NCBI GenBank assembly: GCA_947479755.1
Contig: CANKAM010000003.1
Coordinates: 1-32,000, forward strand
Direction of reading: 5' to 3'
Length of the DNA stretch: 32,000 bases
DNA from: Bacteroidota bacterium
GTDB lineage: Bacteria; Bacteroidota; Bacteroidia; SXHM01
Part shown: in pieces, positions 1 to 32,000 of the stretch
Numbering within the stretch: position 1 is the stretch's first letter
Layout of the letters: each line of letters opens with the position of its first letter
Translations under genes and position numbers: made by a program
The notes under the pieces: model-generated
The model's input: the letters and a program-made list of their open reading frames with translations, nothing else
The model's database searches: none
Told to the model about the DNA's origin: nothing

Positions 1-129
1 CTCTACGAAATTCTACAGATTTTGAGCATCTCAATTTTTGAGAAAACGCCCATAAACCAACTGTTTCAAGAAACTCAATTACAATATTTCAAAGAACAAA
101 ATCCTAATCAATTGAAAATGTGGGACTAA
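1..129 (+). CDS. 3' end of an ORF truncated by the window edge, product unknown
   Basis: Frame 1 is open from base 1 and reads ...LYEILQILSISIFEKTPINQLFQETQLQYFKEQNPNQLKMWD to TAA at 127-129. It is convergent with the DGQHR gene. No family recognised. AT-rich like its neighbour. Confidence 0.25.
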   Translation, partial: LYEILQILSISIFEKTPINQLFQETQLQYFKEQNPNQLKMWD

Positions 130-156
130 TATCAAAACGCTAATGATTTTACAATA

Positions 157-1599
157 TTATTTTTTTCTGCTGGGCAGACCTAATTTCCATCTGATCATAT
201 CAGCTATTATAGGATAGATATCATTGTGCTTTGCTCCAAATCTGAATGTTTTTGCATTGGGATCAAATGCACCTAAATCTCTATTTTTTCCTTCATCATC
301 AGTTGGTAAATATTCTTTCAATTCAACAAGTCCTTCATTGATTTTTTCCTCATCAGTAAACGTGTAAAATCGCCACATTGCATTTGTATGGGAAAAATCT
401 ACGTTAAGAATATCCTCTGTTAATTTTCTTTGATTTTCTTTTGTTTTTAGCTCTTCATTCCTGCCAAAGAAAAAATCAAAATACAACTTAGCAATAGCCT
501 TCAATAAAACTGGTTGAGCAGCGACAGTTGTAAGTTTTGAATTTTCACTAGTAATACCAGGTAGATTTAAAACTGTATCCCAATATTTCTCAGCTCCTGC
601 TACTCTACTGTCAATAATAGCAGGTAAGGCTCCGTTAATATTGGTTTTGTTTAAAAGTAGAATTGCATTTATTGCAACCAATTCTTTACGACTTAAGCCG
701 CCTTTACCCCAGTCTGATTGATCTTTTTCTTGTACATCAAAATTAGCAGAATCAAATTTATCATCAACTAATACATTTTTAATAAATTGATTAATAGGGT
801 TTGATGAATCAAATTGAAATGCTAATGATTTTTCAACTTTCTTAGTAAGATTATTTAAATCATGAAACAGCTGTTTTTCCTGATCAAGTTCTAAACCCAA
901 GTGAACATCGAGAGTAACAGTACAATATTTTAATGCTTCTAAACAATCAACCCAAACCGCTAATTCATCTGATGATAATTCTTCTTTATTTGTTGATGGA
1001 AATAAAGAAGCTTTTGAAGGATACTTATGAAATGTGGTTACATGTTTCAAAAAATCCAAAACTATTTCTGCTGCTTTTCTTCTATGTTGACCATCTACGA
1101 TCCATAAAGTATCTCCTTGATTTAAAAATATTTTATACGCTATGGTTTCAGAATCAATCGTTGTCAATGTGATAACTCTGAGATTTGTGCCATTGGGTTT
1201 GCAGTTTCTGAATGAAGCAACAATAGGGGCTATTGAAAAATATGGTTGGTTTCCTACAGTATTTATTATTTCATTTATTTTTTCATTTTCACTTGCTTCA
1301 ACTCCCTGGTTTAATCTTTTTCTACGTGCGGCACCTAGTAATCCCTTTAGAATATATTTAGCTAAGGAAGTTGCATGCGGTAGATTTAAACTTCTCTGAG
1401 AAACTCCACTTGAATTTTTTGATTGATCATTTGCTACTTCTGTAAATTGCATTAGGTCAAATAATGACATATGAATGGTAAATATTTTATTACCGCAATT
1501 TACACCAACGAATGTTTTAATTGGTTTTCCTGATGAGTTTTGATTTGATAACGCTTCTTCAAGAGTTACAAATTCACTTGAGATTGATTTTGTAGTCAT
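157..1599 (-). CDS. DGQHR-domain protein (DndB-like, ParB/Srx-type nuclease superfamily)
   Basis: ORF track 157..1653. Contains WIVDGQHRRKAAEIV (DGQHR signature) and, downstream, QLFHDLNN (DndB-type QxFxDxN). Start moved to Met19 (ATG at 1597-1599): the first 18 codons (MNYSYLLCSHINQLIINK) overlap a -7-like box (reverse complement TTACTTTG at 1631-1638) and look non-protein-like. AT-rich codon usage unlike the rest of the window. Confidence 0.8.
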   Translation of the reverse strand: MTTKSISSEFVTLEEALSNQNSSGKPIKTFVGVNCGNKIFTIHMSLFDLMQFTEVANDQSKNSSGVSQRSLNLPHATSLAKYILKGLLGAARRKRLNQGVEASENEKINEIINTVGNQPYFSIAPIVASFRNCKPNGTNLRVITLTTIDSETIAYKIFLNQGDTLWIVDGQHRRKAAEIVLDFLKHVTTFHKYPSKASLFPSTNKEELSSDELAVWVDCLEALKYCTVTLDVHLGLELDQEKQLFHDLNNLTKKVEKSLAFQFDSSNPINQFIKNVLVDDKFDSANFDVQEKDQSDWGKGGLSRKELVAINAILLLNKTNINGALPAIIDSRVAGAEKYWDTVLNLPGITSENSKLTTVAAQPVLLKAIAKLYFDFFFGRNEELKTKENQRKLTEDILNVDFSHTNAMWRFYTFTDEEKINEGLVELKEYLPTDDEGKNRDLGAFDPNAKTFRFGAKHNDIYPIIADMIRWKLGLPSRKK

Positions 1600-1660
1600 T
1601 TTGTTTATGATTAATTGGTTTATATGGCTGCAAAGTAAATAAGAATAATTCAAATATAAT

Positions 1661-1770
1661 AATCCTGGATGTAAATATATTAAACCCTGGATGTAAATAT
1701 CTGAAATCCAATTATAAAAAATTAAATTACCTGGGTGTATTATTTATTTATCCTGGGAAATATCTCTATT
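1661..1770. repeat. Four phased direct repeats, CCTGGATGTAAATAT type, on a 22-bp register
   Basis: CCTGG starts at 1664, 1686, 1730 and 1752, giving spacings of 22, 44 and 22 bp. Copies 1 and 2 share the identical 15-mer CCTGGATGTAAATAT. Copies 3 (CCTGGGTGTATTATT) and 4 (CCTGGGAAATATCTC) are degenerate. They sit immediately upstream of the DGQHR gene start. Confidence 0.7.
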
Positions 1771-1897
1771 CTCCTCCAAGTAATCCATTTCCAAATCCAA
1801 CAAAAATTCAATATCCCTTTTCCTTCTTATTAAAAGCAATCCCCTTACCCCACCCTCCTCTGTAACCACCACCACCTAATTTTGAGTAAAGATTTCC

Positions 1898-2235
1898 CCG
1901 TTGTAACCGTTACAACGGCTTTTCCAAAATCGCTACCCCCTCCATAACGGTTATCAAATAGAATCCGCAATCCGACTCGATGCTATAACGGTTATGGCCA
2001 ATCCCAGATAATCCGACTCGCCTCCATAATGGTTATGGAGCAGAATCCGCAATCCGACTCGATGCCATAACGGTTATGGCCAATCACGGATAATCCGACT
2101 CGCCTCTAACAACGGTTATGGAGTAGAATCCGTAATCCGATTCGATGCCATAACGGTTATGGCCAATCACGGTCAATCCGATTCTCCTCCATAACGGTTA
2201 TGGAGGAGAATCCCAAATCCGACTCGCTTCCATAG
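1898..2235. repeat. Array of eight odd palindromes (core CCATAAC-G-GTTATGG) at 41-bp spacing; two alternating unit types give an 82-bp super-period
   Basis: Palindrome centres are at 1908, 1949, 1990, 2031, 2072, 2114, 2155 and 2196, giving spacings of 41, 41, 41, 41, 42, 41 and 41. Perfect arms: 10 bp at 1898-1918 (CCGTTGTAAC C GTTACAACGG), 8 bp at 2064-2080 and 2147-2163 (GCCATAAC G GTTATGGC), and 16 bp at 2180-2212 (GATTCTCCTCCATAAC G GTTATGGAGGAGAATC). Each unit also carries AATCCGACTCG (starts 1969, 2010, 2051, 2092, 2134, about 2175, and 2216). Confidence 0.9.
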
Positions 2236-2267
2236 CCAAAACCGGTGTTCATGTCATTATTATAGGT

Positions 2268-2640
2268 GTTGCAGAAAAATATTTTTTGTGCTGAACAATA
2301 AATGAAATGTGGCTGCGTTAATATAAGTAGAGATGCTTCGACAAGCTCAGCATGACATCAACAAAAAAAATAATTTACATGCTACACAATAAATAAAAAT
2401 AACAGGCGTTACTAATAATAGATGCTTCGACAAGCTCAGCATGACAACAACCGAAAAAATAATTTACATGCTACACAATAATAAAATAAAAGCTGCGTTA
2501 ATAAGATATACAGGCATCAGATTACTGAACATAAAAAAAGGGAATAAAAAAATATTTTTTGCTCTACACAATAAATAAAAAACAACAGCGTTAATACTAT
2601 TAAAGATAAGGGCGACTGCCCTCACTAAAAGAAAACTAAA
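2268..2640. repeat. Four tandem ~90-bp AT-rich units (promoter-like A/T palindrome + CTACACAATAAATAAAA + GCGTTAATA + short hairpin)
   Basis: The ACAAT core starts at 2295, 2386, 2475 and 2568 (periods 91, 89, 93). GCGTTA is at 2315, 2406, 2495 and 2588. Units 1 and 2 end with the identical REP-like 27-mer AGATGCTTCGACAAGCTCAGCATGACA (2330-2356 and 2420-2446). Unit 4 ends with the hairpin AGGGC-GACT-GCCCT (2608-2622) and runs into the CA-rich leader of the 2680 ORF. Units 1 and 4 carry AAAAATATTTTTTG (one mismatch to TAnnTTTG). Confidence 0.8.
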
Positions 2641-2679
2641 CAATTAAGTTACAAAACAAAAACAAACAAAACAATCAAA

Positions 2680-3666
2680 ATGAGCACACCAGTTTTTTCT
2701 TTCACAGAAAACCCGTTTGATAACGGAACAAAAACCAGCAAAAAGAAAATGAACATTATAGCCGGAGACCATGTAAGTAAATTACATTCTCAAATGGCTA
2801 ACCCGCTTATCGCGGTGCTGTATGCCTTCTTCAATCCCATCCGGCAAAACTTCCTCAATAAATATTCGCAATGGATATCCGTGTCTGCTGCATATCATGG
2901 AGCCACGGTGGCTTTGGAGTTGCTGATGGCTCAGCTGAGGGGAGATAAGATAGAGGACTTTGATATACGTGTGCAGGTTGTTTATAAAAGAGGAACACCA
3001 CAATATGCTGCCTTGTTTCCTAACTTCCGTATTCCTTTTCAATCGGGCGGGTATGATGAAAGAATAGCCAAGCTCAAAGCGCTGGGCGAAGGGATGGATG
3101 TTGACCCTGCGTTTGCACTCATTAAAGCAGATGTGGATGCTTTTTACTTACTTATTTTTAATGCCCGTGATGCGCAGCAGGACCTGGAAGGATCAAAACA
3201 ATTTGTTTCAGATGAACTGGAGTTGCTGAGAATAGTTACTGCACAGGCGATGTATTATACACTGGGCGGATTGATGCAGGTGTTCAGCGTAAATACATTT
3301 CAGATTACCATGTTCTATGACCTTGAAACCCTGCGCGGACATATAACAGATACCATTGACCTGATCTTTGACGGTCCTGCAAATGGCAACACCATTGTAA
3401 ACGTGCTTGGCCCTGATGTATTACAATATCTTGCCGGTGTTACCCTGCGCATAAAAAACACAACAGCCGGTCCTGCTATTGGCGGCTTGTTTTTCTACGC
3501 TGCCGATAACGCTACTGACGGCTGGAACGGTCTTGGTCAGCAACTGAACCCCGGTGAGGAGGCTATCATCACACTCACTGCTGCACAATTCAGAGCATTC
3601 TTTAATGTGCAGAACCAGGGGCCAAATTTGCAGACTTACGAGGTGGAGATTATGTTGCCTGAGTAA
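2680..3666 (+). CDS. Hypothetical protein, 328 aa, no family recognised (helical N-terminal ~220 aa, beta-rich C-terminal ~100 aa; no signal peptide)
   Basis: ORF track. Long clean ORF with the base composition of the host part of the window. Preceded by the unstructured leader ACAAAACAAAAACAAACAAAACAATCAAA-ATG, typical of well-translated Bacteroidota genes. A terminator lies downstream at 3826-3872. Confidence 0.7.
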   Translation: MSTPVFSFTENPFDNGTKTSKKKMNIIAGDHVSKLHSQMANPLIAVLYAFFNPIRQNFLNKYSQWISVSAAYHGATVALELLMAQLRGDKIEDFDIRVQVVYKRGTPQYAALFPNFRIPFQSGGYDERIAKLKALGEGMDVDPAFALIKADVDAFYLLIFNARDAQQDLEGSKQFVSDELELLRIVTAQAMYYTLGGLMQVFSVNTFQITMFYDLETLRGHITDTIDLIFDGPANGNTIVNVLGPDVLQYLAGVTLRIKNTTAGPAIGGLFFYAADNATDGWNGLGQQLNPGEEAIITLTAAQFRAFFNVQNQGPNLQTYEVEIMLPE

Positions 3667-3668
3667 TA

Positions 3669-3730
3669 ACACTTCGACAGGCTCAGTGTGACTACGGTGT
3701 AGGGGTCATCCTGAGCTTGTCGAAGGAGTG
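3669..3730. repeat. REP-like inverted pair forming a long hairpin (CTTCGACAGGCTCAG ... CTGAGCTTGTCGAAG)
   Basis: 3672-3686 pairs with 3711-3725 over 15 bp with one G-T wobble. Same family as the single copies at 2330-2356 and 2420-2446. Confidence 0.75.
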
Positions 3731-3734
3731 TGAT

Positions 3735-3810
3735 GGTAAATAAATGAGTATTGATATACTGTTGTCTGCTAAACAACAGCGCTAAGGGCGGCCCCTAAAA
3801 AAACTAAACC
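3735..3810. repeat. Fifth, degenerate copy of the ~90-bp unit, downstream of the 328-aa ORF
   Basis: GGTAAATAAATGA (compare unit 1, ACAATAAATGAAA). 3771-3809, AAACAACAGCGCTAAGGGCGGCCCCTAAAAAAACTAAAC, shares the exact strings AACAACAGCG, TAAGGGCG and AAACTAAAC with 2578-2641 of unit 4. Confidence 0.5.
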
Positions 3811-3825
3811 CGGGTTGCACTTACA

Positions 3826-3872
3826 AAAAGCCCCTTAGCTCTACAACGGTAGAGCGGGGGGTTTTCTTTTTT
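3826..3872. terminator. Bidirectional intrinsic terminator between convergent genes
   Basis: AAAAAGCCCC-TTA-GCTCTAC-AACG-GTAGAGC-G-GGGGG followed by TTTTCTTTTTT on the + strand. The complementary strand has the same stem followed by CTTTTTG. Confidence 0.6.
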
Positions 3873-3947
3873 CGTCATTGCGAGGGTTTTTCACCCGAAG
3901 CAATCTGTTTCAAATTGTGAGATTGCTTCGCTTCGCTCGCAATGACG
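3873..3947. repeat. REP-like long hairpin (CGTCATTGCGAG ... CTCGCAATGACG family)
   Basis: 3873-3884 pairs with 3936-3947. An inner stem CGAAGCAATCT / AGATTGCTTCG is also present. It abuts the stop codon of the cyclase gene and is followed by TTTTT on the + strand. Confidence 0.7.
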
Positions 3948-3950
3948 TTT

Positions 3951-5744
3951 TTATTTCACCTCCACAAAATACATCTCCACTTCACCCTTGCCCTTTGCTT
4001 TTATTTTTCCGCGCGTTGTGCAGTTGAATTTCTTTTTCACCAGTTCATACGTAGCACCTGAGATATTTATTTTTCCTGCTTCGCCACTGCTTTCCATGCG
4101 CGATGCGGTGTTTACGGTATCGCCCCAGATATCGTAAGCAAACTTTTTAGTACCTACCACTCCGGCAACCACAGGTCCGGTATGTATTCCAATGCGTACA
4201 TCAAAAAAGTGCTGCTTCTTTTTCTGGCGTTCTTTTTTCAGCTTGTTCAGAAAGTCAAGCATTTCAATTGCTGCTTTAATAACATCAACAGCATTGGTTT
4301 TATTAGCTGTTGGCAAGCCTCCGGCACACATGTAGCTGTCACCGATTGTTTTTATTTTCTCTACATTATACTTTGGCAATATGCGGTCGAACGCACCAAA
4401 GATCATATCCAGTTCACTTACCAATTCCTCGGCTGATAATTTTTCGGCCTGCTCGGTAAAGCCTTTGAAATCCGTAAAAAGAACGCTTACCATTTTGTAT
4501 TTGCGCGGAGCAACACGTGCATTTTTCTTCAACTCTTCGGCAACCTCAGCAGGAAGAATATTCAGCAACAACTCATCTGACTTGCGTTTTTCTTCAGTAA
4601 TAACTTTGCTCTGCTTTTGAATTTTATCGTTCTTCTTTTTCAGCTCAACGTTGCGCAGTTTAAAAATCTCTGCTTCTCTGCGGCTCTTTTCTGTTTCGTA
4701 TCCTGTTACCAGTTCATTAAGTCTGTTGCGCGCTTCCTGACTGAACAGTTCATCGTGCAACTGAAAAAATTTCAGATGGTTTTTGTAGGCTTCTTCATAA
4801 TCACCAACCTTTGCATAACTCTGCGAAATCTCTTTGTAAATATCTTTTTCAAGAGGTTTTGCATTGGAGTTGGCAATCAGGTCTAAGGCAATTTTCTGAT
4901 ACTTCACCGCATTCTTCTGGTCCCCTTTTGCGCGATACAGATTTCCGATATTACTGTAAGTTGATGCAATGCCTTTGGTATCGCCAATGCTTTCTTTCAG
5001 CATTACCGATTTCATAAAATACTTGAGCGCATCATCAAATTTTCCCTGCTTCTCATAAACTAATCCAATGTTGTTGGTAATGAGCGAGAGGTTTTTTTTG
5101 TCACCAATTCCTTCAGCAATTTCCAGCGCTTTTTTGTTGTATTCAATTGCTTTGCTGTCGTTACCTGTTTGCCTGTGAATGTTGGCAATATTGCCCAACA
5201 CCATTATCAACCCTGAGGTTTCTTTTGCTTTGTTATTTATCTCCAATGCTTTTTCAAAATACTGAAGCGCTTTGTTAAACTCGCCCTGCACTTTATACAA
5301 TACTCCCAGGTTGTTATTGGCCGATGCCATTCCTTTCTTGTCATCAATCTCTTCAAATATTTTAAGGGCTTGCATGTGGGCATCCAGCGAGCCGTCCATG
5401 GAGCCTTTGCTCTTGTTCACCACTCCGCTGGCATTAAGCGATTCGGCCATCTGCTTTTTCATCTTCAGCCCCGAATAATAATCGCTGGCTTTATGCAAAT
5501 GGTCAAGAGCAGAGTTGATATTGCTTTGATTGAAATAGGCAATACCTAAATTATAATGACATTCGGCTGCGCCTTTTTTGTAACCCTTTTTTTCGGATTG
5601 AGCTAAAGCTGCAAGAGCCAGTTCAATGCTTTGTGCCGCATTTTCCTGACGCAGTTGTATGGCCTGTTTAATAAGCCCGTCAACATCAGGGCTTGTTTTC
5701 TTTATCACGGGTTTCAGATATACCTTCTTTTCTGTCATAAACAT
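3951..5744 (-). CDS. TPR-repeat sensor fused to a class III adenylate/guanylate cyclase domain
   Basis: The N-terminal ~330 aa are TPR repeats (NLGVLYKVQGEFNKALQYFEKAL and similar), followed by a coiled coil. The C-terminus carries FTDFKGFT...IKTIGDSYMCAGGLP...VRIGIHTGPVVAGVVGTKKFAYDIWGDTVNTASRMES, the classic class III cyclase motifs. Confidence 0.9.
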   Translation of the reverse strand: MFMTEKKVYLKPVIKKTSPDVDGLIKQAIQLRQENAAQSIELALAALAQSEKKGYKKGAAECHYNLGIAYFNQSNINSALDHLHKASDYYSGLKMKKQMAESLNASGVVNKSKGSMDGSLDAHMQALKIFEEIDDKKGMASANNNLGVLYKVQGEFNKALQYFEKALEINNKAKETSGLIMVLGNIANIHRQTGNDSKAIEYNKKALEIAEGIGDKKNLSLITNNIGLVYEKQGKFDDALKYFMKSVMLKESIGDTKGIASTYSNIGNLYRAKGDQKNAVKYQKIALDLIANSNAKPLEKDIYKEISQSYAKVGDYEEAYKNHLKFFQLHDELFSQEARNRLNELVTGYETEKSRREAEIFKLRNVELKKKNDKIQKQSKVITEEKRKSDELLLNILPAEVAEELKKNARVAPRKYKMVSVLFTDFKGFTEQAEKLSAEELVSELDMIFGAFDRILPKYNVEKIKTIGDSYMCAGGLPTANKTNAVDVIKAAIEMLDFLNKLKKERQKKKQHFFDVRIGIHTGPVVAGVVGTKKFAYDIWGDTVNTASRMESSGEAGKINISGATYELVKKKFNCTTRGKIKAKGKGEVEMYFVEVK

Positions 5745-5754
5745 TAAAAATAAA

Positions 5755-5785
5755 TTGTACTCAATGCCGCTTTCCTTTACTTTTG
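5755..5785 (+). promoter_or_regulatory. Bacteroidota-type promoter candidate for the 5850 lipoprotein gene
   Basis: Exact TAnnTTTG box TACTTTTG at 5778-5785, with TTG at 5755-5757 (20-nt spacer). About 65 nt upstream of the ATG. Confidence 0.4.
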
Positions 5786-5817
5786 CAGCGGATTAAACCA
5801 ATTCATTTTATCAAAGT

Positions 5818-5825
5818 CAAAAGTA
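5818..5825 (-). promoter_or_regulatory. Bacteroidota-type -7 box candidate for the cyclase gene
   Basis: + strand CAAAAGTA, reverse complement TACTTTTG (exact TAnnTTTG), about 75 nt upstream of the start at 5744. Together with the + strand box this would make the divergent 5' UTRs overlap slightly. Confidence 0.3.
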
Positions 5826-5849
5826 TCAAAATCTCAAAAACATTTTACC

Positions 5850-6719
5850 ATGAATAAGCTATTTCATATAACAGCCCTGCTATTAGGCCTTACTACGCTG
5901 ATTGTTTCGTGCAATAACGATGATGAAGGCGATGACCTGAATGCCGTTTACAACAATGCTGCTTCGCAAACAACTTATAACGATGTGGCCAGCATTGGTG
6001 ATGAGTCGGTTATTGATGATGACCTGAGTTCATTTAAAATGGAGGACATGGAAAAGATTTCTTCGCCCTGCGCTACCATAACTAAAGGCGATACCAATGA
6101 TTTGCCTAATGTTACCACTATTGATTTTGGCAGCACCAACTGCCTGTGCAACGATGGCAAAAACCGCAGAGGCAAAATTGTGATGAACCACCCACCGCCT
6201 TCTTTAGCCAGAGATTCCGGGGCACTTTTTCATCATGAATTTATTGACTTTTATGTAAACGATAATAAGGTACTGGGCTATATTAATGTTACCAATTTCG
6301 GTTTAAGCCCTGATGGTTTTAAACATTTTAAATGGGATATTGTTGGCGGTCTTGAATTAGCCGATGGTGCAGGAACCACTTCCTGGGAGAGCCACCAGGT
6401 GATTGCTTACCTCGCAGGTTTTAACACCCCTAATACCCGTCTGGATGACAAAATTGGCATCAACGGAGGAAGCAGCGGAACCTCACAAACGGGAGAAACC
6501 TTTACAGCTCAAATCGATTCATTAAATCCGTTGAGGCGAAGTTTTTCAATAGGCTGCCGCAAACACTTTTTTGCGGGAACGGCTTTTATTACTCCTCAGG
6601 GCAAACCGATGCGTACCATTAATTATGGTGAAGCTAACCCCGAAATATGCGATGATGTGGCTACCGTTACAGTAAACGGAAATACCTATACCATCAGCCT
6701 GGATAATACACACGAGTAG
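5850..6719 (+). CDS. Lipoprotein of unknown function
   Basis: Signal peptide with lipobox MNKLFHITALLLGLTTLIVS-C, followed by an Asp-rich linker. No family recognised. Confidence 0.75.
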   Translation: MNKLFHITALLLGLTTLIVSCNNDDEGDDLNAVYNNAASQTTYNDVASIGDESVIDDDLSSFKMEDMEKISSPCATITKGDTNDLPNVTTIDFGSTNCLCNDGKNRRGKIVMNHPPPSLARDSGALFHHEFIDFYVNDNKVLGYINVTNFGLSPDGFKHFKWDIVGGLELADGAGTTSWESHQVIAYLAGFNTPNTRLDDKIGINGGSSGTSQTGETFTAQIDSLNPLRRSFSIGCRKHFFAGTAFITPQGKPMRTINYGEANPEICDDVATVTVNGNTYTISLDNTHE

Positions 6720-6738
6720 AACAAGCGAGGTTTTGTTT

Positions 6739-6779
6739 AAAAAAAATCCCCGGCCTGTTATAGGTCGGGGATTTTTTTT
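6739..6779. terminator. Bidirectional intrinsic terminator
   Basis: An A-run, then a 12-bp stem AATCCCCGGCCT / AGGTCGGGGATT (one G-T pair) with a 5-nt loop, then a T8 run. Lies between convergent genes. Confidence 0.8.
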
Positions 6780-6812
6780 GCTGTTCAAATCTGTTTTATG
6801 TTGCTTCCAGAC

Positions 6813-7931
6813 CTACTTCTTATCCGTTTCTTCCACAAACCCCTTCCATCTTTTCATGTAATTGATAAAAACGGGGCTCAGGTCTTGCTCTTTAAGATGC
6901 TGAACGGAGTAAGGCTGCGGAGCAGGCTGCACGGTAAAGTCTTTTACCAACGTGGGCCAGTTGGCATGTGCTATGGCTGCCATGCCTATGGCTACAATAT
7001 CGGCACCCAGTTCAATTGCTTTTTCGGCATCGCTGCGGCTCCGGATAATACCGGCTACAATAATGGGTGTGTGGGGCAGCGCCTCCCGGAAATAGGTGAT
7101 AAGGGCTTTATCACCATCAGCATATTTATCGGGTTTTTTAAAGGCATCCCAGGGCGAGAGGTGGATGTAAGCGGCACCATCGGCAGCCAGCCATTGCGCC
7201 ACCAGAAGACTTTCGTCAAAATCAATTCCTTTAAAGGTGTATTTATCTTCGGGCGAAAGGCGCACGCCTACCAAAAAGTTTTTGGAGGTAACGGCTTTTA
7301 TTTTTTGAAGAATGGTGCGCAACAGGCGGCTTCGGTTTTCAAGCGAACCACCCCACTCATCACTGCGCTGATTGGTAGCCGTACTTAAAAACTGATGCAG
7401 CAGGTAGCCGTGAGCTCCGTGCAGTTCTACTCCGTCAAAGCCTGCCTGTTCGGCCCTTTTAGCGGCTGATACAAAATCTGCTATCGCACGGTTAATGTCA
7501 TCGGTTGTTGCTTCGCGCACCTCAACCGGTGTTTTGGGGTGAGGCATGGTGTGGGCACTGGCGCTCCAGGGTTGTGTGCCGGTACATTCCTGCGGGCTGC
7601 GGGCACCGCCATGAAAAATCTGAACAAGGGCAAGACTGTTATAGGTATGAATACCAGCTGCAAGGCGGGTAAGGCCGGGGAGATGGCTATCGTGAGCAAT
7701 GCCCAGTTCTCCATGCCAGCCTTTGCCGTCTTCTGCTACATAAGCGGCACAGGTACAGATCAATCCGAAGCCTTCTTTAGCCCTGCGTTGAAGCCATTTA
7801 AATTCGTCATCACTCAATGTGCCGTCATTATTACTCTGCAGATTGGTAAGGGGAGCCAGTGCAATGCGATTGGGCATTGTTTTGTCTGTATCATTAAAAC
7901 GGAAAGGGCTAAACAGTTTGGAGGAGGACAT
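6813..7931 (-). CDS. NADH:flavin oxidoreductase, Old Yellow Enzyme family
   Basis: IALAPLTN...GFGLICTCAAYV...GFDGVELHGAHGYLLHQFLS...NQRSDEWGGSLENRSRLL are OYE/NemA-type motifs. Length 372 aa. Confidence 0.9.
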   Translation of the reverse strand: MSSSKLFSPFRFNDTDKTMPNRIALAPLTNLQSNNDGTLSDDEFKWLQRRAKEGFGLICTCAAYVAEDGKGWHGELGIAHDSHLPGLTRLAAGIHTYNSLALVQIFHGGARSPQECTGTQPWSASAHTMPHPKTPVEVREATTDDINRAIADFVSAAKRAEQAGFDGVELHGAHGYLLHQFLSTATNQRSDEWGGSLENRSRLLRTILQKIKAVTSKNFLVGVRLSPEDKYTFKGIDFDESLLVAQWLAADGAAYIHLSPWDAFKKPDKYADGDKALITYFREALPHTPIIVAGIIRSRSDAEKAIELGADIVAIGMAAIAHANWPTLVKDFTVQPAPQPYSVQHLKEQDLSPVFINYMKRWKGFVEETDKK

Positions 7932-8024
7932 AGTTATTTAAGATGTGAGTTGCGGGGATGTAAAGGAATGAAAAATTGAGAAGCAGCAAATGGGTTTTTC
8001 TGTTTCCTTATCTCCTGCTTTTGG

Positions 8025-8032
8025 TAGTTTTG
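8025..8032 (+). promoter_or_regulatory. -7 box candidate for the GH125 gene
   Basis: Exact TAnnTTTG (TAGTTTTG) about 40 nt upstream of the ATG at 8074. The -33 element is weak. Confidence 0.3.
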
Positions 8033-8073
8033 TCATATTACCTTATTCGCCAAAACGTTTATAAACCTCTTCC

Positions 8074-9516
8074 ATGCACCGCAGAGATTTTATCAATAAA
8101 AACACCTTGGCTCTGGGCGCCTTAAGTCTGGTTTCGGCTAAGTCAATAGCGCTTGAACTTTTCCTGAAAGAAGAATTAATAAGCAAGCGCCCTCCTCTTG
8201 AAAAAAGAACCTTTACCAGCAAGGCTGTTGAAGCACAACTGAGCGAAGTAAAAGCAGCCATAAAAGATAAAGAATTGGCCTGGTTGTTTGAGAATTGCTA
8301 TCCCAATACCTTAGACACTACGGTTGATTACGAGCCCATAAACGGCAACCCCGATACCTTTATTATTACCGGTGATATTGATGCGATGTGGCTGCGCGAT
8401 TCAACGGCACAGGTATGGCCCTATATTCCGCTTATTGCAAAAGATGATGAATTGAAAAACCTGGTAAAGGGGCTCATAAGCCGTCAGGCAAAATGTGTTT
8501 TAAAAGACCCGTATGCCAATGCGTTTTATAAAGACCTGAACAAAAAATCGGAATGGAAGAATGATAAACCTAAACCTCAGCACGGAGTGCACGAACGCAA
8601 ATGGGAAATTGATTCGCTCTGCTATTTTATAAGGCTTTCTAACCGCTATTATGAATTAACGGGTGATGCAACAGTGTTTGACAGCGAATGGAACGAAGCG
8701 GCACGCACGGTAGTAAAAACTTTCCGCACCGAGCAGCGCAGTGATGGCACCTCACCCTATTATTTTATCCGCAAATCCTTTAATCCCATTGATGCACCTG
8801 TAAACGATGGTAAAGGAAATCCTGTAAAATTTACCGGCATGATTTGTTCTATGTTCCGCCCTTCTGATGATGCTACTACTTATCCGTATTTAATCCCCTC
8901 GAATATTTTTGCGGTGCTTTCACTCAGGCAACTTTCTGTAATTTATAACACGGTGTTAAAAGATGAAGCATTTGCCAATGAATGTGCATCCTTTGCCGAT
9001 GAGGTAGATGCCGCCATTAAAAAAAGTGCGGTAATACACCACCCCACCCTGGGGGAATTATATGCTTATGAAGTGGATGGTTTTGGCAAGCAACTTTTAA
9101 TGGACGATGCCAATGTTCCTTCGCTTATTTCGCTCACCTATTTAGGCGCTCATAAACCCGATGATGCTATTTATAAAAACACAAGAGCTTTTGTATTAAG
9201 CGGTGAAAACCCCTATTACTTCAAAGGCAAAGCAGCCGAAGGACAGGGTAGTCCGCATACAGGAAATAATCAGATATGGCCAATGGGAATTATTCTGCGT
9301 GCCCTCACCAGCACAGACACAAATGAAATACGCCAGTGCTTAACAATGCTGAAACATACCCATGCAGGTACGGGCTTTATGCACGAATCATTTGATAAAA
9401 ATAATCCCGTTGATTTTTCACGCAAATGGTTTGCCTGGGCAAACACATTGTTTGGTGAGCTGATGGTAAAACTCTATACCGAGCACAGGGAATTGCTGGA
9501 AGCGGAGTATGAGTAA
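8074..9516 (+). CDS. Glycoside hydrolase family 125-like (DUF1237, exo-alpha-1,6-mannosidase type), probably Tat-exported
   Basis: ITGDIDAMWLRDSTAQVWPY matches the TGDIxAMWLRDS motif I associate with GH125/DUF1237. The length fits. The N-terminus MHRRDFINKNTLALGALSL resembles a twin-arginine signal. Confidence 0.75.
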   Translation: MHRRDFINKNTLALGALSLVSAKSIALELFLKEELISKRPPLEKRTFTSKAVEAQLSEVKAAIKDKELAWLFENCYPNTLDTTVDYEPINGNPDTFIITGDIDAMWLRDSTAQVWPYIPLIAKDDELKNLVKGLISRQAKCVLKDPYANAFYKDLNKKSEWKNDKPKPQHGVHERKWEIDSLCYFIRLSNRYYELTGDATVFDSEWNEAARTVVKTFRTEQRSDGTSPYYFIRKSFNPIDAPVNDGKGNPVKFTGMICSMFRPSDDATTYPYLIPSNIFAVLSLRQLSVIYNTVLKDEAFANECASFADEVDAAIKKSAVIHHPTLGELYAYEVDGFGKQLLMDDANVPSLISLTYLGAHKPDDAIYKNTRAFVLSGENPYYFKGKAAEGQGSPHTGNNQIWPMGIILRALTSTDTNEIRQCLTMLKHTHAGTGFMHESFDKNNPVDFSRKWFAWANTLFGELMVKLYTEHRELLEAEYE

Positions 9517-9554
9517 GTGTCGTTTATCATAAAGACAACAAACGGTTCAGGCTA

Positions 9555-9941
9555 CTACTTTTCCCCAATCCACATACCTTTTTCCTCTCCGTTATCATTC
9601 TTCCAATTCCCCGTAAATTTATTGAGCGAGCAATTTTTGTAGAATGTAAATGTTCCGCTTGCTGCCTCTTCCGTCCATTTTCCTGTAAGGGTTACTTCGC
9701 TGCCTTTTGCTTCTATGTGCTCATCCTTTACGGTGCCGTAAATGGTTCCAGTAATAGTTCCGTTTTGGGTTTCGTAATAATAAGATCCGGTCATGGTGTT
9801 TCCATAGGTTTTTATCATGTTAAGCTGGCAATCTGAGCCTTCCCATTTGGTTGCCCAATTACCTGCAAAGTCGCATTTGGTTTGTGCATAAAGTGAAATT
9901 GTTGCAGAAAGAAGCAGAAAAAGCAGAGCGGTTGTTTTCAA
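9555..9941 (-). CDS. Small secreted protein of unknown function
   Basis: Signal peptide MKTTALLFLLLSATISLYAQ. 128 aa, beta-rich with repeated GxW/TGxW motifs. Confidence 0.7.
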   Translation of the reverse strand: MKTTALLFLLLSATISLYAQTKCDFAGNWATKWEGSDCQLNMIKTYGNTMTGSYYYETQNGTITGTIYGTVKDEHIEAKGSEVTLTGKWTEEAASGTFTFYKNCSLNKFTGNWKNDNGEEKGMWIGEK

Positions 9942-9964
9942 GAGTTGTTGGTATTGGTTTGAAA

Positions 9965-9972
9965 CAAATGTA
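9965..9972 (-). promoter_or_regulatory. -7 box candidate for the 9941 gene
   Basis: + strand CAAATGTA, reverse complement TACATTTG (exact TAnnTTTG), about 24 nt upstream of the start. Confidence 0.3.
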
Positions 9973-10122
9973 GGCTTAAATAAATAGTAGTGTAAAATCC
10001 CTATACTGGTTTGTGCTTACTACAACTTGTGCATAAACCCGATTAAATTACATTAATCAAGACCCAAACCTTTCTTAATCAAACCGCATCAATAATTTTT
10101 CCTCCCTGAAATCCAATCAATT

Positions 10123-10170
10123 AGGAAACGACGGAAACGTTTTTTCATAAAAACGTTTCCGTCGTTTCCT
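10123..10170. promoter_or_regulatory. Perfect inverted repeat with 22-bp arms; putative TetR operator (alternatively a read-through insulator hairpin)
   Basis: AGGAAACGACGGAAACGTTTTT tcat AAAAACGTTTCCGTCGTTTCCT; all 22 pairs checked. Each arm contains GGAAACG twice. It ends 8 nt before the -7 box of the tetR-led operon and is followed by TTTTTAT. Confidence 0.55.
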
Positions 10171-10177
10171 TTTTATA

Positions 10178-10185
10178 TACTTTTG
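10178..10185 (+). promoter_or_regulatory. -7 box candidate for the efflux operon
   Basis: Exact TAnnTTTG (TACTTTTG) ending 8 nt before the ATG at 10194. This implies a leaderless or nearly leaderless tetR mRNA. Confidence 0.4.
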
Positions 10186-10193
10186 GCCCCGCA

Positions 10194-10823
10194 ATGGAGC
10201 AAAAAGAACAACAATTTTTAGAAAAGGTAGATAAGCTATTCCTTAGTTGCGGCATCAAAAGCCTCACCATGGATGATATTGCCCGTGAGCTTGGTATCTC
10301 TAAAAAAACGCTTTACCTGCATTGCACCGACAAGGAAGATTTGCTAATAAAATCCTTTTCAAATTACTTTAAATCTGAAGAAGCTTTTCAGGAAGCTATA
10401 TGGGCAAAAAACCTGAATGCTATTGACGAGATGTTTGAAGTAAGCAAACACGTTGCTGAAATGCTGAAGAACCTTCACCCTTCTGTTCACTATGATTTGC
10501 GCAAATATTACCCCGAAGCCTGGAAGATATTTTCGGAATACCGCAAAAACTTCCTCTTCAAATGCGTTGCCGACAATATGGAAAAAGGTAAACAGGAAGG
10601 ACTTTACAGAGCGAACCTGAATATTCCGATAGTAGCCCGCATACACATTGCACGCATAGATGTAATTTTTGATGGAGAACTATTTCCTCCATCGCAATTC
10701 AATTTTCAGGAAGTGTATTTTGAAATGATACGCTACCACATCCGCGGAATAGCCAGCCCGAAAGGCATTGACTATTTCATGGACAAAATAAAAACCATTG
10801 ACCCAACAAATCCCAAAATATAA
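10194..10823 (+). CDS. TetR/AcrR family transcriptional regulator
   Basis: N-terminal HTH LTMDDIARELGISKKTLYLHCTDKEDLL. 209 aa. First gene of the efflux operon. Confidence 0.9.
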   Translation: MEQKEQQFLEKVDKLFLSCGIKSLTMDDIARELGISKKTLYLHCTDKEDLLIKSFSNYFKSEEAFQEAIWAKNLNAIDEMFEVSKHVAEMLKNLHPSVHYDLRKYYPEAWKIFSEYRKNFLFKCVADNMEKGKQEGLYRANLNIPIVARIHIARIDVIFDGELFPPSQFNFQEVYFEMIRYHIRGIASPKGIDYFMDKIKTIDPTNPKI

Positions 10824-10824
10824 T

Positions 10825-12177
10825 ATGAACAGAATTTTAAAACCCGTAATCGCAGCCCTTGCAATACTTATTGCCAATGCTGCTGCTTATGCACAGGAAA
10901 ATACCTCGCAACCCTTCTCACTTAAGCAGGCTCAGGACTTTGCACTTGAAAATGCTTTCAGCGCAAAATCGTATGAACTGGGTATTGGTCAGGCAAAAAC
11001 CAATGTAAATGAATCTATTTCTTACGGATTGCCACAGGTAAACGGCTCTGTTAGCTTTCAGGATTTTCTTCAGTTACCTACATCACTTATTCCCGCAGAG
11101 ATTTTTGGTGGTCCTGCCGGTGAGTTTGCAAAAGTAAAATTCGGTACTACTTATAATCTTACTGCAGGTGCAACAGCATCGCAAATGCTTTTTGACCCCA
11201 CCTGGATTATTGGTGTGCAGGGCGCAAAAATGTATCTTGAGAAAATGCGCAACTTGGATAAAAAGAACGATCAGGATTTGGGTGCTACAATTGAAGAGGC
11301 TTATTACACTGTGTTGGTTGCCGAGCGCAGCAAAAAATTGATGGAACAAAACCTGGTAAGCCTTGAGAAAATACTTTTTGAAACCAAAGAATATTATACA
11401 AGTGGTTTTGCCGAAGAATCAGCGGTTGACCAGTTAAATCTGTTGGTGGCAAACTCAAAAACAGCCATTGACAAAGCAGGCCGACAGGCTGAAATAACCA
11501 AGAATGTTTTAAAACTGCAGATGGGTTATGATCAGGATAAAAACATTCAGCTTACTGATGACCTAGAATCGCTTTGGGTGCTTAATAACCATGAGGCATT
11601 GGTAAATACAAAGTTTGATGTAAACAAAAATATCAACTACTATTTAGCCGATATGGAAATAACGCTGAACAACTATTTAGTGAAAATTGAAAAAGCAAAA
11701 TACCTGCCTACCGCTAACGCTTTTATCAACTACCAGCAACAGGCGCTGAGCAATGACTTCAGCTTTTTTTCTGATGGAGGAAAATGGTTTCCAATGGCGG
11801 TTTGGGGCTTGAATTTAAAAATTCCTATCTGGGATAGTTTTGCAAAAGCGGCTTCGGTAAAACGCTCCAAACTAAATCTTGAAAGAATAAAATATCAGAA
11901 AGACTTTACTGCTCAGCAACTGAAACTCCAGAGTGAAACTGCCCGCTCTAACTACATCAGCGCATTTGAACAATTAAGAGCCGAAGAAGCCAACATAAAA
12001 CTGGCAGAAAGCATCCGCAATAAAACAGTTACAAAATTCAATGAAGGCTTGTCTAACAGCACCGAGCTGATGCAGACCGAAACACAGCTTACGCAAACAC
12101 AAGGCGCTTACATCGGCAGCTTATTTCAACTGATGAAGGCAAAAGCGGAACTGAACAAAACTTTACTCACCTACTAA
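10825..12177 (+). CDS. TolC-family outer membrane efflux protein
   Basis: ORF track 10798..12177. Start moved to the ATG at 10825 (MNRILKPVIAALAILIANAAAYAQ signal peptide), 1 nt after the tetR stop. Two-repeat coiled/beta architecture typical of OMFs. Confidence 0.9.
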   Translation: MNRILKPVIAALAILIANAAAYAQENTSQPFSLKQAQDFALENAFSAKSYELGIGQAKTNVNESISYGLPQVNGSVSFQDFLQLPTSLIPAEIFGGPAGEFAKVKFGTTYNLTAGATASQMLFDPTWIIGVQGAKMYLEKMRNLDKKNDQDLGATIEEAYYTVLVAERSKKLMEQNLVSLEKILFETKEYYTSGFAEESAVDQLNLLVANSKTAIDKAGRQAEITKNVLKLQMGYDQDKNIQLTDDLESLWVLNNHEALVNTKFDVNKNINYYLADMEITLNNYLVKIEKAKYLPTANAFINYQQQALSNDFSFFSDGGKWFPMAVWGLNLKIPIWDSFAKAASVKRSKLNLERIKYQKDFTAQQLKLQSETARSNYISAFEQLRAEEANIKLAESIRNKTVTKFNEGLSNSTELMQTETQLTQTQGAYIGSLFQLMKAKAELNKTLLTY

Positions 12178-12210
12178 GAAAAAGAAAACAGACAAAAACA
12201 AATAACAAAT

Positions 12211-13323
12211 ATGAAACACTTACTGATCCCCGTTCTTGCACTACTAATCGCAGCCTGCAGCAAACCTGAAGGCGGCAATAAAAAAGCGCAACTTGATTCG
12301 CTGAAAAAAGAATATACAGCGCTCACCGAAAAAATAAAAATACTGGAAGCAGAAATTGCGCTTACAGATACTACTAATACAGAAAAGATAATTCCGGTAG
12401 CTGTTACCGAAGCCAAGGCGCAGTCTTTTGTTCACTACCTGGATATTCAGGGTAAAGTAGATGCTGATGAAAATATTACCATCAGTCCTAAAATGCCGGG
12501 TAGCATTACCAAGGTAAATGTAGATGCAGGTGACGATGTAAAAGTTGGTCAGATATTAGGTGAAACAGATAATGCTGCTTTGCTGAAAGGTATGGAAGAA
12601 CTAAAAACCGGACTTGCCTTTGCAACCGAAGTTTTTAATAAACAGAAAAAACTGTGGGATCAAAAAATAGGTTCTGAGATTCAATACCTGCAAGCCAAAA
12701 ACACCAAAGAAGGATTGGAACAAAAAATGGCAACACTTAAGGAGCAGGTTGAAATGACCTACATCAAATCGCCAATCAACGGAACAGTGGATGAAGTTTA
12801 TTTTAAATTAGGCTCAACCGTTTCACCGGGCTATCCTGCGGTGAGAGTTGTAAACACCTCCTCATTAAAAGCAAAAGCAGAAGTAGCAGAAGGCTTTGCA
12901 TCAAAAGTGAAGAAAGGAAACGATGTGGAAATTCATTTTCCTGATCTGGCAAAAGATGTTTCTTCTAAACTTTCTTTTGTTGGAAAAGCTATTAACTCCA
13001 ACACCCGCACCTTCACGGTTGAGGCTGACTTGCCTTCGCAGGATGAATTTCATCCTAACATGGTGGCGGTTTTAAAAGTGGTGGACTTCAAAACGGATTC
13101 GGCTTTGGTTATTCCTATTAACCTTATTCAGAACTCTGAAGAAGGCAGTTACATCATGATTGCCGCAGATGACAACGGCAAAACCGTAGCTAAAAAAACA
13201 ATAATAACTGTAGGACATACCTACCGCGGACAAGCCGAAGTTCTTTCCGGAATTTCAGCAGGCGATAAAGTTATTACCACCGGTTTTCAAGGATTGAATA
13301 ACGGAGAACAGATTAGTTTTTAA
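12211..13323 (+). CDS. RND efflux periplasmic adaptor (membrane fusion protein, HlyD-like)
   Basis: Lipobox LLIAAC, a coiled-coil hairpin, lipoyl/beta-barrel motifs, and position between the OMF and RND pump genes. Confidence 0.9.
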   Translation: MKHLLIPVLALLIAACSKPEGGNKKAQLDSLKKEYTALTEKIKILEAEIALTDTTNTEKIIPVAVTEAKAQSFVHYLDIQGKVDADENITISPKMPGSITKVNVDAGDDVKVGQILGETDNAALLKGMEELKTGLAFATEVFNKQKKLWDQKIGSEIQYLQAKNTKEGLEQKMATLKEQVEMTYIKSPINGTVDEVYFKLGSTVSPGYPAVRVVNTSSLKAKAEVAEGFASKVKKGNDVEIHFPDLAKDVSSKLSFVGKAINSNTRTFTVEADLPSQDEFHPNMVAVLKVVDFKTDSALVIPINLIQNSEEGSYIMIAADDNGKTVAKKTIITVGHTYRGQAEVLSGISAGDKVITTGFQGLNNGEQISF

Positions 13324-13341
13324 TTGATGAATAAAAAATTC

Positions 13342-13420
13342 AACACAGAGAACACAGGGTTTTCAGAGTTACACAGAGTTGTTCTCCGTGAAACTCTGAA
13401 AACCCTGTGTCCTCTGTGTT
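13342..13420. repeat. REP-like long hairpin (AACACAGAGAACACAGGG family) inside the efflux operon
   Basis: 29-nt arms at 13342-13370 and 13392-13420 with one mismatch; 21-nt loop. Lies between the MFP stop (13323) and the pump start (13435). Confidence 0.75.
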
Positions 13421-13434
13421 AAAAAAAATAAACC

Positions 13435-16400
13435 ATGTTAGAAAAATTCAAAGAATTTAAACCCAGCAGTTGGGCTATTGACAATAGAACCAGCATTTAT
13501 GTAATTGCGGCTATACTGAGTATTATGGGTATTTACTCCTATAACACGATGCCGAAAGAACGGTTTCCCGAAATCGTTATTCCTACTATTTATGTCAATA
13601 CTATTTACCCGGGAACTTCGCCAGGTGATATTGAAAACCTCATCACCAAGCCGATTGAAAAACAAATTAAAGCTATATCGGGAGTAAAGAAACTCACCAG
13701 TTCTTCCATTCAGGATTTTTCTATAGTGGTTGTTGAGTTTGCTACCGATGTGGATGTGCCTGCCGCCAAGCAAAAAGTAAAAGATGCGGTGGATAAAGCG
13801 CGCACCGATTTGCCTAACGACATGACATTTGAGCCCAATGTTATTGAAGTGGATTTTTCGGAACAGCCTATGCTGTATGTAAATATTTCTGGCGACTTTG
13901 ACCTGAATAAACTGAAAAAATTTGCCGACCGCATTGAAGATGAAGTGGAAGCTCTGAAAGAAATTACCCGTGTAGATATTGTGGGTGCTCTTGACCGCGA
14001 AATACAGATTAATGTGGACATGTATAAATTACAGGCAGCCACGCTTACCATGGGCGATGTGAGTAATGCCATTGCTTATGAGAACGTAACTGTTTCGGGC
14101 GGACAGGTGAAGATGGGAGGAATGACCCGTGCCATCAGCGTTTCGGGCGAGATAAAAGATGTAAAAGATATTGAAAACATTGTGGTGCGTTCTATGACCG
14201 GTGCACATGTTTACCTGAAAGATATTGCTGAAATAAAAGACGGTTTCAAGGAAAAGGAAAGCTATGCGCGCCTTGAACACAAGAATGTAATTACGCTTAA
14301 CGTTATTAAACGCAGTGGCGAAAACCTTATTGAAGCTTCAGACAAAATTCACGCTATTGTAGCGCGTTTGCAAAAAGAAGAATTTCCGAAAGACCTGATA
14401 GTTACCATGACAGGCGACCAGAGCGGACAAACCCGTTTGGTGCTTCACGAACTGATTAACACCATTATCATCGGATTTATTCTGGTAACGCTGGTGCTGA
14501 TGTTTTTTATGGGTGTAACCAATGCTGTGTTTGTTGCGCTTTCGGTTCCACTCTCCATGTTCATTGCGTTTTTAGTGATGCCAAGTATCGGCTTTACCAT
14601 GAATATGATGGTGCTTTTCTCTTTGCTGCTCGCACTGGGTATTGTGGTGGATGATGCCATTGTGGTAATTGAAAATACGCATCGGATTTTTAACAACGGA
14701 AAGGTTCCTATTATTCAGGCTGCCAAGCAGGCAACGGGTGAGGTGTTTCTTCCCGTGCTTTCAGGAACGTTGACCACGCTTGCACCTTTTGTGCCGCTGG
14801 CTTTCTGGGGTGGTATTGTAGGTAAGTTTATGTTCTTCCTACCCATAACGCTTATTATAACATTGCTTGCTTCGTTGCTGGTGGCGTATATCATTAACCC
14901 TGTTTTTGCTGCTGATTTTATGAAACCGCATGATGCAGAACACGAAAAGAAAAAGGGATACAAAGGATTGCTCATCAGCTGTGCTGTATTTGTAGTGCTG
15001 GCCGTTATTTTTTATGCAAGCGGCTCGGTAGGCATGGGCAACTTTACGGTGTTTATTTTGTTCCTTGTAATTCTTCACCGTTTTGTTCTTGACAGAGGTA
15101 TTAAAGGTTTCCAGAATAAGGTATGGCCTGCGGTGCAGAATATTTACGAAGCTATTGTTACCTGGGCATTGAAAGGATGGAGACCAATTATGTTGCTGTT
15201 CGCAACCATTGGATTGCTGTTCTTCTCGTTCTGGGTTGTTTCCATCAGCAATATAAAGGTGGTTTTCTTCCCTAAGTCAGACCCTAACTTTGTTTATGTA
15301 TATCTTAATCTTCCCATAGGAACTGATGTTGCCTACACCGATTCAATTACACGCATTGTTGAAGACCGCGTTTATGAAGTAGTGGGCGAAGGCAATCCGC
15401 TGGTTTCTTCTATCATAAGCAATGTGGCTATTGGTGCAACCGACCCTACTGAAGGCGACCGCACAACGGCTCCCAACAAGGGAAAAGTCTCAGTTTCGTT
15501 TGTTGAGTTTGGAAAACGAAACGGACAAAGTACCGCAGTTTATTTAGATAAAATACGCGAAGCTTTAAAAGGTATTCCAGGTGCTGAAATTACAGTTGAC
15601 CAGGAGCGTAACGGCCCACCGGTGGGTAAACCTGTGAACATTGAAATTTACGGTGATGACTTTACCGAGTTGGCAAATGCTTCCAATGGTATTAAAAGAT
15701 ATCTGGACTCATTGCAGATTGGCGGTGTGGAAGAATTGAAATCTGATTTGCAAAACAACAAGCCCGAACTGGTGATTGATATTGACCGCGAGCGCGCCAA
15801 CCGTGAAGGTATATTTACAGGACAAATAGGCTCTGAAATACGCACGGCTGTATATGGTAAAGAGGTATCAAAATTTCGTGACGATAATGATGATTATCCC
15901 ATTATGCTGCGCTTTGTTGAGTCGCAGCGCAACGATATTGATGGATTGATGAACATGAAAATTACCTACCGCGATATGACTACGTTTGGCATACGCCAGA
16001 TACCACTTTCATCGGTAGCAAAGGTTCATTATCAAAACACTTACGGAGGTATAAAACGCAAAAATCAGAAGAGACTGATTACCCTTTCGTCCAACGTATT
16101 GAACGGATATAACCCAAATGAAGTGGTTGCTAACGTAAGCGCAGCCATTGAAAAATTTCCTAAGCCCGATGCGGTAACGGTAAAGATGACAGGCGAGCAG
16201 GAAGAACAAAAAGAATCGCAGGACTTTTTGCAGCTTGCACTTCTTCTTTCGGTAGGACTTATTTTTATAACCCTCATTATTCAATTCAACTCCATCAGCA
16301 AAACACTGCTTATTATAAGCGAAGTGATTTTCAGTTTGATTGGCGTGTTGCTGGGTTTCTCCATTTTTGGAATGGAAATCTCCATTGTAATGACAGGCGT

Positions 16401-16791
16401 GGGTATTGTAGCCCTTGCGGGTATTGTGGTGCGAAACGGAATTCTGTTGGTTGAGTTTACCGATGTGCTGCGCTATCAGGGTATGGACTTGAAAACCGCC
16501 ATTATCCAGGCCGGGAAGACAAGGATGACTCCCGTTATTCTTACTGCTACTGCAACCATGCTGGGTTTAGTTCCTCTCGCTGTTGGTTTTAATATTGATT
16601 TTGAAAGTTTGTTTACCCACTTAGATCCTAAAATTTATTTTGGTGGCGACAATGTTGCTTTCTGGGGACCTTTGTCATGGACTATGATTTTCGGGTTGGG
16701 CTTTGCTACCTTCCTTACCTTAATTCTGGTGCCGGTAATGTATTTACTGAGCGAGAAGCTGAACGAGAAGATTGGTAAGTTGGTGAAATAA
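13435..16791 (+). CDS. RND efflux transporter permease (AcrB/AcrD/AcrF family)
   Basis: 1118 aa with a 12-TM pattern and two large periplasmic loops. Motifs such as LALGIVVDDAIVVIEN and VALAGIVVRNGILLVEF. Confidence 0.95.
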   Translation: MLEKFKEFKPSSWAIDNRTSIYVIAAILSIMGIYSYNTMPKERFPEIVIPTIYVNTIYPGTSPGDIENLITKPIEKQIKAISGVKKLTSSSIQDFSIVVVEFATDVDVPAAKQKVKDAVDKARTDLPNDMTFEPNVIEVDFSEQPMLYVNISGDFDLNKLKKFADRIEDEVEALKEITRVDIVGALDREIQINVDMYKLQAATLTMGDVSNAIAYENVTVSGGQVKMGGMTRAISVSGEIKDVKDIENIVVRSMTGAHVYLKDIAEIKDGFKEKESYARLEHKNVITLNVIKRSGENLIEASDKIHAIVARLQKEEFPKDLIVTMTGDQSGQTRLVLHELINTIIIGFILVTLVLMFFMGVTNAVFVALSVPLSMFIAFLVMPSIGFTMNMMVLFSLLLALGIVVDDAIVVIENTHRIFNNGKVPIIQAAKQATGEVFLPVLSGTLTTLAPFVPLAFWGGIVGKFMFFLPITLIITLLASLLVAYIINPVFAADFMKPHDAEHEKKKGYKGLLISCAVFVVLAVIFYASGSVGMGNFTVFILFLVILHRFVLDRGIKGFQNKVWPAVQNIYEAIVTWALKGWRPIMLLFATIGLLFFSFWVVSISNIKVVFFPKSDPNFVYVYLNLPIGTDVAYTDSITRIVEDRVYEVVGEGNPLVSSIISNVAIGATDPTEGDRTTAPNKGKVSVSFVEFGKRNGQSTAVYLDKIREALKGIPGAEITVDQERNGPPVGKPVNIEIYGDDFTELANASNGIKRYLDSLQIGGVEELKSDLQNNKPELVIDIDRERANREGIFTGQIGSEIRTAVYGKEVSKFRDDNDDYPIMLRFVESQRNDIDGLMNMKITYRDMTTFGIRQIPLSSVAKVHYQNTYGGIKRKNQKRLITLSSNVLNGYNPNEVVANVSAAIEKFPKPDAVTVKMTGEQEEQKESQDFLQLALLLSVGLIFITLIIQFNSISKTLLIISEVIFSLIGVLLGFSIFGMEISIVMTGVGIVALAGIVVRNGILLVEFTDVLRYQGMDLKTAIIQAGKTRMTPVILTATATMLGLVPLAVGFNIDFESLFTHLDPKIYFGGDNVAFWGPLSWTMIFGLGFATFLTLILVPVMYLLSEKLNEKIGKLVK

Positions 16792-16812
16792 AATTTTGAT
16801 TACAATTATTTT

Positions 16813-16848
16813 GAAAGCCCTGATCTTACGATTGGGGCTTTCTTTTTT
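16813..16848 (+). terminator. Intrinsic terminator after the RND pump gene
   Basis: GAAAGCCC ... GGGCTTTC stem (8 bp, extendable through the loop) followed by TTTTTT. Confidence 0.65.
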
Positions 16849-16864
16849 GGTGATAAAACCAAAA

Positions 16865-17929
16865 TTAAATCCTTACCCCAAAAACACACACATCATCTAC
16901 CTGTTCAAGTGCACCTTTCCAGTTGTTGTGGGCTTTTGCAAGCAGTTCTTTTTGTGAGGCAACCGGCTTGTCGTAAAGCTCAAGCAATAGTTTTTTAAAT
17001 TGTGAGGTCTTGAATTTTTTTCCATCAGGTCCGCCAAACTGGTCGCTGTACCCGTCTGAAGAAAAATAAATCATATCGCCTTTTTTCACGTTTACTTTCA
17101 CGGTGGTAAAATGTTCTTTGCCTTGTCCTGCACCTACTGCATGGCGGTTGCCCCTCACCTCCAGCAAAGCAACCTGCTCGTTGCTTAACACTGCTTTTTC
17201 CAGAATGGTTTTGGTAGTGCGGCTGGTTACCCAATATAAGGTATGATGTGCTCCTGAAAAATGCAGCGTTTTAGTGTTCGTGTTAAAAACCCCCAGCGAA
17301 ATATCCATGCCATCTTTCACTTCTCCTTTTTCATTTTTATCAAAAGTTTCTTCCACCTTTTTGCGAATACTGTCTAAATTTTTTCCGGGATCTGTCAATT
17401 TCAAATCATTGATGGAATGGCTGATTGCCTCGTGACCCACAAAACTTACAAACGCCCCCGGAACACCATGCCCTGTGCAATCTGCCACTGCAAAAAAGAT
17501 AGTATCATCTACTCGGTCAAGAAAATAAAAGTCACCGCTTACAATGTCTTTCGGATTGTAGAACACAAATGCATCGGGCAATATATTTTTAAAATCATCA
17601 TCCGATGGCAGTATGGCAGTTTGCAAACGCTTTGCGTAATTGATACTGTCAACAATGTCCTTGTTTTTCTGTTCAATTACTGTTTTCTGGTTGTTGATTT
17701 CTATGTTGGCAAGCTCCAGCTTTTCGTTTTTCTCCAGAATTTCTGTCTTTTGTTTTGACAATAATTCATTTGCTTTTTTCTTCTGGCGGTAAAAATTAAA
17801 TATCCACAAACTGAGCAGGAATAAAAGAATAGCAATGATGATGCTGCCATAAAGTTGTAATTGTTTTTGCCGTAATTGAAGTTCATTCTGCTCCAACTTT
17901 AATTTATTTATCTCAGCATCTTTTTCCAT
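16865..17929 (-). CDS. SpoIIE/PP2C-family serine phosphatase (RsbU-like) with N-terminal TM helix and coiled coil; probably the 3' part of a disrupted TPR-phosphatase gene
   Basis: SGDFYFLDRV...FAVADCTGHGVPGAFVS...GDMIYFSSDGYSDQFGG are SpoIIE/PP2C motifs. The same frame stays open upstream apart from a single TAG at 17939-17941. Confidence 0.85.
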   Translation of the reverse strand: MEKDAEINKLKLEQNELQLRQKQLQLYGSIIIAILLFLLSLWIFNFYRQKKKANELLSKQKTEILEKNEKLELANIEINNQKTVIEQKNKDIVDSINYAKRLQTAILPSDDDFKNILPDAFVFYNPKDIVSGDFYFLDRVDDTIFFAVADCTGHGVPGAFVSFVGHEAISHSINDLKLTDPGKNLDSIRKKVEETFDKNEKGEVKDGMDISLGVFNTNTKTLHFSGAHHTLYWVTSRTTKTILEKAVLSNEQVALLEVRGNRHAVGAGQGKEHFTTVKVNVKKGDMIYFSSDGYSDQFGGPDGKKFKTSQFKKLLLELYDKPVASQKELLAKAHNNWKGALEQVDDVCVFGVRI

Positions 17930-18147
17930 CTCTCCTATCTACTTTTCTTTTTTCTCGTTCTGTTGCCGCAGCTCCATTTGGGCGAGGTCTTCCATATCAA
18001 GACTGTCGCGTATCTGGCTATACAACTGAGAGTATTTTGAACTTTCTTCCTCCCTATTCATTTCAGTATACATAATCGAAATAGTTCTGTAAATCTTTGC
18101 AAGCGATTTCTTGTCATTAGATTTTCTGTATGCTTTTTCAGCATCCT

Positions 18148-19314
18148 TTAAATGGCTTTCGGCATTGGTATATTTTTTTCTGACAAAAAAACTTTTCCTA
18201 AATTAAAATTGCTGTTTGCTCCGCATAAACTATCTCCTATCTCGCCACACAATTGAAGTTCTTTCAGAAAAAACTCCAGACCTTTTGCTGTATTTTTCTC
18301 TTGTATATAAACATCTCCAATGCTATCCAGCAGGTTGGCCATATCTCTTTTTAAGCCAATAGATTCACGAGTTGTGTATGCTTTATTAAAAAACTCAATT
18401 GCCTTTCCGGGGTTTCCTGCCTTTCGATAAATACTCGCTTTATACGTATAGATTTCACCCATCTCATTCTTCAATCCTACTTTTTCTGCTGTTGCAAATG
18501 CGCTGTCTATATATTCTAACGCGCTGTCATAATCTTTTATTTTTTTATAGGCATTGGCTATGTTACTGTAATCATATGAAAGAGAATAATTATCCTCATT
18601 CTTTTTATTGATCTCCATTGAACGATAATAATAGCTGAAAGCAGTATCATATTTTTCCTGCTTTTCATAAACAAACCCCAGGTTGCTTAAACACCATGCA
18701 ATATATTTGGTATCATTCACCTGCCTTGAAAGTTTTAAAGCCTTAAGATAGAGTTGAACAGCCGTTTCCTCATCTCCGATTTCTGAATAAACAGCAGCAA
18801 GATTATTAAGCGGAAGTATTAACTCAGCAGGCTCATTCAGTGTTTCTGTTAGCCGTATTGATTCTTCAAAATTTTCAATGGATTCTTTTTTCCGGCCAGT
18901 TATATTGTAGATGATCCCTAAATTATTGTGAACAGTAGCGATATTTTCTGTCTTTTTGAGTTCTTTGAAAATTTTTAAAGCTTGCCCGTAATACTCCAGC
19001 GCCTTATCGTAATTCCCCTGGTTTTTGTAAACCACACCCAATGAATTAAGGCTGCCCGCTATGCTTATCTTATCTTTCAATTCTACCGAAAGCCCCAAAG
19101 CCTGCCTGCCATACTCCAACGCTTTTTCAGGGTCGGTGTTTTTGTATTCCCAAAGCAGGTAGCGAAGCGTTTGAACCTTGTCGGTATCGTTCTTTGATTT
19201 GTTAAGGACTTTTAGAAGACTATCAATTTTACTTTGCTGCGCACTAACAGAAAGCGACAGCAACGCTGAAAACAGCAGAACTAATAATGATGAGGTAAGG
19301 TGTTTTATCTTCAC
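18148..19314 (-). CDS. TPR-repeat protein with signal peptide; probably the 5' part of a disrupted TPR-phosphatase gene
   Basis: ORF track 18148..19356. I prefer the GTG start at 19312-19314 (VKIKHLTSSLLVLLFSALLSLSVSAQQ is a canonical signal peptide); this also avoids overlap with the upstream gene. Contains nine or more TPR units. The ORF ends inside a TPR unit at a homopolymer run. Confidence 0.8.
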   Translation of the reverse strand: MKIKHLTSSLLVLLFSALLSLSVSAQQSKIDSLLKVLNKSKNDTDKVQTLRYLLWEYKNTDPEKALEYGRQALGLSVELKDKISIAGSLNSLGVVYKNQGNYDKALEYYGQALKIFKELKKTENIATVHNNLGIIYNITGRKKESIENFEESIRLTETLNEPAELILPLNNLAAVYSEIGDEETAVQLYLKALKLSRQVNDTKYIAWCLSNLGFVYEKQEKYDTAFSYYYRSMEINKKNEDNYSLSYDYSNIANAYKKIKDYDSALEYIDSAFATAEKVGLKNEMGEIYTYKASIYRKAGNPGKAIEFFNKAYTTRESIGLKRDMANLLDSIGDVYIQEKNTAKGLEFFLKELQLCGEIGDSLCGANSNFNLGKVFLSEKNIPMPKAI

Positions 19315-19339
19315 GTGAAAGGTAAAGATAGAAAACAAA

Positions 19340-19858
19340 TTACATCGGGCGGGCAATCGCCATCAGCACAACTGTTGCAGCAAGATGCCATGCAACCAAT
19401 CTTACGCCTTTGGCAAGTTTTGCGCGAAGTGCAGCAATTTCCTGAGACTGTTCAGGAGTTGGGGAGCCACCTGCTTTTGCAACGGCTTCACCAATTTTTG
19501 CCATGCGGTCAACAGCAGGCTTACTTACCATCATTCCAATCATATAAGCTCCAAAGGCAAGCACTCCTCCCAATGTATAACAGCCTCCCTCGTAGGTCAT
19601 AAACCAGTCAGCCTGGAAATTGCCCGAACGAATCATAATCAGGCGAAAGCCGGATAAAATATTAAGCGTGGAAAGTATGGCCATCCACAGAGGCAGCTTG
19701 TTGGTGCGTGAAAGTTGCTGCATGAATTTTCCTCCATCAGCGCCTAAGGCATTAACCGCGGGAGTTATAAATGCAGCAAGATATATAACGGATCCTGCCC
19801 AGAAAATGCCTGTGCCGATGTGCAACAGGCGAAGTGTTTGAATTTCGTAGATATTCAT
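19340..19858 (-). CDS. Integral membrane protein (about 4 TM), unknown function
   Basis: Hydrophobic segments IGTGIFWAGSVIYLAAFI, LPLWMAILSTLNILSGF, TLGGVLAFGAYMIGMMV and LVAWHLAATVVLMAIA. Same strand as, and directly upstream of, the TPR gene. Confidence 0.7.
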   Translation of the reverse strand: MNIYEIQTLRLLHIGTGIFWAGSVIYLAAFITPAVNALGADGGKFMQQLSRTNKLPLWMAILSTLNILSGFRLIMIRSGNFQADWFMTYEGGCYTLGGVLAFGAYMIGMMVSKPAVDRMAKIGEAVAKAGGSPTPEQSQEIAALRAKLAKGVRLVAWHLAATVVLMAIARPM

Positions 19859-19917
19859 AGGTTTTAGTTTTGTGCAATTTTAACAAAATCTGAAATAGCA
19901 TTACAAACTATCTTCAC

Positions 19918-19925
19918 TATCTTTG
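19918..19925 (+). promoter_or_regulatory. -7 box candidate for the DUF4175-like gene
   Basis: Exact TAnnTTTG (TATCTTTG) about 70 nt upstream of the ATG at 19998. A second exact box, TAGTTTTG, is at 19865-19872. Confidence 0.3.
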
Positions 19926-19997
19926 TAATCAGCCTTCAGCAAATTTCAGGATTGATTTTTGTGGAAAGAGAGAGCAACGTGCATCAGGAATTTTAGA

Positions 19998-22900
19998 ATG
20001 GAGAATTATAATAAACTCATCCAAAAGCTAGATGAGTTTATCCGCAAATACTATAAGAACCAACTTATCCGTGGCGCACTTTACAGCGTAGCGGTTGGTG
20101 TTGCGTTTTTTCTGAGTATTGTTTTACTGGAACATTTCGGGCATTTCGGAACTGCGGTGCGCACCGGTTTGTTCTATTCTTTTTTGGCGGTGAATGCGGT
20201 TATTCTTTATCGTTTAGTTGCTCTTCCGCTCATTCATCTCAACCGCATGGGGAAAATTATTTCCTACGAAGAAGCATCGCAAATTATCGGAAAACATTTT
20301 TCAAACGTTAGCGACAAACTGCTGAATACGTTGCAACTGAAACAGCTGGCAGATAGCGGAAATGCAAACTCGCGCGAATTACTTTACGCCAGCATTGACC
20401 AGAAAACTGCTGAACTGAAACCTGTTCCTTTTGTTGCTGCCATTGATTTATCCGCGAATAAAAAATATCTGCGCTATGCGTTGCCACCAGTTTTGGTTGC
20501 TCTTCTGCTTGTTGTTATTGCTCCCAACATTTTGCGCGAAAGCACAACGCGATTGGTAAATCACAACACCTACTTTGAAACAATTGCGCCCTTCAAATTC
20601 ATTGTTGAGAACAACGATTTACGTGCTATGCAACACGAAGATTTTACATTGAACCTGAAAATGGAAGGAGCAGAAATTCCGGCAGAAGTGTTTGTTGAGG
20701 TTGACGATAACCTTTACAGGCTTGATAAACAAAGCACAATCGGATTCAGTTATATTTTCAAAAATCTGCAAAAATCAACATCATTCCGTTTGTATGCCGA
20801 TGGTTTTTATTCTAAAGAATACGAGCTGACTGCGCTACCAAAACCTTTGGTGCTGAACTTTAACATTGTGTTGGATTATCCTGATTACACCGGCCGCAGA
20901 GATGAAACAGTAAACAACACAGGCGATCTTACCGTGCCTGCCGGAACTAAAGCCGCATGGAATTTTAACACCCGTGATGCGCGTGAGCTGCGAATGAGTT
21001 TTGGAGATACTGCTTTTGCGGTAAATGCTGCGAGTGCTGATAACTTTTCTTACTCATCACGCCTTTTCAAAAACAGACAATACTCTGTTATTGCCTCCAA
21101 CGAGTTTCTTCAAAGCAACGATTCCATTCTCTATCATGTGAATGTAATTCCTGATGCTTTTCCTGCAATTGAAGTGGAAGAAAAACAAGATTCTCTTTCA
21201 TCCAAACTCATCTATTTCAGCGGCATGGTGAAAGATGATTACGGTTTCAAAAAACTGAATTTTGTTTACCGTTTTCTTAATTCTGATGATGCGGAAAAGA
21301 AAGAAAAAATATTTGCCGAAGATGTATTCATCAGTAAAAATAAACAGAGCGACCAGTTTTTTTATTCCTGGGATGTGAACCCACTCAATATTCAGCCGGG
21401 CGATAACATTGAGTATTATTTTGAGGTGTGGGACAATGATGGCGTGAGCGGAAGCAAAGCCACACGCAGCGAGAAGAAACTTTACAAAGCACCAACACTG
21501 AGTGAGCTTTCAAAAGAGAATGAGAAAAAATCAAGCGAGCTGAAAAAAGACATGGAGCAAAGCATCAAGGATGCAAAAGCTCTGCAAAAAGAAGTAGCGG
21601 AATTGAACAAAAAATTGTTCGACAAAAAGAACCTGACATGGGAAGACAAGAAGAATATCCAGAGCCTGCTTGACAAACAGAAGAAGCTTGAAAATGAAAT
21701 GCAGGAGATTCAGCAAGAAAATAAAAAGAAAAATAATCAGCAGAATGAGTTCAATCAACTGAGCCCTGAGTTACTGGAGAAACAAAAGCAACTAGAAAAA
21801 ATGTTTGACGAGTTGATGACTCCCGAGATGAAAGAACTCTTCCGACAAATGGAAGAAATGATGGAGAAAATGGACAAAGACAAAGCCCGTGAAATGTTGG
21901 AGAAAATGGAGATGACCAACGAAGATCTCTCCAAAGAAATGGATCGTCAGTTGGAAATTTTCAAGCAACTGGAGTTTGAACAAAAACTGAATGAGTCGAT
22001 TGAAAAGCTGAACAAACTGGCAGAAAAAGAAGAAAAACTTTCAGAGGAAACCAAGGAGAAAAAAGGAGATGCAACCGAAGAAAAAGAAAAACAGGATGAA
22101 CTTAACAAAGAGTTTGATGACCTCAAAAAAGACCTTGATGAGTTAGAGAAAAAGAACAGCGAGTTGGAACAGCCCAACAAAATGGAAGACACCAAAGAGG
22201 AAGAAAAAGGTATTGAAGAAGACATGCAAAAAAGTTCGCAGGAAATGGGCGAACAGAAAAATCAGAAAGCATCGCAATCACAAAAAAGTGCTTCTCAGAA
22301 AATGAAAAATCTGTCGGAAAAAATGCAGGCCATGCAGCAAGAAATGCAACAGGAGCAACAAAGCGAAGACATAAAATCACTGCGCGATATTCTTGAAAAC
22401 CTGCTTACCCTTTCGTTTGATCAGGAGAAGTTGATGGCTAAACTCAAAAACACCAACCGCAACGACCCGGGTTTTACTTCCATTGCCCGCGAACAATTGA
22501 AACTGAAAAACGATTCAAAACTTATTGAAGACTCGCTTTTCGCGCTGAGCAAACGCGTGGTGCAATTACAAACGATTGTAAACCGCGAAATCCGGAACAT
22601 CAACCAGAACATGGATGTGGCCATTGAAAACCTTGCCGAGCGTCAGACTTCACTTGCCCAAAACCGGCAGCAACTGACCATGACTTCTATTAATAACCTT
22701 GCGCTGATGCTGAGTGAAGTGGTTCAGCAAATGCAACAGATGCAAGCACAAAGTAAACCCGGCAGCGGCTCGTGCAGCAAACCCGGAAAAGGGCAGGGCA
22801 AACCCAGTGCCGCCACCATGAAGGCATTGCAGGAACAACTGAATAAACAGATTGAGCAAATGCAAAAGGGAATGCAGAAAGGACAAAAACCGGGAGAGAA

Positions 22901-23360
22901 ACCCGGAGGCTCACAAGGCATGGGCGGAATGAGCGAGGGCCTTGCAAAAATGGCTGCCCAACAGGAAGCCATCCGCCAAATGCTGCAGGAGGTTGCCAGC
23001 GAACTGGATAAAAAAGGCAATGGCAAAGGCTCTGGAGGCAACCTGGATAAGATTCATGATTTAATGGAAGAAACCGAAACCGATTTGGTAAACAAACGCA
23101 TAACAGCCGAAACGCTGCGCAGACAAGAAGAAATTCTTACCCGCCTGCTGGAAGCGGAAAAAGCAGAGCGTCAGCGCGATGAAGAGGAGCGCAGGGAATC
23201 AAAAGAAGGGAAAAATGAGAAATTGAGTAACCCTCCGGTATTTAATGAGTATAACAGACGAAAATTAAAAGAAACAGAGTTGTTAAAAACTGTTCCTCCT
23301 TCACTGCAACCTTTTTACAGGGATAAGGTAAACGAGTATTTTAACAACTACCAACATTAA
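19998..23360 (+). CDS. Large membrane-anchored protein with K/E/Q-rich coiled-coil, low-complexity C-terminal half (DUF4175-like)
   Basis: ORF track 19959..23360 begins at a TTG. I prefer the ATG at 19998 (MENYNKLIQKLDEFIRKYYKN). TM helices follow near the N-terminus, then a globular ~450 aa region, then ~600 aa of charged coiled coil. The family call is from memory of the architecture, not from a search. Confidence 0.75.
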   Translation: MENYNKLIQKLDEFIRKYYKNQLIRGALYSVAVGVAFFLSIVLLEHFGHFGTAVRTGLFYSFLAVNAVILYRLVALPLIHLNRMGKIISYEEASQIIGKHFSNVSDKLLNTLQLKQLADSGNANSRELLYASIDQKTAELKPVPFVAAIDLSANKKYLRYALPPVLVALLLVVIAPNILRESTTRLVNHNTYFETIAPFKFIVENNDLRAMQHEDFTLNLKMEGAEIPAEVFVEVDDNLYRLDKQSTIGFSYIFKNLQKSTSFRLYADGFYSKEYELTALPKPLVLNFNIVLDYPDYTGRRDETVNNTGDLTVPAGTKAAWNFNTRDARELRMSFGDTAFAVNAASADNFSYSSRLFKNRQYSVIASNEFLQSNDSILYHVNVIPDAFPAIEVEEKQDSLSSKLIYFSGMVKDDYGFKKLNFVYRFLNSDDAEKKEKIFAEDVFISKNKQSDQFFYSWDVNPLNIQPGDNIEYYFEVWDNDGVSGSKATRSEKKLYKAPTLSELSKENEKKSSELKKDMEQSIKDAKALQKEVAELNKKLFDKKNLTWEDKKNIQSLLDKQKKLENEMQEIQQENKKKNNQQNEFNQLSPELLEKQKQLEKMFDELMTPEMKELFRQMEEMMEKMDKDKAREMLEKMEMTNEDLSKEMDRQLEIFKQLEFEQKLNESIEKLNKLAEKEEKLSEETKEKKGDATEEKEKQDELNKEFDDLKKDLDELEKKNSELEQPNKMEDTKEEEKGIEEDMQKSSQEMGEQKNQKASQSQKSASQKMKNLSEKMQAMQQEMQQEQQSEDIKSLRDILENLLTLSFDQEKLMAKLKNTNRNDPGFTSIAREQLKLKNDSKLIEDSLFALSKRVVQLQTIVNREIRNINQNMDVAIENLAERQTSLAQNRQQLTMTSINNLALMLSEVVQQMQQMQAQSKPGSGSCSKPGKGQGKPSAATMKALQEQLNKQIEQMQKGMQKGQKPGEKPGGSQGMGGMSEGLAKMAAQQEAIRQMLQEVASELDKKGNGKGSGGNLDKIHDLMEETETDLVNKRITAETLRRQEEILTRLLEAEKAERQRDEEERRESKEGKNEKLSNPPVFNEYNRRKLKETELLKTVPPSLQPFYRDKVNEYFNNYQH

Positions 23361-23376
23361 AATACAGATATTCAGC

Positions 23377-23790
23377 ATGAAACAAAAGAATCTGACATTC
23401 CCTTCCACTGCCGACAGCCTGCACCTTGTTGAAGCTCTTATTGACGAGATAAGCGCTGACATGCACCTTGACGAAGATTATTACGGGAATATTCTGATTG
23501 CGGTAACTGAAGCAGTAAACAACGCTATTAATCACGGAAATAAACAAGACCCCAACAAAACAGTGTCGTTTGTATTTACTGAAAATGACGATCATTCTAT
23601 TTCCTTTAAAATAGCCGACCAAGGCACGGGCTTTGACTTTGAAAACATACCCGACCCCACTTCACCCGAAAATATTGAAAAAGTAAACGGACGCGGTGTG
23701 TTTCTTATGAAACAACTATCTGACGGAGTTACCTTTGATGATAACGGACGAGTGGTTGAACTTTCGTTTAAGTTGGCGCAGCACGCATAA
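23377..23790 (+). CDS. Anti-sigma-factor-type serine kinase (RsbW/SpoIIAB-like HATPase_c)
   Basis: 137 aa. N-box EAVNNAINHGN, G1 box DQGTGFD, and NGRGVFLM. Lies 16 nt after the upstream gene, so is probably co-transcribed. Confidence 0.8.
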   Translation: MKQKNLTFPSTADSLHLVEALIDEISADMHLDEDYYGNILIAVTEAVNNAINHGNKQDPNKTVSFVFTENDDHSISFKIADQGTGFDFENIPDPTSPENIEKVNGRGVFLMKQLSDGVTFDDNGRVVELSFKLAQHA

Positions 23791-23810
23791 GAATTTTATA
23801 TTCCAAAAAC

Positions 23811-23849
23811 AAAGAAGCCCGTTCAAAAATGAACGGGCTTCTTTGTTTT
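23811..23849 (+). terminator. Intrinsic terminator
   Basis: AAAGAAGCCCGTTCA aaaa TGAACGGGCTTCTTT: a perfect 15-bp stem followed by GTTTT. Confidence 0.85.
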
Positions 23850-23928
23850 AGCCCATTAAAATTCGTTTAAAATTAGGTTTCGGCAAATATTAATTTATAC
23901 ATTCGCTTCATTAACAAATCATTATTTA

Positions 23929-26900
23929 ATGAATAAATTTTTACCAATGAAAAATTCAATTACCCTTCTTCTTGCATCATGTTTCCTTTTCCTTACTACA
24001 GCCCAAGCCCAACTAAGCACACCCTCATGGTCTGTGAAGTTTGAAACATCCAAAGCATTTATTGAAAACAAAGGGCAGTTTGAACAACGTTTAAAAAGTG
24101 TGGATTCAAAAATTCTGTATGCAGTTGACAATGGTTCGGTGCAAATCTATTTCACCCAAAAAGGATTGACCTACAAATTTGACCGCAAAGAGAAAAACAA
24201 AAACCGCAGAGATGGTGACGAAACACAGCCACGCATATTTTTTGAAAGTGATTTGGTGAATATGGTTTGGGAAGACGCAAACCATAATGCCGAATTAGTT
24301 GCCGAAGAACTAAATCCTGATTACTACACCTATGAAATGAAGAAGAATGAAAAGGAGTATTATGACATTCAACGCATTCGCGGTTACAAAAAATTAGTGT
24401 ACAAAAACCTGTATCCAAACATTGATGTTGAGTATGTTTTTCATCCACAGGACGGAATAAAATATGCACTTATTCTGCACCCGGGCGCTGATGTTTCTAA
24501 AGTGAAAATGAAATATGCCGATGGCGAAAAACTGACCTTTACCAATGCAGGTGAAATTTTTATCGACACCAAATTTGGTGATATGGTTGACCATACACCG
24601 CAAACATTTTATGCCGATAACAACAACGCGATTTCTTCGCGTTTTATACGCAACGGAAACACGGTTTCGTTTGAACTGGGAAATTACGACAACACTAAAA
24701 CAATTGTAGTTGATCCCTGGGTGCAAACTCCTGCTTTCGGAAACTCAAACGGAATGTGGGAAGTAGATGTAGATGGTGCCGGCAACGTGTATGCAATAGG
24801 CGGTGACATGCCTATGCAACTGCGCAAGTTTGACCCAACTACAGGTGCAACAACCTGGACTTACAACACCACTTACGATACTGCCAACTACTGGTTGGGT
24901 ACTATGGCAACTGACCTTGCAGGAAACACCTATGTTACTTCCGGTTCAACAGCAAACATCCGTAAAGTAAATACCAGCGGTGGTTTAACCTGGAATGCCA
25001 GTGGTGGTGGTTTAAATGAATACTGGACCATCTCTTTTAATTGCGACCAGACTAAATTAGTAGTGGGAGGAACTACCACCACATTTGGTTTGCCACCAGC
25101 GGGCAACGGAACTATTTTCGACATCAGCACTGCTAACGGAAGCATAATGGCTCAACAAAATGTTGGGGTCAGTCGTCCAAATGGCAGCCCTTTCAATGAT
25201 TTTGAAGAAGTAAGAGCAATGACTTCATCAAAAAATGCACGTTATTATTATCTTACTTTAGATACTATTGGTTCAATTGACCAGAATTTTTCTGCATGTC
25301 CAACAAGTGGACCGATTCTGTTTGAGAAAAACCATACTTTCTCCTTTGGTTACAAATCAGAAGACTACCGCCCCAACAATGGCAACTCAGGAATAAAAGC
25401 TATTAAAGCAAATGCCAATTTTGTTTATACCCATAACGGAGCAGCCGTTCAAAAACGCTCACTTACTACTGGAGCAGTAATAACATCAGCAACTATTCCT
25501 GGGGGACTCAATAATGCAACTAACCTTTTTGGCTTTACTTTTAATCAACCCGGCTGCAATGGACTTGATATTGATGCCAGTGGAAACGTATATGTAGGCT
25601 CAGGAAACGGAGTTGTAAAATACGATGCCAACCTTACACAACTTTCATCATCTGCTACTTCATTTGCAGTTTTTGATGTTGCTGTGAGTACAAACGGTAA
25701 TGTACTTGTTTGCGGTGCAACTGGAGACCAGAATTCTACCTCACGCACAGGCTATGTTCAGTCGTTTGCTATGTCGGCAGCAGCGCCTATAACACTGGAA
25801 TGTTGCGATGCAAACATTTGCTCCGCTGGCCCGTTTTGTTCTGACGACCCTGCTGTTACATTAACCCCTGCTTCTACTTCAGGTACATGGGCCGGGCCGG
25901 GAATTAGCGGAAATGGATTATTCAATCCTGCAACAGCAGGAGTTGGAACGCACACCATTACCAACACACTAGGTTGCGGAAGCGGTGCTGTTGAAATTCA
26001 GGTAATCGCTTGTGTAGCACTTGATATTTGCCTTGAAACCAACGGAACGTTGACAGCCAACACAGGAACAGGTCCTTATACATGGGAAGCAACAGGACAA
26101 ACTCAAGATTGCAGTTTATGCTTTCTTGGTTGTGATTTTCCTCCCGGATGTGCAACAAATACAACAGGTTGGGTAGTGTTTGGTGGAACAGGAGCAACAA
26201 CCACTGCTGCTCCGGCAGGATATCCTGTACGCGTGACTGATAATGTCGGAAACACAGTTACCATCAACAGTTCAGGGTCATTGTCTAGTTGCTCATCAAG
26301 TTGTTCATTAACCTTAGCAACTTCTACCAACCCTGCTACTTGCGGCAATGCAAACGGTTCGGTTTCAGTTACACCAACAGGAACAGGTCCTTATACTTAT
26401 TCATGGTCACCGGGGGGTGCTACAACAGCTTCGGTTTCAAGTCTTGCAGGTGGTAACTATACAGTTACCGTTACAAGCCAGGGAGGCGCTTGCACCGAAA
26501 CAGCTTCGGTTACCGTTACTGAAAGCGGAGGCATAACACTTTCTTCTAATTCAACACAAGCCACCTGCGGAAACAGCAATGGGTCAGCAACGGTTTCTAT
26601 CACAGCCGGAACAGGCCCTTTCACTTACTCATGGTCGCCAAGCGGAGGAACAAATGCTACTGCAAGTAATCTTGCTGCCGGTGATTACACCGTAACTGTT
26701 AACGGAGCAAACAGTTGCTCTTCAACAGCTACGGTTACGGTTTCTTCAACCAATGCTATTACCCTCTCCAACAGCTCAACCAACACCACCTGCGGCAATT
26801 CAAACGGAACAGCATCAACCAGCATTACTGCCGGAACAGGGCCATTTACGTATGTATGGTCGCCAGGAGGAGCTACCACCGCTTCAGTTTCCAGCCTTGC

Positions 26901-28149
26901 TTCAGGAAATTATACCGTTACCGTTACTGGCTCAGGAGGCTGCACGGCTTCGGGTTCGGTTACCATTGGAACCTCAACTGCTGTTTCATTGCTAACTTCG
27001 GCTACCAATGCTAACTGTAATCAGAGCAATGGCTCGGCTACTGTAACACCTTCGGGTGGTTCTGGCAGTTATACCTATTTATGGACACCGGGCAATGTAA
27101 CTTCGGCAACAGCAGGCAGTCTTGCAACAGGGAATTATTCAGTAACCGTAAATGACGGACAAGGTTGCACCGCAACCGCTACAGTTCTGGTGCCACAAAA
27201 CACTTCGCTTACAGGTTCGGCAACAACTACTGAGGTTACCTGCGGTCAAACCAACAACGGAACGATTGATCTCAGTGTAAGTGGCGGATCACCTAACTAC
27301 ACTTATTCATGGTCACCGAGCGGAGCAACAACGCAAGACCTAAGCGGAGTTATAGCAGGTGATTACACTGTTACCGTTACCGATAACAGCGGTTGCCAGT
27401 TCATTACTACTTATACTGTTGCTTCTGAAAATACAATGGTGGTTGATGGCGTTGCAGAACACGAAACCTGCAAAGGCTATCAAGATGGAAGCATTGACCT
27501 TACCGTAACTGGAGCATCGGGTAACGTCACCTATTTATGGACTCCCGGCAACGCCACAACACAAGATCTTTCGGCATTGGGCGAAGGAACCTATTCCGTT
27601 ACGGTTACGGATGCAGGCAATGGTTGCAGCAGCACACTTAGCTTTAATATTCAGGCGGGATATAACTTTCCTGTCAGCATTTCACAAAGCGGTGATACTT
27701 TAACGGCAACCATATCGCCTAACTATCAGTGGTATCATAACGGGGTGCTTATTCCTAACGCAACGAGCCAAACATATATTCTTACAGAAGGCGGTTATTT
27801 CTATTGCATTGTTGGCAGTCAGAACTGCGAGTTTACTTCCAACACTATTGAAACAAGTTGCATCTGTTCCAACGGAATTGAGGATAATTCTTTCTTCCAG
27901 GGCATATCGGTTTTCCCTAACCCTGCCAACGAAGAGTTGAATGTTGTAATTACGTTAACAAGTGCTGAAGCTGCCTCGGTAACACTGATTGATATGACAG
28001 GCCGCAGAATATGGCTGAAAAACGAAAAAGACAAAGCCAACAACTTTGCATGGCAAATACCCGTTCCTGATATTGCAGCCGGAAATTACTTTGTACAAGT
28101 AAACGTTGGCGGACAAACCAAAAACGTGAAGGTGCTGGTTAAGGATTAA
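23929..28149 (+). CDS. T9SS-secreted surface protein: SBBP-type beta-propeller region, Cys-rich region, six SprB-type repeats, Por/T9SS C-terminal sorting domain
   Basis: Signal peptide ...LLLASCFLFLTTAQAQ. Propeller-like motifs DVDGAGNVYAIGG, TDLAGNTYVTSG and DIDASGNVYVGSG. Repeats of the form CGNSNGSATVS..GTGPFTYSWSPGG...GDYTVTVT..GC. C-terminus GISVFPNPANEELNV...GNYFVQVNVGGQTKNVKVLVKD. Confidence 0.9.
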   Translation: MNKFLPMKNSITLLLASCFLFLTTAQAQLSTPSWSVKFETSKAFIENKGQFEQRLKSVDSKILYAVDNGSVQIYFTQKGLTYKFDRKEKNKNRRDGDETQPRIFFESDLVNMVWEDANHNAELVAEELNPDYYTYEMKKNEKEYYDIQRIRGYKKLVYKNLYPNIDVEYVFHPQDGIKYALILHPGADVSKVKMKYADGEKLTFTNAGEIFIDTKFGDMVDHTPQTFYADNNNAISSRFIRNGNTVSFELGNYDNTKTIVVDPWVQTPAFGNSNGMWEVDVDGAGNVYAIGGDMPMQLRKFDPTTGATTWTYNTTYDTANYWLGTMATDLAGNTYVTSGSTANIRKVNTSGGLTWNASGGGLNEYWTISFNCDQTKLVVGGTTTTFGLPPAGNGTIFDISTANGSIMAQQNVGVSRPNGSPFNDFEEVRAMTSSKNARYYYLTLDTIGSIDQNFSACPTSGPILFEKNHTFSFGYKSEDYRPNNGNSGIKAIKANANFVYTHNGAAVQKRSLTTGAVITSATIPGGLNNATNLFGFTFNQPGCNGLDIDASGNVYVGSGNGVVKYDANLTQLSSSATSFAVFDVAVSTNGNVLVCGATGDQNSTSRTGYVQSFAMSAAAPITLECCDANICSAGPFCSDDPAVTLTPASTSGTWAGPGISGNGLFNPATAGVGTHTITNTLGCGSGAVEIQVIACVALDICLETNGTLTANTGTGPYTWEATGQTQDCSLCFLGCDFPPGCATNTTGWVVFGGTGATTTAAPAGYPVRVTDNVGNTVTINSSGSLSSCSSSCSLTLATSTNPATCGNANGSVSVTPTGTGPYTYSWSPGGATTASVSSLAGGNYTVTVTSQGGACTETASVTVTESGGITLSSNSTQATCGNSNGSATVSITAGTGPFTYSWSPSGGTNATASNLAAGDYTVTVNGANSCSSTATVTVSSTNAITLSNSSTNTTCGNSNGTASTSITAGTGPFTYVWSPGGATTASVSSLASGNYTVTVTGSGGCTASGSVTIGTSTAVSLLTSATNANCNQSNGSATVTPSGGSGSYTYLWTPGNVTSATAGSLATGNYSVTVNDGQGCTATATVLVPQNTSLTGSATTTEVTCGQTNNGTIDLSVSGGSPNYTYSWSPSGATTQDLSGVIAGDYTVTVTDNSGCQFITTYTVASENTMVVDGVAEHETCKGYQDGSIDLTVTGASGNVTYLWTPGNATTQDLSALGEGTYSVTVTDAGNGCSSTLSFNIQAGYNFPVSISQSGDTLTATISPNYQWYHNGVLIPNATSQTYILTEGGYFYCIVGSQNCEFTSNTIETSCICSNGIEDNSFFQGISVFPNPANEELNVVITLTSAEAASVTLIDMTGRRIWLKNEKDKANNFAWQIPVPDIAAGNYFVQVNVGGQTKNVKVLVKD
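26305..27660 (+). repeat. Six tandem coding repeats of ~225 bp (75 aa, SprB-type)
   Basis: The conserved Cys codon is at 26341, 26566, 26791, 27016, 27241 and 27469, giving periods of 225, 225, 225, 225 and 228 nt. Confidence 0.8.
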
Positions 28150-28168
28150 TCAAAAAGTCGAATAGCAT

Positions 28169-28205
28169 TTAAACGCCCTGCAGAAATGTGGGGCGTTTAA
28201 TTTTT
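28169..28205. terminator. Bidirectional intrinsic terminator between convergent genes
   Basis: TTAAACGCCC tgcagaaatgtg GGGCGTTTAA followed by TTTTT, with an A/T run on the other side as well. Confidence 0.7.
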
Positions 28206-30142
28206 CAATAAACCCTTCCTTGTTTGAATATAAACTCAACTTCACCATTACAAAACACTTCAAGGCTTATTCCCTTGGCAGCAGCCCGGGTTTCAAGGTC
28301 GGTTTTCCAGCGCAGGTTTTGCAACATGGAGGTAAGGTAGTTGTAGTTGCGCAGGTCGTTTTCTGCTAACCACTTGGCATCTCCTGTAATCAGTTCTTCT
28401 TTGCTCAGGTTGCGTTCTTTGGCTTTTACGGTGAGGTCCTGCATCCATTGGGGGTTGTTTTTTATTCCTTCTTCGTAAGCTTTTTGTGTCAGCGGAGGTT
28501 TCAGCCATTCAGGCAAAGGAAGTGGTTTGGTTTTTTCAGTTTTTACAATGATGTAATAGTCCGAAAAGGATTGCTTTAGTTCTTGTATTGTTTCCATTTT
28601 TTTAACCACAATATCAGGAACCGTTTGTGCAAACAATGCATTCTGTTTTTCATTGAGAATAAGCACACAGGGCGCATCGGAATACCAGGTTTTAAGCAAT
28701 ACCGAAAAATCATGCTCTTCTTGCACCTTATTAAAGTTGAGGCTCAGATAAAAAGGCAGGCTTGGCGGCTTGTTTTGTCCGTTGGCTATTACTACGCTGC
28801 TTGTTTTATCAGCATGTTCTATGGCGTAATCAGCTACATGTTTCGTGATGTTTTTATAATCCTCCGTTGCGGGAACCAAGACCTGCCACAAACCAAATTG
28901 CAGCAATACAGCCACACTTATCAGCGCAGGTAAAAACCATTTTGTGCGCAACACAAAAAGCGAAACAATACTTGCAGCTAACAACACAACACCAACGGAA
29001 ACAAAGAGAAGTTTAGCTGCTACCGCAGCGCTCATCATAAAAGGAGCAGCAATAATTACGGCAAACAAAACAAAAACAAACAGGTAGTGAATAATCAGCC
29101 ACACCTTATCAGGCAGCTTTCGCTCACTTGCAACTCGCGCAATAAAAAATGCCAGCGGCACATGTGCCGCTACCACATAAGCAGGCAGTTTACTGGGCGA
29201 TAACTCAAAAACTAACCAGCCCGCTACAAACCATGCAGAAAAAAACAAGCCTTCTTTTTTATCCTTAAAAAACTGTGTGAACAATGTCTTAAATGCCTGC
29301 GGCAAAAACAGTAGCCAGGGAATAAAAAACAGAATAATCATTAGCAGGTGCATACCCGGAAAACCGGATTGACCGAACACGCTTCCGCCAACACGTTTCA
29401 GTATGTACCAATCAATCATCCATTGTACAAACTTGCCTTGGTCATATTGCATGGTGGCATATCCCCATGCCAGCAAAGGCAGAAAAGCCAAGGGCAGAAA
29501 AAACCAGGGATGAAACAGAATCAGGTTTCTGCGGTTGGGATGCAACACCAACAACAAGCCACTTAACCCCAACACAAACAAAACAACAGGCGGACCTTTG
29601 GTAAGCAAAGCTAGCGCAAACGAAACCCAGAACACCAACACCCACTTCCACGCCCTCTGCTGAAGAACAAAGTAAAACGAAAACGCACAAGCGGTTGTAA
29701 AGAACAACAACGTTGAATCGGTTACCGAAATTTTACCCAACACAGGAACTAAGAGTGAGGTGCTTAATACAATTACCCAAAGCAATGCAAGCCGCTCGCC
29801 AACTATTTTTTTACCGGCAACAAACACCAACAAACAAGTAAGCAACACAAATAACGCAGACGGAAAACGCACCGCAAATTCATTTACGCCAAACACTTTG
29901 TAGCTGAGAGCTATGTTCCAAAAATGCAAAGGAGGCTTGCGGTGCACCTCACTCCACATGAAGTCAGGTGTTACCCAATTACCTGATTCAATCATCTGCT
30001 TGGCAAAGCCGGCATAAGCCGCTTCGTCCTGGTCGGTAAGGCTGTGGGTGTTGCCTGAGAAAAGTATAAACGCCAGCAGGCAGAAATAAAGAAAGGGGAT
30101 ATAAGGCTTCAGTTGATGATATGTTTCCTTGGCTTGTAACAT
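28205..30142 (-). CDS. ArnT/PMT-like membrane glycosyltransferase (GT39/GT83 type) with a C-terminal soluble domain
   Basis: DEAAYAGFAKQMIESGNWVTPDFMWSEVHRKPPLHFW matches the DExxY...G.W..P......KPPL motif of ArnT/PMT-type transferases. About 12 or more TM segments are followed by ~200 hydrophilic residues. Confidence 0.85.
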   Translation of the reverse strand: MLQAKETYHQLKPYIPFLYFCLLAFILFSGNTHSLTDQDEAAYAGFAKQMIESGNWVTPDFMWSEVHRKPPLHFWNIALSYKVFGVNEFAVRFPSALFVLLTCLLVFVAGKKIVGERLALLWVIVLSTSLLVPVLGKISVTDSTLLFFTTACAFSFYFVLQQRAWKWVLVFWVSFALALLTKGPPVVLFVLGLSGLLLVLHPNRRNLILFHPWFFLPLAFLPLLAWGYATMQYDQGKFVQWMIDWYILKRVGGSVFGQSGFPGMHLLMIILFFIPWLLFLPQAFKTLFTQFFKDKKEGLFFSAWFVAGWLVFELSPSKLPAYVVAAHVPLAFFIARVASERKLPDKVWLIIHYLFVFVLFAVIIAAPFMMSAAVAAKLLFVSVGVVLLAASIVSLFVLRTKWFLPALISVAVLLQFGLWQVLVPATEDYKNITKHVADYAIEHADKTSSVVIANGQNKPPSLPFYLSLNFNKVQEEHDFSVLLKTWYSDAPCVLILNEKQNALFAQTVPDIVVKKMETIQELKQSFSDYYIIVKTEKTKPLPLPEWLKPPLTQKAYEEGIKNNPQWMQDLTVKAKERNLSKEELITGDAKWLAENDLRNYNYLTSMLQNLRWKTDLETRAAAKGISLEVFCNGEVEFIFKQGRVY

Positions 30143-30201
30143 TGAGTGCGCAAGCTACTAAAAGAGATACAATTTTATGACAATTAAACCCCTTGCAATA
30201 C

Positions 30202-30209
30202 TACTTTTG
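30202..30209 (+). promoter_or_regulatory. -7 box candidate for hemA
   Basis: Exact TAnnTTTG (TACTTTTG). It lies inside the ORF-track extension (30193..), which argues that the real start is downstream. Confidence 0.4.
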
Positions 30210-30231
30210 CGGGGCTTTTGAAAAACAGGCT

Positions 30232-31458
30232 TTGAAAAATTTTCGCATACTCGCATTCACACACAAGACCATTGACATCCGTGAGATTGGTCGTTTTCAT
30301 ATTGAAGACGGGCAACTGGAAAAGCGTTTGCTTCCTCTGAAAAAGAAATCGGGCATTTCAGAACTCTTATACCTAAGCACCTGCAACCGTGTAGAGCTGA
30401 TGATGGTGTCGCACGAGAAACCATCACCTGCCTGGCTGCACGATTTCTTCAAACATTTTAATCCTGCGTGGACTAAAAAAGAAATTCATTTCGCTGAAGA
30501 AAAAGTAAAGATCTATGAAGGTGAAGATGCCGTGAAGCATTTGCTCTATGTGGCTTCATCTATTGATTCCTTAGTTGTGGGCGAACGTGAGATTATTACG
30601 CAGGTTCGTAAGGCTTATGAGGTTTGCAGTCAACTGAATTTGTCGGGCGATTTTATTCGTCTTCTGGTGAAGACAACCATTGAAACAGCCAAGAAAATAT
30701 ATTCAGATACACAGATTGCACAACGACCTGTTTCTGTAGTTTCACTGGCTTACCGCAAATTGCAGGAAGCAGGAGTAAAGAAAAATTCAAGATTGTTATT
30801 TATTGGTGCCGGAGAAACCAATACCTCCATTGCGCAATACCTGAAAAAGGAAAATTGGAGTAGTGTTCATGTCTTTAACCGAAGCTTAGAAAACGCAGAA
30901 AAACTTGCCGAACAATTTAAGGGTAAAGCACATTCGTTGGAAAATTTAAAAAAACATAAAATAGGTTTTGATGTGCTTATTTCCTGCACCGCCTCAGCCG
31001 AAACTATTGTTGACAACAAACTGTTCTCAACTCTTATTGCCGGTGAGAAGGGCAAAAAAATAATTGTTGACCTTGCTATTCCTGCTGATGTAGATGCAGC
31101 TGTTGCAGCTTTAAAGAATGTAGATTATATCGGCATCGAAAGCCTGAAAACAATAGCCCGCGAAAACTTAGAACACCGTCAAAAAGAATTAGAGCGTTGT
31201 AAAGAAATTATTGACTCTGCGCTAACTGCATTTAAGAAGACGATGCGCGAGCGCGAAGTGGAGATAGCCATGAAAACACTGCCCGGTTTGCTGAAAGAAA
31301 TACGCGAGAACGCCACCGAAAAAGTATTCAGCAAAGAAGTGGAGAAGTTAGACCCTAAGTCAAAAGAAGTGCTGAAAAAAATTCTCGACTACATGGAAGG
31401 CAAATACATCAGCGTTCCGATGAAGATTACCAAGAATATTTTAGTGAAAGACGAGTAA
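30232..31458 (+). CDS. hemA: Glutamyl-tRNA reductase
   Basis: LSTCNRVELMMV (the HemA catalytic Cys motif), IDSLVVGEREIITQV, and the NAD-binding segment LLFIGAGETNTSIA. There is no in-frame ATG before the catalytic region. The TTG at 30232 (LKNFRILAFTHKT...) is preferred over the TTG at 30193 because of the promoter box. Confidence 0.9.
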   Translation: MKNFRILAFTHKTIDIREIGRFHIEDGQLEKRLLPLKKKSGISELLYLSTCNRVELMMVSHEKPSPAWLHDFFKHFNPAWTKKEIHFAEEKVKIYEGEDAVKHLLYVASSIDSLVVGEREIITQVRKAYEVCSQLNLSGDFIRLLVKTTIETAKKIYSDTQIAQRPVSVVSLAYRKLQEAGVKKNSRLLFIGAGETNTSIAQYLKKENWSSVHVFNRSLENAEKLAEQFKGKAHSLENLKKHKIGFDVLISCTASAETIVDNKLFSTLIAGEKGKKIIVDLAIPADVDAAVAALKNVDYIGIESLKTIARENLEHRQKELERCKEIIDSALTAFKKTMREREVEIAMKTLPGLLKEIRENATEKVFSKEVEKLDPKSKEVLKKILDYMEGKYISVPMKITKNILVKDE

Positions 31459-31461
31459 GTC

Positions 31462-31986
31462 TTACTCCACAATCAACTGAAATCTTGAATTTATTTCAAA
31501 CCACCTGATCCCTGCATTAAGCATATCCACTTCCACAATGTATTCACCCTTTTCCTTAGGCACAAGCACTGTCATTCCCTGAATAGTTGAACCCTTAAGA
31601 AGATCGGTCTCCAGCGGAGTAAACAACCCTTCAAAAACAATCATGTCTCCTTCTTTATCATAAATGTGATAATCCAATCCAATATTAATTGTGTCATTTT
31701 TCATAGAAGGAAAAACGTGACCTGTATTATTTATAAGTTCTATTCTGGTGATGATAAACGTATCCGTTGCTGAATAAATTGTTTCTTGCAACGGCCTTAG
31801 TTCAATCCCCGAAATCTTATCGGGTTGCTTTCCTAAAATTCCTTGATTCGTGTTTATTTTATAGTACGTCCCCGATTTTATTTTGAAATAATCGGAGTTA
31901 AGTTTGTTGGTGCGTGAGCAAAGCCGACACCAATCAGGGCCAAGAAAAAGTTCAGTGTCATTATTGATGCTATCCAAACGCACCAT
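31462..31986 (-). CDS. Hypothetical protein (may extend beyond the window edge)
   Basis: ORF track. The frame stays open from 31987 to 32000, so the ATG at 31986 may not be the true start. No family recognised. Confidence 0.55.
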   Translation of the reverse strand: MVRLDSINNDTELFLGPDWCRLCSRTNKLNSDYFKIKSGTYYKINTNQGILGKQPDKISGIELRPLQETIYSATDTFIITRIELINNTGHVFPSMKNDTINIGLDYHIYDKEGDMIVFEGLFTPLETDLLKGSTIQGMTVLVPKEKGEYIVEVDMLNAGIRWFEINSRFQLIVE

Positions 31987-32000
31987 ATCATTGGTTATAT

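Follow-up and report, generated by a model that had tools for sequence, protein, structure and literature searches.

An array of 41-bp palindromic units linked to an unannotated protein family of environmental Bacteroidota

Comparison with known palindromic arrays

The F-plasmid centromere sopC (period 43 bp), the iterons of lambda-type origins and type II parC sites consist of several to a dozen tandem inverted-repeat units, which are spaced by a nearly integral number of helical turns and are located in non-coding DNA beside the gene that they serve. The array described here shares these properties and has a period of 41 bp. In contrast to the known examples, it is chromosomal, is not accompanied by a partition or replication gene, and shows conserved synteny on one side only. 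Furthermore, its palindromes are replaced between close relatives, and the product of the linked gene is acidic and has no DNA-binding fold in its predicted structure. E. coli BIMEs are likewise composed of tandem, short and imperfect palindromes that alternate in flavour and orientation and whose symmetry is kept by compensatory change. Unlike BIMEs, the array was found once in each stretch examined, invariably upstream of genes of a single family and with a strict period of 41 bp, and a RAYT is absent at eight of nine loci. Type III TA systems (ToxI/ToxN, CptIN, TenpIN) resemble the array in having tandem units of approximately 40 nt upstream of, and inherited with, a single protein gene. 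They also share a conserved period, a sequence that co-diversifies with a fast-evolving protein, and adjoining variable genes of defence type. In contrast, the protein considered here is predicted to be a 328-aa acidic helical bundle plus jelly-roll and not a ToxN/AbiQ-type endoribonuclease; it has no PADLOC match, promoter-like units part the array from the gene, and the strand polarity of the array is not conserved. Finally, the upstream regions of rrn P1/P2, with their UP element and phased Fis sites, combine tandem promoters, A/T tracts and phased degenerate dyads. Compared to these, the array has many more and near-identical sites in a strict period, and its promoter-like units are putative; to our knowledge, Bacteroidota lack Fis. 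The array fits none of the families tested (REP/BIME, sopC/iterons, CRISPR, type III TA, invertons, Rfam), and nothing relevant was found in the literature on a 41-bp palindromic array in Bacteroidota.

Geometry and uniqueness of the array

The DNA stretch analyzed (the window, 32 kb) contains the array once, within a gap of 1,081 bp that separates the divergent genes 157-1599 (minus strand) and 2680-3666 (plus strand). In agreement with the ORF-free gap originally predicted, no ORF of at least 40 aa exists between 1971 and 2440. A palindrome scan identified dyad centres at 1908, 1949, 1990, 2031, 2072, 2155 and 2196, and a degenerate unit with a 1-nt insertion centred at 2114. These eight centres and their spacings of 41, 41, 41, 41, 42, 41 and 41 bp reproduce the predicted values exactly. 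The array body (1939..2235, no strand assigned) comprises seven units of 41 bp (one of 42 bp) with dyad centres from 1949 to 2196. TRF reports a single array at 1939-2234 with a period of 82, 3.6 copies, a match of 86 % and a score of 436, which can equally be read as a period of 41 with 7.2 copies. The proposed 82-bp super-period was thereby recovered: two flavours, CTCCATAAC-G-GTTATGGAG and GCCATAAC-G-GTTATGGC, alternate along the array body. The longest perfect palindrome, whose arms of 16 bp had also been noted before, is located at 2180..2212 (either strand) in the unit closest to gene 2680-3666.

The motif AATCCGACTCG sits 12 nt after each palindrome of the array body. It occurs seven times in register, with five exact copies, one copy with one mismatch and one with two mismatches. 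The original prediction had assigned a direct motif to every unit and one palindrome sequence to all eight centres. A dyad is indeed present at each centre and the motif in seven of the eight units; the exception is the unit centred at 1908 (unit 0), which has a different sequence and lacks AATCCGACTCG. Unit 0 (1898..1918, no strand assigned) is a perfect palindrome with 10-bp arms, CCGTTGTAAC-C-GTTACAACGG, also written GTTGTAAC-C-GTTACAAC. Its sequence is identical in the related locus L032 and near-identical in L041 and L014, and palindromes of the same type, TGTAAC-N-GTTACA, occupy the entire array of L041. Unit 0 apparently keeps the ancestral palindrome type. It is preceded by a C-rich leader (1859..1897, plus strand) that contains the half-palindrome CTCTGTAAC of a decayed unit -1, centred at approximately 1867 (1908 minus 41). 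L032 matches this block at 97 % identity, and L041 and L014 conserve it as well. A further palindrome Q, CGGAT-A-ATCCG, at 2087..2097 (centre 2092, no strand assigned) is weaker than the main dyads and lies at the half-period, 20 bp from the flanking ones. Most lineages have copies of the half-site AATCC/GGATT in their linkers, in one orientation or the other.

In the DNA scanned, the unit is not a dispersed repeat. With up to three mismatches, CCATAACGGTTATGG has 16 matches in the window, 13 of them inside the array; the three others have three mismatches each. Shuffled sequences give an expectation of 0.67, and none of 100 shuffles reached 16, which corresponds to an approximately 24-fold over-representation. 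No good copy of the array unit was found elsewhere in the 32-kb window, and in approximately 93 kb of flanks (8 loci), the palindrome of each lineage was confined to its own array. A single-unit pattern was matched at 15 loci in 185,579 species genomes. Fourteen of these are single matches, which is the chance level (about 17 estimated for an 18-base pattern), and the remaining one is a homologous array, L014, at the contig end of a MAG labelled Chitinophaga. A degenerate pattern had one single match among 241 M metagenome records, and viral contigs yielded no match. On the basis of these scans of the window, the ~93 kb flanks and the genome, metagenome and viral collections, a dispersed REP/BIME element, which had been offered as an alternative, was rejected. 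Imperfect palindromes clustered in alternating orientation, as in REP/BIME elements, do occur (two flavours in the window; centres and linkers alternate in L041). A RAYT (Y1 transposase) is absent in eight of nine loci, with a weak Y1_Tnp neighbour at L031 only and none in the window. With respect to the GTAG/CGTC tag, reading of the units revealed no consistent GTAG head.

Five independent assemblies of the species span the array; all have the same length, 99.6-100 % identity and one arrangement, as read from assemblies, which show the majority form only. Partial contigs of the species match the array at 99.9-100 %. A strain-to-strain comparison of copy number accordingly revealed no variation among the five spanning assemblies, and phase variation by copy number or inversion was rejected because no variants exist among them. 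An inverton was rejected because of the one arrangement and because no recombinase was found in the window. CRISPR was rejected because the segments between the palindromes are themselves repeated (AATCCGACTCG in seven units) and because no Cas domain was detected in the window ORFs.

Linkage to the gene of a 328-aa protein

The gene 157-1599 on the minus strand is DGQHR-like, as originally predicted: it matches Pfam DndB at 2e-31 and TIGR03187 DGQHR at 2e-11, the latter below its cut-off. In contrast, its proposed role as the cognate of the array fails the co-occurrence test in both directions. A DGQHR/DndB neighbour is present at none of the eight related arrays elsewhere, and three DGQHR homologue loci (one on a phage, two on plasmids) lack such an array. 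The array-less homologues have 43-47 % identity and are located on Pseudomonas phages and small plasmids. Consequently, a DGQHR-cognate centromere was rejected, and the earlier interpretation was largely wrong; what stands is a locus-specific dyad array in helical phase, without the DGQHR partner. Only this species has the DndB-like gene on the left, and the gene does not belong to the element. In other loci, the left side is occupied by genes for a collagen-like protein, a Y1 transposase, a 588-aa protein plus HepT/MNT, a T9SS cargo protein or NERD-UvrD. Relatives conserve synteny to the right of the array, and in the comparison with the closest one it ends approximately 150 bp to the left; the DndB gene is therefore part of a variable island. 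According to Pfam, the 19 larger ORFs scanned in the window include housekeeping, efflux and signalling genes of an ordinary Bacteroidota chromosome (GH125, RND efflux, hemA, TPR-adenylate cyclase), and no par, rep, Cas or recombinase genes were found among the ORFs scanned. The chromosomal context and the absence of par and rep genes also speak against the centromere or iteron that had been suggested.

The array is linked to the right-hand gene 2680-3666 and not to the DndB-like gene. Eight clade-1 homologue loci extend 500 bp or more upstream of the gene, namely the window, L031, L032, L034, L035, L038, L039 and L041. All eight have an array of palindromes with a 41-bp period, always on one and the same flank of the gene. 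L014 is the ninth array; its contig stops inside the array and shows no gene. Two clade-2 paralogues, L036 and L043, lack the array. They have a different N-terminal half and share the C-terminal domain only. The nine arrays contain 62 steps of 41 bp, five of 42 bp and no other value. The copy number in relatives is 6-13 units, and each lineage has its own palindrome: CCGTAAC-G-GTTACGG in L031, TGTGGC-G-GCCACA in L032, TGTGG-CGA-CCACA in L039, TGTAAC-N-GTTACA in L041, GTTGGGG-AAA-CCCCAAC in L034, ATTGGCA-AAA-TGCCAAT in L038 and GTAG-CCA-CTAC in L035. The dyads span 13-33 bp, and the arms are 5-9 bp long in most units. The array is a genuine element that is associated with a single gene family and combines a conserved architecture with a fast-evolving sequence. 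The locus L040, considered as an array-less allele with an identical protein, is indistinguishable from a chimeric short contig.

The companion of the array, the 328-aa ORF at 2680..3666 (plus strand), has a hypervariable centre and no family annotation: no match was found in Pfam, NCBIfam, PHROG or PADLOC, and no sequence relative in the PDB. In an AF2 model (pLDDT 89), the protein consists of two helical hairpins of approximately 60 residues each and a C-terminal jelly-roll of eight strands. Foldseek yielded only weak matches of cupin/PirA type, all to the jelly-roll, and no confident structural relative. The pI is approximately 4.9 and the net charge is negative in every segment; the protein is therefore unlikely to bind the array, and the model, in which no nucleic-acid-binding fold is predicted, likewise makes it an unlikely partner. 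Both this role and that of a ToxN-like RNase were rejected on the basis of the missing family and PDB matches, the weak jelly-roll matches and the acidity. An exhaustive profile search identified 1,511 family clusters at 50 % identity, 429 of them at E <=1e-30. Homologues come from Bacteroidia MAGs and metagenomes. Ten members sampled for Pfam have no confident domain, and ten sampled for source names, from MAGs and metagenomes, are annotated as 'hypothetical protein' only. No homologue was found in the phage, plasmid and viral-contig collections, and a phage or plasmid origin of the module was therefore rejected. The MAG of L032 holds a second paralogue.

Between the array and the gene, four tandem promoter-like units of approximately 90 bp each are located at 2275..2607 (plus strand; motif starts at 2294, 2385, 2474 and 2567). 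Each has an A/T tract AAAAATATTTTTT, followed by CACAATAAATAAA, about 8 nt, GCGTTAATA and a variable hairpin; within the window, the motif is confined to this gap. The combination of CACAATAA, about 13 nt and GCGTTA after the A/T tract occurs in four to five copies in the window, L032, L039 and L041, and in one copy in L031. Units of this kind are recognisable in five of the eight clade-1 loci, with the array upstream of them, and one copy of the motif is present in the clade-2 locus L043. The distance from the last motif copy to the ATG is 113 nt in the window, 103-113 nt in relatives including L043, and 74 nt in L031. In the window, L031, L032 and L041, the start of the first CACAAT…GCGTTA unit is located 39-59 bp past the array end; in L035, the array adjoins the final ~55 bp before the ATG. 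A hairpin of the 5'-UTR, GGGC-GACT-GCCC (2610..2621, plus strand), has the compensatory variant AGGC-GAAT-GCCT in L039. Judged by position and conservation only, the ~90-bp units are putative promoters. They do not fit the canonical Bacteroidota consensus TTTG/TAnnTTTG and may use another sigma factor. As the array lies ahead of the promoter-like units and the ORF, it occupies the classical place of upstream regulatory sites.

Canonical Bacteroidota promoters in the gap were found on the minus strand only, where they serve the left-hand genes. The gene strand has just a lone candidate -7 box, TAATTTTG, at 1877-1884 (plus strand) in the leader 1859..1897, with no -33 element. This box is perfect in the window only and matches in seven of eight positions in relatives. 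Only the window, L014, L032 and L041 have a T[A/T/G]ATTTTG box, at a fixed distance of 13 nt ahead of unit 0; no comparable box was found upstream of the arrays in L031, L034, L035 and L039. A scan for sigma-70 promoters and terminators was uninformative, Rfam covariance models had no match at E <=1 in the region 1600-2680, and no tRNA was found. At its 3' end, gene 2680-3666 is followed by a REP pair and an intrinsic terminator (3831..3873, plus strand), read from the sequence as a G+C stem with a subsequent T-run, which would end a monocistronic unit. The same genome carries separate REP-like hairpins, CTTCGACAAGCTCAGCATGAC, at 2336, 2425, 3672 and 3705, and a second type of REP-like hairpin at 3874-3946.

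Turnover of the palindromes and possible functions

In the convergent TPR-adenylate cyclase, the window shares 93 % identity with L032 and 81 % with L039, and the corresponding values of the 328-aa protein are 63 % and 56 %. In a sliding nucleotide comparison of the window with L032, the background identity is approximately 87 %. The leader and unit 0 reach 97 %, the conserved blocks of the promoter/5'-UTR region 87-93 %, and the 3' end of the ORF 67-87 %; the array body falls to 23-53 % and the ORF centre to 48-63 %. The array body and the ORF centre therefore are two separate hypervariable islands in close relatives. A correlation of the palindrome type with the variable region of the protein was no better than plain co-inheritance.

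The palindrome is replaced by compensatory change while period and dyad symmetry stay. In an in-register alignment, seven of seven stem pairs have changed on both sides, in 87 cells. The covariation score is 0.632 compared to 0.308 for shuffles, none of 500 of which reached 0.632, and slid controls do not exceed 0.22. The four related palindrome types are connected by mirrored transitions only: TTGTAAC (unit 0, L041) leads to CCGTAAC (L031, L014) and on to CCATAAC (window), and a separate branch leads from TTGTAAC to TTGTGGC (L032, L039). L014 contains two variants side by side, each symmetric by itself. Among the stem positions, 421 are Watson-Crick pairs, 15 G·U, 21 A·C and 28 other; an asymmetry of G·U versus A·C, which would assign an RNA strand, was not found. 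Strand polarity is not kept among the arrays. Their GC skew differs in sign between lineages (-0.20 to +0.24), the ratio of AATCC to GGATT on the gene sense strand is 12:0 in the window, 1:7 in L039 and 2:6 in L034, and the palindrome centres of L041 alternate between TGG and CCA. Both strands fold equally well when compared to shuffles (z -5.8 and -6.0), so that folding cannot tell DNA from RNA. What sets the element apart is a tight constraint on its spacing and dyad symmetry, combined with a sequence that is exchanged in the time that close relatives took to diverge, and its association with a single large, unannotated protein family from environmental Bacteroidota. The array also explains why contigs with these genes tend to break.

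We tentatively favour the explanation that the array is a set of helically phased dyad sites at the DNA level, which would form a distal control region upstream of gene 2680-3666. We infer both that it acts as DNA rather than RNA and that it is bound by a protein. It comprises 6-13 dyad sites of 13-19 bp that are 41 bp (about four helical turns) apart, with a weaker dyad at the half-period, about two turns away; given these distances, all sites face one side of the helix. The array ends approximately 40-60 bp before the first of one to five promoter-like units, which are followed by an A-rich 5'-UTR and the ORF. A dimeric or structure-sensing DNA-binding factor, encoded elsewhere, would load cooperatively on the phased sites and, once loaded, modulate the adjacent promoters. 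Unit-to-unit and arm-to-arm gene conversion would homogenise the units, and the palindrome sequence would thereby drift fast with dyad symmetry and phase retained.

This proposal is consistent with the linkage to the gene at eight of eight clade-1 loci and the lack of an array at the two clade-2 paralogues, with the phase held at 62 steps of 41 bp and five of 42 bp over nine arrays, and with the position before the CACAAT…GCGTTA units. It also agrees with dyads that are kept by compensation (0.632 versus 0.308), with the missing strand polarity and G·U bias, with the lack of a canonical gene-strand promoter upstream of the array in most lineages, and with a unit that is not dispersed and is stable within the species. 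The binding factor is putative, however, and the sole conserved neighbour is acidic and predicted to lack a nucleic-acid-binding fold. A fixed transcription factor would not tolerate the turnover of half-sites from TTGTAAC to CCGTAAC, CCATAAC and TTGTGGC, which is seen between relatives whose cyclase is 81-93 % identical; a read-out of shape or dyad, or a co-evolving factor, must therefore be assumed. Moreover, arm changes by transitions only are also expected of RNA stems via G·U intermediates, arms of 5-9 bp are typical of RNA hairpins, a -7 box matching in seven to eight of eight positions lies 13 nt before unit 0 in four related lineages, and the promoters themselves are assigned by position and conservation. 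If it is a protein-binding array, its length and regularity are unusual at a chromosomal promoter and would imply a so far undescribed regulator.

In a possible, less probable alternative, the array is transcribed. The leader promoter (1877-1884) would start an RNA at approximately 1890, with the 10-bp stem of unit 0 at its 5' end, followed by 7-13 hairpins every 41 nt. This RNA would either be non-coding and stand alone or form the first part of a very long structured leader. Its role would depend on the stems only, for example through stability, pausing or a structure-specific protein, and the stem sequence would thus be free to covary. Strong compensatory covariation, arm changes that are all transitions in the four related types, and stem and loop sizes typical of RNA hairpins are in accordance with this idea, as is the T[A/T/G]ATTTTG box 13 nt before unit 0 in four lineages, although no comparable box precedes the array in L031, L034, L035 and L039. 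Both strands fold far better than shuffles, but the single-strand fold predicts long-range pairing between units and not discrete hairpins. In L031, L034 and L039, short T-runs are located behind the last unit. On the other hand, G·U pairs are not in excess over A·C (15 versus 21), strand composition and linker orientation flip between lineages, the loop sequences are not conserved, and Rfam has no match. Also, a 41-nt period has no obvious rationale for an RNA unless the units are processed or bound at a fixed step. If expressed, the array would represent a new class of tandem-hairpin RNA. Either way, the upstream signature together with the tandem promoter-like units offers a concrete way to approach this family, which has more than 1,500 clusters.

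It is unlikely that the array is a self-perpetuating palindromic minisatellite without sequence-level function, whose symmetry and period would be maintained mechanically by unequal crossing-over and arm-to-arm conversion. Such a minisatellite could persist as harmless DNA or solely as a fragile or recombinogenic spot, which would also explain the variable island on the left. The rapid turnover of the array body (23-53 % versus 87 % background), the decay of units at the array edges, a left flank that differs per lineage and often holds defence- or mobile-type genes, and L040 as perhaps an array-less allele with an identical protein would all be compatible with this process. Recombination between inverted arms would account for the flips of centre and linker orientation. 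However, bacterial genomes normally lose useless DNA of 300-500 bp, and the array is kept upstream of the same family in eight of eight clade-1 loci down to a protein identity of 42-45 %. Its copy number is confined to 6-13, the 41-bp period is held in every lineage, and no length variation exists among five spanning assemblies of one species.

Even more doubtful is that the array and the hypervariable acidic protein are two halves of one co-diversifying system. For example, the array could be expressed as 41-nt hairpin units, of RNA or single-stranded DNA, that partner with the protein or control it. If true, this would be a new module of nucleic acid plus protein, possibly for defence or conflict, at the edge of a defence-rich variable island, and it would be common to at least one clade of the unannotated family with more than 1,500 clusters.

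A sopC/iteron-like centromere bound by the adjacent ParB-superfamily DGQHR protein, or a BIME-type REP cluster, is highly improbable: the layout is sopC-like, with an inverted repeat in every tandem unit of about four turns, the alternating flavours and orientations are BIME-like, and the L031 array adjoins a weak Y1-transposase match, but none of the other eight arrays has a DGQHR gene beside it, DGQHR homologues on a phage and two plasmids have no array, par/rep genes are missing in a chromosomal context, the unit is absent elsewhere in the window, the ~93 kb flanks and the collections scanned, and the genome has its own, different REP-like hairpins. Palindromic tandem arrays beside ParB-like genes hence need a co-occurrence test before they are labelled centromeres.

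The window sequence matches the end of contig CANIVR010000003.1 (MAG GCA_947471425.1). Direct repeats of 22 bp are located at 1652-1700, beside the start of the DndB-like gene.

Variable region to the left of the palindrome array

To the left of the array of eight palindromes spaced 41 bp apart, i.e. left of about position 1750 of the window, the DNA is different in each lineage compared (the window and the fetched loci L017, L031, L032, L039 and L041, which stem from the same species or from relatives). The genes of this region are often of a defence, toxin-antitoxin or mobile type and include DndB-like, HepT/MNT, NERD-UvrD helicase and Y1 transposase genes. In L041, a ParE toxin is encoded downstream of the homologue of the 328-aa gene. 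The 41-bp array is the edge marker of a variable island.

In the window, the left neighbour of the array is the DndB/DGQHR-like gene (157-1599, minus strand), which stands alone; no dndCDE genes are found near it. Its product matches PHROG 36010 very strongly (E 9e-131). Homologues with 43-47 % identity occur in Pseudomonas phages of roughly 98 kb and in small plasmids, including the 5.8-kb pHAE2; the phage record inspected among these carriers, COT4, is an Otagovirus. In L017, a locus of the window's species, a 199-aa ORF with the same orientation comes after the gene. Directly upstream of the gene start lie 22-bp direct repeats (AATCCTGGATGTAAATAT, 2.3 copies, 1652-1700), which fall within a segment that is non-syntenic with the relatives. 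These repeats would be a more natural operator candidate for the DndB/DGQHR-like gene than the 41-bp array. Further copies of the repeat core, two CCTGG(G/A)… half-copies, are located near 1731 and 1752.

Contig breaks and the variable centre of the 328-aa ORF

The 1.8-kb contig L040 comes from a sample that is a sibling to that of L039, and the proteins encoded by the two are identical. The proximal promoter-like units are likewise the same, whereas the upstream sequences diverge (L040 1-256 versus L039 2060-2639), and this upstream segment of L040 contains no 41-bp array. L040 may represent an allele without the array, or else a chimera that arose at the repeats during assembly. Short-read contigs of the window's species (L022-L025, L028 and L030) terminate within the array or the units of about 90 bp, and many other members of the 328-aa family are known solely on contigs of 1-2 kb (family cluster table). 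Judging from this, flanks rich in repeats seem to be common around the genes of this family.

Within the 328-aa ORF, nucleotide identity to L032 is only 48-63 % in the central helical part (2745-3400), compared to a genome background of about 87 %, and both ends of the ORF are more conserved than its centre. The identities per domain vary in a mosaic fashion from lineage to lineage. This pattern is suggestive of recombination or of diversifying selection, as known from flagellin-like proteins with a variable centre.

Promoter-like units, hairpins and a terminator

Each tandem unit of about 90 bp (2275-2607) consists, in this order, of an A/T tract, CACAATAAATAAA, 8 nt, GCGTTAATA and a hairpin. 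The unit is present in 1-5 repeats (window, L032, L039, L040, L041, L031 and L043), and the last copy keeps a nearly fixed distance of 103-113 nt to the ATG. It also occurs in the clade-2 locus L043, which itself lacks the palindrome array. The unit deviates from the canonical sigma-A consensus of Bacteroidota, so that an alternative sigma factor may play a part.

Two of these units carry inserted CTTCGACAAGCTCAGCATGAC hairpins (2336-2356 and 2425-2445, both plus strand), and an inverted pair lies just past the stop codon of the 328-aa ORF (3672-3692, plus; 3705-3725, minus). Their stems covary (e.g. CCCT…AGGG), and the hairpins are genuinely REP-like. A second REP-like type, GTCATTGCGAG…CTCGCAATGAC, follows the terminator of the 328-aa gene (3874-3946), and a further REP-like hairpin is located in the fetched locus L014 (1399-1411).

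Sub-threshold matches to the Rfam family Thr_leader occur on both strands at 23788-23880, after the HATPase_c_2 gene. The element behind these matches is simply a bidirectional intrinsic terminator, GCCCGTTCA…TGAACGGGC, between A- and T-runs.

Follow-up and report, generated by a model that had tools for sequence, protein, structure and literature searches.

In the window, that is the whole 32,000-nucleotide stretch of DNA that we analysed, four units of ~90 bp lie head to tail upstream of a 328-aa ORF, and these units probably form an array of co-directional ECF-type promoters that feed the ORF and boost its induced expression; from the sequence comparisons below, we place the probability of this reading at about 0.6. 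The initial annotation of the region had offered three options, tandem small-RNA genes, amplified promoter/leader modules and decoy leaders. The option of amplified modules survives, but the anatomy assigned to them, with a -7 box, transcribed blocks and terminators, does not.

We recovered the four units at the offsets originally described (91, 89 and 93 bp; Table 1). A repeat search of the window yields a 60-nt core in four copies, with 60–75% identity to copy 1, while TRF picks up only the most similar pair, units 2 and 3, at a period of 89. The 17-mer CTACACAATAAATAAAA, with up to three mismatches allowed, has four sites in 32 kb, all within the units; 0.32 sites are expected and none of 100 shuffles reaches four. 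AAAAATATTTTTTG, which is found in unit 1 (2275–2288) and unit 4 (2548–2561), is a true palindrome, and units 2 and 3 carry AATAATTTACATG. Also present as annotated are GCGTTA(A/C)TA in all four units, the identical 27-mer AGATGCTTCGACAAGCTCAGCATGACA in units 1 and 2, the CAG...CTG hairpin of unit 3 (TCAG-ATTA-CTGA), the AGGGC-GACT-GCCCT hairpin of unit 4, and the CA-rich leader and ATG at 2680, which continue from unit 4 alone. The proposed consensus CT(A/G)(C/A)ACAATAAAT(A/G)AAA does not hold for unit 3, which reads CTACACAATAATAAAAT. Two neighboring features had not been mentioned, an array with a 41-bp period on the 5' side of the units and a decayed fifth copy 3' of the ORF; the decayed copy is kept in the related loci L002 and L030 and is missing from L006 and L033.

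Table 1. Features of the region, with positions in the window
Feature	Position	Strand	Description
TAATTTTG -7 box	1877–1884	+	sole exact TAnnTTTG in the 1,026-bp intergenic region
Tandem array	1893–2234		period 41 (82) bp; ~8 copies, each with a 6–9-bp palindrome
Unit 1	2275–2365	+	A/T palindrome 2275–2288; ACAAT 2295–2299; CGTTA 2316–2320; 16-nt spacer between boxes; 27-mer (REP-like small hairpin) 2331–2357, then A-rich tail
Unit 2	2366–2454	+	A/T tract 2366–2378; ACAAT 2386–2390; CGTTA 2407–2411; 27-mer 2420–2446
Unit 3	2455–2547	+	A/T tract 2455–2467; ACAAT 2475–2479; CGTTA 2496–2500; hairpin 2517–2528
Unit 4 and leader	2548–2679	+	A/T palindrome 2546–2561; ACAAT 2568–2572; CGTTA 2589–2593; hairpin 2609–2622; leader CA/A-rich, without Shine-Dalgarno sequence up to the ATG
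328-aa ORF	2680–3666	+	served by the units (proposed); uncharacterised Bacteroidota family
Decayed partial copy of unit 4 and leader	3729–3809	+	CGT changed to CGC; ~22-nt insertion
Intrinsic terminator of the 328-aa gene	3830–3873	+	GC-rich hairpin, then TTTTCTTTTTT; read directly

The consensus of 29 distinct units from 10 loci is aAAAAaATAtTTT-N9-ACAATAAa-N12-GCGTTAata. The spacer from ACAAT to CGTTA is 16 nt in all 29 of these units and varies in sequence; constancy of length without constancy of sequence is characteristic of promoter spacers, and the ACAAT and GCGTTA blocks likely serve as the -35 and -10 elements for an ECF-type sigma factor. Indeed, we find that the blocks match SM6, a sigma-ECF promoter motif of Flavobacterium psychrophilum that was defined by 5'-end RNA-seq (Guerin et al. 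2021, PMC9723704), although this class was mapped in Flavobacteriia and the relatives of our locus are labelled Chitinophaga or Bacteroidia MAGs, another class. The conserved CGT of the SM6 -10 element (PMC9723704) occurs as CGTTA in all four window units and all 29 distinct units, and a pentamer of the (A/G)(C/T)AA(C/T) type is found 16 nt 5' of the CGT in every unit. In Table S2 of that study, the row for Rfp11, an sRNA with a T-run in its terminator, reads ACAAT-N16-CGTTATAATTATG, with the start 12 nt past the C (PMC9723704); its boxes (ACAAT and CGTTA) agree with those of the units letter for letter, the spacing is identical, and both are from Bacteroidota. The other rows compared are ACAAT-N16-CGTTT (gldN, whose -35 box is likewise ACAAT), ACAAC-N16-CGTTT (yceA), GTAAC-N16-CGTAT (a Band-7 gene) and ATACT-N16-CGTTT (THC0290_0621), and all five have the 16-nt spacer (PMC9723704). 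The units thus share with SM6 both the type of -35 box (ACAAT, ACAAC or GTAAC) and the type of -10 box, CGT(T/A)(T/A). They differ in that each has an A/T tract and a 5' stem-loop of its own, and in that SM6 promoters occur singly, while here four to five homologous modules lie ~90 bp apart. The SM6 regulon is described there as a response to low-nutrient or fresh water (PMC9723704), and SM6 is linked to the ECF sigma/anti-sigma pair THC0290_1774/1773; the isolate codes of the relatives' MAGs look like lake-sampling labels.

The positions of the units are those of promoters: they lie upstream of the gene on its own strand, and in each of the eight loci with several units 96–113 nt separate the proximal ACAAT from the ATG. 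Similarly, a relaxed pattern, [AG][CT]AA[CT]-N16/17-CGT[AT][AT], occurs at 3.21 per kb on the gene strand within 450 nt 5' of family genes, compared to 0.081 per kb elsewhere, a 40-fold enrichment. One isolated copy, which has the same A/T tract, also lies 29 nt 5' of the ATG of an AraC-family gene (L020/L021). Against the ECF assignment, the canonical ECF -35 element has ‘AAC’, which ACAAT does not, and protein-family scans find no ECF sigma gene among the ORFs of the 32-kb window. A scan for sigma-70-type promoters finds no match in the units, as expected in Bacteroidota. We also considered RNA-guided transcription of the dCas12f-sigmaE kind (PMC13472631) and set it aside, since the window ORFs include neither a Cas domain nor an ECF sigma and no guide-like feature was found.

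The modules are retained in relatives, with four to five copies in orthologues whose proteins are 56–98% identical. There are four copies in the window, L006 and L033, and five in L002, L026 and L025, the last of these being a distant paralogue (31% identity to P0022) with five homogenised units. Nucleotide identity over units 3 and 4 and the leader is 88% for L002, 87% for L033 and 76% for L026, while that of the coding sequences is 69%, 69% and 64% and that of the proteins 62, 58 and 56%, respectively. From ACAAT to the hairpin, unit 3 is almost invariant in the window, L006, L007, L002, L030 and L033. The ORF is kept with one degenerate unit in L001 and L029 and with no units in L032 and L005; thus the array is not essential to the gene. 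The sequence comparisons show the link of the units to this gene family, along with the repeat itself, its conserved blocks and spacing, its conservation and copy number in relatives, and its match to a mapped promoter class.

We propose that every ~90-bp unit contains all the parts of a promoter read by an alternative sigma factor of the ECF type. In order, these would be an A/T tract resembling an UP element (about -57 to -45), the -35 element ACAAT, the 16-nt spacer and the -10 element CGTTA, with a predicted start ~12 nt past the C of CGT and a short stem-loop a few nt into the transcript. With ACAAT and GCGTTA as likely -35 and -10 elements, the starts are predicted near 2328, 2419, 2508 and 2601. 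Since the modules are co-directional with the gene and no terminator separates them, four such starts would give nested mRNAs of the 328-aa gene whose leaders would measure ~352, 261, 172 and 79 nt. The footprint of RNA polymerase is ~75 bp, so that at a spacing of ~90 bp several polymerases could load at once, and initiation would be multiplied across the array once the sigma factor became active. Downstream promoters may nevertheless block the upstream ones or suffer interference from them, which makes additive output an assumption. The 5' stem-loops may stabilise the transcripts, and the strong conservation that units 3 and 4 show 3' of CGTTA, which counts against our reading in that a promoter by itself leaves it unaccounted for, could reflect a function at the RNA level.

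Two other readings place transcription of the region, in the second case only tentatively, under sigma-A. According to the initial annotation, the A/T palindrome was a near-consensus -7 box, which would make the units four sigma-A promoters with starts near 2292, 2383, 2472 and 2565 instead of the positions predicted above. TATTTTTTG and TAATTTACATG do look like TAnnTTTG, and the A/T tract is kept in most units, but the tracts actually read TA-N3-TTTG or lack the G, and an exact TAnnTTTG is absent from both strands of 2268–2679; this motif lies 16–94 nt upstream of six other window genes. Among the 29 units the upstream A-run is conserved and the G is not, there is no -33 TTTG, and the gene-proximal unit of L002 lacks the A/T tract, yet its ACAAT...CGTTA is unchanged. 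We thus rejected the -7 box identity of the tract, for want of an exact match and of a conserved G, and consider it quite improbable that the units are sigma-A promoters. A GC palindrome takes the position of the A/T palindrome in this last L002 unit, which hints that palindromic character may outweigh UP-like composition. The one exact box in the intergenic region, TAATTTTG (~0.5 matches expected by chance, by our own estimate), is ~12 nt 5' of the first hairpin of the upstream array and has a counterpart, TTATTTTG, at the same place in L002; as a lead, it is possible that it is a sigma-A promoter that reads through array and units. The units could then be repeats within one long 5' UTR, perhaps starting from TAATTTTG, in which the A-rich ACAAUAAAUAAAA and GCGUUA blocks bind an RNA-binding regulator or serve as ‘decoy leaders’ that tune translation or stability. 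Such a leader would fit the location of this box 5' of everything else, the A-rich motifs (which explain the weak CrcZ-like matches described below) and the conservation that runs past CGTTA in units 3 and 4. However, a spacer that stays at 16 nt while its sequence varies, and boxes identical to mapped -35 and -10 elements, suit DNA recognition by a sigma factor better, and the motif also lies 29 nt 5' of the unrelated AraC-family gene. Moreover, L033 has four units but neither the upstream array nor a region like that at 1877, there is no conserved RNA structure across the blocks, and none of our results points to decoy leaders; we regard the leader reading as unlikely. A mini-ORF in unit 2 (ATG CTA CAC AAT AAA TAA) was dismissed, as it is not conserved in units 1 and 4, L002 or L025.

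The hairpins and the repeats themselves bear on two further alternatives. If the units were tandem small-RNA genes, each with its own promoter and a short RNA that stops at the hairpin of its unit, a head-to-tail arrangement of ~90-bp units with promoter-like cores would be natural, and boxes identical to theirs drive the sRNA Rfp11 in F. psychrophilum (PMC9723704). The hairpins, however, cannot be the terminators that they were annotated to be, since a T-run follows none of the four; a terminator scan and direct reading find no hairpin with a T-run on the + strand of 2268–2640, while T-runs are present both in the gene's own terminator, which a simple scan missed because of its long interrupted stem, and in that of Rfp11. 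RNA-folding z-scores are +0.8, 0.0, -1.4 and -2.45 for units 1 to 4, and the only unit hairpin with significant stability is that of unit 4 (a 5-bp GC stem, -8.2 kcal/mol), which also favors a small RNA in that it is partly covarying, although weakly (compensatory change in two of five pairs). The hairpin of unit 3 is weak (4 bp), and those of units 1–3 are no more stable than shuffles. The hairpins are the least conserved part of the unit, non-homologous among units and among orthologues: past CGTTA, units 1 and 2 are not homologous to their counterparts in L002 and L033, with a REP-like insert at one locus and unrelated inserts at the others, while 30–50 nt after CGTTA are conserved in units 3 and 4. 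The initial view that no Rfam family fits is correct, as neither the window nor 20 related loci give a match at the gathering score; a permissive search returned CrcZ-like matches of 10.6–16.8 bits (gathering score 95), which we discarded as chance or composition. With no intrinsic terminator closing each unit, hairpins of no significant stability in units 1–3, and a transcribed part that is variable and matches no RNA family, tandem small-RNA genes are not supported and appear very doubtful. It is less credible still that the units are a functionless minisatellite or a dispersed selfish repeat, here by chance, an idea that the data have already largely refuted. REP-like elements do occur both within units 1 and 2 and on either side of the ORF: the 27-mer belongs to a family of dispersed small hairpins with a conserved loop, TTCGACnnGCTCAG, and covarying stems, which has 21 matches in 230 kb of loci, including sites 3' of the ORF and in five other loci. 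It is thus the 27-mer that is a short hairpin element at many intergenic sites, as REP and BIME elements are, and not the ~90-bp unit, in which it is a passenger in two of four copies, with other inserts there in L002 and L033. Signs of unequal crossing-over are also seen, with homogenised units in L025 and a two-unit higher-order repeat in L026. But the units are better conserved than coding sequence among orthologues, single units are orthologous between genomes, and the distance to the ATG is constant; in addition, when metagenomes were scanned for pairs of adjacent units, only four contigs were found to carry them; two of these are cut at the contig end, and in the other two, the only ones with visible downstream DNA, a family gene follows the pair.

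Most members of the gene family have an upstream array of their own that is helically phased; its period is 21 bp or, where the repeats bear a covarying palindrome, 41 bp. The array in the window is of the latter kind, with TTGTAACCGTTACAA as the palindrome of its first copy and CCATAACGGTTATGG in the others, and consists of fixed-period head-to-tail units with a palindromic core, as in iteron or centromere-like sites. Since L033 has units without the array and L032 has the array without units, the array is a module separate from the units. The period is exactly 41 in eight arrays, with compensatory changes in six of six stem pairs; 86% of cells are paired in the 41-bp array stems, compared to 70% in shuffles, and none of 500 shuffles reaches 86%. 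Mismatches, which we examined for strand, are G-U in 6 cases versus A-C in 14. No conserved regulator gene was found in cis beside the arrays. We suggest, tentatively, that repeats control this large unannotated family of Bacteroidota at two levels, of which the promoter modules are one. The array would then be either a paralogue-specific enhancer/iteron or a series of RNA hairpins, and the coiled-coil/jelly-roll protein that the gene encodes may itself be its reader; the multiplied ECF promoter block would have been added in some branches. If true, this would be a cis-regulatory system beyond promoter duplication that is undescribed as far as our literature and Rfam searches reach.

The 328-aa protein is predicted to consist of a long two-helix coiled-coil hairpin and a C-terminal jelly-roll-like beta sandwich. 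Foldseek matches to the C-domain are to jelly-roll/cupin folds and PirA, but weak (E 2e-3), and the other Foldseek hits are to phage tail proteins, with poor TM; fold comparison recognises no DNA-binding fold. The protein has no match in Pfam, NCBIfam, PHROGs, PADLOC or a PDB sequence search, and no relatives in IMG/VR. The family is large and unannotated and falls into at least 1,501 clusters when grouped at 50% identity.

If the units act as we propose, they would be a case of natural, evolutionarily maintained promoter multiplication, and the retention of four to five orthologous modules while the proteins are only 56–63% identical points to selection on promoter dosage. The reading makes a concrete prediction, four phased transcription starts. 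It would also extend the ECF promoter class defined in Flavobacterium to MAGs that bear the labels Chitinophaga or Bacteroidia and tie it to an abundant unannotated family, and the promoter units could serve as a strong, inducible cassette in the engineering of Bacteroidota. The private phased arrays 5' of most family members would make the regulation and function of the family directly approachable.

Several known systems resemble parts of this arrangement. Listeria LhrC1-5 and Pseudomonas PrrF1/PrrF2 are tandem sRNA gene clusters and, like our units as read here, are head-to-tail repeats of ~100 bp, each with its own promoter; they have Rho-independent terminators and a conserved transcribed part, whereas the units have no terminators and that part is variable. 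The 41-bp array resembles sopC of the F plasmid (43-bp units, each with a palindrome), the iterons of parC, which lie upstream of parR, and the direct repeats with 21-bp phasing to which AraC- or LytTR-type regulators bind, in that all have whole-helical-turn phasing (21 or 41–43 bp) and a conserved core and lie 5' of a gene. Unlike sopC and parC, it is chromosomal, private to each paralogue and not accompanied by par genes. A literature search for tandem ECF promoters or phased 21-bp arrays found nothing matching. The closest parallels to the promoter units are natural tandem promoters, such as E. coli rrn P1/P2, and engineered multi-copy promoter clusters, which are co-directional on one transcription unit and in which, as proposed here, several promoters raise or diversify its output. 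The natural tandem cases that we know of involve two or three non-homologous sigma-70-type promoters, while the units are four to five duplicated modules, apparently of ECF type, that are orthologous across genomes whose proteins are 56–63% identical.

The four ~90-bp units lie in a 1,026-bp non-coding stretch that separates a DndB-like gene from the 328-aa ORF, in chromosomal Bacteroidota DNA (~41% G+C) with otherwise ordinary gene content (among others an RND efflux operon, a GH125 gene and a gene for an SprB/T9SS protein). A repeat search placed the 60-nt core of the unit at 2275, 2366, 2455 and 2548, with spacings of 91, 89 and 93 nt. The 17-mer of the core has four matches in 32 kb at ≤3 mismatches, compared to 0.32 expected, and four were reached in none of 100 shuffles; the tandem units described in the initial annotation are thus confirmed. 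Its sequence details can all be read in the window, except that unit 3 deviates from the consensus it gave. The DndB/DGQHR-domain gene is solitary, with no dndCDE partners visible in the window, and a 22-bp tandem repeat that abuts its start may be its operator.

We gathered relatives of the 328-aa ORF (28 protein clusters and their contigs, a genome-collection scan and a search of metagenomes for pairs of adjacent units); the related loci are designated L001-L033. The 29 distinct units from 10 loci align without gaps, with the consensus aAAAAaATAtTTT-N9-ACAATAAa-N12-GCGTTAata. ACAAT and CGTTA are 16 nt apart in all 29, in a search that permitted 14-16 nt; the spacer between them is variable in sequence, and the region 3′ of CGTTA is the variable portion of the unit. 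The ACAAT-N16-CGTTA core matches a promoter class (SM6, ECF-sigma) that was established by 5′-end mapping in Flavobacterium psychrophilum (PMC9723704). The entries of Table S2 compared here are Rfp11 (ACAAT-N16-CGTTATAATTATG, with the RNA start 12 nt after the C), gldN (ACAAT-N16-CGTTT), yceA (ACAAC-N16-CGTTT), a Band-7 gene (GTAAC-N16-CGTAT) and THC0290_0621 (ATACT-N16-CGTTT) (PMC9723704). Since the boxes are those of this class and the spacing is identical, the most conserved pair of blocks in the unit would be the -35 and -10 elements of an ECF-type promoter; by sequence, the unit core falls within the SM6/ECF class and is a predicted promoter. We estimate that the degenerate pattern is expected by chance ~0.01 times per 90-nt unit; the 32-kb window holds six matches versus 3.1 expected, four of them the units and two inside genes. 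The A/T tract, at about -57 to -45, is presumably at the position of an UP element, as in E. coli.

The initial annotation instead took the A/T palindrome for a -7 box, which would make the units sigma-A promoters. The organism does use canonical Bacteroidota -7 boxes, with TAnnTTTG found 16-94 nt upstream of six other window genes. The units contain no TAnnTTTG, and a single one occurs in the whole intergenic region, at 1877-1884; the A/T tract reads TA-N3-TTTG with an unconserved G, is missing from the gene-proximal unit of L002, and makes a poor -7 box, so that membership in this class was rejected. Each unit had also been read as yielding a short hairpin-terminated transcript. Unit 4 lends this reading something, as its GGGC/GCCC stem (z = -2.45) is the sole unit hairpin that stands out in RNA folding and has compensatory changes at two pairs among seven orthologues. 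Units 1-3 (z = +0.8, 0.0 and -1.4) fold no better than shuffles, and neither the window sequence nor a terminator scan has a T-run after the hairpin in any of the four units, unlike the clear T-run of the 328-aa gene's own terminator; a reading as terminated sRNA genes is therefore not supported. The 27-mer that follows CGTTA in units 1 and 2 of the window and in L006 is a REP-like passenger, and the orthologous units of L002 and L033 have unrelated inserts in its place. Small REP-like hairpins of this family, also seen in L006, L007, L014, L019 and L030, share a conserved loop, TTCGACnnGCTCAG, on covarying 3-4-bp stems (ATGC/GCAT, CCC/GGG, ACAC/GTGT, TCC/GGA).

The units are linked to this gene family and do not behave as a dispersed repeat. 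In the 450 nt preceding family genes, the gene strand has the relaxed promoter pattern at a density of 3.21 per kb, compared to 0.081 per kb elsewhere, and 96-113 nt separate the proximal ACAAT from the ATG in each of the eight loci with several units. Adjacent unit pairs were found on four contigs in the metagenome scan; the downstream gene is visible in two, among them L025 from a distant branch, and belongs to this family in both, while the other two contigs end before it. L020 and L021 each have one ECF-type module (TAAATATTTT...ACAAT-N16-CGTTA), which shares the A/T tract of the units, 29 nt before an AraC-family gene; thus, the motif behaves promoter-like at an unrelated gene too. This regulator gene is followed directly by a 21-bp array with its family gene, a layout that suggests a possible cascade from sigma factor to regulator to array.

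Units 3 and 4 with the leader are 88, 87 and 76% identical in nucleotide sequence between the window and L002, L033 and L026, respectively, compared to 69, 69 and 64% for the CDS and 62, 58 and 56% for the protein. Individual units have orthologues in other genomes, with window units 1, 2, 3 and 4 matching L002 units 1, 3, 4 and 5, respectively. There are four units in the window, L006 and L033, five in L002, L026 and L025, and at least three or at least two in contigs that end within the region. Conservation among relatives that keep the ORF is partial: the units are present in L002, L006, L033 and L026, whereas the ORF is kept with one degenerate unit in L001 and L029 and with none in L032 and L005. 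Thus, multiple units characterise a subgroup and are not required by the gene. In L025, a distant paralogue in which a CarboxypepD_reg-like domain replaces the jelly-roll domain, five nearly identical (homogenised) units occur with no phased array.

We consider it probable (roughly 0.6), on sequence grounds, that the region consists of four ECF-type promoter modules that all point the same way and are not separated by terminators. The predicted starts, near 2328, 2419, 2508 and 2601, would produce a nested set of mRNAs from the 328-aa gene, in each of which a small stem-loop would follow within a few nucleotides of the 5′ end. The spacing of units across loci (78-105 bp) is larger than a single polymerase footprint, so simultaneous loading would be sterically possible. 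Promoter firing, the sigma factor, additive output and the role of the stem-loop are what we infer.

Immediately upstream of the units is an array of ~8 copies with a 41-bp period, each with a 6-9-bp palindrome. In orthologues the arrays are built alike but differ in their palindromes (CCATAAC-G-GTTATGG, TGTAAC-G-GTTACA, TGTGGC-G-GCCACA, CCGTAAC-G-GTTACGG, GTTGGGG-AAA-CCCCAAC), and the copies have changed in concert even between the window and L006, which share 98% protein identity; the first copy retains an 'ancestral' form, TTGTAACCGTTACAA. In 43 distinct copies, compensatory changes occur at all six stem pairs, 86% of stem cells are paired compared to 70% in shuffles, and the covariation score is 0.589 compared to 0.303, with neither value reached in 500 shuffles. 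In more distant paralogues the array consists of 5-15 direct repeats spaced exactly 21 bp apart, each composed of a paralogue-specific 12-13-nt core and a variable linker, and lies 100-450 bp upstream of the ATG. All TRF matches with period ≥25 in ~190 kb of loci are in such regions upstream of family genes. Arrays and units are separable, as L033 has only units and L032 only an array. The periods of 21 and 41-43 bp are two and four helical turns, which suggests phased protein binding on DNA and putative binding sites in the arrays; no regulator gene conserved in cis near the arrays was found among the loci compared. Alternatively, the array may be an RNA hairpin array within a long leader from the 1877-1884 box, which could start a leader spanning both array and units; the mismatch types in the array are uninformative as to the strand. 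In one paralogue, a sigma-54-like GGCAC-N5-(A/C)TGC lies 40-60 nt before the ATG, and family members thus seem to differ in sigma factor, with the upstream array kept in all.

The 328-aa protein belongs to a large, cellular and unannotated family. It has no match in Pfam, NCBIfam, PHROG or PADLOC and no sequence relative in the PDB. A profile search of 1.84 billion representatives yielded 1,501 clusters (50% identity) with E ≤ 1e-3 and 417 with E ≤ 1e-30; none was found in IMG/VR. The AlphaFold model (pLDDT 89) has two ~60-residue helices that form a long hairpin and a C-terminal jelly-roll-like sandwich, and only this domain has structural matches, which are weak. Downstream of the ORF, the segment with a decayed unit copy and the terminator (3729-3873) is conserved in L002 and L030 and absent from L006 despite the 98% protein identity of the latter to the window, which points to a recombination mosaic. 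The convergent cyclase gene and a 289-aa ORF adjoin the 328-aa gene also in L002, L030 and L033, and may be its functional partners.

Coordinates of features in the window and in related loci (rc, reverse complement)
Feature	Locus	Position	Strand	Remark
DndB-like gene	window	157-1653	minus	Pfam DndB, E 2e-31
22-bp tandem repeat	window	1652-1700		2.3 copies, core CCTGGATGTAAATAT
TAnnTTTG box	window	1877-1884		TAATTTTG, only exact match in 1-kb intergenic region; ~12 nt before first array hairpin; L002 counterpart TTATTTTG
41-bp-period array	window	1893-2234		
328-aa ORF	window	2680-3666		
REP-like hairpins	window	2331-2357, 2420-2446, 3672-3692, 3705-3725(-)		
Decayed copy of unit 4 + leader	window	3729-3809		3′ of ORF
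Terminator of 328-aa gene	window	3830-3873		canonical hairpin + T-run, after decayed unit copy
Long inverted repeat, second kind	window	3875-3950		CGTCATTGCGAG...GAAGCAATCT / AGATTGCTTC...CTCGCAATGACG; between terminator and cyclase stop
TPR + class III nucleotidyl cyclase	window	3951-5744	minus	weak PycC-like match
289-aa ORF	window	5850-6719	plus	without known function
41-bp-period arrays	relatives	L001 3581-3879; L002 3089-3457; L005 3705-3934; L006 2233-2541; L026 rc 3336-3720; L029 1-335; L032 2640-2860		
21-bp arrays	paralogues	L010 1793-1929; L011 1995-2137; L012 2015-2179; L013 ~1985-2080; L015 2055-2166; L016 ~1990-2110; L019 1690-1978; L020 1616-1903; L021 1572-1894; L022 1-82; L024 2606-2909		
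Module before AraC-family gene	L020, L021	491-520, 495-524		
Sigma-54-like element	L013, L016	~2275-2295 in each		
Distant paralogue locus	L025 rc	4012-4402, 4473-5474		

The combination of promoter units with private phased arrays makes the locus more unusual than the unit repeat taken alone; that the two together form a two-tier repeat architecture controlling the gene family is a tentative and rather doubtful proposal. Phased arrays have analogues in sopC, parC iterons and AraC/LytTR sites, and tandem promoters are a known kind of arrangement. What is new here, as far as our searches reach, is that four to five duplicated ECF-type modules, for which no counterpart was found in the literature searched, are kept as orthologous units across genera.

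Follow-up and report, generated by a model that had tools for sequence, protein, structure and literature searches.

A patchily distributed family of signal-less two-domain proteins encoded beside phased DNA arrays in a Bacteroidota genome

The focal gene and its encoded protein

The window, by which we mean the whole 32,000-nt stretch analysed, contains on its forward strand an ATG-initiated ORF of 328 amino acids at positions 2680–3666, exactly as the original prediction had described it. The features at the locus are as follows.

1785–1942 (+): conserved non-coding block, 91% identical to the syntenic ortholog L002
1939–2234 (no strand): phased tandem array of 7.2 units of 41 bp, TRF score 436
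2275–2640 (+): four units of ~90 bp (direct-repeat family D2/D3), 85–100% identical to L049
2594–2679 (+): putative 5' leader with the hairpin GGGC-GACT-GCCC (2610–2621), followed by a G-free A/C-rich tract
2680–2715 (+): conserved N-terminal peptide, codons 1–12, 92% identical to the syntenic orthologs L049, L002, and C58
2716–3309 (+): hypervariable helical-bundle core, codons 13–210, with 36–68% nucleotide identity to L049
3310–3354 (+): linker with a near-invariant FYDLETLRG junction, codons 211–225, conserved in alignments A1 and A2
3355–3666 (+): constant beta-sandwich module, codons 226–328 plus the stop codon, 92% identical to L049
3673–3725 (no strand): REP-like inverted repeat (I2, I4), a dispersed element with many copies genome-wide
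3729–3810 (+): unit-like leader copy after the ORF (..AACAACAGCGCTAAGGGCGGCCCCTAAAAAAACTAAAC..; direct repeats D5, D7)
3830–3872 (+): terminator-like hairpin GCCCCTTAGCTC..GAGCGGGGGG with a T-run, read from the sequence and conserved in L002

Because both domains are under purifying selection (omega 0.14–0.24), the ORF is a real gene, and it encodes a non-enzymatic, acidic two-domain protein (pI 4.9, net charge −10; N-domain pI 5.6). The signal peptide and transmembrane segments said to be absent were indeed absent: the highest 19-residue Kyte–Doolittle mean was 1.38, at residue 144, and the N-region was not hydrophobic. The proposed division into a helical N-terminal and a beta-rich C-terminal part was borne out by the AlphaFold2 model (pLDDT 89.1, pTM 0.73). 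In this model, the N-domain is predicted to be an elongated helical bundle (approximately residues 12–220) with two helices of ~60 residues (42–101 and 143–201), and the C-domain an 8-strand jelly-roll-like beta-sandwich (residues 229–325). The pLDDT of the core exceeded 90.

The statement that the protein carries no recognisable motif agreed with our searches, which returned no match at E ≤ 1 in Pfam, NCBIfam, PHROGs, or PADLOC and nothing meaningful among the PDB sequences. The profile and sequence libraries gave nothing for the short-form relatives or the sister clusters either. When the N-domain alone was used in a fold search, the best match had an E value of 0.14 and the matches were generic coiled coils, with no fold relative in the PDB; with the whole model as the query, the only matches were weak ones to jelly-rolls, and no nucleic-acid-binding fold appeared for either the protein or its N-domain. 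The C-domain weakly resembled PirA (E = 2e-3, TM 0.58), cupins, and Ena2A. These jelly-rolls (PDB 3X0T, 9I0Y, and others) likewise form 8-strand sandwiches of ~100 residues (TM 0.46–0.6); however, all the Foldseek E values were >1e-3, identity was 8–17%, there was no sequence-level link, and the likeness is one of common fold class only. No evidence of a type IX secretion (T9SS) cargo was found: the N-terminus contained neither a Sec signal peptide nor a hydrophobic region, Pfam and NCBIfam gave no match at E ≤ 1 to a T9SS C-terminal domain (Por_Secre_tail, TIGR04183, or type-B CTD), and CTD structures did not occur among the top 50 Foldseek matches. Alignment of the clusters c2, c4, and c5 with the family in hhalign revealed no link, although these small alignments were too insensitive for such a comparison. 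A cargo of an injection system or T6SS was rejected because the 99.6%-complete genome contained no match to the sheath (Phage_sheath_1, PF04984) or to VipB (PF05943), and a phage or plasmid origin was also rejected, as tblastn found nothing in 50,697 phage and 72,556 plasmid records. In the literature searched, neither the family nor its pairing with arrays was described. These results support the view that the protein falls outside all described families.

The gene had been described as flanked by repeats on both sides. This was correct upstream, where the array lies, whereas the downstream side carries no array but one leader-like unit, REP-like hairpins, and a terminator. The leader-like copy was 95–100% identical to that of L049 and 76–93% identical to that of L002, and the terminator had been missed by a simple hairpin scan because its loop is >8 nt. 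The ParB- or DndB-like neighbour (PF14072, 2e-31), which had been named as part of the context of the gene, is unrelated and not a partner: only assemblies of the same strain had it beside the array. No DndB/DGQHR-like gene occurred beside the homologues and paralogues, the homologues adjoin unrelated genes, and a ParB/DndB-linked system was rejected because adjacency to the array or to a family gene is not conserved. The conserved neighbour of the focal gene is instead the downstream gene encoding a TPR-guanylate cyclase.

The family and its upstream phased arrays

Rather than the single effector of this locus, as had been suggested, the ORF is one of approximately 21 paralogues, nearly every one of which has an array of its own (21 family matches in its own 3.9-Mb genome, including one paralogue with an in-frame stop). 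Family members were found in four of the five genomes of the genus and in 10 of 301 Bacteroidota genomes, a patchy distribution but a multi-copy one where the family is present, and 1,501 clusters were retrieved from a library of 1.8 billion proteins (E ≤ 1e-3). A pattern scan detected only nine loci in genome contigs and three in metagenome contigs, low counts attributable to the use of one C-terminal peptide pattern as the query. Furthermore, the arrays break metagenome assemblies exactly at the family genes, so the family is under-sampled. The family is large and unnamed, has a patchy distribution, and has expanded locally, and its copies are dispersed, monocistronic, and situated beside housekeeping genes. 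The N-terminal motif F.N.TK.SYKKM is retained in types A and B, and short-form relatives can be reached with profile A1. In relatives, PKD, CarboxypepD_reg, FN3-like, or LRR modules or a Pro/acid-rich tail either take the place of the C-domain or accompany it; Pro-rich linkers also occur, and no enzyme domain was detected among these module fusions. A signal-less helical N-domain, an Ig-like C-module, and an upstream array in whole helical turns, the features by which we informally delimit the class, were all present.

The array of the focal gene has a super-period of 82 bp, comprises repeat families and inverted repeats, and contains the dyad CCATAACGGTTATGG in every unit. Directly upstream of it, the conserved non-coding block contains a dyad, CCGTTGTAAC-C-GTTACAACGG, and a TAATTTTG box. 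Compared with L002, this block is 91% identical, the flanking genes 78–82%, and the focal gene 69%, and no other copy of the block was found in the genome except for a 45-nt piece. The claim that the gene forms a unit with its upstream repeats was confirmed in that a 41-bp palindrome array occurred in all A-type relatives with available upstream sequence, with the period retained and the dyads differing. A housekeeping match combined with homologues lacking the repeats was looked for and not found. In the whole genome, helically phased tandem arrays were located upstream of 15 of the 18 assessable paralogues and of 97 of 2,908 other ORFs (odds ratio 145, p = 1.6e-19). The period followed the subfamily (41 bp in A, 42 bp in B, and 21, 42, or 63 bp in C and D), and orthologous arrays had similar copy numbers (5–10). 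The array of several paralogues ends only ~50 nt from the ATG. The ~100 arrays of the genome constitute most of its tandem repeats. So many different array sequences in one genome would demand many readers or an unusual one, a point against the explanation that we favour below.

At the paired positions of the arrays, we counted 37 G.T and 62 A.C pairs, which means that G.T is not enriched; the dyad loops are 0–1 nt long, half of the arrays have no stem, and the spacer motif of the array units is inverted at locus C48. The lack of a G.T excess, the loop-less dyads, and the inverted motif indicate that the arrays act as double-stranded DNA sites, and the G.U versus A.C count and the loop sizes led us to reject RNA hairpins as an explanation of the palindromes. 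The paralogues are monocistronic, and each is coupled to a phased array of such sites of its own. In four independent assemblies with the same allele, a sample biased toward identical alleles, the upstream region was 99.9–100% identical with five exact dyad cores in each, and no copy-number polymorphism of the array was observed. Arrays that are identical in independent assemblies do not make a switch role visible as variation, and this also counts against the favoured explanation.

Phased repeats are familiar from partition centromeres, such as sopC of the F plasmid, with 12 units of 43 bp and an inverted repeat in each, and parC of R1 and pSK41. The arrays described here share with them tandem units of approximately four helical turns with a short dyad in each, which in the centromeres are read by a dimeric protein. 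They differ in that ~100 arrays occur per chromosome, each adjoining a non-partition gene, that no ParA or ParB is linked, and that conservation of the array does not extend to the adjacent DndB/ParB-fold gene. Bacterial non-coding arrays with a fixed period (20–23 nt) but a sequence that differs between arrays, many per genome, have been described by Subirana and Messeguer, who guessed that a protein polymerises on the array DNA (PMC8161180). A fixed period, a variable sequence, and many copies per genome are common to both sets. However, the passages of that report consulted show no link to a gene family, whereas the arrays here are tied to one protein superfamily (odds ratio 145); moreover, they occur in Bacteroidota, have periods of 21, 41, 42, and 63 bp, and carry a dyad in the A-type units.

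The ~90-bp units, for which it had been asked whether homologues always follow them, were confined to the closest lineage (the window, C58, L002, L049, L052, L053, and L059); the general feature is the phased 41-, 42-, or 21-bp array. Each unit consists of an A/T block and a promoter-like motif, ACAAT-N16-CGTTA (2295–2320, 2386–2411, 2475–2500, and 2568–2593), and REP-like hairpins lie between the units, which are four duplicated promoter-like modules. The motif with a 16- or 17-nt spacer occurred 60 times genome-wide versus 21–29 times in shuffled sequences (~23 expected); 13 of the matches precede five A-type genes, and others precede several genes for envelope proteins. Promoters of ECF (group 4) sigma factors have AAC at −35 and CGT at −10, separated by 14–17 nt (PMC5758882). 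The putative motif shares with them its bipartite form, the downstream CGT(TA) element at −10, and a rigid spacer (16/17 nt) within that range (PMC5758882), but its upstream element is ACAAT, and AAC, present in some units (GAACAAT), lies 19 nt from CGT, away from the canonical −35 distance. A motif with CGT at −10 and 16/17-nt spacing but without the canonical AAC at −35 weighs against the favoured explanation.

The transcription start that defines the leader is a putative one. The A-rich leader noted earlier proved to be real and extreme: in positions −40 to −1, the A content (0.68) was at the 99th percentile and the G content (0.03) at the 2nd percentile of the 3,006 ORFs of the genome. G-free leaders occur across the family, and such A-rich, G-free leaders favour initiation in Bacteroidia (PMC6847099). 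The 4-bp stem of the leader showed one compensatory change, in L052. The prediction of high expression, in contrast, found no support in the one proxy computed, as the CAI of 0.627 was at the 25th percentile, compared with a ribosomal-protein median of 0.755. CAI values in the family were mostly below the 40th percentile, and the GC content of the coding sequence was at the 91st percentile.

Variability of the helical core

Sliding identity to L049 was 85–100% in the 5' flank, 36–68% in the core, and 83–100% in the 3' flank, and the profile switched at linker codons 211–225. The dS of the N-domain was 1.8–3.1 versus 0.7–0.8 in the neighbouring cyclase gene, to which the dS of the C-domain was approximately equal. 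The helical core was most closely related to those of L048, C24, and L001 (65–67%), a lineage different from that of the rest of the locus. C26 and L051 were 96% identical in the core but only 74% in the C-domain, and C-domains were 57–76% identical even where the N-termini were unrelated (P0022–P0028). On the basis of the identity profile, the dS of the two domains, the mosaic relationships, and the occurrence of the C-domain on unrelated N-termini, the ~200-residue helical bundle is swapped between strains like a cassette, through homologous recombination in the conserved sequences on either side. Codons 1–12 serve as the 5' recombination flank, and the C-domain emerges from these comparisons as a constant, separately exchangeable module.

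Flagellin-type hypervariable genes have conserved termini and an extremely diverse middle (PMC7018530). Like them, the family passes abruptly from conserved ends to a middle of saturated divergence, exchanges alleles by recombination in the conserved flanks, and occurs in multiple copies without a signal peptide (PMC7018530). However, there is no relationship to flagellin in sequence or fold and no flagellin Pfam match; the variable part is helical and the C-terminal constant part a beta-sandwich, and the host phylum is generally without flagella. Surface exposure is the usual reason for such hypervariability, but in the absence of a signal peptide it has no known route here, which counts against the favoured explanation.

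Possible roles of the family

Several readings of the locus can be weighed against this evidence. It is unlikely that the protein has a structural or adhesive role and derives from a phage or particle, or that it reaches the surface by an unrecognised export route, even though signal-less proteins that bear Ig-like modules are characteristic of virions and tails. The PKD, CarboxypepD_reg, FN3-like, and LRR modules and Pro-rich linkers of the relatives, the variable region, the patchy, multi-copy distribution, the weak PirA/Ena jelly-roll resemblance, and the best BFVD matches, which are tail proteins (E = 4e-6), all point in this direction. However, the rmsd of that BFVD match is 60 Å, the phage and plasmid records gave no tblastn match and PHROGs no match, homologues of the tail sheath and of VipB are missing from the 99.6%-complete genome, and the copies are dispersed, monocistronic, and adjoin housekeeping genes. 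The CAI at the 25th percentile, the presence of the family in just 10 of 301 genomes of the phylum, the hypervariable core, and the in-frame stop in one paralogue make it improbable that the gene encodes a constitutively abundant, housekeeping-like structural protein of the cytoplasm with a strong promoter and an efficient leader, despite the extremely A-rich, G-free leader, of a kind that favours initiation in Bacteroidia (PMC6847099), and the four tandem promoter-like modules. The layout also matches that of a classical contingency locus, with a tandem repeat preceding the members of a variable multigene family. In such a locus, high-frequency changes in array copy number would switch or tune expression (phase variation), and a period of whole helical turns would preserve promoter phasing upon the gain or loss of copies. 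Nevertheless, the four same-allele assemblies were 99.9–100% identical upstream with the same five dyad cores, and orthologous arrays hold similar copy numbers (5–10); phase variation is very improbable here.

The array, the ~90-bp units, or both might instead act as RNA (a structured leader, a sponge, or small RNAs) with the protein as an RNA-binding partner. The arrays of several paralogues end ~50 nt before the ATG and are perhaps partly transcribed, the non-coding flanks are more conserved than the synonymous sites of the neighbouring gene, and the small leader hairpin has one compensatory change. We nevertheless consider a role as RNA very improbable given the lack of a G.U excess on the sense strand, loops of 0–1 nt, stemless structure in half of the arrays, one unit inverted at another locus, an acidic protein, and no match to Rfam covariance models within positions 1500–4100 at E ≤ 1 (array, units, and leader). 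The protein could also bind its own array via the variable helical core, as a locus-specific autoregulator or in a centromere- or segrosome-like complex, which would account for the different dyad at each locus. The only gene always located beside an array is the family gene, the other neighbours being unrelated; moreover, the core (65–67%) and the dyad of the window (CCATAACGGTTATGG vs CCGTAACGGTTACGG) both group with C24, L001, and L048, and the syntenic orthologs are the closest group for the intervening DNA and the DNA that follows. This mosaic had suggested that the core co-varies with its palindrome, but it represents one historical event, and the suggestion found no support among 276 locus pairs, in which array similarity correlated with the core at rho 0.45 and with the C-domain at 0.51. 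C2:64604 and L074 share 89% identical cores with only 50% array identity, the proteins are acidic, and a nucleic-acid-binding fold is lacking; binding of the protein to its own array is thus improbable.

For the function of the family, we infer, tentatively and with something short of even confidence, that the hypervariable, cassette-exchanged, and individually array-wired paralogues form a repertoire of separately controlled variants of a binding or scaffold protein. The genome would keep approximately 20 of these variants (more than 40 including the sister families). At the focal locus, the array is followed by four tandem promoter-like modules with fixed spacing and then by the G-free leader. 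The array would act as each copy's own switch, read by a putative dimeric DNA-binding factor. Expression would be conditional rather than constitutive, in line with the CAI at the 25th percentile, the family values mostly below the 40th percentile, and the GC content at the 91st percentile. The constant ends would let all variants attach to one shared partner or assembly, and diversifying pressure would act on the variable surface of the helices, as it does in repertoires of flagellins, pilins, and variable surface proteins.

A wider and more doubtful form of this repertoire explanation is a genome-wide system of ~100 individually addressable cassettes, in which a reader of locus-specific phased dyads may switch on one shuffled helix–sandwich member. 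Such a system would be a bacterial counterpart of flagellin, pilin, and VSG-like repertoires, serving recognition or evasion, and in a bolder version, the family proteins themselves would be the locus-specific readers of the arrays. If true, a sizeable share of the non-coding repeats of one bacterium (~100 arrays) and dozens of its 'hypothetical' genes would belong to one undescribed design, in which a modular, hypervariable protein without a signal peptide is paired with an operator array locked in phase. This would give a function to bacterial repeats of constant size and variable sequence, so far unexplained in print, and would define a new protein fold family with 1,500 or more clusters. 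Another gain would be a tractable case of cassette-type allelic replacement beyond the classical surface antigens.

The focal protein and its family

The ORF at 2680–3666 (+ strand) encodes 328 amino acids from an ATG start, and no rival long frame was present. As originally described, the protein contains neither a signal peptide nor a membrane segment (top 19-residue hydropathy mean, 1.38). It is acidic, with a net charge of −10 and a pI of 4.92 computed from the sequence. An AlphaFold2 model of the whole protein, built on a 23-sequence alignment, was confident (pLDDT 89.1, pTM 0.73) and placed helices at residues 12–219, dominated by two of ~60 residues (42–101 and 143–201), followed by eight strands at 229–325, in agreement with the predicted helical N-terminal and beta-rich C-terminal parts. 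Compared with three syntenic orthologs, both domains showed a purifying signal (omega = 0.14–0.24), and the ORF, as judged from its sequence, is a real gene.

The protein had no match at E ≤ 1 in Pfam, PHROGs, NCBIfam, or PADLOC, as expected from the original failure to recognize any motif. Neither the protein nor its family profile retrieved anything beyond noise from the PDB sequences, and an Rfam scan of 1500–4100 gave no match. When the whole model was searched against the PDB, no chain was found at E ≤ 1e-3; the best matches were limited to the C-domain (codons 226–328) and were small jelly-rolls, namely PirA (2e-3, TM 0.58), cupins, and Ena2A. A viral tail protein matched at 4e-6, with an rmsd of 60 A, and was unusable as a relative. 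Residues 1–225, modelled separately (pLDDT 93.3), had no structural relative in the fold search (best E 0.14), and the N-domain matched best to elongated bundles of a generic kind, among them the RipA N-domain and the haptoglobin–haemoglobin receptor of trypanosomes (TM 0.48). The structural comparison proposed earlier therefore yielded no fold relative for the helical part and a weakly jelly-roll-like C-domain.

A word-indexed search identified 28 relatives, every one annotated as "hypothetical". When a profile was run exhaustively against 1.84 billion representatives, 1,501 clusters matched at E ≤ 1e-3, of which 417 reached E ≤ 1e-30; almost all were 316–330 amino acids in length. There were 21 family matches in the window's own genome (3.9 Mb, 99.6% complete), and the family was detected in 4 of 5 other genomes of the genus and in 10 of 301 sampled Bacteroidota genomes, the carriers usually having several members. 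No relative was found in the phage and plasmid records searched. As sampled here, the family is large, unnamed, patchy, and locally expanded. No member contains a catalytic motif or enzyme domain; the fusion partners are PKD, LRR-like, or CarboxypepD_reg domains or a second N-domain. Distant members of ~230–250 amino acids, which matched no named family, consist of the helical domain alone and a Pro/acid-rich tail. The subtypes are as follows.

Subtypes of the family
A: the focal kind
B: N-domain related to that of A, different C-terminus
C: ~400 amino acids; shares the C-domain of A but has another N-part and a CarboxypepD_reg domain
D: the remaining members

One own-genome paralogue (C48:19341–20294, − strand) is interrupted by an in-frame TAA, which probably makes it a pseudogene; the congeneric ortholog (G302:C2:633837, L060) is intact, and the TTGGCRAAATGCCAA array is common to both. 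In many assemblies, the D-type paralogue P0025 (L005; own genome C2:138452–139399) faces porV-porU (T9SS) in convergent orientation, probably by coincidence, as nothing else points to a connection with the T9SS.

Genomic neighborhood and exchange of the helical core

The genes surrounding the focal ORF are as follows.

Neighboring genes in the window
157–1599, − strand: DndB/DGQHR-like gene (PF14072, 2e-31; phrog_36010, 1e-130), an orphan at the contig start
3951–5744, − strand: TPR and guanylate/adenylate-cyclase gene, a conserved neighbor in at least four genomes
5850–6719, + strand: lipoprotein-like gene (289 aa), a conserved neighbor in at least four genomes
6813–7931: OYE-like reductase, inside a ~3.4-kb insertion relative to the related locus L002 (between 6719 and 10095)
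8074–9516: 480-aa protein, inside the same insertion

The DndB/DGQHR-like gene, originally considered ParB-like and part of a meaningful context, adjoins the focal gene only in same-strain assemblies and is absent at all other homologues, so that this context did not hold. No dnd/dpd partner genes are visible within the window, and a 22-bp direct repeat (AAYCCTGGATGTAAATAT, 2.3 copies, 1652–1700) lies in the promoter region of the gene. REP-like hairpins at 3673–3725 and 3873–3950 (types CGTCATTGCGAG...CTCGCAATGACG and CTTCGACAAGCTCAGCATGAC), downstream of the focal gene, occur dispersed throughout the genome, including as insertions between the 90-bp units described below.

The main new result on the focal protein is its modular, cassette-type evolution. 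The C-terminal ~100 residues are 57–76% identical among members, even where the N-termini are unrelated. Four syntenic orthologous loci lie beside the TPR–guanylate-cyclase gene (the window, L002, L049, and L052), and the profile against L049 is a mosaic.

Nucleotide identity between the window and L049 (60-nt windows)
Upstream units: 85–100%
Codons ~13–210: 36–68%
~3317 through the C-domain and 3′ flank: 83–100%

In the same genome pairs, dS was 1.8–3.1 for the N-domain, 0.68–0.83 for the adjacent cyclase, and 0.45–0.84 for the C-domain, and dN between the window and L002 was 0.43 for the N-domain versus 0.047 for the cyclase. The identity profile and these N-domain excesses indicate that the helical core has been swapped by recombination, with codons 1–12 and the near-invariant FYDLETLRG junction serving as the conserved flanks. 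The lineage nearest to the window's core is L048/C24/L001 (65–67%), whereas in the N-peptide, promoter region, and C-domain the window shares 92% identity with L049. The reverse swap was also found: the cores of paralogue C26 and L051 are 96% identical, but their C-domains only 74%. Flagellin-type hypervariable genes show the same evolutionary pattern (PMC7018530), although they are related to the focal family in neither sequence nor fold.

Phased arrays and promoter-like units

A 41-bp unit is repeated 7.2 times at 1939–2234, each copy containing the dyad CCATAACGGTTATGG. Almost every own-genome paralogue has its own array 50–550 nt upstream, with a sequence that varies from paralogue to paralogue and a period that follows the subtype (A, 41; B, 42; C and D, 21/42/63). 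A phase-type array occurred within 900 nt upstream of 15 of 18 assessable family genes versus 97 of 2,908 other ORFs (OR 145, p = 1.6e-19). The pairing recurs in relatives and metagenome contigs, many of them broken right at the array, and no paper describing the family or this pairing was found in a literature search. The allowed periods (21, 42, 63, 84, and 105) are integer multiples of the 10.5-bp turn, which suggests that they are tied to helical phasing. The array and its copy number were identical across four independent assemblies and are therefore not an assembly artefact; this identity also argues against rapid copy-number switching. Just upstream, a 159-bp non-coding block (1785–1942) is 91% identical to L002, versus 78–82% for the flanking genes.

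Public metagenome and MAG contigs with family genes (L048, L049, L050, L051, L053, and L055) very often terminate within the array or promoter units, 200–600 nt before the start codon. Short-read assembly thus fails at the arrays, which leaves the genomic context of the family systematically under-sampled. Of the 170 tandem arrays in the own genome, 97 have a period of 21, 41, or 42, and such loci number ~94–101 (e.g., C49:11920–12574, C24:29707–30093, and C32:12556–12928). Many arrays not beside A1-family genes precede small proteins of ~230–250 amino acids with a helical N-part, a Pro-rich linker, and an FN3-like C-part (clusters c2, n = 9; c4, n = 4; c5, n = 3), and others precede helix plus CarboxypepD_reg proteins (c7, n = 3). 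An IS200/RAYT-like Y1 transposase gene adjoins the array of paralogue C18 (L001). The array geometry resembles that of sopC-type centromeres, as in plasmid partition sites, but no partition genes are linked to the focal array. Repeats of constant period and variable sequence have been published with no function assigned to them (PMC8161180).

Counted along the sense strand where dyad bases pair, G.T was not enriched (37 versus 62 A.C; 13 versus 14 in type A arrays alone), the dyad loops are mostly 0–1 nt, and about half of the arrays are stemless. A 14-nt spacer motif (GGAACGWTGGGATT) common to C26, L051, and L052 is inverted in C48, so the array unit works in either orientation. Sequence features of this kind place the action of the arrays at the level of DNA, not RNA. 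The mosaic in the window suggested that the variable core might read the dyad of its own locus. However, across 276 locus pairs, array similarity followed that of the core (rho = 0.45) no more closely than that of the C-domain (0.51), and orthologs whose cores are 89% identical can have largely different array units. Given this result, the acidity of the protein, and the absence of a nucleic-acid-binding fold, we consider such own-dyad recognition improbable.

The four 90-bp units at 2275–2640 are confined to the closest lineage (the window, C58, L002, L049, L052/L053, and L059), and homologues thus do not always follow them, a point raised in the original prediction. Each unit contains ACAAT-N16-CGTTA, and the same motif with a 16/17-nt spacer lies 45–115 nt before the ATG of the unit-less A-type genes C24, C18, and C5:52400; it occurs 60 times genome-wide versus 21–29 in shuffles. 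A rigid spacer and CGT downstream element are features shared with ECF-sigma promoters (PMC5758882), although the −35 part is not canonical. We read the units as four duplicated putative promoters, the last of which would give an ~85-nt leader; the leader contains a 4-bp hairpin with one compensatory change. The motif (N16/17) also lies 20–130 nt upstream of other genes (e.g., C24:43775, C2:41546, C14:56505, and C1:183790), whose products include several signal-peptide or lipoprotein sequences and a 1,047-aa TonB-type receptor-like protein. This is a hint that genes for envelope proteins may belong to the same regulon, the enrichment, judged by eye, not being significant.

Expression and proposed role

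The leader is A-rich, as had been noted: at −40 to −1, its A fraction (0.68) is at the 99th percentile and its G fraction (0.03) at the 2nd among 3,006 ORFs of the genome. Initiation in Bacteroidia does not use Shine–Dalgarno pairing but is modulated by A residues upstream and by a low degree of structure (PMC6847099), so a capacity for strong expression would fit both the leader and the putative tandem promoters. Despite this extreme leader, the prediction of probable high expression was not borne out by codon adaptation, which, relative to 17 ribosomal-protein genes (median 0.755), was 0.627, only the 25th percentile; most paralogues were lower still. The GC content of the CDS is 45.1% versus 40.3% for the genome (91st percentile). 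We conclude that expression of the focal gene would be conditional, not constitutively high. The original observation is thus confirmed, and its interpretation partly supported. Our best-supported reading, which we hold with somewhat less than even confidence, is that the focal protein may be a modular protein that serves in binding or as a scaffold and is expressed conditionally. It would belong to a repertoire in which recombination exchanges the helical surface, and a phased DNA operator array of its own would control each member.
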